From NCBI GenBank assembly GCA_951406725.2, contig OX597821.1:114886001-114950000 (forward strand): a DNA stretch of 64,000 nucleotides, read 5' to 3'. Position 1 is the stretch's first letter; every line of letters starts with the position of its first letter. Under the pieces are notes generated by a model. It was not told the DNA's origin. It ran no database searches and saw only the letters and a program-made list of their open reading frames with translations. Positions 1 to 64,000 of this stretch are shown piece by piece. The stretch comes from Octopus vulgaris (lineage: Eukaryota). Position numbers and translations under genes: made by a program.

Positions 1-20
1 AGATAGACTGACAGACAGAC

Positions 21-93
<73 letters not shown>

Positions 94-160
94 GAGAGAC
101 AGAGATATCTAGATAGATATAGATAGAGAGATGGACAGACGGACAGACAGACAGATGTAT
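1..160. repeat. (GATA)n/(GACA)n microsatellite
   Basis: Seen directly. Confidence 0.95.
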
Positions 161-519
161 ATATATCTTAAAGAAGCTAAGGAATTTTCTTTTTTGCCAA
201 GCAATTATCAAACAAACTCATAAGAAACACATGCTTATTTTGCAACGTAGTGAGCTGGTTTTATCAGATATAGATAGATAATCTGTAATCCTGCTTAACA
301 CCATCATCTGGCCCTTGGATACCTCTATCAAGGTCCATTTTTTAGCAAGATGCTTCTTTTCCTTCTCTGACTAAACACTAATGTAAAGTTTTTTCTAATT
401 AAAAAAAACTCCTCGTTAAGGAACTTATAAGAGCTAACCTGATATTATTTTGTAAAATCTGTAAATCATAACATTTTGAAAGAATCAGTAACAGACTTAA
501 ACATAAACCTGACAGATGT

Positions 520-895
520 GTAAGTGTGGCTGTGTGGATAAGGAGCTTGCTTTCCAGCCATGTGGTTTCAGGTTCAATCTCACTGTGCAGCATCTTCGGC
601 AAGTGTCTATTGCCCTAGGCCAGTCAAAGCCTTGTGAGTGGATTTGGTTGACAGAAACTGAAAGAAGCCCATTATATGTGTATGTATGTCTTTGTGTTTG
701 TCCCCCATTACTACTTGACAACTGGTGTTGGTTTGTTAACGTCCCCGTAACTTCACAGTCTAGCAAAAGAGATTGATAGAATACCAGGCTTACAAAAATA
801 AGAACTGGGGTCAATTTGTTTGGTCATGATTGGGCACTGCTTTGAAGAATTTAGTCACTGTCCTAAGACTGAAACTTGTACAAGATAGAAAATAA
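520..895 (+). mobile_element. Family-A tRNA-derived SINE (degenerate)
   Basis: GTGGCTGTGTGG.TAAG..GCTTGCTT..CA.CCA..TGGTT.C.GGTTCA.TC head, AAGCCTTGTGAGTGGATTTGG body, internal microsatellite and GACTGAAAC tail; more than 10 copies in the window. Confidence 0.8.
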
Positions 896-987
896 ATTAC
901 AACCAAAAACTAATGATGTCTAATTAAAAATATTAACGAGTCAATGTAGGGAAAAGGGAGTAGACAACAAAATTCAAACTCAATTAC

Positions 988-1039
988 CTTCATCTTCTTC
1001 AAAGTCATCTAAAACTTTATCCAGATCAACGATATCCAT
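988..1039 (-). CDS. ZFYVE9: First coding exon (partial CDS) of a ZFYVE9/ZFYVE16 (SARA/endofin)-like FYVE-domain endosomal protein; whole exon 988-1057 including 18 nt of 5'UTR; gene continues left of the window
   Basis: Minus strand reads ttgttatttcAG|ATCATACCAGCATCTAAG ATG GAT ATC GTT GAT CTG GAT AAA GTT TTA GAT GAC TTT GAA GAA GAT GAA G|GTaattg = MDIVDLDKVLDDFEEDE. Canonical acceptor and phase-1 donor, strong Kozak context (AAGATGG). The (D/N)LDK(V/L)LD(D/E)FE motif matches my recollection of the vertebrate ZFYVE9/ZFYVE16 N-terminus. Only 17 codons are visible, so 9 versus 16 cannot be resolved. Confidence 0.72.
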
Positions 1040-1464
1040 CTTAGATGCTGGTATGATCTGAAATAACAAAAAGGCAAAACGTTTTTACTTCAAAGCATTC
1101 AATGGTATTTTGACAAGCAGAAAAATGTCAGCATTTCTGTTTACAATGATTAGCCTCGGCTGGACTTTTTTAAGCTGACTAAAACTAGGCCTCTGTTATT
1201 ATCACAGTCAAAACAATAGAGCTATAAAACTGGTTAAAAGTTTATCAATCAATAATTAATACATCTCATTAAATCAGACTTTCAAATCAAAGACTCTAGC
1301 TGACCTCGAGTTGACAGCTGGAAATTACATTTAAAATGATCTCTTCCTTTCAACCAGAATAAATAAGAAATAATGTTGTGCTTTTCTCTAAATTTAAAAA
1401 GAAACTTAATATTTATAATAATAATTCTTTCCAATAGGTGTAGGGGTGTATTTGTGTTCAACAT

Positions 1465-1845
1465 ATAGGCACAGATGTGGCTGTGCGATAATAAGTTTGC
1501 TTTCCAACCGCATGGTTTTAGGTTCAGTCCCACTGCATGGCACTGTGAGTATCTTCTACTATATAGCTTCAGGCTGACCAAAACCCTGGGAGTGGATTTG
1601 GCAGACGGAAGCTGAAAGAAGTCTATTGTTATACGATGTGTGTGTGTTTGTCCTCCCACTACATGACAACTGGTATTGGTGTGTTCGGGTCCCTGTAACC
1701 TAGCAGTTCAGCAAAAGAGTTTGGTATAATAAATACTTGGCTTAAAAATAAGTAGTGGGGCCGATTCATTCAACTAAAAATTCTTCAAGGCAGTGCCCTA
1801 GCATGGCCACAGCCTAATGTTGGAAACAAGTAAAAGATAAAAGAT
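1465..1845 (+). mobile_element. Family-A SINE
   Basis: Same head, body and tail as the copy at 44905-45370. Confidence 0.8.
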
Positions 1846-2249
1846 AACATTGGAACAAGACCTGAAATCTGAGAGAGAAGAATAAGTCAATTACATCAAC
1901 CCTAGTACTTGATCGGTACTTTATTTCATTAGCCCTGAAAGGATAAAAGGCAGAATTGGCCATGGTGAGATTTGAACTCCAAAAGTAAAGAGCTGGAAGT
2001 AAAGACTACCAAGCAGTTTGCCCAAGAAAATAGTAATAAAAGTTTAAATATTTGCAATTAAAATTGTTTTGCTTACTTTAATAAAAGTATTTTAAATCAT
2101 GCATATATATATATATATACACATAGGCAGAGGTGTGGCTTTGTGGTAAGAAGCTTGCTTCCCAACCACATGATTGCGGGCTCAGTCCCACTCTGTGACA
2201 CCTTAGGCAAGTGTCTTCTACTACAGCCTTGGGCCGAGCAAAGCCAAAT

Positions 2250-2405
2250 AATAATAATAACATGGAAAAATACCTTAGGAATGAGAACCCAGGTTCAAAA
2301 TTTCCCCAAGACACCTGATGAAGGCTGGAGGGTATATCAGCCGAAACGTTGTGTTAACAACAAACAAGATGAGGACAAATATCCCTCAAATGTAAATAAT
2401 GTCCA
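2250..2405 (+). mobile_element. Hammerhead-bearing repeat (body and tail), here joined through (AAT)n to a truncated family-A SINE head (2125-2246)
   Basis: Shares AAAAATACCTTAGGAATGAGAACCCAGGTTCAAAATTTCCCCAAGACACCTGATGAAGG...GGACAAATATC..TCAAATGTAAATAATGT with four other copies. Confidence 0.75.
2308..2356 (+). ncRNA. Minimal (Penelope-type) hammerhead ribozyme motif, intact core
   Basis: GACAC-CTGATGA-A-GGCTG-gagggtatat-CAGCC-GAAA-CG-TT-GTGTT. Core CUGAUGA and GAAA, 5-bp stem II, stem I GACAC/GUGUU, and stem III reduced to palindromic ACGU. Activity is untested. Confidence 0.62.
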
Positions 2406-3119
2406 TTTGTGCTAGTTTTGTAAAAGATAAAATTAGTAAATGTTAGTAAATTCTTGCTACGTCAGCAATGAAAATGTTTCAATGTTTCACTGATTGTAAT
2501 GTCAGCAATGTGTGTGTGTGGGGGGGGGCAGTAACCACGAGTAATAATTAACACAGGAACTCTTAGTTCAACTGGAGACAATCTCTGCTGGTGCCAGTGA
2601 CATTGATAATATGGCACCCAGTAAATACTGTAAACTGGTTGGTGACAGGAAGGGTATCCAGCGACAAACCACCACCACCACCCACCCACCCCATGTCTTG
2701 CACCCTTCACCCACCATAAAACACAATATCTACAACAATGGCAGAGGTGGCTGTGCTTTCTCTGTTGCTGTGTAGATCAGATGACAGAGGACTGTATAGA
2801 GATGCGAGATGCTGTAAGACCTGTCCATCCCATGACTGCATGGGAAAAATCACACACAAAACAATGCTGGTGATGACAATGCTGACGATGGCACAAGTGT
2901 TAGTGTGATATGCAATATATATATATATGTTTGATAAAGTAGGAACATCAGAATCTGTATCTTGTCTGTGTAGAGAGAACAATGGAATAAATGTAATAGA
3001 ATATTAGAATAACTCATTTAAAGGATGTAAAATAATTCCCAAATTCTATGGACAGCCCACAATATGAGTAAAAGGAAGGAAGGGAGGGAGAGAGAGAGGG
3101 AAGGAAGGAAGGATGCATG

Positions 3120-3660
3120 CATATGCAGTTGTTCGAAAATGTCATCACGGTATTATCTACTGATGAGACATGACGTTGCAGCTAGAACACTCTATAATGA
3201 AATCCATCAGAAGCATAATCGCAAGGACAAAGAAATAAGAACCCATAATGTGGTAGAAGCCATAACCACTCATAATAAAAAGGAATACTGGTGGAATGTC
3301 CCAGCGAAGACCTCAATAAAATGTAAGCACAACAGACCTAATAGAATGATTTGGGATAGAGAAGAGAAACTGTGCACAGTTGTGGACATGAGCTGCCCAG
3401 CGGATCTTAACATAAAGCTGAAGATCAGTGAAAAAGAGAACACCTATGCTGAACTTTTGAGATATCTGCAGTTACTCTATCCAGTTCAAGTTTATACCTG
3501 TAATTATTGGGGCCCTGAGATATGTAACACACTACCTAAATACCAATCTTGATAAATTATGCTTCTCAACACCAGAAAGGAGAAAGCTAATTCGAAAGCT
3601 ACAGATCCAATCCATCACTGTAACTGTTAAAATCTGTAAAACTTCCCAGAAGTTTATCGT
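3120..3660 (+). mobile_element. Decayed 3' fragment of an R4/Dong-like non-LTR retrotransposon (restriction-like endonuclease domain)
   Basis: ORF 3064-3552 has C..M....Y..RHD, HNRP(D>N), VVDMSCP and KE.TY; a frameshifted continuation reads FIPVIIGAL...KLQIQS. These are RLE-domain motifs. Confidence 0.8.
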
Positions 3661-6164
3661 TTAAATATACATGAGCATGTCTAGATATGCAACTCTATGC
3701 ATGAGAATGCATACATAAAAAATACAAATCTACACATACATACATACAAACAAAAATACCCTGTTGTTGATGTTGAAATTCCAATGAAGGAACCTTGGAT
3801 CTAGGTTAGAAATTGGTTCTTTCTCTATTGGCAAGAAATCTTGAAATAAACTGAATGACATACATACATACACACACATACATACATACAGACAGACAGA
3901 CAGATTTATCACTGGAGAGAACATAGCTTCCTAACTGACCTTTATAATATAATCACAGAAACTAGAGCCTCTGCCATCTGACATAATTTCTGGCCATTGT
4001 TAATTAGTCATTTCATAGAGACTATAATTATTAATAAAAACAAATTCTTACATTAATGAAAGGAAAATTAAAGGGCAAATCCTTTGCATACTGTTCACAA
4101 GGAAAAAACAATTACATTTTAGGCAAACGCGTAAACATAGTTTTAATCTCAATTAGTAATAAATTAAAGATTTTCCTAAGTTTCCAAAATGCTCTGAATT
4201 TATTCAAAAGACTATTTTAGCCTTTTATTTATATATTTTATTTATTTATTTTTGTTTTGTAGAGATAATCTTAACAAGTAATTTAAAACCAAGAAATATC
4301 TCATAAGCAATCACAGTAAACTGTGAAATATTGATACTCAAAAATTGTGACAAGGACATTAAAAACAAACAGAATATGATAAGAGTACAAGAGTTGAAAA
4401 TGAAGTTAATTTTCAACAAAAACAAACGGGCAAAGTACTTAAGTTGTTAAGTACAGAAATGGAAGAAAATAATAATAATAATAATAATAATGACTGAAGA
4501 GACATCTGAATGAATTAGAAGGACTAATTAATAAACAAGAGTTTTCTTCCTCGACTGAAAATAGAACAAGCGGTGACCCTGCTTGTACTTATTCTCAGGT
4601 TTATTTTAGGGAATGAAACTGAAGTATATTTTAAACTACGTCAGTCATCAATCATCTTTTATTGGATTTCTTTAAAAACAAACAAACAAACAAAAATCAT
4701 GCCACTGGCAAGAAAAACTGCAGATAAATCATCATCATCATCATCAACACCCACTTTTTCATGCTTGCATGTCAGATGAAATTTGTTTTCTGTGGCTGGA
4801 TGCCCTTCCTGCCACCAACCCTTACCAGTCTCCAAGCAAGATAATATTTACTCATGGCTAGACATGTTCCATGGAAGACTGGCTTACAACCATCACATGA
4901 TGTCAAGATAAGGGTGCACATAAGCACACACACAGGCACACACATACGACAGGCTTTCCTCCAGTTTCTGTCCACCAAATGTTGACGATGGTGCAGAAGT
5001 AGTTGGTGGGAATGCTCAAAGAGTTGTAGGTGGGTAGGCGATCCACAACTTGGAGCTATACAGGAGGATGGTCAGTACAAGGGTTCTGTACAACCTGTTT
5101 TTGAACCTTACCTTGAGAATATGCTATTTCAGACTCTTTTACACAACCTGCAAAATGCACTGTTTACCTTTGCCAGCCCATTGCCAACCTCTATGTCAAT
5201 GTTACGCTTTAGCAAGATGGTCAACCCCATCACCTAAACTTGCAGACTGTCTTCACCTCTGTCCCACCAACAGTGATACAGGGTGGATGATAACCTTGCA
5301 GGGGTGCGGACTAACAGAAAACATCTGTCTTCAAGCTGACTTCTCTTCTAAAGAATTCCACAGCAAGATGTTAAATGCTGAAGAATTGGTTCTGTGTTGG
5401 CAACAAACGCTACCTCTTGAATGAGCCGATAGGAACACCACATATTTGTTCAACACTGAGCAGAAATGGTCTGACAACATCATGGAAAGACTAAGAGGTT
5501 TCTCAAAATTCCTCAGCCATATCATTCAACTACATACACAAATGAGTCCAGATACAAAAACGAACCCTTGGAACCCAAGATAATATGGTGCGAGTTAAGG
5601 CTGCATTAACATGCCAATACTCTTCACCATTTGCTTCTGATGCCCATAAGGATCATAAAAGACTCTGGTGAGGAGCAAAATCTTTACATTTGTTACTGTT
5701 CAACAGTTACAGCAGTTCAACACAAAGACACTATGCACACACACACATGCACACATACACATGTAAGTATGTATGTCACCATCATCATTTTACATCTAGA
5801 AAGAAACATTAAAAGTATAAAAGACCAAATTATCAAGACATCCAGAGCTGCCTCATCGAGGAAACTAAGAAAAAAAAAGGGGGGGGATTAAACAGCAAAA
5901 GAAAAAAGATGGTGGGGGGGAGTAACAGGTTGTACACTTCAGACCAAATGGTGTGTTCAGCCATGCCTCATGGACAAAATGGCAAAGATGTTGCCACAGA
6001 GAATGGCCAGTGACACTTGCTGCAACAGCCACCGCCCCCACCTCGCAGGACTCATTTCTTGGATGGACTGCAGTTATCCCAATTCTGCAGAGGGAATTAG
6101 CACCACAGGAGCCAAGAACACCTGAAGTCTCCTTCAATGGCAACCAACACAAACAGAGGAGTGA

Positions 6165-6221
<57 letters not shown>

Positions 6222-6489
6222 GAAAAATGCAGCACATGGGGATAATAAAGACGGAATAACCCAGAAAACACACACACACAATGAATGCAAACATTACATG
6301 TACAATTCATACGATATAATACAACATAATATATTATATATATTTATAATATTAATAATAATATATATTATGTAATATTTTTGCTTCTTCTGTACATCAG
6401 AATAGAGTCTTTGTTCTCCTTTGAAACAAGTATACTGTGTTGGCAAATTATTTATCATCTGTTTAGACTTCATTTTCTAGAATGGAATT

Positions 6490-6660
6490 CTAAGTAGATA
6501 ATAGTAAAAGATTTCTTTGGATCTGTTGCACCATTCTACTGGTTATTTCACCATTAACATAATTCTGTCACCACTTTTACATACCAGGCATTCTTGTCTC
6601 TCATTTTCAAAGGCTGTCACACTTACTTGCTGTTACACACACATATAATTTATACATGTT

Positions 6661-6702
<42 letters not shown>

Positions 6703-6749
6703 CACACAGACACACATTTACACACATGCATGCATAGACACAGGCGCAT

Positions 6750-6782
<33 letters not shown>

Positions 6783-6935
6783 AATTAATGACAAAAAAGT
6801 GTGACAATCATTCAAAAGACAGGCAAGAATGCCTGATATGTAAAAAGCAGTGACAGAACCCCATAAATGGTGAAACAGCCAGCAGAATGGGGCAACAGAT
6901 CAAAAACAATGGTTCTAATATTATCTTCCATTTTC
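6490..6935. repeat. Imperfect inverted repeat (about 130-bp arms) around a (CA)n core
   Basis: GATCTGTTGCACCATTCTACTGGTTATTTCACCATT..TTCTGTCAC..TTTTACATACCAGGCATTCTTG mirrored by CAAGAATGCCTGATATGTAAAA..GTGACAGAA..AATGGTGAAACAGCCAGCAGAATGGGGCAACAGATC. Confidence 0.8.
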
Positions 6936-7016
6936 TGGGATGAACTTTTAAGTGGATTATAAAGCTATAGCTTTAATCTCATCGGAGGCAGATCTATGGA
7001 ATACTTTTTCGATATT

Positions 7017-7395
7017 TTAACCCTTTTGATACGAACCCACCCGAAACAGACCCTCATTCTATGATACAAACTTCTTGTTTTAAAGGATCTTAATTAAAAC
7101 CTTCCATCGAAATTTCATGTTAATTCACATTCCAAACATCAGTTTAATAACTTTACTAAACTGTTCGTTATTTTCAAAATTTATTGAAATAAAGCCAGTT
7201 GTTTCAACAGAAATATGGTAACACAATGGTTAGAGTAATCTAAATTAAAACCTTCCACCAAAATCTCATATCAGTTTATGGTCCAAACACTAGCTTAATA
7301 ATGACAAATAGATTGTACCAAATTCTTCATTTTTTTAAAAATTTATTGAAATAAAGGCAGTGCATTCAACAGAAATATGGTAACAAAATGGTAGC
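7017..7395 (+). mobile_element. piggyBac-like MITE with an internal about 160-bp tandem duplication
   Basis: Starts TTAACCCTTTTGATAC. The unit AATTAAAACCTTCCA...CAACAGAAATATGGTAACA occurs at about 7090-7225 and 7243-7387. Confidence 0.55.
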
Positions 7396-8469
7396 TATTT
7401 CTCTATGGCTGAGCTTGGACACATCTGAAATATTTGTTCTAATTTGTCCTCATGTCAGCAATATGGATTTCTGCTGTCAAATTATTTATATTTCTATTCT
7501 ATAATTATCTGCTACATGTCTATAGTTGTCTACATGTCTCACCATTTCTGCCTGTTGATACAACTAATTAATACTTTAATAATTACACACCTCTAGCAAA
7601 CAGCCAACTCTCCAATTACCTTCAGCAGATAAAAAGACGCAAAAGAAAAAAAAAGACATATTTCTTGATGAAAAACAAAATATCTATTCTATTTCTGTAC
7701 ACCTAAAATGTAACGGCTTAACCGTTTTCAGAAATAATCCTTCAGCTAAAGGAATTCGGAATTTATGACGTCACCAATGTACCACATAGGGAGGCTAGCA
7801 TCATTGTAGTTTTATTTGCAGATCTTGAGATTAAAATTTTTTTTAAATATTAAAAGTAGCAATCTTTCAAATAGCTTTTCCACAATTAAAGGAAACGACA
7901 TTGGTGATAAAATAAAAGGATTAGCCAGCAGACACAGGAGATGGGAATGGATTTCTAAATTTAGCATCCGACAAGGAATCTCTGCAAGCTCCAGGAAAAA
8001 TATTACAACTAAACTAAATACAACTCATTTAAATCTTATGTTGTTTGGAAATTTAATTAGTTTTCTTTTGAAAATACACATCAATTGTGTGTTCTGAATC
8101 AGCATATTTATTTTAAAGGACAAATCTTCAATTTTTCAAACACTACAAAAAAAAAAAAGAGAAAGAAAATTTAATTAAAAGCTGACAAATGGCTTTGCTT
8201 CAACAGATCAGTTTTCTTATAGAAAACTTATAAAATTAGAGATCAATTTCTTAAAGAAAACCTAGAAGACTGCAACCATTGCAGTGTAAAGAAAGGAATA
8301 AATTGTCGACATTATTCTAAGAAGCATTGTCGCAAAACAAGAATCAACAAAATATATTTTCTCTCAATAAAAACAGAATTATTTGTACAAAATATTAACA
8401 TTAGAAATGTTTTTATTTGATGAAAAAATACAAATAGTAATTCAATAACCTTCTATTTGTATATAGGCA

Positions 8470-8805
8470 ACGGGCATGGCTGTGCGGTAAGAAGTATGCT
8501 TCCCAACTGCATGGTTCTAGGTTCAGTCTCACTGTGTGGCACCTTGGGCAAATGTCTTCTACCACAGCCTCAGGCCCACCAAAGCCTTGTGAATGGAATT
8601 GGTAGATGGAATCTGAAAGAAGCTTGTTGTGTGTGTGTCCCACAACCACTTGACAACCAGTGTTGGCATGTTTACGTCCCCACAACTTAACAGCTCAGCA
8701 AAAGGCATAAAATTTAATAGGTGCTGGGGTTAGTTTGTTTGACAAAAATTCCTCAAGGTGGTGCCCCAGCATGGCCACAGTCTAATGCCTGAAACCAGAT
8801 GAAAG
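8470..8805 (+). mobile_element. Family-A SINE
   Basis: Same diagnostic segments; CpG decayed. Confidence 0.78.
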
Positions 8806-9821
8806 GTATTGATATGATAATGCTATCCTACGTTTTCATGCAAATATCCTCAAAAAATATACCTCACATCTTTTAATTATCATTATTTTAAAGTTCACTT
8901 TTCCATGTTTGCAGGTGTCAGACACAATTTGTTGAGGCAGATTCTCTATGGCAAGATGTTCTTCCTGTTGCTAACCTTCCCTTGTTTTCAAGCAGAAGTA
9001 ATATTTTTCTATGACCAGACATGCATTTCATGGAAGACTAGAAACAAAGAACATCACTTGTATGATGGAGACACTCCTTTATGACATCACATGATATCTA
9101 CACACACACACACATTCATACGACAAGCTTCTTTCAATTTTCATCTACTAAATCCACTCACAAAGCTTTGGTTGGCCTGGAGCTATAATAGAAGACAGTT
9201 AAATAAGGCACCACATAGTGGGACAGAACCTGTAACCTCATGGTTGGGAAACAAGCTTCCTAACCATACAGCCACATTTGTGCTTTATACTAACAAAAAA
9301 ATTCTTCCTGTGGTATTTACTGCAGAAGTTGCCTTAAGACTATGTACTTGTCCCATCTTAAACAATAAGCAAAGGATGATTTAGGCAAAAATACATTGAA
9401 AAAAAAAACATTTTATGAATGAATTTAGCTGCCAAGATTTTTAATGTAAAAAGTTTTAGATATTACAAGCACCAATTCAAGACAGTCAAGAAGAACAAGA
9501 CCACTGAGAGAAAGACATATCTGTTGCTTGCCAGGTGACCACATTACCATTTACATTACAGAACACTTGCCGCTGCCGCTGCCATTCCTACTTTCTCAAA
9601 TTAGGTAACAGGATATGTAACACTCTCTATATATAAATATTATATACAATACTAATGACTAAAATAGCAAACTGCCAACTTTGATTCAAGTTTTACTGAG
9701 AAATAACACAATAAATCCTATTATTATTGAATTAACTGCTAAGATTTTCTATATAAAATGGAATTAGACACACAGTGTTTTACCATTTTTTCAAAATGTA
9801 AATGTCTATAAAAACCCTCTA

Positions 9822-9853
<32 letters not shown>

Positions 9854-10201
9854 ATTTTATTTATTTATTTTTAAAATGCTTAACTCAGTTTCATAACATT
9901 CTACAGAAGAGCAATAAAAAGAAATGTCTTGTAAAAGACACCAGTCTATTATTGCTAATATTCTTTGATGCAGACATGGCTGCATGGTAATGAAGTTTGC
10001 TTTGCAACCATGCGGTTTGGGTTCAATCCCACTCTACAGCACCTTATGCAAGTGTTTTCTGTTATAACATTGTGTTGACTAATGTCTTTGGAGTGAAATT
10101 TGTTAGATAAAAACTGAGAGGAAGCCCATTGTGTAAAGTCACCAGTGACTTCAATATATGCATCACCTCTTAGTTTTCACAATACCCCAACACACACACA
10201 C

Positions 10202-10267
<66 letters not shown>

Positions 10268-10944
10268 TACTGAACCGTTAGCACAAGAAGCAAATAATTT
10301 GCTATTCTGAAATGTCTTCTTCAATTAGTGTCTGCCAACCTCTATCACTAAATGTCACACTTATTTGCTAAATAATTGTGACCTCCTTCCTGCTTCCAAA
10401 TCAATCATTGAAATTCCTGCTCAATCAGGGTAAAACATTTCATAGGAAGGTATTAACCTGGAAGGAGATGTGCTTCTTATTTTGACCCAATTGAGACGCA
10501 TCCTTCCATATTCCTCATGCCATCAAAATACTGCCCCCCCTCCCCTCTACACACATAAACACATGATTTTGCAGCTGAAATTTCACAGGTGAAAAATACA
10601 GCTAGCAACACCTGGATGAAGTCACTTCCTCATCATGATGAGGCACTTAATCACCATCACCACAAAGAAGGATTCTGTACATAACACAGCCTCAACACTC
10701 AACCACTTTCCAAATTACAGCCAGGCCACTAGGTATTTTGCCAAGAAAGTTTCTGCTTCCTTCACAGACTCATCCTGGCTGCCACTCCTCTAACAAGATG
10801 CTTCCTGCTGATAAAACGATTTACTGCTCATTGCACACTACATGCATATAACACTCTCAAGGGCATCCAAACTTTATTCATTAAATAGAAAAGCAATACA
10901 CAGAACACCCAAACTTAAACTAGAACTAATAATCCTTTCTAATA

Positions 10945-11390
10945 TAGGCACAAGGCCTGAAACTTGGGGGGAAGGGGGCCAGTCGATTGGGTCAACTCCA
11001 GTATGCAACTGGTACTTAATTTATCAATCCCAAAAGGATAAAAGGCAAAGTCAACTTCGGTGGAATTTGAACTCAGAACACAGGAGCAGACAAAATACCA
11101 CTAAGCATTTCACCTGGTGTGCTAACGATTCTGCCAGCTTGCCACCTTAAAACTGGAACTAATAATGAGAAAACCAAGGTGGGTGAGCTGGCAGAATCAT
11201 TAACACACTGGGCAAAATGCTAAGTGACATTTTGCTTGTCTTTACATTCCGAGTTCAAAATTCTGCTAAGGCTGACCTTGCCTTTCATCCTTTCAGGGTC
11301 AATGAAATAAGTACCAGTTGAATACTGGGGTTGGTGTAATTGACTAAACCCCTCCCTTGAATGTACTGGCCTTGTGCCAAAATTTTAAAA
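10945..11390. mobile_element. Head-to-head inverted pair of family-B SINEs (minus 10945-11148, plus 11178-11390)
   Basis: Both carry GAGCTGGCAGAATC.TTA.CAC, GAGTTCAAATT and TTGCCTTT.ATCCTTT.GGG.T..AT.AA.TAAGTACCAGTT, a conserved central domain resembling the Meta-SINE domain as I recall it. Confidence 0.78.
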
Positions 11391-11462
11391 ACTGATCATA
11401 TTGCAAAACTGAACATTTAAAACGAACAACAACAAACTTCAGAATAAACATTAATGAAATGT

Positions 11463-11810
11463 ACACAGTTCTATATTTGAGAGATGAGGGATTATTTACA
11501 TTATTTACATTTGACAGATATTTGTCCTCATCTTGCCCATGGGCATATGGCATAGTGGTTAAATGCGGGGGCTACTAACTCCAAGATTCCAAGTTTGATT
11601 CCAGGCAGTGACATGAATAATAATAATAATAATGATAATAATAATAATAATAATAATAATAATATTGGGAAAAATACCTTAGGAATGAGAACCCAGGTTC
11701 AAAATTGCCCCAAGACACCTGATGAAGGCTGGAAAGTACATCAGCCAAGAGGTTGTGTTAACAACAAACAAGACGAGGACAAATATCCATCAAATGTAAA
11801 TAATGTGAAA
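11463..11810 (+). mobile_element. tRNA-headed hammerhead SINE-like element (11541-11810) preceded by an inverted copy of its own 3' tail (11463-11537); hammerhead GAAA mutated
   Basis: Head GGGCATATGGCATAGTGGTTAA (A box)...CAAGTTTGATTCC (B box), (AAT)n spacer, then the hammerhead module. Confidence 0.75.
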
Positions 11811-12337
11811 TGTATATGTTCACATACAGCCATGATAGTTGCAAACCTCATGACAAACTGCCATATTGAACAGGCATGTATCACACTTCTTTGCCAACTG
11901 ACAATATAGCTTCAATAAAAAAAAATATCGAAATATATTTTATCATACAACACACAACTAAAATAGGAAAATTCTAATTGATAACAGCTGAGATGGATTA
12001 CAATGAAAATAAATAGAAGATTAGTCATGAAAGAAACTGCAATAATAGCAGCTTGTGTCACTTAACACGCAGATAGCACATACAAATAGATATACAAACA
12101 GCCTATCCAATTAAAAGTAGATACCATAGTCAAACCATTTCCTGACTGGCAAAATAAAACTTGATATCAACAACTAAGAAGTTGTTTAGTTCTGGGTCAG
12201 TTTTGACTGAACAAACTTTAATTAAAGGCATTCCAGCCATGACCACCCTATGCCCTCAAAGGTATTGCATGCTGAGGACTACATTATGCAACGTGTCCTT
12301 TGCCTTCAAGACTGTAAGGTATAATTTAAACGTTATT

Positions 12338-12551
12338 TACTCTTTACCCTTTTACTTGTTTCAGTCATTTGACTGTGGTCATGCTGGAGCACCGCCTATA
12401 GTCAAGCAAATCGCCCCCAGGGCTTATTCTTTGTAAGCCTAGTACTTATTCTATCAGTCTCTTTTGCCGAACCGTTAAGTTACGGGGACGTAAACACACC
12501 AACATCGGTTGTCAAGCGATGTTGGGGGGACAAACACAGACACACAAACAT

Positions 12552-12582
<31 letters not shown>

Positions 12583-12755
12583 AACATATATACAATGGGC
12601 TTCTTTCAGTTTCCATCCACCAAATCCACTCACAAGGCTTTGGTCAGCCCGAGGCTATAGTAGAAGACACTTGCCCAAGGTACCACGCAGTGGGACTGAA
12701 TCCGGAACCATGTGGTTGGTAAGCAAGCTACTTACCACACAGCCACTCCTACACC
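12338..12755 (-). mobile_element. Family-A SINE, full length
   Basis: Highly similar to 44905-45370 along its length. Confidence 0.85.
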
Positions 12756-15700
12756 TGGCTACTATTTGGCTACTATTTCACAAGCATCCACATAAGATGT
12801 TCTTCATAGGCTCAACGTTTAGGAAATTTAAACCTACAGTAACCAACGAGGAACAAGTAGACCAGCATTGCCAACACTCTGACCAACACTATTTTAAAAA
12901 CTTTAAAAAGCAAGAGCCACCATCAACGAAATTATTTCATCCTGAAAATAAGCCTGAGGCGGTCTTAAAATTGTTGATGAACCAAGCAAAGTTACTTTTC
13001 TAAACTAAAACTTTAAAAGACCAATAAAGAAATATGAGAAATCTTTAATAAATGTTAAAACTGTTACAATAGAAATAATTATGTGGTGAAGTAAAGATAA
13101 TATTTGTCTATGATTAACGTTATTTTAATTATTACAGCAAATACAGGAGACAATTGCGGATATAGTTTGGTCTTATTATGGCTTCATCACATCACAACAT
13201 ACATTGGTTAATGCATAAAAACAGAATTATTTAATGAATAAATGAGACACTATATGCAGAATAGTTTAATTAGAGTTAACATATTTAGTGCTGAGAGCTT
13301 TAAAAAATTAATTACAAATAATTATGTGCTGAGGGAAAGAACAGTATTTGTCAATGACTAAGATTATTTTAAATACCACATTTACTCACGTATAAGTTGC
13401 ATGCATGTATAAAATGTATCCCTAATTTAGTGTTTGATCTTGAACAAAATCTTTTATTCTTCATAATTTTAGCTTTGCTCTATGTATAAATTGTACTCCT
13501 TTTTTCCAGTTAAATTCAAGTATAAAATAAAGTGATTTACACACAAGTAAAAGTGGTAATTTAGTGAGTATGTGAAACAACTCTGAGCATATTTGGGTGT
13601 TATTTCAACTCCAGTAGTAAAGCAGAAACTTCACAATACTGGCAAAGATATACAGTTTGTTGGACAGTTTTACAATCCACACCATTCAAAGATTACACAC
13701 ACACAAAAAAAAAAAAAAGAACAATGGATTAACACACTGTCTGAGATGAGAAATTATTCTTTACAATGAGATGTAATTACCATTCTTTACATAATTCTAC
13801 CTAGAAAATAAACAGGTTGAGTTTAGAGAATAGCATTTTTCATCTAATGAATTTACAAATAATGAAGTCAATATTCACGATAATACCATATAATATACTT
13901 TTGAAAAACATTAATTTACAAAAAAATATTAATTTGTAAAACAATAACTAGGTTCGAAATGGCTTTCGTAATATGTTTAATTAATGTTACACAAACAATG
14001 CTTTGCTATTAGTTAAGTAATTTTCATAAATGAAGCATTCCACCAAATTCACACAGACACACTCTCAAGGCATTTTTTGTTTGATAAATTAATATAAATT
14101 AACATTTTTGTTTTAAACTAATTTAAGAAGAAAAAAGCAACAGCTGTAGTGTTCAAATAATATACAAGATGACTCTGGGTTTATACCAGTTCTGAAAGTC
14201 TCCCTTATAATCTCTCTCCAATAAATCTCAATAATCTACAAAGAACACAACATCACAGCCAGCAAGCAGACCAGCTCCACTGTGTGGTTAAGAAGTTCAC
14301 TTTCCAACCACATGAATTCAGGTTCAGTCTCACTCCAAAACATCTTCAGCATCTGTCTTCTGCTACAGCCCCAGGCTGGCCAAAACATTGTGAGTAGATT
14401 TGGTAGATGGAAAGCAAAAGAGACCCATTGTGTGTGTATGTGTGTTATATAAGTCCACTCTGCTGGGTGGTTGGTGTTAGGCAGGGCATCCAGCTGTAAA
14501 AATCCTGCCAAAACAGTCACAGAAGCCTGGTGCAGACTTCTGCCTGGCCAGCTCTTGTGAAACTATCCCACCCATGCCAACATAGAAGGCAGACGTTAAA
14601 CGATGAGGATGATATGTATGTGTGTGTGTGTGTGTGTGAATGTCTCTTCCTTGATATTGCATGACAGTTGTAAACGAGTGTCACCATCATACAAGCGGTG
14701 TCCTTCATTGCCAATCAATCTCTCACAAAAACATGTCCAGCCATTGGGAAACTAGTGAGGGTTGGTGATAAGAAGGGCATCTGGCTACAGAATATCTGCC
14801 TCAGCAAATTCTGTCCAACTCAACTGAGCATGAGAAAGTAGACATTAAAACAATGATGACGATGAAAGACCACCGGGACATGCAAGGATGAGTGAGAAGA
14901 TGGCAGTGAAATGCAGGCACAGGTGTGAACGTGCACAAAATTTCCTCTAGCCTATTACACCTGTTAATTAAGATTGGAGACATCAAAAGAGCCTTTACTC
15001 GCAGTCACTGAGAAATGTTGCTATGCTATTGCATTCAAAAGACACACTTTGTTGCTGAAGTAAACTCCAAGCCACACAGTCCCTGCCACTGGAAGCTGAA
15101 TCACTCCCAAACATCTACATCATGGAACATTTCTACAACTTTCTAACAACATCATTCTTCCTCGCACTCAGTGTATACAAATTTTTTAAAATATTACACA
15201 TCCAAAAATAACTGCAGCACCAATAACCTCATTACTTGTTAATGCTGTGTACTCCATATGATAAACGCTTGCTTGTCTAAGAGCAAAGTATGGTTCTCAA
15301 ATAGATAGAGATCTGATCTACCCATGAGTATATCATATCTAGTCATTCAACTGATGACCTACATACCATAGTCCTTCTCAATCACCAAGGCTAAACAACA
15401 AGCAATGAAATAAACATGTCATGAAAGTAAACCAAAGTGGAGTCAACATCAACTATATCCCCATTCATCCATATTCCTCACACGACCAGTTTTGTGACAA
15501 TATACCATATCTGATAGTTGCACTTCCCCACAAAAAAGTCTTTAAAAATATCCCATGTCCTACATGCAATGTTGGAGCCTATATTACATGCTTTAGGCCG
15601 TTAGCATTTAAACTGGCCATATCAGGCCCAAAGATGCTATCTGTATTATGTTCAAAACTGGACTGATCCAACCTCTCATACCTACCCTACAATGTCATTT

Positions 15701-16264
15701 TAAAAATAAACAAATCATCAATATCTCAAAGCTATGAGATAATGCATGATAATTTTTTTTTTTTTTATGTGAATAAATAAGTCTTATATTTAACAGAGTA
15801 AAAATTAAAGGTCAATGTACTAAAAACTTTGCTTCTTAAATATGCGTTGCTGGAATTGGGGTTTGTCTAATATGTCCATGCATCTTTTATGCAAATACAA
15901 AACTAAAATCCTATATGTATCACTTACTAAACTCATTTCTGTTTTAAAAGGTACTTAATTTTATTAGCTGTCACTGGAAGGATGAATGGTAAAGTCAGTT
16001 TTGAAAAGGTATTTAGTACCATCTTTTTACCAGCATACTGGAAATGATTTTTCAAATTCCACTGAGGAATAAACAGTCTTCCTTTTTATCCCAATTCAGC
16101 TTGCCCTGACATTATTATTAGAACTGGTTTTCAGAGACAGTGAAACAACCAGAGCCAACAATATGTAAATTTAAACATTTACATCCAGCCTCCACTGAAT
16201 ATTATTAGAATAGTTTCGGTGGGAACATTACAACTGAATAATGAGGAGCAGAGAGGATTCTTAA

Positions 16265-16485
16265 CCCTTTAGCATTCAGACAACTCTGTCAAATGGAATG
16301 CTTATTTATTCACATTGTTTTGAAATGAATCATGAATTATCTTGCAGCTTTGAGATTTTGATAATGGAATGGTATACTTTTAGAACAGCATTGTAGGGTA
16401 AGTGTGAGAGGTCAGATCTAGACAGTTGGAACATAAAACAAGTAGAATACTTCAGCTGGACATGGCTGGCTTAAATGCTAAAGGA
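16265..16485. mobile_element. piggyBac-like MITE
   Basis: TTAA|CCCTTTAGCATT ... AATGCTAAAGGA|TTAA. Related sequence at 15590-15815 and starting at 63961. Confidence 0.72.
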
Positions 16486-19400
16486 TTAAAATGTTTTACC
16501 AAAGAAATAATGCAAGATTCTTTAAATATAAAAGCATTAAAGATAAGAGGTGGGACAGGGTAGTTATAAATATAAAAACAACTGAAAAGACACCAGTTTG
16601 TATCAAATATGAAATAATTGTTAGAAAAATCTGTGTCTAAATAACTGATTCATTTCTATTAAATTGGTAAAACAATGCATGATTGTGAGTCATAGTAGAA
16701 CTCATGTGAGCTTCTGGAAATGGTAACAAAAGCCTCATATTTAATTCAACAATGGAAAATAGTCAACTGCATATAATATTAGTGAAAGGAAAGCATTAAA
16801 GCATTTTACCAGATGCATTCTGAAATAAATATAGGCCAATATTCTTAAATGAAGATGACCTAAAAACTATATTTGTGAATCTTTGGCTATTAGGACACAA
16901 ACATGTTTTAATTGTTTTATTTGCTTTATTTTATTGTTTTAACGAAAAGCAAGGAGCAGGCAGAATCATTAGCAATGCCCAGAGTTCAAATTTTAATGAG
17001 ATCAACTTTGCCTTTCCTCCTTTTCGGGTCAATAAAATAAAATATTAGTTGAATAATAGGGTCAATGTAATCGACTGGCCCCTTCTCCCACCACTTCAGA
17101 CCTTATGCCTACAGTAGAAAAAATTGTTTTAAAGAAAAATTTTATTAGAATTAAATGTTCAAATTGAAGAATCTCATTAATTCTAAAGAAAATGACTAGC
17201 ATTTTTTTAAAGAACCTCAATTTAACTTTGAAAATCACAATGAGAAAACTGAAGCTGAAAACCTGAGACTGTAATCTACCAAAAAACCCAAAATTTCAGA
17301 AGTCAAAATCTTTTTGAATAAGAGATTAAGAATATTCAACACATAAGTTTAATGCCCCAGCATGACCGCAGCTTTTGAGGTGAAACTGGTTAAAGAGAAC
17401 CCCCCACAACTAACCACACTCCAGGGTCTTTTTCTATCCCCCCACTCACTTCTACTCACCTCATACCTTGAAGGGCCACCCACAAACCTTATCACCACTA
17501 TTTTATCTCTTTCCAGCTCCAATGGATCATTCAAACCCTAGCTTCTCTAGGGTAAGAAACTTGTTCAAGCCCATCTCTCGTACTTCAACTCCTCATCTAC
17601 TCACATACAGCTGCTCCCTACCTTCTCTACCTTTGGGGTTTGTAGTCCTTAGCAATTTCACTAGTGCCAGAGCTGCAAAAAGCACCCTGTACATATTGTA
17701 AGGTGGTTCAGGTTGGTGTTAAGATAATCCAGCCATAGAAACCATGTCAAAGCAGACATTGGAGTACAATGCAGTCTTTGGGTCCATCAGATCCTGTCAA
17801 ACCCTCCAACCCATGCCAGCATGGAAAGCAGACATTAAATGATGATGATGAAGAATCACAGCAAAATAATTTACAAGCTGCTAAAACCTAAAAGAAGTAA
17901 AAACAGCAGAGTTTGCAAAAATCACTAACTACATACTTTCAAGACACAAGAAGGTGGGGACAAGGGAGAGTAATGGACAAAGAATTAGGAATGGTGGGCG
18001 GATGAGTTTGTAGGAGTCTGAGAGGAGAATGAGAAACGATTAGAGAAGGGTTTGGAGGTGAATACAATGGATGAGTAACAAGGGTGGTGGTGTAGCTGAA
18101 GGTATATACATATATATATCATTATGGAGGGGGTGAAGATGTAAAGAAATAGGAGTGGGTCGGGATGGTGGAGGTGGGAAGTGGCAGCACAGGAAGGGTG
18201 GAGAACAACAGGATAAGAGTTATACACTAGTTAATTACCATATTTGATGGCAGAAATCCTGCAAGGGCGTATTAGATGCACCTCAATTTCAGCAGCACAT
18301 CATCATCATCATTTAACGTCCGTTTTCTAATACTGGCATGGGCTGGACAGTTTGACAGGCCTTGGCAAGCTGGAGAGCTGCACCAGGCCCCAATTGTCCA
18401 TTTTTGTTGGATTCCCTTCCTAATGCCAACCGCTTTACAAAGTGTACTGAGTGCTTTTTACACGAAACCAGCACAAGTGAATTTTTCACATTAAAGCACG
18501 TAATATATGCTCAATTTTGCACATGGGACCTAGGGTGATTTTTCTTTTTTTGCGATATTGTTTTGGAAAAATAAAGAGCATCTTATATGACATTAAAATA
18601 TAGTAAAATACACTTATAAGTGTGTGTGTATAAGGTGCGGATATAAGGGTTTTCTTGTGGGGTGGGGTATATATTTCAAACATTAACAATAATTTTTCAT
18701 GGCTTCAAAATACTACCATATCAATTTTACCTTCAAACAATCCTTTTCTTCACTGTGTGTGTGCTTATGTCATAACATATATGGGAAGTTTCTTAAGACT
18801 TAATTTGAAGAACACAAAAGACAACTTCAAACCCCATGTTGCTATAAACAATGGCGGATAAGAACAAGGACAGTGATTATCATTCCATCCAAACATTGAT
18901 TTTTTCCCATTGACAAAAGCCCCAGCTAATTACATTTTCTCCAGGAAACTCCACCGGCTGATTTAAAAATGCAATACATACGAGTGAACAGCATTCCCAC
19001 TCTATGGTTTCCACTCTTATCCTTATATTCCACAATGTTAATGCCTATTATTACTTTATACAGTCATCATGGCATTTTTATCATAACTATCCTTCCCTCA
19101 AGTCCTAAACATATGTTCGTTTTGCCTTCAATTCTCACTACTCTAGCTTCTATCTATGTCCTTCCTTTCCATCCTCCTCTCCGTCTATCAGTCCACATTC
19201 TCCTGTCAGCTCTCAGCACATTACTCTATCTTTAACATCTAAGCTATGCACAGTTTCTCTCTGTTAATCACACATACTCTGAACATTGATCATCATCCGG
19301 TTGATCTCAAAGAAATAGAGAAATATATTAAATCTCATTCTCTGATACGTCTCAGAATGGAATTATTACTAACCTGGCATCATTTTAGCTCTTCACAGAA

Positions 19401-19607
19401 TGAAGTTTATGTTTAACTCAGCTGTTTTACAGTTTACAAACATGCTACATTCATAAACAGGACATCAACAGCAGGTATAACTTCCTTTGAACAGAATTAC
19501 AATACAAATGCATGCTTACATGGATTAAAAAATATATATACACACCTCTGTCTGTCTGTCTCTCTCACGCACACCTACACACGTGTGTGTATGTATGTGT
19601 GAGTATG

Positions 19608-20005
19608 CATAGGCATAGCTGTATAATAAGAAGTTTGCTTCACAACCACATGGTTCCAGGTTCAGTCTCATTGCATGGCACCTTGGGCAAGTGTCTTCTC
19701 ACAACTTCAAGCCAACCAAAGCCTTGCAATTGGATTTGGTAGATGGAAACTGAAAGAAGCTTGTGTGTGTGTGTGTGTATACACATACAAATGTGTGTAT
19801 GTGTGTCACTGTGTTTGTCCTCCTCCACCACCACATGGCAACCGGTGTTGGTTTCTTTATGTCCCTGTACCATAGCAATTTGGGCAAGAGAGACAGATAG
19901 AATAAGTACCAGGTGGAAAAATAAGTAATGGTGGTGATTTACTCAATTAAACCCTGCAAGGTGGTGCTCAGCATGCCTGCAGTCTAATCACTGAAACAAG
20001 ATAGA
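19608..20005 (+). mobile_element. Family-A SINE
   Basis: Head, body, internal (GT)n and tail recognisable. Confidence 0.78.
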
Positions 20006-21477
20006 TAAGGTTTTTATATATCTATACATATATATGTATTATAATGGGGGCCAGTCTATGGGGTTACACTGGGTTTTTCACTCCTAAGGGATTTTTAGCC
20101 TTACAGCGTATCTTCAGAAGACCTCTATATTGGAAAAGTGGATGCTAAAAGTGGATGCTAAAAAATGTTACTGAGGCATTGTTTTTTACAGCTGGATGTC
20201 CTTCCTAATGCTAATTCCTACTTGTTTTCTTGTTTTACAAGTAAAATATATTTCATTCTACTCACCTCTCAAGGACCAGAGCTAGCAGACAATTCATTGA
20301 CTGGGAATTATCAACAAACATTCACGTGAAACACAGTATGTAAACACTCATGCAAACATACATCTGCACGTGCACACACACACACAAACACACACACACT
20401 GGAAGCCTTGTGTTGTAATGACTTGAGACAAAGCAGTTTGACTGATAATAATAATATCCAGATGATAACATTAAATAAACGGTGTAAACCCATTAATGTA
20501 ATTCATAACTGGTAGATAACATTGTCAGTGATTACAATAAGCAGATTCCACTGTACTATCATCATCATGCTTGCATCTGCTGCCCATGCAGGCTTGAGTA
20601 AGGTAGTTTGATAGGGTCCAACAGGTTGGAAACTAAATCTTGCCCTAGTGTCTCAGTTTTAGTTTGGTTTCTGTTGCTGGATGCCCTTTCTAATACCAAC
20701 CATATTACAGAGTGTAGAGGGCGCATGTTTTTGTGGCACCAGCCCCTTTGAGATTATATTGTCTTTAGCAAACCTTGTGTTGTCTCTGTTCACTTTAGCA
20801 ACCACAGCACAAAGTGTACAGGGTGCTTGTTTCATATCACCAGTACTAAAGAGATTACTGTATTGAATGTATGTACACACACAATATATATATATATATA
20901 TTTTAACTAATTTATCCATTACCCATCTCGCCTCTCGTGTATTCATCAACCATCGTGTATTCGCGCCTTCTTCCTCCGGACAATCTTTATTTTAAAAAAA
21001 ACGCAGCCCCAAACTTCTGCTCTTTCGTTCATTCATTCATCTAACAGATAAGTTGAATGCTTATTTATTATTTCACTTCCCCATCAATCATACATGCTTT
21101 CTTATCTATCTAACTATTTTTAACTAATTTCTATATCTATCTAATTATTTTAACTAATTTATCCATTACCCATCTCGCCTCTCGTGTATTCATCAACCAT
21201 TGTGTATTCACGGTGCACCCGCCCTGCCCACCCCCACCACCAATACTGGATATCTCTATATTTTTGCTCCATCCATACCGGATGTCGCTTCTCCCACCAC
21301 CATAATAGGTGTCTACTCTTCGAACCCCCCCTCTTCAATACGCTATTTCACCATGCATTACCCCTCTCTTGATATCCTACGTTCTACTTGCCTAGAACCT
21401 GTCATCATTTCTCTGAACCACCCCTCCCCACTGGTGCTCCCCTATATTTCTGCACCCCACCACATAAAAAAAAAAAA

Positions 21478-21715
21478 GCACCATCCGAACGTGGCCGATG
21501 CCAGACCCCTCTGGCACCTGTGCAGGTGGCACGTAAAAAACACCCACTACACTCGCGGAGTGGTTGGCGTTAGGAAGGGCATCCAGCTGTAGAAACTCTG
21601 CCAGACTAGACTGGAGCCTGGGGCAGTCCCTTGCTCCCCAGACCCCGGTCGAAACCGTCCAACCCGTGCTAGCGCGGAAAACGGACGTTAAACGATGATG
21701 ATGATGATGATGATG
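21478..21715 (+). mobile_element. Family-C SINE (RTE-like 3' tail ending in (GAT)n), young copy
   Basis: CACCCACTACACTC..GAGTGGTTGGCGTTAGGAAGGGCATCCAGCTGTAGAAAC...CCGTCCAACCC..GGACGTTAAACGATGATGATG; about 20 copies or fragments in the window. Confidence 0.82.
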
Positions 21716-22233
21716 ATATATATGGATGTGTGTATGCATTTGTATGTGTATATATAAATATATATGTATATGTGTATACAGGTGAGTGTGTGTGTATATA
21801 TATATGTGTGTGTATAAGAAATAAAGATAAGGGGTCAAAGAACCCGATTTCTATTAAAACAACTTCACCATGACAATTATCATTATTAATGCTGCTAGTT
21901 ATTCAACGGCTACAACCACTCCTAAGAAAACAAGTCTTGGCCACACTATTCAATTTACAAAGACATTAGTAATTTGTGGTCAGAGTCAGTTGAACTTGTC
22001 ATGCTATCAGAACCAAAGGATATTATCAGGTGTTCTTGCAGGAAAGTAAACTATGAATATTAATCTTAATTTTAATTTAATTTTTTTAATAGTTCTTTTC
22101 TCTTTACATATCCCATTTTGTACATATTTTTGGTAAGGTTTTTCAAAAACCGAAACATGTAATGGAAAATTAAAATGTACCCAATTTTAAGAAAGTAACA
22201 TTTTCGTTCTTGTTTTCCATATATATATATATA

Positions 22234-22632
22234 CTAGCAGTATCGCCCGGCGTTGCTCGGGTTTGTAAGGGAAATAATTATATAAGCATTTTTACAGAGT
22301 TATAGCCAAAAAATAGCAAAAAAAATGCATTAAAAATGGAAAAAAAATGATGGTAATTTTTTTTTTAAATCGTTGACTCATCGTAGACATTTTTAGAGAG
22401 TTACTTCCCTTATATAATAGCAAAAAAATGCATTAAAATGGAGAAAAATGATGGTAAATTACTTTTAAAAATCGTAGACTCATCGTAGATGCGTGCTAAT
22501 ACCCAGAAGGGCTCGATATGAATCACGACTATAAGATACCCGGTTTTGGTTAAACTGCACTGCAAAATGTGGGAGTAGTTAGGAATCTAAATCGTAGGAG
22601 ACAGACACACAACTTGACTTTTATATATAAAA
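22234..22632 (-). mobile_element. Non-autonomous Helitron
   Basis: Minus 3' end CCCGAGCAACGCCGGG hairpin followed by GCTAG-T, 5' end T.TATATAAAAG; inserted in (TA)n; internal about 95-bp tandem duplication. Confidence 0.8.
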
Positions 22633-23751
22633 ATATATACCTACAGACATGTATAAAATCTAGTACAACCTGTTACAACCCACAGCTAAATGCTGCTGAT
22701 AATCCGGTACAACCTGTTACATGGTTAAACTATCTGCAATTAAACCAGAGCCATCCCTGACCAGTCTAGCCTGGTGAGGATTGTTATTTGAAATCCAGAA
22801 CTAAAACAAGACTTATCAAAGGATGGGTGAACCGAACATGAGGTCAACGACTATCTAGGAAAGTAAACACCATCATCATCATGGTTTAACATCCTCCTTC
22901 CATGTTGGCATGGATTAGGCGGTTTGACAGAAGCTTGCCAAGTAGAAACCTGCACCATACCTCTGTGGTTTTTTTACGGTTGGATGCCCTTCCTAGTCCC
23001 AACCACTCCACAGAGGATTTAGAAATACTGGAGATGGTGAATGAGTGAGCTACAAGTCCACTAAGTGATGGATTGAGTTGCACTCTTTAGCTATGGTTGA
23101 GGTAGCTTGTTTAGGAGAAGGTTGCCTAAATAAAAATTTGGTAATACTCAACATAATGTGACCATTGTTTTGTTTAAGTGATTCTACACATAACCAAGTA
23201 AGGAATGGTAGTGTTTTGCAAGCCATATCTTCCTTTTATTACAAATATTCATGCACTGATGTTGCTTGTTGCTTTGAACTGTCTTAAAATTACCAGATGG
23301 CTTGTGGGAAGCAGATTTTCCTATCACCATCATCATTTAACATCCACTTCTCTGTGCTTGCATAGGTTAGACAGATTTTGCTAAGGTAGATTTTCTATGG
23401 ATGGATGCCTTCCTTGTTTCCAACACTCACCTGTTTCCAAGCAAGGTAATATTTCCCCGATGGAAAACTGGAAACAAACAAACAACATTTGTATAACAGT
23501 GATACTCAATTATAATCATCGTTTAATGTCAAGGCAAGGATACAAACACATAGACACACATAACAAGGCTTCTAGTTTCTGTCTGTCAAATCCATTAACA
23601 AGGCTTGTTTGGCCTAGGGCTATTGTACAAGAGATTTTCCCTAAGTGATGCACTCTTTAACTGGGGGATTCAGTTTGGGAGTATACATGGTCAACAATAA
23701 TCTTAAAACATGAAAAACTATCAACTTTTTGAAATGTATAGTTCCCAAAAT

Positions 23752-24255
23752 AATTTACATCTTTTACATTTGATGGATATTTGTCCTCATCTTGTTTGTT
23801 CTTAACACAATGTTTTGGCTGATATACCCTCCAGCCTTCATCAGGTGTCTTGGGGAAATTTCGGACCTGGGTTCTCATTCCTATGGTATTTTTCAATGTT
23901 GTTGTTATTATTATTTAGGTCACTGCCTGGAATCGAACTCAGAATCTTGGGGTTAGTAGCCTGCGCTCTTAACCATTATGCCATATGCCCGCGCTCTTAA
24001 CCACTACGCCATATAGAGTAGTGGTTAAGAGATTCTGAGTTCGATTCCAGGCAGTGACCTGAATAATAATAATAATAGCATCAGAAAAATACCTAAGGAA
24101 TGAGAAGCCAGGTTCAAAATTTCCCCAAGACACCTGATGAAGGCTGGAGGGTATATCAGCCAAAACATTGTGTTAAAAACAAACAAGATGAGGACAAATA
24201 TCTGTCAAATGTAAATAATGTACATAATTCCTCATCTCTTAAATATAGAACTGTA
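23752..24255. mobile_element. Head-to-head inverted pair of tRNA-headed hammerhead SINE-like elements (minus 23752-23995, plus about 24015-24255)
   Basis: Both arms carry a B box (GAGTTCGATTCC), (AAT)n and the hammerhead module with the same CCAAAACATT variant; the junction contains a duplicated head fragment. Confidence 0.8.
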
Positions 24256-24479
24256 TTCCCAAAATAATGTAAATGGCAAAAAAAAGCCTACAAGACTTAA
24301 GCTTGCAGGTGTGACTCAGTAAGAGTTCCAAAGAAAGGCAGCTGGGTTCATGTTTTTATTAGATGACTACCAGAAGCATGTCTCTGATTTTCTGGTTGGT
24401 TTTTAGAATTTAAGAACCTTGATTGATAACGAAGTGTCATGGTTCAATAGCCATCCTTCCCAAATCTTAACCAGGTTTT

Positions 24480-25050
24480 ACTTTGGATAAGGAACAAATG
24501 ACATATTTTGCACATGTTGAACAGAGACTTGACCTCTGTATTGCTCCACTGACCTCACTAAAGCCTTTGCATCAGTAAACCTTGACATGTGCTGGCAATT
24601 CTCAGGAAAGTTGGTTGTCCTGACAAATCCACAAATATCATTAAGTCCTTTTCCTGATGATATTAGGGTTAGGATTATAATCAGTGGAGAATGGTCAAAT
24701 CCATTTTTAATATCTGATGGTGTAAGACAGGGTGGTATAACTACTCTGACTATTTACTGTATATTGCACAATGGGTTTTCTTTTAATCACTGAGAATATT
24801 AATAAAACACCACTACACAACTGATTAGTTATTCATTAAAAAAGGATTAATTCTAAATCACACTTTTGTACCTCTGATACGAGACTTTTGAACACTGATG
24901 ACAGCAATATTGTCGCACATAATGAAAGAAATTCTCAAACTCTATGGATAAAAATTCAGTGACATGTAACATGTTGGGCCTCGCAAAAAATCTCGATAAA
25001 ATTGGTGTGCTTTATCAGCCCTGCCCTGGAAAGCTTAATGTGATAAAAAT
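24480..25050 (+). mobile_element. Highly decayed RT fragment (RTE-like)
   Basis: DLTKAFASV and ISDGVRQGG peptides correspond to RT motifs A and B. Confidence 0.6.
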
Positions 25051-26129
25051 TTATAAACTCTGTTTTTAATTGTATCTTGGCAGCATGTTTAACAGGGATG
25101 CAAGTAGAATTTATGGATAACGTCATCATCATTTTCATGTCTGTATAGGTTGGATAGTTTGACAGGATCCAATGGGCCCAAGGACTGCACTGTGCTCCAA
25201 TACCTGCTTTGGCATGGTCTTCTAGGGCTGGATCCCATTCCTAATGCCAACCACTTTACTACATGTACTGGGTGCTTTTTCTTGGCACCAGCACTAGTGA
25301 AGTTGCCAAACAGCTCACAAGACTGAAACTCACAGTGGTGGGGGTAGCTTTATGCTAGAAAATGAAAGGTTCTAGTATATGGGAAGAGGTGGTCAGGAAA
25401 GCAAGTTCTTGTTGTAGAGGAGCAACACAGCCACTCACATTTAGGACAGAGGGTGGGCATACTCACTAAGAGCTGCAATGAGATAAATATGAATAATGGT
25501 GATGAAGTATCCAGGTAATTCTGTGCCTGATCAATAAGTGATTTGGTAGTAGAATAATGTAGATAGGATTATAAAAGACGAGAGATAAGTTTAGACATAC
25601 TGGAAGAAAGGGGTTAGCAAAGAATAATATCAAATAGCCAGAAAGGAAGCTAGACAACTTACTAAGGGGAAAGGCAGAAAGAAAGAAGTTTGCACATGTT
25701 CTGGGGTTTGGGGTGTTCAAAACAGGGAGACAGTGTACTAGAGAGAGAATTGAAAAGGCATCAGAGAGAAGCATTTAAGGGGGTGACAATGGCACACTTA
25801 CTTTCACTGACTCTGTAAAGAACAAAACTGTAAGGGGCTACAGAATAAGGAGAATGCATGAGAGAGAGAGTTTACCTTAAGTAGACCCAACAGAGGGACT
25901 GACCATGCAAGTTGACAGTAGTAGATAGGGTGTTAGCACGCTGGGCAAAATGCTTAGTGTCATTTCGTCCGTCTTTAGGTTCAGATTTCAAATTCAACTG
26001 GGGTTGACTTCGTCTTTTATCCTTTCAGGATTGATAAAATAAGTACCAGTTGAAAACTGGGGTTGATTTAATTAACTTAGCCCGTCCACTAAACTTGCTG
26101 ACCTTTTTCCAAAATTTGAAACCAATATA

Positions 26130-27650
26130 GTAGATAGGGCACCTGTGAGGATATGGAACCAGGCAAAGCAGTTGACTCACTTGAAATAGTTGTCGAGATG
26201 TTTAAAATATTTGATGAAGTAAAGTATAGTTTAGCCAGGTAATACCAGGTGTCATGCTCAATGCCTGCAGAAGCAGCATTATTGTAAACTGTTACAAGGG
26301 ATAAAGAGATGCCTCAGAGAGAGGAAACTACAGAGGAATGAAATTGTTGGGCCAGGTCAACAGTTACAGGAAAGTTACAGAGAAAGTGTTATTGCAAAAG
26401 TTATTAGGAACAGGGTCAGCTTAGATGAGATGTAGCTTGGCTTTGCACAAGGAAGAGGCACCTTTGAAGCCATCTTCTTGGTGAGGCTGTTACAACAGAA
26501 ATATTTACAAGTAAGCCTCTATACCTAGCATTCATGGATCTGAAGGGCTTTCAACAGGGCCACTCATGATGTGTTCTGGTGGGTGCTAAGGAAGGTGGAA
26601 ATAGATGAATGGCTGGGAGAGTTAATTATGATTTAATTATAGGTAGGGGTTGCACAGGATTCAGTTTTCAGCTCTCTCCTCTTTATTATAATCCACCAAT
26701 TCATAACAAAGGGATTCAAGACTGGCTTTAAGTAGGAACTCTTGTACACAGATGGCCTTGTTCTGATAGCAAAATTTGTGGAAGATCTGGAGAAGAAATT
26801 TGAGAAATGGAAGGAGAACCTGTAATTGAGGGGTCTTAAAGTAAACTTACCCAAGACAAAAATTCTAGCAAATAGGAAAGAAGTTAGGAGTCAGCAGCCA
26901 TCAAAGAAACGGCTGGGCTTAGTAAAGGAGGAAGCAGAAATTCCACAAAGTGTGTCCAGTGTAAAGAATAGACATGTCAGAAGCATAGTGGGATCGTAGG
27001 TAGGCTAACAGCAAAGGTGGTCCCCATTTCTGGCAGATGTACAGAAGAATTCAGCTTACGCAAGTGACAGAGTCTTTCAACTGCCATAAAGGCTCCCTAA
27101 AAGTAGTAGGGTATGTAATTAGCAACAGGAGTGGCTTCTCTGAAAAGATAATAGCTAGAGTAAAAATAAGGTCAAAATAAGGTTCTGGGAACTACTGCCT
27201 GTGCCAACAACAAAAGGCTTTCCTCTCAAGGTAAAGGCTAGATTGTATGAGGCTTGTGTGCAAAGAGCATTACCAAATGGTAATGAAATGTAGGCCCTGC
27301 ATGCAGAAGCTTTTCAAAAGCTAGAAACAAATGAGGTGAGCATACTCTGACAGATGTATAATGTTTATAGACTTGGAAGGTTTCAGTAAAGATGACCTGA
27401 GAAGAAAACTGTGTATAAAAGGAATCAGATGTAGTTTGCAAAAGAGAAGAGTGCACCAGTATGTGCATGGATGCATAACGGTGATAACAGCTGCATAAAA
27501 AGTGTCAAATGCTCTAAGTGGATGGTGCTTGTGGAAGAGGATGACCTAGAAAGACATAGAATGAAGAGGTAAAAAAAAAAAACTAATCTCAAGATATAGA
27601 AACTCACAAAAGAAGATAACAAGGAACCACAACAATTGGTAACATGCTGG
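26130..27650 (+). mobile_element. Decayed RTE-clade LINE reverse transcriptase region
   Basis: Frame-broken peptides GNYRGMKLL, GFAQGRGTFEAIFLVRLLQQKY, LYLAFMDL, VGVAQDSVFSSLLFIII and ELLYTDGLVLIA (decayed YADD box). Confidence 0.82.
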
Positions 27651-28224
27651 TTGGGATGCCCTTACTGTTCCAACCCACTGCTCCCGGCTATCTCCCTTTC
27701 TCCTGGGAGGTTTCCACAGCAATCTTCTCACCAAACCCCACCTCTATAATACCTTCCAGCCATTCTTTCTCTCACAGCTCCTCCACCCATCACCTCCCAC
27801 CCTCCTCTCCTCACAGCTTCTCTGCCATTGTCAAACTTTCTCACTCCTTCCTCCCTGCTCCCCTATGTCACTTCCTTTTTCCCTTCCATACTCGCCCTCC
27901 CAACCCGCATCCACTCGCTTACTCCCTCCACTGTCACCACCATCCTTGCACAATAGTACAGCTTTCTCTCATGCTTCACCCTCACATCAATCACCCTCTT
28001 CTCTCATATTTCCCATCTAGCCATTGTCGGTTTTTGGTGCTGGTGCTAGGAAAGATGTAACCAAGACCCCCATCCCAGCCACCCATAAATTGGTTGGCGT
28101 TGGGAAGAACAACCAGCCACCCTCCCACTGACTTGCTGGATCTGACCTTACCATCCAACCCAGCACAAGAGATAGATATAAAATAATTACAATCATGATA
28201 CACACAAACACACACACACATATC

Positions 28225-28595
28225 TCTCTCTATATAAACGGCAGTTTGTCTGTGCGTTTTCTGTGTGTCTGTTTGCGTGTACCCTCACCCTGACCACGGC
28301 TTTCAACCGATTCTGATGAAACTTGACACACACATAGCCCAATGTCATAATTCAAAACTAACGCAGCGAAAATTTTGAAAAGTTCCCCCAGTTCTGAAAA
28401 AAATCGATAAATTCGACATGGGGTCGAGAATCAGAAACACAAACCGCAAACTGTCTAGGGGACGCAACTCCACCTTTTTTAACTCTCAAAAAAAATTTAC
28501 CATCATTTTTTTGCTATTTTTTGCCTATAACTCTCTAAAAATGCTTTATAGTTATTTCCCTTACAAACCTGAGCAACGCCGGGCGATACTGCTAG
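28225..28595 (+). mobile_element. Non-autonomous Helitron, first of a tandem pair
   Basis: 5' TCTATATAAA, 3' CCTGAGCAACGCCGGG..CTAG (28592-28595). Confidence 0.8.
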
Positions 28596-28988
28596 TCTCT
28601 CTATATAAAGCTGAAGTTGTCTGTGTGTGTGGCAGGTTTGGTAGCCTTCAACTAACACTATCTCCTCAGAGACCCTGCGGCACAAGTTGACCAAAATTGA
28701 GAATATGATAGAAGAAGGCTTGCTCTTCCTTCCGTAGAAGAAAAAATTCAAATCGGACCATGTTAACACCAAAAATTATTTACATCAAAAAGGTGCTTAT
28801 TTTTCTATGAAAATCCCTATTTTTTACGATATTTTGACTGCTGTGTCACCATTTTTCGGTGTATTTCAACCAGAAAAATGTTCACTTAAAGAGAATAGCA
28901 AGCTACATAATGCAAAATTTTTACTTTTCAAAAATTCCAATTCTAAAGGGACGAAACAAACCCGAGCAACGCCGGGTGATACTGCTAG
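28596..28988 (+). mobile_element. Non-autonomous Helitron, second of the tandem pair
   Basis: 5' TCTCTCTATATAAAG, 3' CCCGAGCAACGCCGGG..CTAG (28985-28988) followed by T. Confidence 0.8.
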
Positions 28989-29287
28989 TATATATATATA
29001 TACATACACACACATATGTATATATAATTTATAGTCACCATCACCAGTATCCCTTTAATAGCCACTGTTCTGTGGAGTAGATGGAATTCATTGCAGCAGT
29101 TTTTTGGGGTTTTTATGTGACGGTGATGTCCTTCCTATCACCAAATCTCGTCTATTTGAAAACAAAATAATGTTTCTCCATGGCCAGACATGTTTCTCAA
29201 GAAAACTGGAAACGAAAGGCACCAATTCTATAATGCTATCGATCATTTGTAATTATTGCCTGATGTGAAGAGATGGGGGACACAGAC

Positions 29288-29289
<2 letters not shown>

Positions 29290-29340
<51 letters not shown>

Positions 29341-29384
29341 GGATGGATGGATGGATGGATGGATGGATGGATGGATGGATGGAT
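29290..29384. repeat. (GATA)n(GATG)n compound microsatellite
   Basis: Seen directly. Confidence 0.95.
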
Positions 29385-29577
29385 GCGAGTAAATAAACAA
29401 GTCATGTGGAGCTGAGTCAAACTATTACACACACATACACACACGATAGGCTTTTTACAGTCTCCATCAACCGAATTCACTAACAAGGCTTTGGTCAACG
29501 TAAGGCCAAATGGTGCCACGCAGTGGGACTGAAAGCGAAACCATATGACTCGGAAGTGAACTTCTTGCATATATAAT

Positions 29578-29649
<72 letters not shown>

Positions 29650-29848
29650 TGTGAGTGTGTGTGTGTACACATACATATGTGTAAGTTTGACTCAGCTCCA
29701 CATGACTTTACTCGTGCGCACACACACACACACATACACACACACACACACTGCACAAATCCTCCCGTATATTATGTTTATTTACTGCAAAACAAAGATA
29801 GAAAATCATGTTCTATCCGATAACGATTTTTACCCACATGACACTCAC

Positions 29849-30200
29849 GCACACATCGAGTTATCAATAACATTCCTCCACAACATGGCACAGTAATTCT
29901 TCAAGAGAATTAGGAAAACGAAGAGAAAACGCCTAGCTCTTCAAGGATATTTGCTGTGCAGCATCCATTTGGATCCTGTTCCTACTTATAGGCCCCTAGT
30001 ACCTTGATGAATTCTCCATCTGCCTGGAAGTGATAGGCATCGTTCAGTATAGAGTATATCCGAAACGTAACGGAGGAGGCGAAACCAAAATACTACAGCT
30101 AGAAGAGGTGTGTCCCGGATCAATATTTTGTATTAACAGTGACGAGCGAAATCGTATTTAAAACGACAAAAAGACAAAAAAAATAAATAATAATAATAAT
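29849..30200 (-). other. Candidate non-coding 5' exon of the ZFYVE9/16-like gene (proximal promoter)
   Basis: Non-repetitive CpG-containing sequence ending in a minus-strand donor GC|GTGAGT (plus ACTCAC 29843-29848). It lies at the edge of the CpG-retaining domain, next to GC-rich sequence at 30230-30700. The 5' boundary is a guess. Confidence 0.35.
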
Positions 30201-30877
30201 AATAATAAATAACTATCAACCGTCACCGCTACCACCACCGTCCGTCCCCCTCACATGCAGGTAATCATCAGCAATGTTGCACTGCAATGCAACAGGAAGA
30301 TTAGAGATATTGCTGCAACATTCAAGTGCACACACCTACCTCCAGTTGCATGCCTTGTAAAAGGCGATGGAGGCGGCGGCGGTGGTGGTGGCGACTGGCA
30401 GTTAACGTTTCACAAAGATGTAATGTTTTGGCAGGGGTTGGGGTGGGTGGGGGGGCGGAGGAGGAGAAGAGAAGAGAAGAAATTAAAACTGCAAGTGCGC
30501 GCGCGGGAGGAGGAGGGGGAAGAGGGGGGAGGAAGCACGCAACGCAAACACAATAAATATTAAAATTGAATTGAATTGAAAAACAAAAATGACGCGGATA
30601 AAAGGCAATTAGAAATATATTCCCTTCTTCGCTGAAATATCTGTATTCTTTCTTGCTGCAGGTGCGGGGTGGGGCGGGTGGGGTGGGGGTGGGGAGGGGG
30701 GTAGCGAAGACAGAATTATGGGATGAAACGAACGGTTTTATGAAGCAAGTGATATCATGTGATCAGGTGTCTGCGAAAAACCACACACACACACACACAC
30801 GCGAAGAAATTGGTCTCTGCTATATTTACATGTCCAGTTCCTTTATTATTATTATTATTATTATTATTTGTGTGTGT

Positions 30878-30933
<56 letters not shown>

Positions 30934-31369
30934 GTGTTTGTTGCTGTGATGATGCGTTGTTGAAAGGTATAGATTTGAAACATTCAATGGTCGTAGCTGA
31001 AAAGGATGACATAATAATAATAATAATAAGCCAGCAAAGCTCCATTGGAAAAATAACAAGGAAATCGTAATGCTTAAGGCGAGAGAAAGAGAGAGAGAGA
31101 GGCAGTTAATATATATATATAAAATGCAAGTATTTTGTGGATGCAGAAATACCTGCAGAAAAACCTGATTTAAACAATTTACTAGGAAGGTGAGAAGGAT
31201 GGGGCGAGGTGATCGATTATTGATTTTCTCTCCCCCCCCCTTTTTGTTTATTATTAGTCGGCTACTAATAACTGTTAATAAGATGATATTGATATGATGA
31301 TAGTTACTGGGGGATATACAGGAGAGGAAACCGAATTTATGCTACGGTAGAACCGATGAGGTATTCACA

Positions 31370-31409
31370 CACATACATACACATATATATACATATGTGC
31401 TATATATAC

Positions 31410-31442
<33 letters not shown>

Positions 31443-31958
31443 GCACACACACATATATATAGCACATGAATGTGTGTATATATATTATATAGGACATATG
31501 TATATATATATAGCATATATATATGTGTATATATATAGCCCATATATGTATATATATAGCACATATATGTATATATATAGCACATATATATGTATATATA
31601 TATAGCACATATATATATATATGTATATATATGTGTATATATATATATAGCACATATATATATGTATATATATATGTGTATATAGCACATATATATGTAT
31701 ATATATATGTATATATAACACATATATATGTGTATATATATATATATAACATATATATATGTGTGTGTGTGTGTGTGTATATATATGTGTGTGTGTGTGT
31801 GTGTATATATAGCATATATGTGTGTATATATATAGCACATATATGTGTGTGTATATATATAGCACATATATGTGTATATATATAGCACATATAATATATG
31901 TATATATATATGTATATATAGCACATATATATGTATATATATATGTATATATAGCACA

Positions 31959-32001
<43 letters not shown>

Positions 32002-32862
32002 ATATATATAGCACATATATATGTGAATATATATAGCACATATATGTGTATATATATAGCACATATATGTGTATATATATAGCACATATATGTGTATATA
32101 TATAGCACATATATGTGTATATATATAGCACATATATATGTATATATATATATGTATATATATATATAGCACATATATATATGTATATATATATAGCACA
32201 TATATATATGTATATATAGTACATATATATATGTATATAACATATATATATGTATATATATATATAGCACATATATATATGTATATATATAGCACATATA
32301 TATATATATATATATATAGCACATATATATATGTATATATATATAGCACATATATATGTATATATATATAGCACATATATATGTATATATATATGCACAT
32401 ATATATGTATATATATATAGCACATATATATATATATATATATAACATATATATGTATATATATATACATATATATATGTATATATATATAGCACATATA
32501 TATATGTATATATATATATAGCACATATATATGTATATATATATATAGCACATATATATGTATATATATAGCATATATATATGTATATATATATAGCATA
32601 TATATATATACATATATATGTATATATATAGCACATATATATGTATATATATATAGCATATATATATATAGCACATATATATGTATATATATATATATAG
32701 CACATATATATGTATATATATATATAGCACATATATATGTATATATATATATAGCACATATATATATATATATATATATATATAGCACATATATATATAT
32801 ATATATATATATATAGCACATATATATGTATATATATAGCACATATATATATATAGCACATA

Positions 32863-32894
<32 letters not shown>

Positions 32895-32907
32895 GCACAT
32901 ATATATG

Positions 32908-32946
<39 letters not shown>

Positions 32947-33490
32947 ATATATGTATATATATAGCACATATATATATGTATATATATATAGACATATATA
33001 TATGTATATATATAGCACATATATATATATGTATATATATAGCACATATATATATATATATGTATATATATAGCACATATATATATATATGTATATATAT
33101 AGATATATATATATGTATATATATACATATATATATATATGTATATATATAACACATATATATGTATATATATAGCACATACATATGTATATATATACAT
33201 ATATGTATATACCACATATGTATATATATATATATACCACATGCATATATATATATACCACATATATATATATACCACATACGTATATATATACCACATA
33301 TGTGTATATATATATATACCATATATATATATATACCACATATTTATATATATATATATATATATACAAATATATATATATATATATATATATAGCACAC
33401 ATACACATACGCACATATATATAGCACATACGTATGTTTATATAGAGAACATGTATAATATATATATAGTTTAATATAGCACATACATAC
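31370..33490. repeat. 2.1-kb TA-rich minisatellite (unit about (TA)n-GCACA-(TA)n-TG, 20-30 bp)
   Basis: Dozens of ATATAGCACATATATATGTAT units, shifting to ATACCACAT units at the right end; source of the 640-758 aa YI-repeat ORFs. Confidence 0.95.
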
Positions 33491-33713
33491 GCACACACAA
33501 ACGCATGCACACGAGGAAAGACACATAAATACGTACACCTACATATGCGCGCGCGCTCACGTTCATGCACAAACACACACAGACCCACGCGCGCGCATGC
33601 AATGAGATAGTAAAGCAAGAAATTGATCCAGTGCGTATGTGTCTAATTAGTGCAAGTCGAGTTAATGAATCAGAAACCTGGAGAAGTTATCATTAGATTG
33701 GCCAAGTTTCAAC

Positions 33714-33746
<33 letters not shown>

Positions 33747-35299
33747 AGTAGATAACTGAGTTTAGGTTTCGAGTTGATCTTTAAAATAAAACTAAATAAT
33801 GTATAAAACTCGAGCTCACACCCAGCAAGGTTTTGAATGGTCAACAACAACAACAACAACGAGACCTAGATTATTCAATTAGAGCAACATCATGACAGGT
33901 GTCAAAATAAAACTGCCCTGAGTTAATGACTAATAAATGTATATTAGGGTTGAGGGGTGTGACCATTAATGTCAGCTGGTTGAGGTTTAAATTTCGTTCT
34001 GCTTAATCTGGGTAAAATAGTTTTGTTAAGATATTTTAATAGCAACGGAAATATGAAACCAGCTCTTTCGATGTTTCCTTATCTCTAAATTAAAGTTGTT
34101 TTTTTTTTCTTTCTATCTTCTCCAGAAAATTAGATTAGTTTTAATACACAAACAAACACACACGGAGTAGCTATGTTATTGAAGGTGAAGAGTAATGCAG
34201 GAAATGCTTATACTAGCAGAAATGATAAACAAACAAAATAAATAAATTGTCCTATTTTGGATTTTGTTTCTCTTTGTTTTTGTCGTTGTATGATCCACAT
34301 TTTGTTTTTATTTTTAAGTATGTAACCTAACGAACAACCTTTTATCGATCTCAGTTACGCATTGATTATAGATCCGGACACATTCCTTCACATGTCCAGA
34401 AGCGTATAGTGAAACACGTCTATATTCCTTCCGCCCATAAATTAAAAGTATTAAAAGGGAGAAAAAAAAATACAACGAAACATATAAATTTAAGTTATTG
34501 ATCCAACAATAGGGATCAGAAGTTGTACAATGCCCGTGCCCTTAAGGTAAGACTTTAAGAGTATTTTCATATAACCAGGGGATGGTCTGTCTAATAAATT
34601 GATCCTGTGATATTTGTACCTATCAGGAAGTTACAATTAAGACAACAGAACTGGGACTTGACGGTCAATAACAGGGTGTAAAGATAACATTAAGTCGGAT
34701 GTCATCTGATTAAGATGCTGAGGGAACGAGGTTGTGAGAATGAAAGGGGATAATGATGGGGGTCACCAAAATACGTACGTGTTGGAATATAAATGTCAAA
34801 AGAGATAAGAAATTAACATAGTATGAAGAGCGACACCGAGAGAGGAGAGAGAGAGACAGAGAGGAACATGGTGTATCAGATAGGTTTCATATCGTGTGCG
34901 ATTTCGCCAACAACCAGTGGTTTATATGGCACCACCATCAGTTTGGTCTACCACAGATTCTGCTCTACTTCCAACACATTTCAACAAAGCCTCTAAGTGG
35001 TCGCACAAGCTCCTAAAAATAGCAGCCAGATCTTCCTCAAATTACATGCACTGTCCTAAAAAAAGATATGACATATTGATGATACAGTGCCTGGTATAAG
35101 ATTAAGAAAACAGAGAGAATTATCATCGTTAGAACACCTTTGATCATAATTTTGCTCATTCGAGTCTGACCTGGGGCTAAACAACACACTTAAGCTTACA
35201 TATGCATTATAGGTGTAGAATAAATCATATACATAAATATTTATTCCCCTCATATTATTTATATATATACGCGTAATCTACCCGTTTTCAGTATGCGTA

Positions 35300-35660
35300 G
35301 GGTGCGTGTGTGTGTGTGTGTATACATGTCTGTATGTGTATTTGTGTATGCTTGTGTGTGTGTGTCTGTGCATGCATGTGTGAGCATGCATATACAGGGT
35401 GCGTGCGTGTGCGTGTGTGTGTGTATACTTGTGTGCGTGTGCGCGAGCATATGTGTGTGTGTGTGTGGATATGTGTGTGTGTGTGTGTGTGTGTGGATAC
35501 GTGTGTGTGTTGTGCGCGCGCGCGAGCATATGTGTGTGTGTGTATACGTGTGTGTGTGTGGATACGTGTGTGTGTGTGTGTGGATACGTGTGTGTGTGTG
35601 TGTGTGTGTGTGGATACGTGTGTGTGTGTGTGTGGATACGTGTGTGTGTGTGTGTATTTA
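35300..35660. repeat. (GT)n-rich array with recurrent GGATAC interruptions
   Basis: Seen directly. Confidence 0.9.
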
Positions 35661-35927
35661 TGTGTCGTCGGATTGAACAGCTACATGTCCTGTCTGCTAC
35701 AAACGATTGCACAGTATGGGCTAATTGCCAAAAATAAAATAAATAAAGCAAATATCGGAAGCAGAATAAAAAAGATAAACGGAGAAATAAAAGTCGTGTC
35801 TAGGTTTTTTGACAGTCAAAGCTGAAACGTAAGAGCTTCCAAAAAACAAACAACATTTGGACGTAGGAGCTGAACAACTGGCCTCAACGTCACAGAAACC
35901 AACTAGAAATCCTTTGTGTGCTCTTAC

Positions 35928-36400
35928 CCTTAAGATGGCAATCCGTGTAATATTAATGTGGTGAGATTAGTCACGACATGACACCAGCTTTCTCCCGAGA
36001 TACCGTGTCAATGGAGTTTTAGCGTTGGTCGTTCATAAGGATCACCACCAAACGACGCCATCACCCAACTAACGTTCGACAAATTTCGGTAGTTTCCGCC
36101 GCTTCAACTTGGTATCAACGATATATTATATTATTATTTTTCTTCTTTTTTTTTAAATGTCTATGTATTTATATTTCAATGTGTTTACGAATATCAAATT
36201 AATGAACTTTCTATTTGAAGAATTACAGTTGAGGAAAAAAAAAAAATAGAAAGTGTTTTTCTTTTTTGTTTTGTGTCGTTTGTGTTGGTTTCTCCACCCG
36301 CCACCACCTCGAAGCTCGTACGTAACATTTCTGTGAATTAACAGTGAAGGGGAGGAGAAAGACGAAGATAGCGGTGGCGGGAGGGTAAGAGGAGAAGGAA
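35928..36400 (-). other. Candidate non-coding first exon of the ZFYVE9/16-like gene (distal promoter)
   Basis: Strong minus-strand donor AGG|GTAAGAG (plus CTCTTACCCT 35921-35930) ends a CpG-rich unique block. It contains a short uORF, MASFGGDPYERPTLKLH* (36061-36008). The 5' boundary is a guess. Confidence 0.4.
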
Positions 36401-37944
36401 GAGACGAAAGAAGGGGAGGATATGAAAATTGAATGAGTGTGTGCGCGCGCGCGTGCGTGTGAATATACGTGTGAATGCGTGTGTGTGTATGTGTGCATGT
36501 AGGGATGTATGTGCGCGCGCTCTCTCATTACGTTGCTTAATGAAAATCTCCCCCTTCTCTCTCTAACCCCTTCCCATTTAAGTATCAAATCCTTTTTCTT
36601 TCTTTTACTCATTCTCTCTTGTTTACTATAAACACTTCGAAATGGCATTGTGTCCGTTTTACTTTGCGACAGAAGATACGGCGAACATTCACATACGTCT
36701 TAAGAAATTTCTGCATTACGTGCGCACTTTGAAAAAGTTATTTTTAAAAAATGAAAAGAAATTAAAATATGTTTTTGTTTCTATACGAAAATGGTGAAGT
36801 TCTCTGATTAACACGAGAACACTATTTTCCCTTTTTCCTCTTTTTTTTCAATTGAAATCAAAATATAAAGTGGTTCTTAATGAAATTCTTTAAACTTGTT
36901 TGAAATTTGAAATCTTAACTCAAACGTACAAAACTTCTTTAGCTTTAATTAAAAGTGTATCCTGTGGAAAAGACATGACTGTTAAAATATTCTATAGCTA
37001 ACCCTTATAAATCCAACGTCTTGTGACTGTTAAAGAAATCAATATATTAAAAAAAAAACATTGCAGACAAATCAAATTCAATCAAATATATTTTTTATTT
37101 ATGATTTCCACGATGAGTATTGCAAATTATTTGACAATCTAGAACAGCTGGAGACAGCACTGATTAGGAAGTAAACATCACGAAAATATTGTAACATTAT
37201 ATACGCGTAGATAAAAACAAATTTAAAGGTGTGACTTCTACGTTATATTGAAATTTCTTAATTTTATTTGGTTGTAATTAGTTTATTTTAAAACTTATAT
37301 CAATCAATGAAATAATTTTTTTTTTTTAAATAACGCATTTAAACAGCATTAAAGAAATTTTACATGAGATGTCGATAGTTAATTTGCACTTCAAACAGCT
37401 GATTAGTTTAAGACTCACCTGAACATACGATTGAAATATGGGCAGCGCATTTTGGTATCAGTTTTAAGTCGAGGTGTCCTTCAGCTTTATGATGAGTTCA
37501 AATACCGCCGTGATCGACTTCGCCTTTCATCGTTTTAGAGTCAATAAAAGTAAATACGAGTCAAGTATTGAGATCAATGTAATCGACTTCCCAAAAACAG
37601 CTGGCCCAGTGCCAAAATTTGCCCATTATCATTATTTTGGAGAGGGCCCTGGGACTTCATGGAGATCTCGGACAGTGGGGGTTCCTTGATTATCTCTAGA
37701 GGCCTTCCTGCATCGGGAGGGCCACATTTCTATCATCCTCACCGCCACTGTCCTCTTTTTTTTTTAACCTTTGTATGCTATGCATATGTTCCTTGTTTTT
37801 CGGTGTATTGCCGTGTATACTTATTTTCTCTCATCTTTTTTTTTATCATTTCATTATATGTGAACCCCCCACACTTTATATCTATCTTTGTATTGCCCCC
37901 CTCATCCTTCGACCTTGTGGAAAATAAATAAAATTATTATTATT

Positions 37945-38418
37945 GCCTTTGCACAGCTTCTAACGCTGAAGTGTCAGCTGTTCACTACCAGTGAACTAAG
38001 GTAACACCTCTTATTTTTGAGCACCATCCGGAGTATTCAAGCGGTTCCAAGCGGTGCTGTTTTCTGCAAGTGCTCCACCCTTATTGCAGCCCCTATTTGT
38101 TCCACGTACTTCTCAAGATTTTTACTCACTGTTCCCAGGGCTCCGACAGTTATTGGTACTACTGCTACCGTTTTCATCGACAACTGCTTAACTTCCCAAG
38201 CTAACCTGTCATATCTCTTAACTTTTCTTTCTTCCTTATCGCATATCTTGTTGTCAGCTGGGCATGCTATATCTATAATCCAGTATAGTTTGTTTTCTTT
38301 CTCAATTAAGAATATGTCCGGCTTCCTATTCTCTATTTCATGGTCGCGCTGAATCATAAAAATCCTTTAGGATCTTTGCATTTTTATTTTCGACGATGTC
38401 TTCAGGTTTGTGGTTGTA
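37945..38418 (-). mobile_element. R4/Dong-like LINE 3' fragment (RLE domain) flanked by (TAA)n
   Basis: NRKPDIFLIEK..WIIDIACP..KE..KVKRY..VVPITVGALG..LQKTA; (TAT)n on both sides (37933-37944, 38419-38468). Confidence 0.85.
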
Positions 38419-38468
<50 letters not shown>

Positions 38469-39294
38469 TGAGTGAGAGAGCAGTGCATGCCAACAAAGTG
38501 ACACTGGAGCCAATGTACTCATCATGACTACCCGTCTGATAAGGGTACACCAGGCACATGCATCACAACCATATGTGCGCGTCATGCTGATCTCATATCA
38601 AGATAAACATCACCTGACCTTGTGTGCGTGTGTGCATGTGTCTGTCCCCACACACACACCAAAACGGTGTTGGTGTGTTTACGTCCTTGTAACTTAGAGG
38701 TTCGGCAAAAGAGACAAATAGAATAAGTACCAATCTTTAAAAAAAAATAAGCACTGGGGTTGATCCATTCCACTAAAAAATTCTTCAAGGCGGTGCTCCA
38801 GCATGGCCGCAGTCCAATGACTGAAACAAGTAAAAGATAAAAGAAAAGGGAAAGGATGATACTGTAGTCTTATCAATGCTGCACTTGGCTGAGTAGATTC
38901 GTAAAGCTTGTCCTTAAACAGCAAAACTCAGTCCTTCACAGGGGCAGACCCAAGGATGGGGGCTGAGAGGCACGTGCCCCCCTCCCACCATCTCAAAGAA
39001 AGAAGTCGCCCTTCTAAATAATTTTATTACTTGTAATTTGATTTAATAGCTGTGCCCTTCTGAATTTGTGCTCTCTCTTCGAAAAATTCCTGGGTCCGCG
39101 CCTGCTTTTGTCTCCTTCTTTAAAAAAAACCATGTCTTAACCGTCTCAAGGCACTAGCGTAGCTAGGAGCAGTAGTAGGGGCGGCACTTTTCGGTCTGCT
39201 GTAGGCAATATGTGTTTGTGCTTTTTTTTATAGGGCCCATGGCCGGCAAACGGAAGGGCCAAATCGGGCGGCACACACTCTAGCTACGCTAATG

Positions 39295-39630
39295 TCTCTA
39301 AGATTCTTCCTCAGCTTCATCCAATAATTTCTGGAAAAAACTTTCCATGTAAGACTTTTCCTTTCCAGTTGATGATCTTTTCTCTAACAGTCCTCATATT
39401 ATACTCCTAAAGGGTCTCGCCATTGTCACTGATCCCCTTCTTACTCAGTGCAACCTGCAACATTCTTTCACCACTATTCCTCAGATAGGCTTGCAAAGAC
39501 TTGATCTCCTTCATAGCACTGCCCTCTATTCCGAGTAATCCTCTTCCTCGTTACGTTACTTCTAGTATGAAGACACCCATGTATAGCCATTATCTTCCTA
39601 GCTTTTCTCTCCATGTCGACAAATTCTTCT
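39295..39630 (-). mobile_element. Decayed R4-like LINE internal fragment
   Basis: Minus-strand peptides GRGL.., EIKSLQAYL and WKGKVLHGKF are typical of the post-RT region of this clade; interrupted by stops. Confidence 0.5.
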
Positions 39631-40422
39631 TTTAGTTCAGAGTCTTTATACATATCAGTATACGTGAAAACTCAAAGGGCTGATGCCCTTCTTAATGCCA
39701 GTTTTGAAACCTTAACCTTTCTCTAAAACTAACTGAATGTGTACAACGGCACAGCTCAGTGACACATCAACATTAAAACTATTTAGTTACATCGATAAAT
39801 TCTCCATCGAACATGTCGCCCTTGAGACCGAACTCGCTAGCATCACTGGCAAATGATACCACAGATTTTGGTTTCAGAGAATACAAAGATTCTTGCATTT
39901 CCCACGAGAGTTTCAAGATCTGATTATTCGTCCGCTGCAGTTCCTGCTAAAAGACTGCCATATTTTTGATTCCATACACCGTATTCCCAATTGCCCTAAA
40001 TCATATATCTCTTTTGAGATTCGTTCAAGCAGTTCTTATATCGATTTTTTGGTCAGGTAATGTTACTTTTGCATTCGGAATTCCTATATGCTGCCATTAT
40101 TTGGGGAAATTCGGCAGTCAATTTTCTTGAACAGTTTTATGAGATGTAAACCTTTATTATTTTAACGATTCGATGACTGTGGCTTCATCCTCTTAAAATT
40201 TTGGTAGATCAAAGAGGAGAAACAGAACTCAGAAGAAGAGAATACTTTCATATATATATATATATATATATAATTTTTAATCGGCAGAAGTTTACAAAAG
40301 TGAGTCAAAGACAAATCACATAGCAAATTCTGGGAAGTTCCATGCACAAAACTCTCGGCCCAAGAATCACTTTTGTCACTTTCTGCCTATTACACATACG
40401 CACATGCATACATGCATGCGCA

Positions 40423-40589
40423 CCGTATGTACTCGTGTATAAGCCGCACCCTCAATTTTGTGCTAAATGTTTATGGCAAATTATCCCTTCAACTTGCTAT
40501 CAGCTTTGCCCCTTGTATAAGTGACATCCCAGATTTTTCTGTTAAAACCAAATATAAAATAGCGCGACTTATACACGAGTAAATACGGT
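40423..40589. mobile_element. Tc1/mariner (Tc2-like) MITE; decayed relatives at 13375-13558 and 53645-53762
   Basis: TIRs CCGTATGTACTCGTGTATAAG / CTTATACACGAGTAAATACGG followed by TA. Confidence 0.7.
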
Positions 40590-40819
40590 ATGTATGTATC
40601 TTTTGTTGTCCAGTGGTGCTCGAAATGAGGAGTAGATGGGCAGCTGAGAACTAATGAAGGGTCGTTCTTTATGTTATTTGTCCTGTTTTCCATTTGTTTC
40701 CCTCGTTGTTTACGTATTGAACTCATTTGTTTTCGTATTTCATGTTGTTTACTGTTGGTGACGTCCTATACTCATTTATACATACACATTATTTATATGT
40801 GTGTATGTATGTATGCATG

Positions 40820-41325
40820 GGATCTTTTCGCTTTGACCGGCAGATTTTTAAAATAATTTCTTTGTAACTAAAAAATTTTAAACTTCGTATACTGGTAGAA
40901 TGTATTTATAAAACATATTTTTCTCTTGGCTTTCTTGAGAAAATTCTGTAGTTTGTAAGATATTTGTTGTTTATTTTCTTGCATTTCGGCAATTTCAACC
41001 AATCAATGACGTCTATTGAGGTGAAAACGATATCTGCCGTAGTGTGTCAACAACATTTTCTGGCGGTGTCATATGAAATTGTCCCTGTTATTTATGACAT
41101 ATTTCATATCAGTTACGTTCGTATGAATAAAATATTATCGTTATTAAACTTTTATTAATAAACGCATATTCTAAGTTCACAACATATGCAGTTTTAATTT
41201 CCCTCTCTGTTGCACAGATACACACATTACATATTATATATTCGTTTAAGAAACAGATTGGGTTTATTTACATTTCTGAAGAAAAGAAAAAAAGATACCC
41301 TTCCCCCCACCCCTAACCCTAACCC
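40820..41325. mobile_element. Opposite-orientation truncated copy of the TTAGGG-bearing TIR element
   Basis: Starts GGATCTTTTCGCTTTGACCGGCAG, aligns to the reverse complement of 47400-47711 and ends in CCCTAACCCTAACCC. Confidence 0.75.
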
Positions 41326-42632
41326 AATGCATGTATCTATGTATACTGACGGCGTCCTGCATTTGTCTTTCTTTTTATAATCGAGTTGATCAACGCAAAT
41401 GATTCAAACAGCTTGTGAAGCGGATTGTCAAAATCGATAAAACATCGGATCAAATTACTTTGCAGCGTTTTAGTTACCTCCCTTTACGCTCTGAGTTCAA
41501 GTCTCCGCAAGGTCGACTCTACCTTGCATCGTTCAATCAATAAAATAAGCTACTAGCTAGTACTATTTTAAAACAATTTGACGGTCCGATTTCCATTTTG
41601 TTTTTACGCACACACTAAAGAATATACATTAATATTCAATAAAATTTAAAACAATTTATTGTATTATTAGTTAAAATTTGGGGTTCGAATAGCGTTATGG
41701 TCAGGGATTAGGATTAAGATTTAGACTTTAGGATAAGGAATAGGGTTAGAGTATATAAAGTTCAAGTTAGAATTTAAAGGTTAGGGATTAGGTTTTAGAT
41801 TTTGCGACCATCAGGGAGAGACACTAACCACGAGAAAATGAAGAAAGGGGTTTGGGAACATCCACCAATGATCGAGTAACACCCTAAAGTATTGTCCAAA
41901 CGCTCGTGTTACTGTGAAACCAGTGGTGCCAACCCCAGGTCCTACTGGAAGCTGTATGGAATCAATTCTATAGGAAATCGAACCAACGACACACGATATA
42001 GAAGAAGAAAGACTAAGATGTAACTGGTGGTCCAGGTAGGTCTATGATTAATGACATTCCAGCCATAACCATCCCATCGTTATTTTCTCTTTTCAAACAT
42101 AATGGATTTAAAAATAGATTTCCGAAAATGTACTTCCTTTTTTTCTTGTTCTTTTTCATTTTTCTTTCTTGAATGGTAGGGAGTGGTTTGAAAGAGATTT
42201 AGCAACTTTTTCTAGCATATCAACTCACTACACAGAACCTTCACCACTGGTTGGTAGTTTTAAGTGCAAATGTAGTATATAAAAATTTTAGTAATACCAA
42301 ATTCGGAAACGCTATGGCGTTGAACAAAATGCTTTTCAGGATGTTGTCTCCGCTCTTTATGTTCTGCATTCAAATCCAGCTAAGGTCATCTTTACCTTTC
42401 ATCCTCCTGGGGTTGATAAAACAAGTTAACAGTGAAATGTCTCACCCCATCGTCTACTAATTTCTAGTCTTGTATTTATTTTACTAATTAATATTAGGGG
42501 TAGTTTTTGGAAAAAGAAATCCTTCAATCTTTCTTTTAGAAACATTTCCCTTCTGTTACAGCAAAATCAGTCTAACGTCATTCTATTATTCTTTCACTTT
42601 TTTCATCTATCCGAGATCGATAAAATTTGGAT

Positions 42633-42714
42633 ATGAGCCATTTTGACACAGCCGTTTGGGCGCCGCTTATCTGGTGTCGCTGTTCGATACTGGCTTATTT
42701 GACATCAGACGTTT

Positions 42715-42795
<81 letters not shown>

Positions 42796-43067
42796 GCTCT
42801 CTCACTTTCCCTCTCTCAGTATATTTCGCTTTATGTACATGATGTCACTTTCTCTTTCTCTCTCTCTCTCTTATCTGTGTGTGTATATTTCTGTGCGCAC
42901 GTGTGTGTGTATGTGTGCGTGCGTCCGTACGTATTTGTGTGTATGTATGTGTGTGTGTTTATGCGTGTTTGTGTGCGCGCGTTTACCTCCAGCACCAAAA
43001 CAGGCTGAATGTCCAGTCAGCAGTGCCAAATCGTTTGCGCCCAAACTGCTATGCCCAACTGTCTCGT
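42633..43067. mobile_element. Fold-back MITE with (CT)n/(GT)n core
   Basis: Left GAGCCATTTTGACACAGCCGTTTGGGCGC versus right GCGCCCAAACTGCTATGCCCAACTGTCTC (imperfect TIR). Confidence 0.5.
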
Positions 43068-43577
43068 TCTGATAAAATTTATGTACCTGTCAAGTAATGA
43101 CGGCAGCAAGCTATCGGCTGATTCCTTCCTCTCAAATTTGTTGGCTTCTCAATCAGAAACTACTATCATTTAATTACTTAATGTACCTAATTAACTGTTG
43201 ATTAAAGAAGTTAGTATCTAGTCTGGCATACCTACACAGTTGTGCCCCTCATAACTTTCAGAAAAATTGGATTTTTTAAAATTAAGTTTTCTACAGATAC
43301 CTTTCCGATGGGGCAGATTCCGAGATATCAGAATTTAATGTAGAAAATATTTAGCGAACGAGCACTCATACATACTAACGTCGTTATGTAACTGCACACG
43401 CACTGTTAGCGATTGCTTTTCCTTCTTTGGACTTTTCCCTTTCTCCTTTCCGACGAAGAGCTATGCTCGAAACATCAAACCCCTTCTCTTCACTGACTGT
43501 CAAACTAATACATTCCTTGTGCACATCCTCTTGTTGTCCGTTAATTTTATTATTTGAATAGATTGTTTATTTGAATT

Positions 43578-43636
<59 letters not shown>

Positions 43637-43718
43637 CGTAAATCGTCTAAAAGTTCACAACTCAGGAAAAAGATGCACTCGTATATCTGTCAATAGAATG
43701 GGTATATTATCCGAAATG

Positions 43719-43815
43719 TATCTTATCAATCGATTTCGCGCTAGGGATACCACGGAGTATTAGGTAACAATCCGATTATATAACACTACGCTCATCAGAG
43801 GTAGCCGATATGGAA
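43719..43815 (-). ncRNA. Second type I hammerhead motif, inverted partner of 43840-43945
   Basis: Minus strand: CGGCTACCT-CTGATGA-GCGTAG...CCCTAGCGC-GAA-ATC-GATT-GAT-A^AGAT. Clean stem III (AUC/GAU, GAUU loop, AUA cleavage triplet); distal stem I is lost by an indel. Confidence 0.55.
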
Positions 43816-43839
43816 TGAAATGAGCCACCATATTTCATT

Positions 43840-43945
43840 CCATATCGGCTACCTCTGATGAGCGTAGGGTTATATAACTGGATTGTTACCTAACACTCCG
43901 TTGTACCCCTAGTGCGAAACTGATTGATAAGATCAGCCGTGATGG
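43840..43945 (+). ncRNA. Type I hammerhead ribozyme motif with extended stem II
   Basis: CGGCTACCT-CTGATGA(43855-61)-long hairpin GCGTAGGG..TATAAC..GGA..TGTT/AACA..TCC..GTTGTA..CCCTAGTGC-GAAA(43916-19)-CTGATTG-ATA^AGATCAGCCG. Stem I CGGCT/AGCCG closes the motif; stem III is imperfect in this copy. Confidence 0.6.
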
Positions 43946-44097
43946 ATATATAATACTGTATACTTCGGAGAATACACACACACAAAATGAAACTTGAAAC
44001 TGTGAAAAAACATTGTTATGTATAAGTATGTTATATGGTGAGTGCGTACCCACCATTTTTTTTTTACTTTGAATTCTGATAAAATCATAATCTAAAC

Positions 44098-44662
44098 CAT
44101 AGGTTCTTAAAGTGGGTGCTACCGCCTTCGGGTGGGCGTTGAGACATTCCAGGTGGGTGCTGGTGCTGGTGGATGGAAGGGCGGTAGAGAAAAAGGAGGC
44201 GTTGGGAGGAAGGCAATGAATTGGGCAACACTATGAATTATTATAGTATTGTATAAAAATTATATAATATTATATTAAATATCAAATGATTCATAGTATA
44301 TATAAATTAGTAAAATATAAAATATTTATTTATACATAAATATAGGGGTGGGGGACTGAGGGTATTATGTGGCCATAATAGGCGAGCTAGCAGAAACGTT
44401 AGCACGCCGGGCGAAATGCGTAGCCGTATTTCGTCTGCCGTTACGTTGTGAGTTCAAATTCCGCCGAGGTCGACTTTGCCTTTCATCCTTTCGGGGTCGA
44501 TAAATTAAGTACCAGTTACGCACTAGGGTCGATATAATCGACTTAATCTGTTTGTCTGTCCTTGTTTGTCTCCTTTGTTTAACTCCTTGTGGGTTGTAAA
44601 GAAATGGGTGTTATGTGGCCATAAGGAGGGGGCGCTGGCCTAAAAAAATTTGAGAACCTCTG
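44098..44662. mobile_element. hAT (Charlie-like) non-autonomous element
   Basis: Ends CATAGGTTCTTAAA / TTTGAGAACCTCTG; exact 8-bp TSD ATCTAAAC (44090-97, 44663-70). Confidence 0.8.
44381..44610 (+). mobile_element. Family-B SINE, CpG intact, with target-site duplication, nested inside a hAT-like element
   Basis: TSD TTATGTGGCCATAA at 44365-44378 and 44611-44624. Confidence 0.88.
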
Positions 44663-44904
44663 ATCTAAACCATCTGAAAGGTATTTGTTGAAAATTTCCC
44701 TAAAGATATCCATTATTCTGTAAGTTATGAGGAAACAAAAACCAAAGGGCACACTTACGTGGCTATACAAAAACCAAAGGGCACACTTACGTGGCTATAC
44801 TTCTAGTCTAAGGCGAAATGTAACGCATTCCATCTCTATACGTTTCTGAAGTTATCCTTCGTTTTTGTATCTGGTTTGTAAGATTCCTTATCTGAATTGG
44901 TATA

Positions 44905-45121
44905 CTCTCTTACTCTCTTGCTTGTTTCAGTCATTTGACTGTGGCCATGCTGGAGCACCGCCTTTTAGTCGAGCAAATCGATCCCAGGACTTATTCTTTG
45001 TAAGCCTAGTACTTATTCTATCGGTCTCTTTTGCCGAACCATTAAGTTACGGGGACATAAACACACCAGCATCGGTTGTCAAGCGATGTTGGGGAGGCAA
45101 ACACACACAGACAAACGTATA

Positions 45122-45211
<90 letters not shown>

Positions 45212-45370
45212 TACGACGGGCTTCTTTCAGTTTCCGTCTACCAAATCCACTCACAAGGCTTTGGTCGGCCCGAGGCTTTAGTAGAAGACACTTGTCCAAG
45301 GTGCCACACAGTGGAACTGAACCCGGAACCATGTGGTTCGTAAGCAAGCTACTTACCACACAGCCACTCT
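44905..45370 (-). mobile_element. Family-A SINE, full length, CpG intact
   Basis: Best-preserved copy, with internal (CA)n(TA)n microsatellite. Confidence 0.85.
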
Positions 45371-46006
45371 CGTTTGGTCTCGGTAGAGTAGTTGTACGGT
45401 CGCAAATGCGGCGACGAAAAAGCTTCTGGAACAAATAGAAGGAATAATTAAATGAATGGAAATTGAACCGGTGAGTGTGTTATATTAGGGCACTTTGACT
45501 CTCCCCAGACACAACGAAGTTGTCTCTCTTTCCCCGGTAATTCTTAACATTCATTTTAGAAATAAAACACCTGTTTATTAAAATAGACAAAACGTAGGTA
45601 CCTTTGTTGGGTTATTTTTTAATTTCATTTAAGGTGTTGAGTGGACCTTAAGGTGTCCCCAACATTTCTTAAATTGTTTGTATCTGAGATATTCGTAACT
45701 TTATAAACATCTTTTCATTTCCTTCTTGATCTGTTATCGAGAACAAAACAGTTTTTTTTTTAAATTATCAAAGTTTGTTTCTCAATATAATAGAGTAACT
45801 CATTATTTAGTACATTTGTCAAGGAATTAACAAAAAAATCTTTATCTATTTACCATTCCCCCACGCACTTTCTGTAGAATTGTTAGTTCCAGAACTTTTG
45901 TCAGCCGAAATTGCGAGGATGATCCGGTTCTTGACTGAAGATTAAAGGCTTCCGTGTTTTTTGTATCGTCTTCTGGATGTTTTGCGTTCTTGTCCCATTT
46001 TGTATT

Positions 46007-46041
<35 letters not shown>

Positions 46042-47236
46042 GGGGGGGGGAGACATATATACACACTGACAAACAGACTCATACACATCACATCCACACC
46101 TGAACACAAAGACGCGCCATCTCACCCACATATCCACATTTACACAGTGGCATACACACTCACACATCAACACATATCTACAGTCACACAAACACATATC
46201 TACAGTCATACAAACACACAAACACAATACAAGAAAACGAAGGAAGGTGAAGTTCATTGATCTCATTAAATTTCGGAGGAGTGACGTAAATAGGCGAGGA
46301 AATACTATTAAAACGGGCCGAGTGCCAGAAAGAAGAAGAAGAAATGATTGTAGAGAGAAGAAAGAAGAGTAAAATATGTGAGTTGTAGAAGAAATAACAA
46401 CAGAATATAGACAACATACAAATACATAGACATGTACGTAGGTTGTATTTAACGCGCTTTTAACGTCTGTTCATTGTTTGTGATAGAGGAGAACACATGT
46501 AAGAGAAAACACCCACAGTTGAAGGTTGTTTAGATACGAAAGCAGTGGAACCGTAAAGTATTTTGAATAACGGTTTGTTTTTGAACAGGTGAAGATGCGT
46601 GGCCAAAATCGCACGATCGAGGTTTCGATTTCCGAGCCGGGCGATGCGTTGAATTTCGTGATCTCGGACACTTGTAACGCCATGGAAGCTGTGTAACTGA
46701 CTCTATGAGTTCTCAGGCTCAAGGCAGCCCTTTACTTTTGAGCAGGAATAAAGCACTAATAATTAAGAGATTGCGGGGAAAAACGAAGGGCCGACAGAAT
46801 TGTGAGCATCTCCGACAAAACTGTTCAGTAGTATTGCTTTAGCCCTTTACGTTCTGAGTTCAAATTCCGCTAAAATTAACTTTGGCTTTCATCCATTCAG
46901 GGTCCGAAAAATAAGCTCCATTTGAATGCAGTCAACAGTCCCCCAACTTCCCCTCAAAACTGTAGGCCTTGTATCAAAATTAGAAAGATTTTAGAAATAC
47001 TGAAATCTGATTCTGTGATATCCATGCGTTTTTCTGAAATAGTATTTCACCAAACCTCGTTATTATAAAAGTTATTGATTAAAGTTCAAGGCCAGTAATT
47101 TTCTTTTGAGGACACGGGTAGTTGATCGATTACATGGACTCCAGAACTTGAACGGTGTTTTATTTTATCGATTACCAGAGGGATGAAAAGCACAGTTGAC
47201 CTCTGCGAGATTTTGAACGTTAAGAATCGGAACAAA

Positions 47237-47711
47237 GGATCTTTTCGCTTTGATCGACAGTTTTTTCTAGCGGTATCATATGAAATTGTTACCCATAATT
47301 ATGACCCTAGTATCGATCTATTGCATTTCAATCTATTTTAGGGTTAGGGTTAGAGTTAGGGTTAGTTAGGGCTAGTTAGGGTTAGGGTTAGGGTTAGGGG
47401 TGAGGGGACGGGTATCTTTTTTTCTTAATAAATGTAAATAAACCCAATCTGTTTCTTAAACGAGGGACAATTTCCTATATCACCACCAGAAAATGTTTAC
47501 GGAGAGAATGTTTTCACCTCAATAGACGTCATTGATTGGTTGAAATTGCAGAAATGCAAGAAAATATCTTACGAATATCTTACAAACTACAGAATTTTCT
47601 CAAAAAAGCCAAGAAAAAAAGATGTTTTATAAACACATTCTACCAGTATACAAAGTTTAAAAGTTACATGGAAATTATTTTTAAAAACTGCCGGTCAAAG
47701 CGAAAAGATCC
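47237..47711. mobile_element. TIR DNA element carrying internal (TTAGGG)n, inserted into a family-B SINE
   Basis: TIRs GGATCTTTTCGCTTTGATCGACAG / CTGCCGGTCAAAGCGAAAAGATCC; flanks GGAACAAA / AGAACAAA (8-bp TSD, one mismatch); TTAGGG run at 47338-47399. Confidence 0.8.
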
Positions 47712-47797
47712 AGAACAAATACTGCAAAGCATTTATTTTTATGCAATAATAAATCTCTGAGCGAGATGTAAACAGTAGCAGCACGACATCGTGAAGC

Positions 47798-47979
47798 ATA
47801 TTTGCTGCCTAAATGTGGCTGACCCATAGGAGACGATGCTACTGTTGTTTATAGCCCCAGAAAGACATCGCCTCCAGGTGGTTAACGACACACTGCCGGC
47901 TGGAGGAGATGTCTTCCTGAGGCTATAAACAACAGTAGCATCGTCCCCTATGTGTCAGCCACATTTAGGTAGCAAATAT
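47798..47979. repeat. Inverted repeat with 80-bp arms and a 22-nt loop
   Basis: 47798-47877 is the near-exact reverse complement of 47900-47979. Confidence 0.9.
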
Positions 47980-48024
47980 ACATTTGTCGCCAACTCCTTA
48001 CGTGCACTCGTTTAACCCTACATA

Positions 48025-48243
48025 TCCTTTCTACTATAGACAGACACAAGGCCTGAAATTTTGGGAGCGGAGGTTCAGTGGATTACATCGACCCCAATAA
48101 TCAACTGGTACTTATTTTATCGACTGCGAAAAGGTGAAATACAAAGTCAACCTCGGCAGAATTTGAAATCAGAGAGTAAAGACGGACGAAATGCCGCTGA
48201 GCATTTTGCCCGGCGTAATAACAATTCTAACAGCTCGCCGCCT
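48025..48243 (-). mobile_element. Family-B SINE
   Basis: Reverse complement of the 44381 copy. Further copies lie near 1850, 16955, 25930, 37470, 41410, 42290, 46785 and 47085. Confidence 0.78.
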
Positions 48244-49556
48244 AACCACCATCGATATATAAAATTGATTTCTTAAAAAGAAACGAGGTCAATGTTGGAG
48301 TAAATGCCAATAGAATGGAGGTCACTGACCGCCATGAACTCATTTAGGGACCCCTGTGTAATAAAAGACAACAAAAAAAAGATCGACGCTGTCGGTTTTC
48401 ATCTTCGAAACTAGAAAGAAGGAACCTATTACCACGAAACGCCCGGTTCAACACTCCACAGTCTCTCGGCCAACTTGCTGCCCTACTTATGAGTATTGAT
48501 TCCCTCTATTGATATTTACCAGAGAGATTTGTCGGCGATATATTGGGTCGATTAAATTGACATTAGTATATACCTGGTACTTATTTTAAGTCAGCTCTTG
48601 TGAAATTTGATCCCAGATCTCAGGAGAACAAAGCTAAATACTGTAACAATACCCTACCATCGTCTTTATGAGATTTGTGACATTGATTCGTGACACTGGG
48701 ACAGGGCCTCGGGTTTGGATGTGAGTATAGTCGATTAAATCTATCACACAGTACTGTAAATATTCAACACTGTTTTGTGATCAATAATGTCGCTCATTTC
48801 ATGTTTTCAATGAACCATTCACTGGTTCACGGCTTTTCTGATAGCAAGAGTGACAAAGTGTTATCTGGGAAGAGCTTATCGATGAAGCCAACGAGAGGAA
48901 ACGTACTAAATATCAGGAACCAGAGAAGAGCCAAGACAGATACTGGAAAGCAGCTTTAAGAGGTGGGTTGTTGAGGCTTTGCAGGACACTCTGCTCAGTA
49001 AAGTTCAAGACCAGATGGGCTTAGTTGGGATGGTGGAAAAAGCGAGGGCCATTCAGTTTGTAAAGTGACGGCGCAGAGAAAGTCACGTGGTGGCTTTGGA
49101 TTAAAAGAGCTATTCCACGAAATATTCATACTGAGAAGCAAGTCGGATTCTATTGAACCCCGTTTGAGCTTATCTAGGTAAGGTTGATCTGATATTGAAA
49201 ACTCTGAAACACCTGATGACTCTAGATTACATCATTGACGATGTTTCCCAACTCATCCCGATGTATCTTGCACACGTCATCGTCGTTGTTTCAATGTCCA
49301 CTATTTCATGCTAACTTAGAAAGACCCCAGTCACATCAAGCAAGAGCATAGAGCCAAGCCAAGCCATGGGTCAGTTAGAAATTGTTGAAAACTATTTTCT
49401 ACAACCAAATGCCTTTCCTGTCGCCAACCTACAACCGTTTCCATGTAAGATAATATTTTCCTAAGTCCTTCCATTGCGAAGAGCACAATGGCTGGGAAGA
49501 TTTCGCAGAAGATTGAAGACAATTATTGTATGACGGCGACATTCGTTTAAAACTTC

Positions 49557-49559
49557 TAT

Positions 49560-49632
<73 letters not shown>

Positions 49633-49659
49633 CATCCATCCATCCATCTATCTACCTAC

Positions 49660-49709
<50 letters not shown>

Positions 49710-49806
49710 CTCTCTATATATCTATCTATCTATCTATCCATCCATCCATCTATCTTATCCACCCACCCACCTACCTACCTACCTACCTACCTACCTACCT
49801 ACCTAC

Positions 49807-49841
<35 letters not shown>

Positions 49842-49870
49842 CCTATCTATCTACCTACCTATCTATCTAC

Positions 49871-49925
<55 letters not shown>
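49557..49925. repeat. (CTAT)n/(CCAT)n/(CTAC)n compound microsatellite
   Basis: Seen directly. Confidence 0.95.
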
Positions 49926-49926
<1 letters not shown>

Positions 49927-50416
49927 ATGAATCCAAAACAGTTAGAAAGAATACGGAGACTGGTGCATCTTCAAATTTATCTTTTAATTTTTGCAGCAGC
50001 GTTATTGGTTAAAATGACCGACACGTGTTTCTACTGCACAGAGAATATGAAGTTGCATATACTACCCACTGTATACCTGGACTATACCTGAGAGCTCCTA
50101 CGATACCTGCCTCCATAATTTATCCCTAGATACTCATCGCATATATATATATATATACAAATTGAGATAGGGGTTGCAAATTCAACCCACCAGGTGTGGT
50201 TTAATAAATATGATCCAGTATTATCTGCTAATTGTGATTTAAGTAACTCATTCATCTTGTATTAGTTTTGTTAAAACATATATTTTTATGAATTGATTTA
50301 ATCCCATTAATGTTCTTATGTAGTGGTTCAATAAAGATATATGATTGGGTATTATCTGGTAGTTGATAAATGATTTAGATGTATTTCTATTTATCTATAT
50401 TTTGTATATATATATA

Positions 50417-50967
50417 AAGAGGAAAACAATTAGTTTTAAATCACTGAGCGAGAAATATGCAGTAACAGTACTGGATAGTAAAGTCTATTTGCCAACGTAA
50501 CGTGGCAGTCCTGCTTAGGACGATGTTACTACCGTTTAGCCCCAGGCAAACATCTCCAGTTCGCTAGCGACACATCATTTGTGTCCGTATACTGTGAGCA
50601 AGGGAGCTGATACTCCCCTTTCAGCCTTAGCGATACATGCAGACAAATGGTTTCTGGGTTATTTCTCTTTCTTGGTGCAGGACAATCTCTGGCTAGAAAT
50701 GGCAGTGACTTCACTATCCAGTATTGTTACTACATATTTCTCGCTCAGAGATTTAAAACTGATTGCTTTTCTTCTTACGAGATCAATGACTGTGTGTTAC
50801 TTTAAAACTATATACTGTGAGTGAGGTGAGTCGCTACCATCTCTAGCCAGCGACTGTCCTGCACCGAGTAAGGGAAATAACCCAGGAACCATTGGTCTGC
50901 ATGCATCGCTAAGGCTGAAGGGGGGAGCGTTAACTCCCTTGCTCACAGTGTACGAACACAAATGATG
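50417..50967. repeat. Interleaved inverted repeats (A..B-A'..B') of an unclassified element family
   Basis: 50417-50492 is inverted at 50701-50773, and 50573-50715 is inverted at 50822-50967. Confidence 0.75.
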
Positions 50968-51164
50968 TGTGTATGTATGTATGATTTTTCTTTGAGTTTT
51001 ATTTAAGTTCTTTTTAAGAGAGTTCAAAATGACAAGTCTTTTCGAGTTTAAAAAGTTTCCGATTTTTGTAAATACTAAGTTGAGTTTGTGCGTTGGTTGA
51101 ACTGGCGATTCATACATTCAAGCGCGTGCATCTATTCACTTAAAGAATCTCAGAGGGAGAATCT

Positions 51165-52080
51165 TTGGAATGTCTCACAGATCTTCACTGTGTCACTAAT
51201 AAATTGGACCTGAAGAATCCGCGTCAGTTTCTTTTGCTCTTTTTCTGTGAAACTGAATATTTCTAAGTTTTTGTATGCAAATTTCTTAGTACATAACCTA
51301 ATGTACCCATGGTGATAGGTACAAATAAGAACTCATAATCAGGATACAAGCGCTGTAAGTTCTGCATTTATTCACCATAAATGTTCTCTTTTTCCTGGGC
51401 TTTTGATTGTACATTCACATCCGTTCATGTTCCCTGTCCCACAGAACATTACGGGGTCTGTTATGTCTTCACCGAATTAGGTTGTTCCACTAATATTCCT
51501 AGTTTTTAAAGGTATGAATACCTGTTGGTTCTGATATACCTTTGATATATCCGTCAGAGCAATCCTTCCTAAAGATGGCATTGTAAATAGTCTTTACAAG
51601 TATTTATTAGCTGTCCCTTGTTCCTGGCTAGCAAAGGCATATCCTTCTAGGTGGTATCTAATGTATCTATCGAAGGTCCACGAGAAGCTATTCTTCCTGT
51701 CGATGCAGCTGTTGTCATCTGGTTTACGGAATATGCATTCATGCCATGCATTGTGTGTGTGTGCGGGGCGTGAATGTATGTAACAGGAGTATGGTGGTAA
51801 ATCCATTAATCCTAATCTCAATTTCCGATTTAAATTTAAATAATTTTTGGAAAAAATAAATAAATAATACCATTCTGAATATTTGGTGTTCAAAACATGA
51901 AAATCTGAACACTGTTTAAAGATAGAGCGGTATAATGACAAATTTAGCGAATGAGTTTGTGTAGCGTTCAAAAATTCATTCTAAAACGAATAATTATCGC
52001 TTTTTATTTCCTTCGGGTTCAATTTATTATTTCTAGAAAGTAGGGGTCTACAACGTGAGGTCCTTAAGGTCGTTAATTCT
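51165..52080 (-). mobile_element. Decayed R4-like LINE, same family as 3120-3660
   Basis: Minus peptides HLEGYAFASQEQ, HNRP..VLWDRE, ENIYGE..NLQRLYPDYEFLFVPITMGTLGYV and ILQVQFISDTVKICETF parallel the 3.1-kb fragment. Confidence 0.7.
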
Positions 52081-52149
52081 ACAGATCTTTCACAAGTTTG
52101 AGGTATGTAGGGAAATTAATTTATATAAAATATCGCCTTGATATTGAAG

Positions 52150-52505
52150 AGTGTGCCCCCACCCCAACGATTTTATTTCCTCATAACTTTCCGAAAAATA
52201 GATATTTGAAAATGAATTTTTCTACAAATATTTTTCAGATGGTGTAGACTGCGATTATATCAAAATTTAATGTAAGAGGGAGATAGGGAGCGCTAATCGC
52301 GCACACATACATACTGACACGCATCACAACCTTTTTTTTTGTAGATATAAATGTGTGTCAGTATATATGTTTGCAACCGACAATTTTTTTTCACATTAAA
52401 TTCTGGTATAATCGTAATCTACATCATTTGAAAAAGAAATTTTCATCTCAAAAATATTCAGTTTTCTGAAAGTTATAAAAGAAACAAAGTTGGTGGGGAC
52501 ACATT
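52150..52505. mobile_element. MITE with long (about 120 bp) imperfect TIRs upstream of the ERI3 promoter; one-arm relative at 43235-43400
   Basis: GTGCCCCCACC..CATAACTTTCCGAAAAA..GATGGTGTAGA..AATTTAATGT mirrored by ACATTAAATT..TCTACATCAT..TTTTCTGAAAGTTAT..GGTGGGGACAC. Confidence 0.65.
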
Positions 52506-52854
52506 TGTTTAGGTATATCGTAAAAAGGGACGACTTTATAAATAATTATCCCCTCCTGATGGGGAAAAAGAAGAACAAGAATTTGGAAGGGTTTATTTTT
52601 CTTCATTTTATAATATTCCCGTGTTTCATTCAACAGGAATTACCATTCTGATAGAACTTTTTCCCTCAAAATTTTCAATTCTTAAAAATGTTTGCCTGTC
52701 AAATCCAGGTTCTTTCCTTTCCCCCATAAGCTAGTAATGACTATTCCGAAATTCTTCCACAAAAGACTTTAGATTTGCTTGCATAAAGCAAAAAAGACAG
52801 AGAATGTAAAGAATAAAAATGAAAGAGTGGAATCTAATCGGACAAGTAATGAAA

Positions 52855-52902
52855 CCGGAAGTAGAATGACATAACAGGAAGTAAAAGAAAATAACCGGAA
52901 GT
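52855..52902 (+). promoter_or_regulatory. Cluster of three ETS/GABP-type motifs in the ERI3 proximal promoter
   Basis: CCGGAAGT 52855-52862, CAGGAAGT 52875-52882 and CCGGAAGT 52895-52902, 83-130 bp upstream of the ERI3 ATG; no obvious TATA box. Confidence 0.6.
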
Positions 52903-52984
52903 AGTACTAAGCTTCATTTGTATACAAATGTTATTCATTTCCTGTTGAAAGCCAAACTTTCTTCGGAAACTAAAATTCTATAAT

Positions 52985-53128
52985 ATGTCTGCAGCACATC
53001 GAAATGTCCTCAAGCAAAGCGTGTTCATGGCGAAAAACATAAAATCGGTTCGATCTGTAAGCTTTGATTATTTTCTGATTCTTGACTTTGAGGCTACATG
53101 TGACAACACAAGAAAAATACGTCCCCAG
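52985..53128 (+). CDS. ERI3: ERI3 coding exon 1 (48 aa, Exo I motif LILDFEAT)
   Basis: ATG at 52985, open to CCCCAG|GTaacc, phase 0. Confidence 0.88.
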
Positions 53129-56100
53129 GTAACCATGTGTTCGATTTTTATTTTGTAATTATTGTCAGCATTGATTGATTTTTGAATATATTTGATCTCC
53201 TCATTTATTGTAAACTGCTATCGTATTCTGGGTTATTATAATCAACGAGTGTCTATAGAACAAATAATATATGATAGAAATGTGTTTCATATGATAGGGG
53301 AGACAACACCACCAGCATGGTTATTCGACGTGCTAAAAATAGCTCCCTATACCCTTCAAATAAATACCCTACTGTTTGAAAATAAATGAAAGACACGGTA
53401 CATAATGCAGTCCTGAATAAAAATACAACAAATAAGGGAAGGATGGTGCCGACTGAAACGCTTCAGATTACTGATCCGCTTTGATCAAAGCTGACATATT
53501 CATCTAGTGTGTATTTCTAATTTCCCGATTTAAATTTTACGGACTTTTACGTCTTCGAAATGTTGAATTATAATTTTCAACTATGTAGTTAAAATATTAG
53601 ACTAAACAGCAATGTAACCAATGAGTATAATTTTAAAGCGTACCCTATTTATTTGTGTATAAGTTGCACTATTTTGCAAGTTGAAGGGTAAGACATTTTT
53701 ACACAAAGAGTTGGGGCTAATGCCGAAATTAGGGGTATGACTTATACAAGACTAAATACTGTAGCTACTGGTTACATTTGTTGACCTCGGCATTATTTAA
53801 TGTGTCCTTTCTGTCATTTTTGTAAAAGAGAATCTGACGCGAACTTTTCAGTGGTGTGGCCACGCTGAAATGAACCATGAGTAAAAGATAATAAAATGTT
53901 CCTCTCGATATATTTTTAGCTTTGATGGAACATTGATGCTGCTTAGGTTCTTGTAATTAGTTCTTGATGAGAAGACTCATACTCGTTCTTCGCGTTTTTT
54001 TGGGGGGTTTTTTCCAACAGAATTCAGTTCATGTCCAAAACATCTGGAGCTGATCAACAAGGGCGTAGCTAGGGTAAATGGCGCTCATGGCAAGCATCGA
54101 AATGTGGTAACTCGCCCCTCCCTCCTCAAAGTGGTGCCCAGGACATGTGCCCTGCTTGCCCCATCCTAGCTACGCCCCTGTTGATCAAGTATCTCGCCCT
54201 CCATTGAGGTTACCATTACCATGGTAACCAATAGTATAGTGAGAATTTACAAAAAAACAAAAGACGAAGACGGGTGTGTAAACAACTAACAGATATATTA
54301 GTTTAACATTCAGGAAGTGAGAAAGTCTTTTACGTTTCGAGCCTACACTCTTCGACAAAAAGGGACACAGAAATAACATGCGAGGGATTACTGTATACAC
54401 ACGAACACAGAGTGCACATTGCCTAAACTGCATTTCAAAGAATAGTCTTCTTGTTCAGATAGTCTATCACTGTAAGGGAGGTAATTCTGTCCACGGGTCG
54501 TAACTCGGTGAACTCGACATTTCAATAAATAATGGTGACTATCTTAAATTTGTTTCAAACACCAGCTTAATTAATTAATGAAAGCTAAATTATTTTACAA
54601 GATCAATCTAAATTCTTGGTTATTTCAAAACTAATTTAATCGTATAATTATATATTTCATTAGGAATATGGTCACTGAATAGAGAAACTTTATTGTGCAT
54701 AACAGTCCCTACCAGACAGAATGTCTTTCATCTTTCAGTGACTGAAACTTTTCAGAATAAAGGGGAATGCTTATTAGGTATTTGGGATTAACTCTGTTTA
54801 AAAATGGATTTCTGTTCTTTCTTGTAGGAAATCATAGAATTCCCTGTTTTGAAATTAAATTCTAAAACACTCGAGACTGAAGCAAGATTCCACAGATATG
54901 TCAAACCTCAAGTCAACCCTATTTTGACGCCTTTCTGCACTGAGGTAAGAATCTTATTTTAATATCTAACAAATCTTGTTGGAATCGTTATCTAACAAAC
55001 CACATCTTTTTGGAGAATTTATAAAACTAGACACAAGTTTCATAAACTACAAAATATAAATATCCACACGACCATACCAGAAACGTATCTGTTGCAACAC
55101 TTTTGAATGTACGTGAAGGTATTTAGAATGCCCAAACTTATTTCTGCAGATGTGCTTAGCACTGATGCTAATCAGTTTTATCAATAAGTGTAGGAGCGAG
55201 GTAAATGCAGTAAAAACAGGGGGGTAGTCAGTGTGGCCCCATTTCAGCAGCCCTTCAGAAATTAAACCTCCTTACGATACTCCCTGGGAGTCCATGGTAT
55301 GAAATTCATTATCATTGCTCCGGTTTGGTCGCCAATACCATGTATTTAGTTTAAAATATGCAGTAAAAATAGGGGTGCCAGTGGTTCCCCAATTAGGTAG
55401 CCCTTAAAAAAATAGACCCCCTTACAACATTCCCTGGGATTAGGGGAGTTGCTGGTTTGAGTTTTGTTGTCTTTGTGCCAACGGTCTAGGAGGAGTTAAA
55501 GAACATAAAAATGTAACAAACAGAGAAACATCACTCAGATTTAAAGTAGGATAAAAATTTCTTGTGTGTGCGTGTAGGTGCATGGCCTAGTGGTTAGGGT
55601 GTTGCAGTCATGATCAAACATTAGGTCTCACCGAGGCGATGACTAGTGACCGAGACCTTTGGAAGTATGCTGTGCATGAGAAGACCCGGCAGGACAAGTG
55701 AGGCCATAACCCATGGCCCCTACGTGGGATGTAGCCAGCCCACTTATGCATACCTTTCCTTCTTGGGACACAAAACTCTGCTTGCGAAGACCTGTTGAGG
55801 CAAGTGAAATCGAAATCGCTCAAAAGTCAATGGAAATTGTAGTTGTGATACCAGTGCCGGTGGAACGTAAAAGAACCATTCAAATGTGGCCGTTGCCAGC
55901 ACTGCCCCAAATGGCCTCTGTGCCGGTGGCACGTAAAAAGCACCAAGCAATCGTGGTCGTTGCCAGCCTCGCTTGGCACGTAAAAAGCACCCACTACACT
56001 CACCAAGTGGTTGGCATTAGGAAGGGCATCCAGCTGTAGAAATACTGCCAGATCAGACTGGGCCTGATGCAGCCTCCTGGCTTCCCAGACCCCAGTTGAA

Positions 56101-59100
56101 CCGTCCAACCAATGCTAGCATGGAAAGCGGACGTTAAACGATGATGATGATGATGATGATGATATCGTTGCTATTATGCAAAAGTGTCATAAATCCAAAA
56201 TGTTGCTTTTTCAGAAAACGAAAAAATAGTTCCACCATTCCATTTCTTATTACCTTAGCAACAGTTTCAGCTTAACAATAATACTTTGTTGGGTGTATAA
56301 ATCCATAACTCCATGCATGTATGATATTTTCAGTTGGAAATATTCTTGCAAAACTGTCATATGTGGGACTTACTACACTTTTGCAAAATCCTCAGCTGTT
56401 GTACTACATTTTGACACTTTTCGTCTGAAGCAGCTGGAGATATGATAGTTTGGCCAAAAGAACCAGCTATTGCAAGCAAAATTAAGTTTTGAAAACAACA
56501 CATTTGGACATATGACAGATTAACATAATAGCAACGATATATATATTTAACTCGGTGATTGGCATCCGTTGCTAGTGGAGCGCTAAGAGTACCATACGAG
56601 TGAGGTCGTTGCCAGAGCAACAAACTGACCTTTGTGCCGATGGCACCTTAAACACACCATTCAAGCGTGATCGTTACCGCGTCGCCTTACTAGCACTTGT
56701 GCTGGTGGCACGTGAAACATTCGAGTGAGGTCGTCGCCAGTGTCGCTGGACTGGCTCCTGTGCAGGTGGCACCATTTGGACGTGGCCGTTGCCAGTACCA
56801 CCAGACTGGCCCCTTGACTAAAGGCTGTGCTTCAGCATAGCCACAGTCAAAATGACTGAAACAAACAAAAGCGTAAAAGAACATATTTTGTGTATTGCAG
56901 AAGTGTATCCAATTTATTGCAGATAAATTTTAAAACCAAAATCTTATACGAAGCCCCACCCCCAGGGTCATATGAATCCTGGTTGAGAATCACTGCTCTA
57001 ACCCAAGCCAGCATGGAAAGACAAACGTTAAACTGACAAACAAGTGCACAGTCATACACACACCTCAGGCTACAGCACAGTTTCCCTCTGCCACAAATTG
57101 GTTGTCAACCCAAGGCTATTTTAAAAGACATTTGACATGCTTTCATAATTAATGTTTATTATTTTGTTTTCTTTCTATCTTCAGCTGACTGGAATCATAC
57201 AAGATATGGTCGATAACCAGGCATCTCTCGATGAGGTTCTTAAGGTATTCAAATAGTTTTTCTTTCCAATTATGTTAATCACTAAGGGGGGGGGGGGCTC
57301 CAGTTTCTATTTTATTTCATTTCCATTGATTTCCTCAGTTGCTACCATCAGGAATATTTAGACAAATTCTCATATTGCTTCTTTTAGAAAACAACCTGCA
57401 TTGGTGTTAGAAAGGGCACCAAGCTGTCATAACGCTTGGCCGTCCTCTGGCTCACCAGCACCTGTCAAACCATCCAATCCATGCTAGCATGAATAGTAGA
57501 TGTTAAATGATTGTGATAATAATGATGATGATGATAGTGGTGGTGGTGCTGGTGGTGGTGGTGGTGGTGGTGGTGGTGGTGGTGGTGGTGTTGATTCCTG
57601 GTATTTATGCTTGCTTTGCTTGGTCTGGCTGAGTTCCTTTCAAGCATTGGGCCTCACGGAGGCAATGACCAAGACTTTTGTCATTATGCCATGTTTAAGA
57701 AGACCCATCAAGCTGAGCAAAATCACAGTCATGGCAGATACCAGTGTCATGCAAATGTGCCAGTGGTACATAAAAACACCCATTACACTCTCGGAGTGGC
57801 TGGCGTTAGGATGGGCCGTCAGACTTGTGTTCCACACTGACATGGGTCAGACAGTTTGATAGGATCCAGCAAGCTTCAGAGGCCACTGGAGCCCCACTGT
57901 CTATTTTGGCCATGGTTTCTATGGCCAGATGCCCTTCCTAACACCAATCACTTTACAGCATGCTTTACTGGATGCTTTTTCTTGTGCCACCTGCATGACT
58001 ATATGTGTGTGGGAATTTGTGTGTCCCTTTGTCTTTGCATCCCTTGATGGTTGTAAATGAGCATCACCGTTATACAAGTGGGGTTGTTTGTTTGCAGTCT
58101 TGTATCAAAAATGTATTTGGCTGTGGAGAAATATTACAGGATTAGCAATAGGAAAGACATCTGGCCAGAGAAAATCTGACCCAATGAATTCCATTTGACT
58201 TATGCAAGTATGGAAAAGAGGATGTTAAACAATGATGGTAATGATGATGTGAGTTTCTCTGTATATTATCAACATCATCATTTAACGTCTGTTTTCTATG
58301 CTGGCATGGATTGGACCGTTTGACAAGAACTAGCAAGCCAAAAGACTGCACCAGGCTCCAGTCGTCTGTTTAGGCTTGGTTTCTATGGTTGGATGCCCTT
58401 CCTAATGCCAACCACTTTACAGAGTGTACTGGGTGCTTCTCATGTGGTACTGGCACCAGTGCTGCTCATGTGGTACTGGCACCAGTGCTTCTCATGTGGT
58501 ACTGGCACCAGTGCTGCTCATGTGGTACTGGCACCAGTGCTTCTCATGTGGAACTGGCACCAGTGCTGCTCATGTGAAACTGGCACCAGTGCTTCTCATG
58601 TGGCACGGGCATTGGTGTTCTTGTGGCACTGGCACCAATGCTTCTCATGCGACAAAGGCACAGATGCCTCTCATGTGACACTGGCACAGATGCTGCTCAT
58701 GTGACACAGTCATGGGTCCTTTTTCCATGACACTAGCATGGGTTCTTCCTATGTGGCACCAACCACATAATCTGTTTACAAAACAAAGATGATAATTGTA
58801 ACAGAACAAACTTACGGTTGAATCTCGTTAAGGTACAATTTTAAGGTCTTCCCCTCATTTTACACACTTCCTTATTAATTTCAATTTTACTGATTAACAT
58901 TTTACAGTTCCTCTCTCTCTCCATCTCCTTCTATTTCAGGATTTTGACCAATGGATGATTGATAATCATTTACTGCAGTCTGATAACAGTTTTGTTTTTG
59001 TCACGTGTGGTGATTGGGATCTGAAAATAATGTAAGAATTGTGTTTCTCATTTTTATCTTTCATCACAACTCAAGTCAACTGTTGCTTTTTCTTCTGTTT

Positions 59101-61157
59101 CCATTCTTGTTCATCATCATCATCATCATCTTCATCATTGTTGTCATGACCACTTTTCCATATCTGCATGGGTCAGGCTAACCCTTTCCTGTTCCAAGCA
59201 ATGGTCAGACATATTTTTGCAATATATTGGGAACTGAATGACACTGCTTGTACGACAGTGACACTCATTTACAACTATCACACAATGTCAAGACAAAGAG
59301 ACCCCTACATGCATTCACACACAAACATCCTCATCATCATTTAGTGCCTGTCTTTCATACGTTGGATGGTTTAACACAATGTGATGAGTTAAAGGGATGC
59401 ATCAAGTTCCAATTGGGATGGTTTCTATGGCTGGATGCCCTTTCTAATGCCATCCACTTTACGGTTTGTACTGGCTGCCTTTTTTTTTTTTTTTGCCATG
59501 GCATCAATTTAAAGGAAACAGGAATACATTATTTACATTTGACAGATATTTGTCCTCGTCGTTGCCAGAGCAGCCAACTGGCTCCATGCCGGAGGAACAT
59601 AAAAAGGGCACCATTCGAGCATGATCGTTACCAATGTCACCTTACTGGCACCTGTGCCGGTGGCATGTGTAAAAAGATTCGAGCAAGGTCATTGCCAGTA
59701 TCGCCTGATTGGCCCCATGCTGGTGGCACGTAAAAAGCACCCACTACACTCTCGGAGTGGTTGGCATTAGGAAGGGCATCCAGCTGTAGAAACTCTGCCA
59801 GATCAAGATTGGAGCCTGGTGCGGCCATCTGGTTCGCCAGCCCACAGTCAAAATCGCCCAACCCATGCTAGCATGGAAGGCAGACTTTAAATGATGATGA
59901 TGACAACGTTTCAGCTGATATACCCTCCAGCCTTCATCAGATGTCTTGGGGGAAATTTTGAACCTGGGTTCTCATTCCTGAGGTGTTTTTCGATGTTGTT
60001 GTTGTTGTTATTATTATTCAGGGCTCCGCTTGGAATCGAACTTGGAATCTTGGGGTTAGTAGCCCATGCTCTTAATCACTACGCCATATGCCAAAGGTCT
60101 AGGCATTACGTTCTGATGAATCTTCAACTTGTGATTATTCATCAGTAAAATCTAAGTTCCTCAAACTTGTAATTTTTAGTCATGTCTTCAACAAGTCCTT
60201 TAAATAAATGCTTTTTAGTAATTTAAATTTATATGGACAGAATATATAACACAGAACTATTAGAGACCTTCAATAAGTGTTTAGTTTGCTCTGACATCTG
60301 GAATGGTATTGCTGTTGTTTATGCAAACATCTTAGGTGCCCTCCTGAAAAGAGCCATCCATCTGGTAGGCATTAAGTCACTCACAAACATACTCCAGCCC
60401 CTCCATCTACAGATGTGCTGTATCCTCTCCCGCCACCTTTTCTACCACTACTATGATGGCCTCTGTTCCTCGGAGCCAACAGAGCTCATACCACTCCCAC
60501 TCACTCATTCCCACTTCACATGTCTCACCTCCTTTCATCACTCTCGTTATGTCCAACTCCCCACCTCCCACTGGCCCCACACTAATTACTGTGTGCACAG
60601 TCCTTCACAGAACATGATCCCTCTGGCATCTCCTTGTATATGTGGACTTAGAAAGATTCATGAGCAACATTAATTGTATCCATCTCACAGATCTGAGACA
60701 GCCATGGGCACTGTCCCTCCATCCAGATGCACCAAGTAAAAAACATAAAAACAATCCAAATTTTATTAGAATTTACTCCAATAGTTGCTTTTTAGAATTT
60801 TTTCAAATCTGTTCTCTTTTTCCCCTCCTACAAACTTTATTTTTATTTTATCTTTCCAGGCTTCCAGATCAGTGCAACCATTTCAGTCTTGAACGAAAAA
60901 CCTATTTCTCAAACTGGATTAATATCAAAAAGGTAAAACCCAAAAAATAATTCTATTACTTCCCATTAATTCACCATGAAATAAAAATACAGTTGATTGG
61001 TGCAGGCATGGGTGTGTGGTAAGAAGCTTGCTTCTCAACCATTTGGTTCTGGATTCAATCCCACTGCGTGGCACCTTGGGCAAACGTCTTCAGCTTTAGC
61101 CTCCAGTCAACCAAAGCCTTGTGGGTTGATTTGGTTAACAGAAACTGAAAGAAGTCC

Positions 61158-61196
<39 letters not shown>

Positions 61197-62266
61197 GATA
61201 TGGCCTGAAGGAGACAAAGTCGGTGAGTTCCTTCTGAGCATTGGGCCTCATGGAGGCAAAGTGGCTAAATCCCTTTTGAATGTTGGGCCTTATGGAGGTG
61301 AGGTGGCTGAGTTCCTTCTGAGTGTTGGGCCTCATGGAGGCAATGACCAAAACTTTTGGCATTATGTCATGCTTGAGAAGAAGATCCATCAAATTGAGCA
61401 AAATTGCAGTCATAGCAGATACCAGTGCCACATAAATGGCACCCATGCCGGTTGCACATAAAAGCACCCTTTACATTCTTGGAGTGGTTGGCATTGCATC
61501 CAGCTGTAGAAAACCATGCAAAATCAGTCTGGAGCTTGATGCAACCTTCCAGTGTACAAGTTTGGTCGAACCATCCAACCCATGCCAGCATGGACAATGG
61601 GCATTAAATGATGATTATATATATTTGGGCCGACCAAAGCCTTGTGAGTGGATTTGGTAGACGGAAACTGAAAGAAGCCTGTCATATATATGTATGTGGG
61701 TGTTTGTGTGTCTGCTTGTCCCCCCAACATCGCTTGACAACCAATGCTGGTGTGTTTACGTCCCCGTAACTTAGCAGTTCGGCAAAAGACCGATAGAATA
61801 AGTACTAGGCTTACAAAGAATAAGTTCTGATATCAATTTGCTCGACTAAAGGCAGTGCTCCAGCATGGCCACAAGTCATATGACTGAAACAATTAAAAGA
61901 ATAAAAGAAAGTCGATCATCATCATCATCATTGTTTAACGTCTGTTTTCCATGCTGGCATGGGTTGGACGGTTTGACCAGGGACTGGCAAGCAAGGAGGC
62001 TGCACCAGGCTCCAATCTGATTTGGTAAAGGTTCTACAGCTGGATGCCCTTCCTAATGCCAACCACTCCAAGAGTGTAGTGGGTACTTTTACATGCCACC
62101 ATATTTTGTTATGAACTTCCTTTTATGCTTCCATCTTGTTTTCTGATAAATATTTTCATTCATTTGCAGATTTTTGCCAATTCCACGTCAAAATGGCCTC
62201 GAGGTCTGTTGAATATGTTGGAACATTATAGGCTACCACATATTGGACACCACCATAGTGGAATTG
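52985..62266 (+). CDS. ERI3: ERI1 exoribonuclease 3 (DEDDh 3'-5' exonuclease), spliced and 3'-incomplete: join(52985..53128,54828..54944,57185..57244,58940..59031,60860..60932,62170..62266)
   Basis: Six GT-AG exons join in frame (583 nt): MSAAHRNVLKQSVFMAKNIKSVRSVSFDYFLILDFEATCDNTRKIRPQ/EIIEFPVLKLNSKTLETEARFHRYVKPQVNPILTPFCTE/LTGIIQDMVDNQASLDEVLK/DFDQWMIDNHLLQSDNSFVFVTCGDWDLKIM/LPDQCNHFSLERKTYFSNWINIKK/IFANSTSKWPRGLLNMLEHYRLPHIGHHHSGI. Exo I (LDFEAT), Exo II (CGDWD) and the start of Exo III (HSGI-D) are present, and PQEIIEFP, LTPFCTELTGI and HSGI match ERI3 as I recall it. Confidence 0.93.
54058..54180. mobile_element. Short GC-rich hAT-like MITE in ERI3 intron 1; similar short elements at 38938-39104 and 39151-39293
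   Basis: TIRs CAAGGGCGTAGCTAGG / CCTAGCTACGCCCCTG; flanks CTGATCAA / TTGATCAA. Confidence 0.72.
54828..54944 (+). CDS. ERI3: ERI3 coding exon 2 (EIIEFP...TPFCTE)
   Basis: ttctttcttgtAG|GAA...GAG|GTaaga, 117 nt, phase 0/0. Confidence 0.95.
55610..56162 (+). mobile_element. Family-C SINE, long form
   Basis: Internal repeated GTGCCGGTGGCACGTAAAAAGCAC units and (GAT)n tail. Confidence 0.82.
57185..57244 (+). CDS. ERI3: ERI3 coding exon 3 (LTGIIQDMVDNQASLDEVLK)
   Basis: ctttctatcttcAG|CTG...AAG|GTattc, 60 nt. Confidence 0.94.
58432..58705. repeat. 26-bp minisatellite TGGTACTGGCACCAGTGCT(G/T)CTCATG, about 10 units decaying rightwards
   Basis: Unit starts at 58445, 58471, 58497 and onward; it begins directly inside a family-C SINE. 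Confidence 0.92.
58940..59031 (+). CDS. ERI3: ERI3 coding exon 4 (DFDQWM...TCGDWDLKI)
   Basis: ctatttcAG|GAT...ATA AT|GTaaga, 92 nt, phase 0/2, carries Exo II motif. Confidence 0.94.
59525..60092 (-). mobile_element. tRNA-headed hammerhead SINE-like element split by an inserted family-C SINE (about 59560-59900)
   Basis: Head 60020-60092 and hammerhead module 59903-59990 (minus GACATCTGATGAAGGCTG..CAGCTGAAACGTTG); the tail resumes at 59525-59560. Confidence 0.72.
59560..59900 (+). mobile_element. Family-C SINE in ERI3 intron 4
   Basis: Diagnostic tail; closely matches the inverted copy at 62455-62710. Confidence 0.82.
60290..60740 (+). mobile_element. Decayed CR1/L2-group LINE 3' fragment
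   Basis: CSDIWNG..KRAIHLVG..LQPLHL..LFYHYYDG.CSSE resembles the C-terminal region of CR1-group ORF2; clade assignment is tentative. Confidence 0.45.
60860..60932 (+). CDS. ERI3: ERI3 coding exon 5 (LPDQC...WINIKK)
   Basis: tctttccAG|G CTT...AAG|GTaaaa, 73 nt; completes the split ATG codon from exon 4. Confidence 0.93.
60998..61910 (+). mobile_element. Family-A SINE segments (60998-61200, 61625-61910) flanking a family-C SINE (61200-61615)
   Basis: Family-A head and body, then family-C sequence ending in (GAT)n, then family-A body and tail. Confidence 0.72.
62170..62266 (+). CDS. ERI3: ERI3 coding exon 6 (IFANS...HHHSGI)
   Basis: catttgcAG|ATT...ATT G|GTaagt, 97 nt, phase 0/1; the next exon (expected DD...) was not found in the window. 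Confidence 0.92.
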
Positions 62267-62454
62267 GTAAGTCTCCAGATCCTTCGTATATTCAAGAACT
62301 ACCATTATTGTGTCTTATTGAGTTTGGTTATAAATTTTATTTATTTCATTTTTTATGTCCTTTTATACATCCTAACATGGAGCAGATAGGTGGGTTTTTT
62401 TTTATCTATTTAGATGTTTGCTTATTTTTAGAGAACATGTAGTATAACTGGATG

Positions 62455-62710
62455 ATCATCATCATCCCCATTTAACGTCCGCTTTCCATGCTAGCATTGG
62501 TTGGACGGTTTTGACTGAGGGCTGGCGAACCAGATGGCTGCACCAGGCTCCAATCTTGATCTGGCAGAGTTTCTACAGCTGGATGCCCTTCCTAATGCCA
62601 ACCACTCCAAGAGTGTAGTTGGTGCTTTTTACGTGCCACCGGCATGGGGGCCAGTCAGGCGATACTGGCAATGACCTCGCTCAAATCTTTTTACACATGC
62701 CACCAGCACT
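62455..62710 (-). mobile_element. Family-C SINE in ERI3 intron 6 (another minus copy at 61915-62100)
   Basis: Reverse complement of 59655-59900 with few mismatches. Confidence 0.82.
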
Positions 62711-62965
62711 AAGCTTCACATATTTTAGTAGGTGTGGAGCCTGTCATCCATGAAGAAGACTAAAGCAAGCAGCTGTATCTTTACTTCTGTTTTTCCTTGC
62801 TAGCATGGGTTAGATCAGTACATTATTGAAGTATTGTTTTACAGCTGGGTGCCTTTCTTGTTACTAACCCTTGTTCTTCAAGTGAGGGACTTCTTATTTC
62901 ACATGGGCTGAAGGTACAGAGTCAGCAGACAGGAGACAGGACAGCATCTCTCTGCTCTTAGAGTG

Positions 62966-63042
<77 letters not shown>

Positions 63043-64000
63043 ATATGTGTGTGTATATATATGTGTGTGTATATATGTGTGTGTGTGTGTATATATATGT
63101 GTGTGTAAGGGCCCATAGCTTAGTATTTGGGATGTTACAGTCACGAATTTGAGATTGTGATTTCAATTCCTAGACCAGGCGGTGTGTGTTGTGTTCTTGA
63201 GGAAAACACTTCATCTGATGTTGCTCTGTGATCCACTTCAACACCTGACCCATGGTACACCGTGCACCTGTTCAGACAACATCGATTTGATGGCGAGAGT
63301 GAGCTAATGTACAGCAAGACGAAGAGTGGAGCCCCGTAGGTGGTTTAGTGTTCGACTCGACACTCTTCCAGCAGCTCCTGCAGCCAAGCTGGTGCCAAAC
63401 ATAATGCTCTGCACTCCTCTGGACCACGTCAGCAAGGTCGAGAGAGGAATCCTGACAATTGGGCTACCCAGGATTTTCTTACATCTAGCCCAGGCCTGCG
63501 CAAAACTAGAGAGGACACTTCAGTGACATCTGCATCACCTGCTAGAGGGAGTGTTTGTCCAGGATAGGACTACACAGCCACAGCAGGGTATGTAAAGGAC
63601 ATGGAAGGTAAAATCCAGAGTGGATTATTTTATGCACAACTCCATTGTCTCCCGAGACAAAAGGATGCCAACGACAATATAAGATGGATGGACGAGTGGT
63701 GGGGGGGTGCTTGTGTGTAAATGACTGTCAGTCGTACAAGCAGTGTTGATCGTTTCCCACATTCTGCAAAGACATGCCTGGCCTTGCTGAAATATAATCT
63801 TGCTTGGAAACAGGTATGGGTTGGTGACAGGAAGAGTATCCAGTTGTAGAAAAACCTCCCTCAATGAACTCCATCTGACCCATGCAAGCATGGAAAAAAT
63901 AGATGCCAAAACAATGATGATGATGATTTTGCAAATAAAGAAAGGTGAAAATGGTGACCTTTAACCCTTTCGTGTTCAGATTCCTCTGTCAAAATGTAAT

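Follow-up and report, generated by a model that had tools for sequence, protein, structure and literature searches.

A decayed head-to-head pair of Penelope-like 3' ends with predicted long-stem-II type I hammerhead ribozymes in Octopus vulgaris

The window that we analyzed, a 64-kb stretch of Octopus vulgaris DNA, contains at 43637-43974 an insertion in which two 5'-truncated 3' ends of a probable Hydra-type Penelope-like element are joined head-to-head. Its palindromic part has arms of 102 nt each (43720-43821 and 43832-43933) that are 91% complementary and separated by a 10-nt spacer, and the nine differences between them all lie outside the inner 36 bp. An initial annotation had described a palindrome with arms of about 100 bp and a perfect inner part of about 36 bp, as was indeed found; its extent of 43700..43975 captured a real palindrome, but the feature is larger. 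The perfect inner 36 bp are weakly unusual if differences are assumed to be uniform (P 0.016), and by our own arithmetic P rises to ~0.07 after allowing for the lower variability of this third in the family. The minus arm (43637-43821, minus strand) starts ~22 nt upstream of the hammerhead core and has a long 3' end bearing a 66-nt tail (43637-43702, minus strand; placed by alignment to copy L026 and by the histogram of ends), which is present on this arm only. The plus arm (43826-43974, plus strand) starts ~30 nt upstream of the core and stops at a short 3' end (~+120), and the two 5' ends meet at an inversion junction at 43822-43825.

On one side the insertion is flanked by a (TA)n microsatellite (43580-43636), which is its likely target given the TA runs near the 3' ends of the family, and on the other by a short (AC)n run (43974-43984). 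No target-site duplication of at least 5 nt was detected in the flanks tested, and no remnants of the element protein were found elsewhere in the window. In contigs from 4 of 24 runs, whose status as RNA was guessed, nearly all matches came from other copies and none spanned the locus, which is evidence neither way. Other features of the window include a separate hairpin at 47825-47952 (~38-nt arms, 50-nt loop) with a sub-threshold match to a miRNA model, a degenerate (TA)n/(TG)n microsatellite that covers more than 2 kb (31340-33640) and generates spurious long frames and, at 44440-44550, what we take to be a common octopus SINE-type repeat.

Both arms contain CTGATGA, a stem II domain of exactly 54 nt, as had been estimated, and GAAA, followed by a short helix III with a GATT loop and a UH site (hammerhead positions are numbered here in the customary way). 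A relaxed type I descriptor matched only twice in the 64-kb window, once in each arm, as compared to 0.02 matches per shuffle in 100 two-base-block shuffles. The minus hammerhead (43724-43798, minus strand) has its core CTGATGA at 43798-43792, the stem II domain at 43791-43738, GAAA at 43737-43734 and H17 at 43724. In the plus hammerhead (43839-43946, plus strand), the core is at 43855-43861, the stem II domain at 43862-43915 and GAAA at 43916-43919; helix I is formed between 43839-43854 and 43930-43946, its 2+5+5 bp being interrupted by two internal loops, and helix III (43919-43928) has a C15.2/A16.2 mismatch. The cut is predicted after 43929, and the initial annotation had placed it correctly.

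That annotation had also viewed the arms as a pair of full hammerheads, and here it had to be revised, as neither copy has all three helices intact. In the plus arm C15.2 and A16.2 are unable to pair, so an intact hammerhead junction cannot form, and in the minus arm a 26-nt deletion (site at 43719-43721, minus strand) has removed most of the 3' strand of helix I. What each copy was said to have kept is nevertheless there: the plus arm retains helices I and II (fold z -3.6 and stem II z -3.9 relative to shuffles), and the minus helix III does pair, with U15.2-A16.2. Taken as a whole, the minus arm is no more stably folded than its shuffles (z 0.26; stem II z -0.37). The U-A pair of the minus helix III, at 43726 and 43733, replaces C-G; its G>A change is common to the plus arm and its C>T change is private, and the replacement may reflect either chance or hairpin repair. 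Across 117 copies, position 16.2 is G (triplet GUA) in 108 and A in six, two of these six being the window arms. The AUA triplet noted earlier is thus present in both arms, but is not a feature of the family, and judged by sequence comparison it is a change derived from GUA. Both ribozyme copies in the window are damaged and likely inactive. A proposed competition between ribozyme folding and a long RNA hairpin was not supported either, since read-through RNA is predicted to fold as a hairpin at -167 kcal/mol (z -20.5) versus ~-36 kcal/mol for one arm, and neither arm forms an intact junction. The recommended Rfam search, at E up to 10, gave no hammerhead match in the window or in three better-preserved copies of the family, likely due to the long stem II. 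Rfam returned only sub-threshold miRNA-like hairpin matches, and a miRNA reading of the locus was rejected.

A search of the 2.8-Gb genome (227 contigs) yielded 1,696 first-look candidates, 40 of which were scored. A set of 117 distinct copies was divided by a crude classifier into four subfamilies, A-D (46, 40, 7 and 23 copies; one unassigned), and the copies are 7.5-9.6% diverged from their subfamily majorities. All 12 core positions (CUGANGA, GAAA and UH) are kept in the four majorities, with D differing only at the free N7. Loss of the core or helices in other copies had been named as one observation that would speak against the ribozyme; the four majorities keep both and, with ~1,700 candidates in the genome, the idea of a repeat family whose type I hammerhead motif has a long stem II was borne out. 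Most individual copies are decayed, and the 12 core bases are intact in 76 of the 116 that were assigned.

In the four majorities, constraining the RNA to the hammerhead fold costs 2.1, 2.1, 2.1 and 0 kcal/mol over the minimum. The minimum-energy fold of A-C has helix I displaced by two bases, onto C3-U4, and in these subfamilies the exact junction accounts for 1-2% of the predicted ensemble, versus 63% for D. We thus rejected the expectation that the exact hammerhead is the minimum-energy fold in every subfamily, as this holds only for D; among 90 ungapped copies that were folded, it is the minimum in four. When the same substitutions were placed at random (six directions among three lineages, 1000 trials each), an equally stable fold with an intact core was obtained in 0, 8, 2, 1, 0 and 0 trials per 1000. 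Between subfamilies, both sides of a pair have changed at stem II pair 4 (U-G/U-A/C-G), at pair 7 (G-C/A-U) and at a helix I pair (U-A/C-G), which amounts to three events among four related lineages. In 22 copies that we chose from the 117, 88.6% of 814 cells pair and the covariation score beat 500 of 500 shuffles, and the count of pairs with both-sided changes did not beat them (75/500). Support for stem II is best for the outer 8 bp and less for the inner 38-nt stem-loop. The majority helix III self-pairs over 10 bp, with -12.4 as a dimer versus -0.9 alone, and helix III dimers are likewise described for Penelope hammerheads in the cited part of PMC4209133.

A/T positions of the core have changed less than others (2.6% versus 6.5%, P 0.006, 39 copies), and in 12 copies found through the endonuclease the core and other positions showed no difference in change rate. 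Our tentative reading of the lower core change among copies is selection on many source elements. It appears from sequence and folding models that the ribozyme is maintained in source elements, and its self-cleavage is predicted. The 5' ends of copies show no spike at the cut site: two of 82 copies begin there versus ~0.9 expected, and 77 of 82 span it. In a cut-site-anchored set, 4 of 62 copies (an edge-biased count) start at +70 to +73, that is, 3-6 nt before the cut.

Several observations connect the motif to a retroelement. In two of the first 30 loci the similarity extends more than 1 kb upstream into a broken frame, and a peptide from the endonuclease remnant, used alone as a query, gave 150 matches in the genome. 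A hammerhead motif was located downstream on the same strand, mostly ~750-800 nt away, in 15 of 20 such loci that were fetched, a count that includes the query's own locus and two partial motifs and has L040 scored on the corrected strand. This supports the earlier suspicion of a Penelope element. Longer copies have the order RT motif YRDD, CxCX5C linker, endonuclease, long 3' UTR and hammerhead, and the endonuclease remnant shows CxxC..E and N..CxH motifs and no CCHH; the linker and endonuclease motifs were read by eye in the broken frames of L008, L029, L067 and L070. In L070/L032 and L067/L034 a YRDD-type motif is followed by the endonuclease remnant and then the hammerhead. The same RT, linker and endonuclease pattern is given for Hydra elements in section 11 of PMC8557442. 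A TA run occurs within 24 nt of the 3' end in 52 of 106 copies and any dinucleotide run in 75 of 106, both counts standing without a background control, and the apparent (TA)n target preference fits that of the Hydra clade. One copy, L052, matches the published Hydra-1_Obim ribozyme, and its protein is 43% identical to that of our family over 169 aa. We therefore consider the element a probable Hydra-type Penelope-like family, a sister of Hydra-1_Obim, with the clade assigned from motifs compared by eye and not from a tree. Pfam detected no domain above the cut-off in the protein fragments of the family (GIY-YIG appeared only in a sister family, below the cut-off at E 0.027), and a PDB search with these fragments gave no match above the cut-off. 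Compared by eye, the tail is similar to the 5' start of Hydra-1_Obim and to the 3' end of Hydra-1_Crog as published in the cited part of the PMC8557442 supplement; because of this match, it might be the 5' start of a next unit, and no tail upstream of an ORF was found in 40 long loci.

Other hammerhead-like motifs were observed in the genome. L052:2569-3920 is a close Hydra-1_Obim copy with a short-stem hammerhead. A third Hydra-type family (L051, L054, L056 and L061) has longer open frames, up to 557 codons, and its 3' end carries a hammerhead-like motif whose core has U4>C and whose stem II domain is 31 nt long; the standard core is present in L057 and L065. Across the Hydra families of this genome, stem II is thus 23, 31 and 54 nt long. 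L054:1-1500 (G000:C13:25761000-25762500) consists of at least three tandem, near-perfect 485-bp units, the start of which was not seen, and each unit contains a type I hammerhead motif with an 8-bp helix I, a 68-nt stem II domain and a palindromic helix III; it resembles a recently formed array of the retrozyme type and would be a second case of a long stem II. A 12-bp helix closes the 57-nt stem II domain of a hammerhead-like motif in L063 (~2330-2430, strand-flipped), the helix I of which is ill-defined. Another such motif, in L069 (~1346-1440), combines a palindromic helix III with a low-complexity stem II domain of 76 nt and probably belongs to another Penelope family.

The arrangement seen in the window is common in the family. 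Patterns downstream of the core identified 140 loci; 52 of them are head-to-head pairs and one is a tail-to-tail pair, and both cores are present in 23, of which 21 are tight pairs. The head-to-head fold-back is the ordinary insertion product of this family. Copies end at two 3' sites, ~+120 and ~+188 from C3 (alignments extend to +200 in flanking repeats). Of the 71 pairs that could be classified in a set of 232 loci, 63 join a short end to a long, tailed one (P 4e-12 relative to free pairing; eight further pairs with another end type, of 79 in total, were excluded), and the window insertion, with one short and one long end, is like most of them. Many 5' ends fall a short distance upstream of the ribozyme, between -45 and -11 (55 of the 95 ends at risk, none of them an alignment break; 0.0165 per nt versus 0.002-0.007 elsewhere), and this clustering is why both arms so often hold the whole core. 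These 55 ends adjoin an inverted arm in 30 cases, a microsatellite in 11 and unrelated DNA in 14. The cluster may stem from the RNA fold, from an RNA end or from microhomology at ATAT.

The origin that best accounts for the locus, to which we assign a probability of about 80%, is a decayed two-ended insertion with predicted long-stem-II type I hammerheads, made by priming from both nicked strands of the (TA)n target, a process for which the term twin priming is in use. The element protein would nick both strands; one strand would prime at ~+188 and the other at ~+120 on uncut element RNA, and the two cDNA ends would then be joined, in many cases soon after the enzyme had moved past the ribozyme. 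Joining at this point would leave each arm with the whole core. In source elements, by analogy, the ribozyme may trim tandem transcripts slowly, either as a dimer through its self-complementary helix III or with the help of protein. An anole Penelope protein nicks and extends both strands in vitro, with two start sites that bound the tail; it uses uncut RNA, and cleavage is protein-assisted (PMC11167929).

The same element and ribozyme could also have produced inversions by self-priming, in which the first copy folds back and is recopied, as offered, on an antisense template, for rotifer Penelope palindromes in the cited part of PMC3846280. In the 52 tight pairs, the long arm starts within 10 nt of the short arm in 18, upstream of it in 10 and downstream in 24. 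The 18 near-symmetric pairs are in favor of fold-back, as are the G16.2>A change common to both window arms and an excess of variants common to both arms (36 versus 16 expected in 16 pairs, three pairs split by the crude classifier having been dropped; 61 versus 21 in all 19), although one RNA template would explain shared variants equally well. However, in 24 of the 52 each arm has sequence absent from its partner, so that neither is nested in the other, and in nine the long arm is nearly tail only and barely overlaps its partner; nor does fold-back demand the strict pairing of short and long ends. As a general account self-priming is therefore doubtful, and it is possible for the symmetric pairs.

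Another reading concerns the ribozyme: the long stem II might have abolished cleavage, and the fold would be retained as a signal at which the reverse transcriptase binds or starts. The exact junction makes up a small share of the predicted ensemble in A-C, copies derive from uncut RNA, 5' ends accumulate beside the fold, and the U4>C core of the third Hydra family would suit a relic too. On the other hand, four subfamilies keep all 12 core positions with only N7 changed, and an uncut template is also given by an active, protein-assisted Penelope hammerhead (PMC11167929). We regard this reading as unlikely.

It is very unlikely that the fold-back works as a switch or as a hairpin-RNA gene, with two ribozymes silenced by antisense pairing and small RNAs against the family as a possible product. 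The very stable hairpin of a read-through RNA and the perfect inner 36 bp would suit such a role, and the 21 tight pairs with both cores among 140 loci imply many potential double-stranded RNA sources in the genome. However, both window ribozymes are broken, and the arms depart from the family majority at 5 and 6 of 95 positions, as other copies do. Moreover, the two arms of a pair differ by 0.11-0.13 per site, nearly as much as random copies do (0.14); strong homogenization of arms was not seen overall, with a weak hint of it in the inner third of tight pairs (25 of 148 differences versus ~25% expected). The head-to-head structure is also the default product of the family. The locus is a decayed double copy of a Penelope-like 3' end, a dead repeat, and its palindrome has no function of its own and gives no sign of a regulatory switch. 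Finally, a non-LTR retrozyme, as the initial annotation had allowed, or a MITE-like DNA element with terminal inverted repeats would also be short, non-coding, hammerhead-bearing and inverted, but is hardly tenable in view of the lack of direct tandems of the motif (same-strand repeats in 0 of 86 loci), its continuity with RT-endonuclease remnants, the variable 5' truncation with fixed 3' ends and the failure to find a target duplication.

Much of this architecture has precedents. Hammerheads at Penelope ends, opposite-strand pairs, head-to-head inversion and one-sided tails have all been published, as the cited parts of PMC3846280, PMC4209133 and PMC8557442 document, and each of the three already contains head-to-head structures. 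Hydra-1_Obim, as presented in the sections of PMC8557442 cited, is similar to our family in having an RT followed by a C-terminal endonuclease, a CxCX5C linker, (TA)n targets and a type I hammerhead near the 3' end; our family is distinct from its close copy L052 by the 43% protein identity given above, and differs from the published element in a 3' UTR of several hundred nt and in a stem II domain of 54 nt, whereas that of Hydra-1_Obim has 23 nt and the remaining Hydra motifs listed there have ~10-25 nt. Two 12-nt words of our motif are absent from the cited part of the PMC8557442 supplement. The Penelope hammerheads of Cervera and de la Pena (2014, PMC4209133, cited in part) are likewise type I with a short palindromic helix III suited to dimers, and opposite-strand pairs 100-700 bp apart were noted there, as was an expected low activity of these hammerheads. 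However, their helix II has 6-8 bp and a small loop, as compared to 8 bp and a 38-nt bulged stem-loop here, and the long interrupted helix I is unlike theirs in the sections cited. Long stem II domains also occur in PLE-X1_sMoe (~52 nt) and PLE-X1_sTam, in the cited part of supplement S2 of PMC8557442, so that stem II length alone has precedent; these are plant, endonuclease-less elements with single 'deviating' predictions, presented in that part without subfamily covariation.

Inverted pLTRs with a tail (Arkhipova et al. 2013, PMC3846280, as far as cited; Frangieh et al. 2024, PMC11167929) share with our family the head-to-head inversion, a tail at one end, AT-rich targets and two start sites. 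The tail is 66 nt here versus 30-40 in those systems and, unlike in those studies, 79 pairs were counted and the arm geometry favors two-strand priming over self-priming. Non-LTR retrozymes, in the cited parts of PMC7229834 and bioRxiv 10.64898/2026.07.22.740005, also have a type I hammerhead and derive from Penelope elements, but form direct tandem arrays of 170-400 nt units, whereas our locus is the inverted truncated end of an autonomous element. No description of a motif with a 54-nt stem II was found in the literature covered, including the cited parts of PMC3088659 and PMC6765202; the family may be catalogued in Repbase/Dfam, and the bioRxiv and PMC4209133 supplements could list such motifs. 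The motif is apparently a previously undescribed form, with a long stem II, of a retroelement ribozyme that is known as such, and the type of inversion that carries it is known as well.

With its 54-nt stem II and long interrupted helix I, the family brings a further natural hammerhead architecture, one missed by Rfam, which suggests that ribozyme counts in such genomes are underestimated, and it supplies natural variants suited to cleavage testing. The many tight palindromes in the genome may be sources of double-stranded RNA. The pair statistics bear on the open question of how Penelope inversions originate, which is testable in an existing in vitro system. We tentatively suggest that the 38-nt extension of stem II might be a module that docks the element's own protein, licenses cleavage and stops the reverse transcriptase a little past the ribozyme, with the family's hundreds of short-plus-long head-to-head pairs recording twin priming at two fixed starts on one uncut RNA; if true, this would settle the origin of Penelope inversions and tails.
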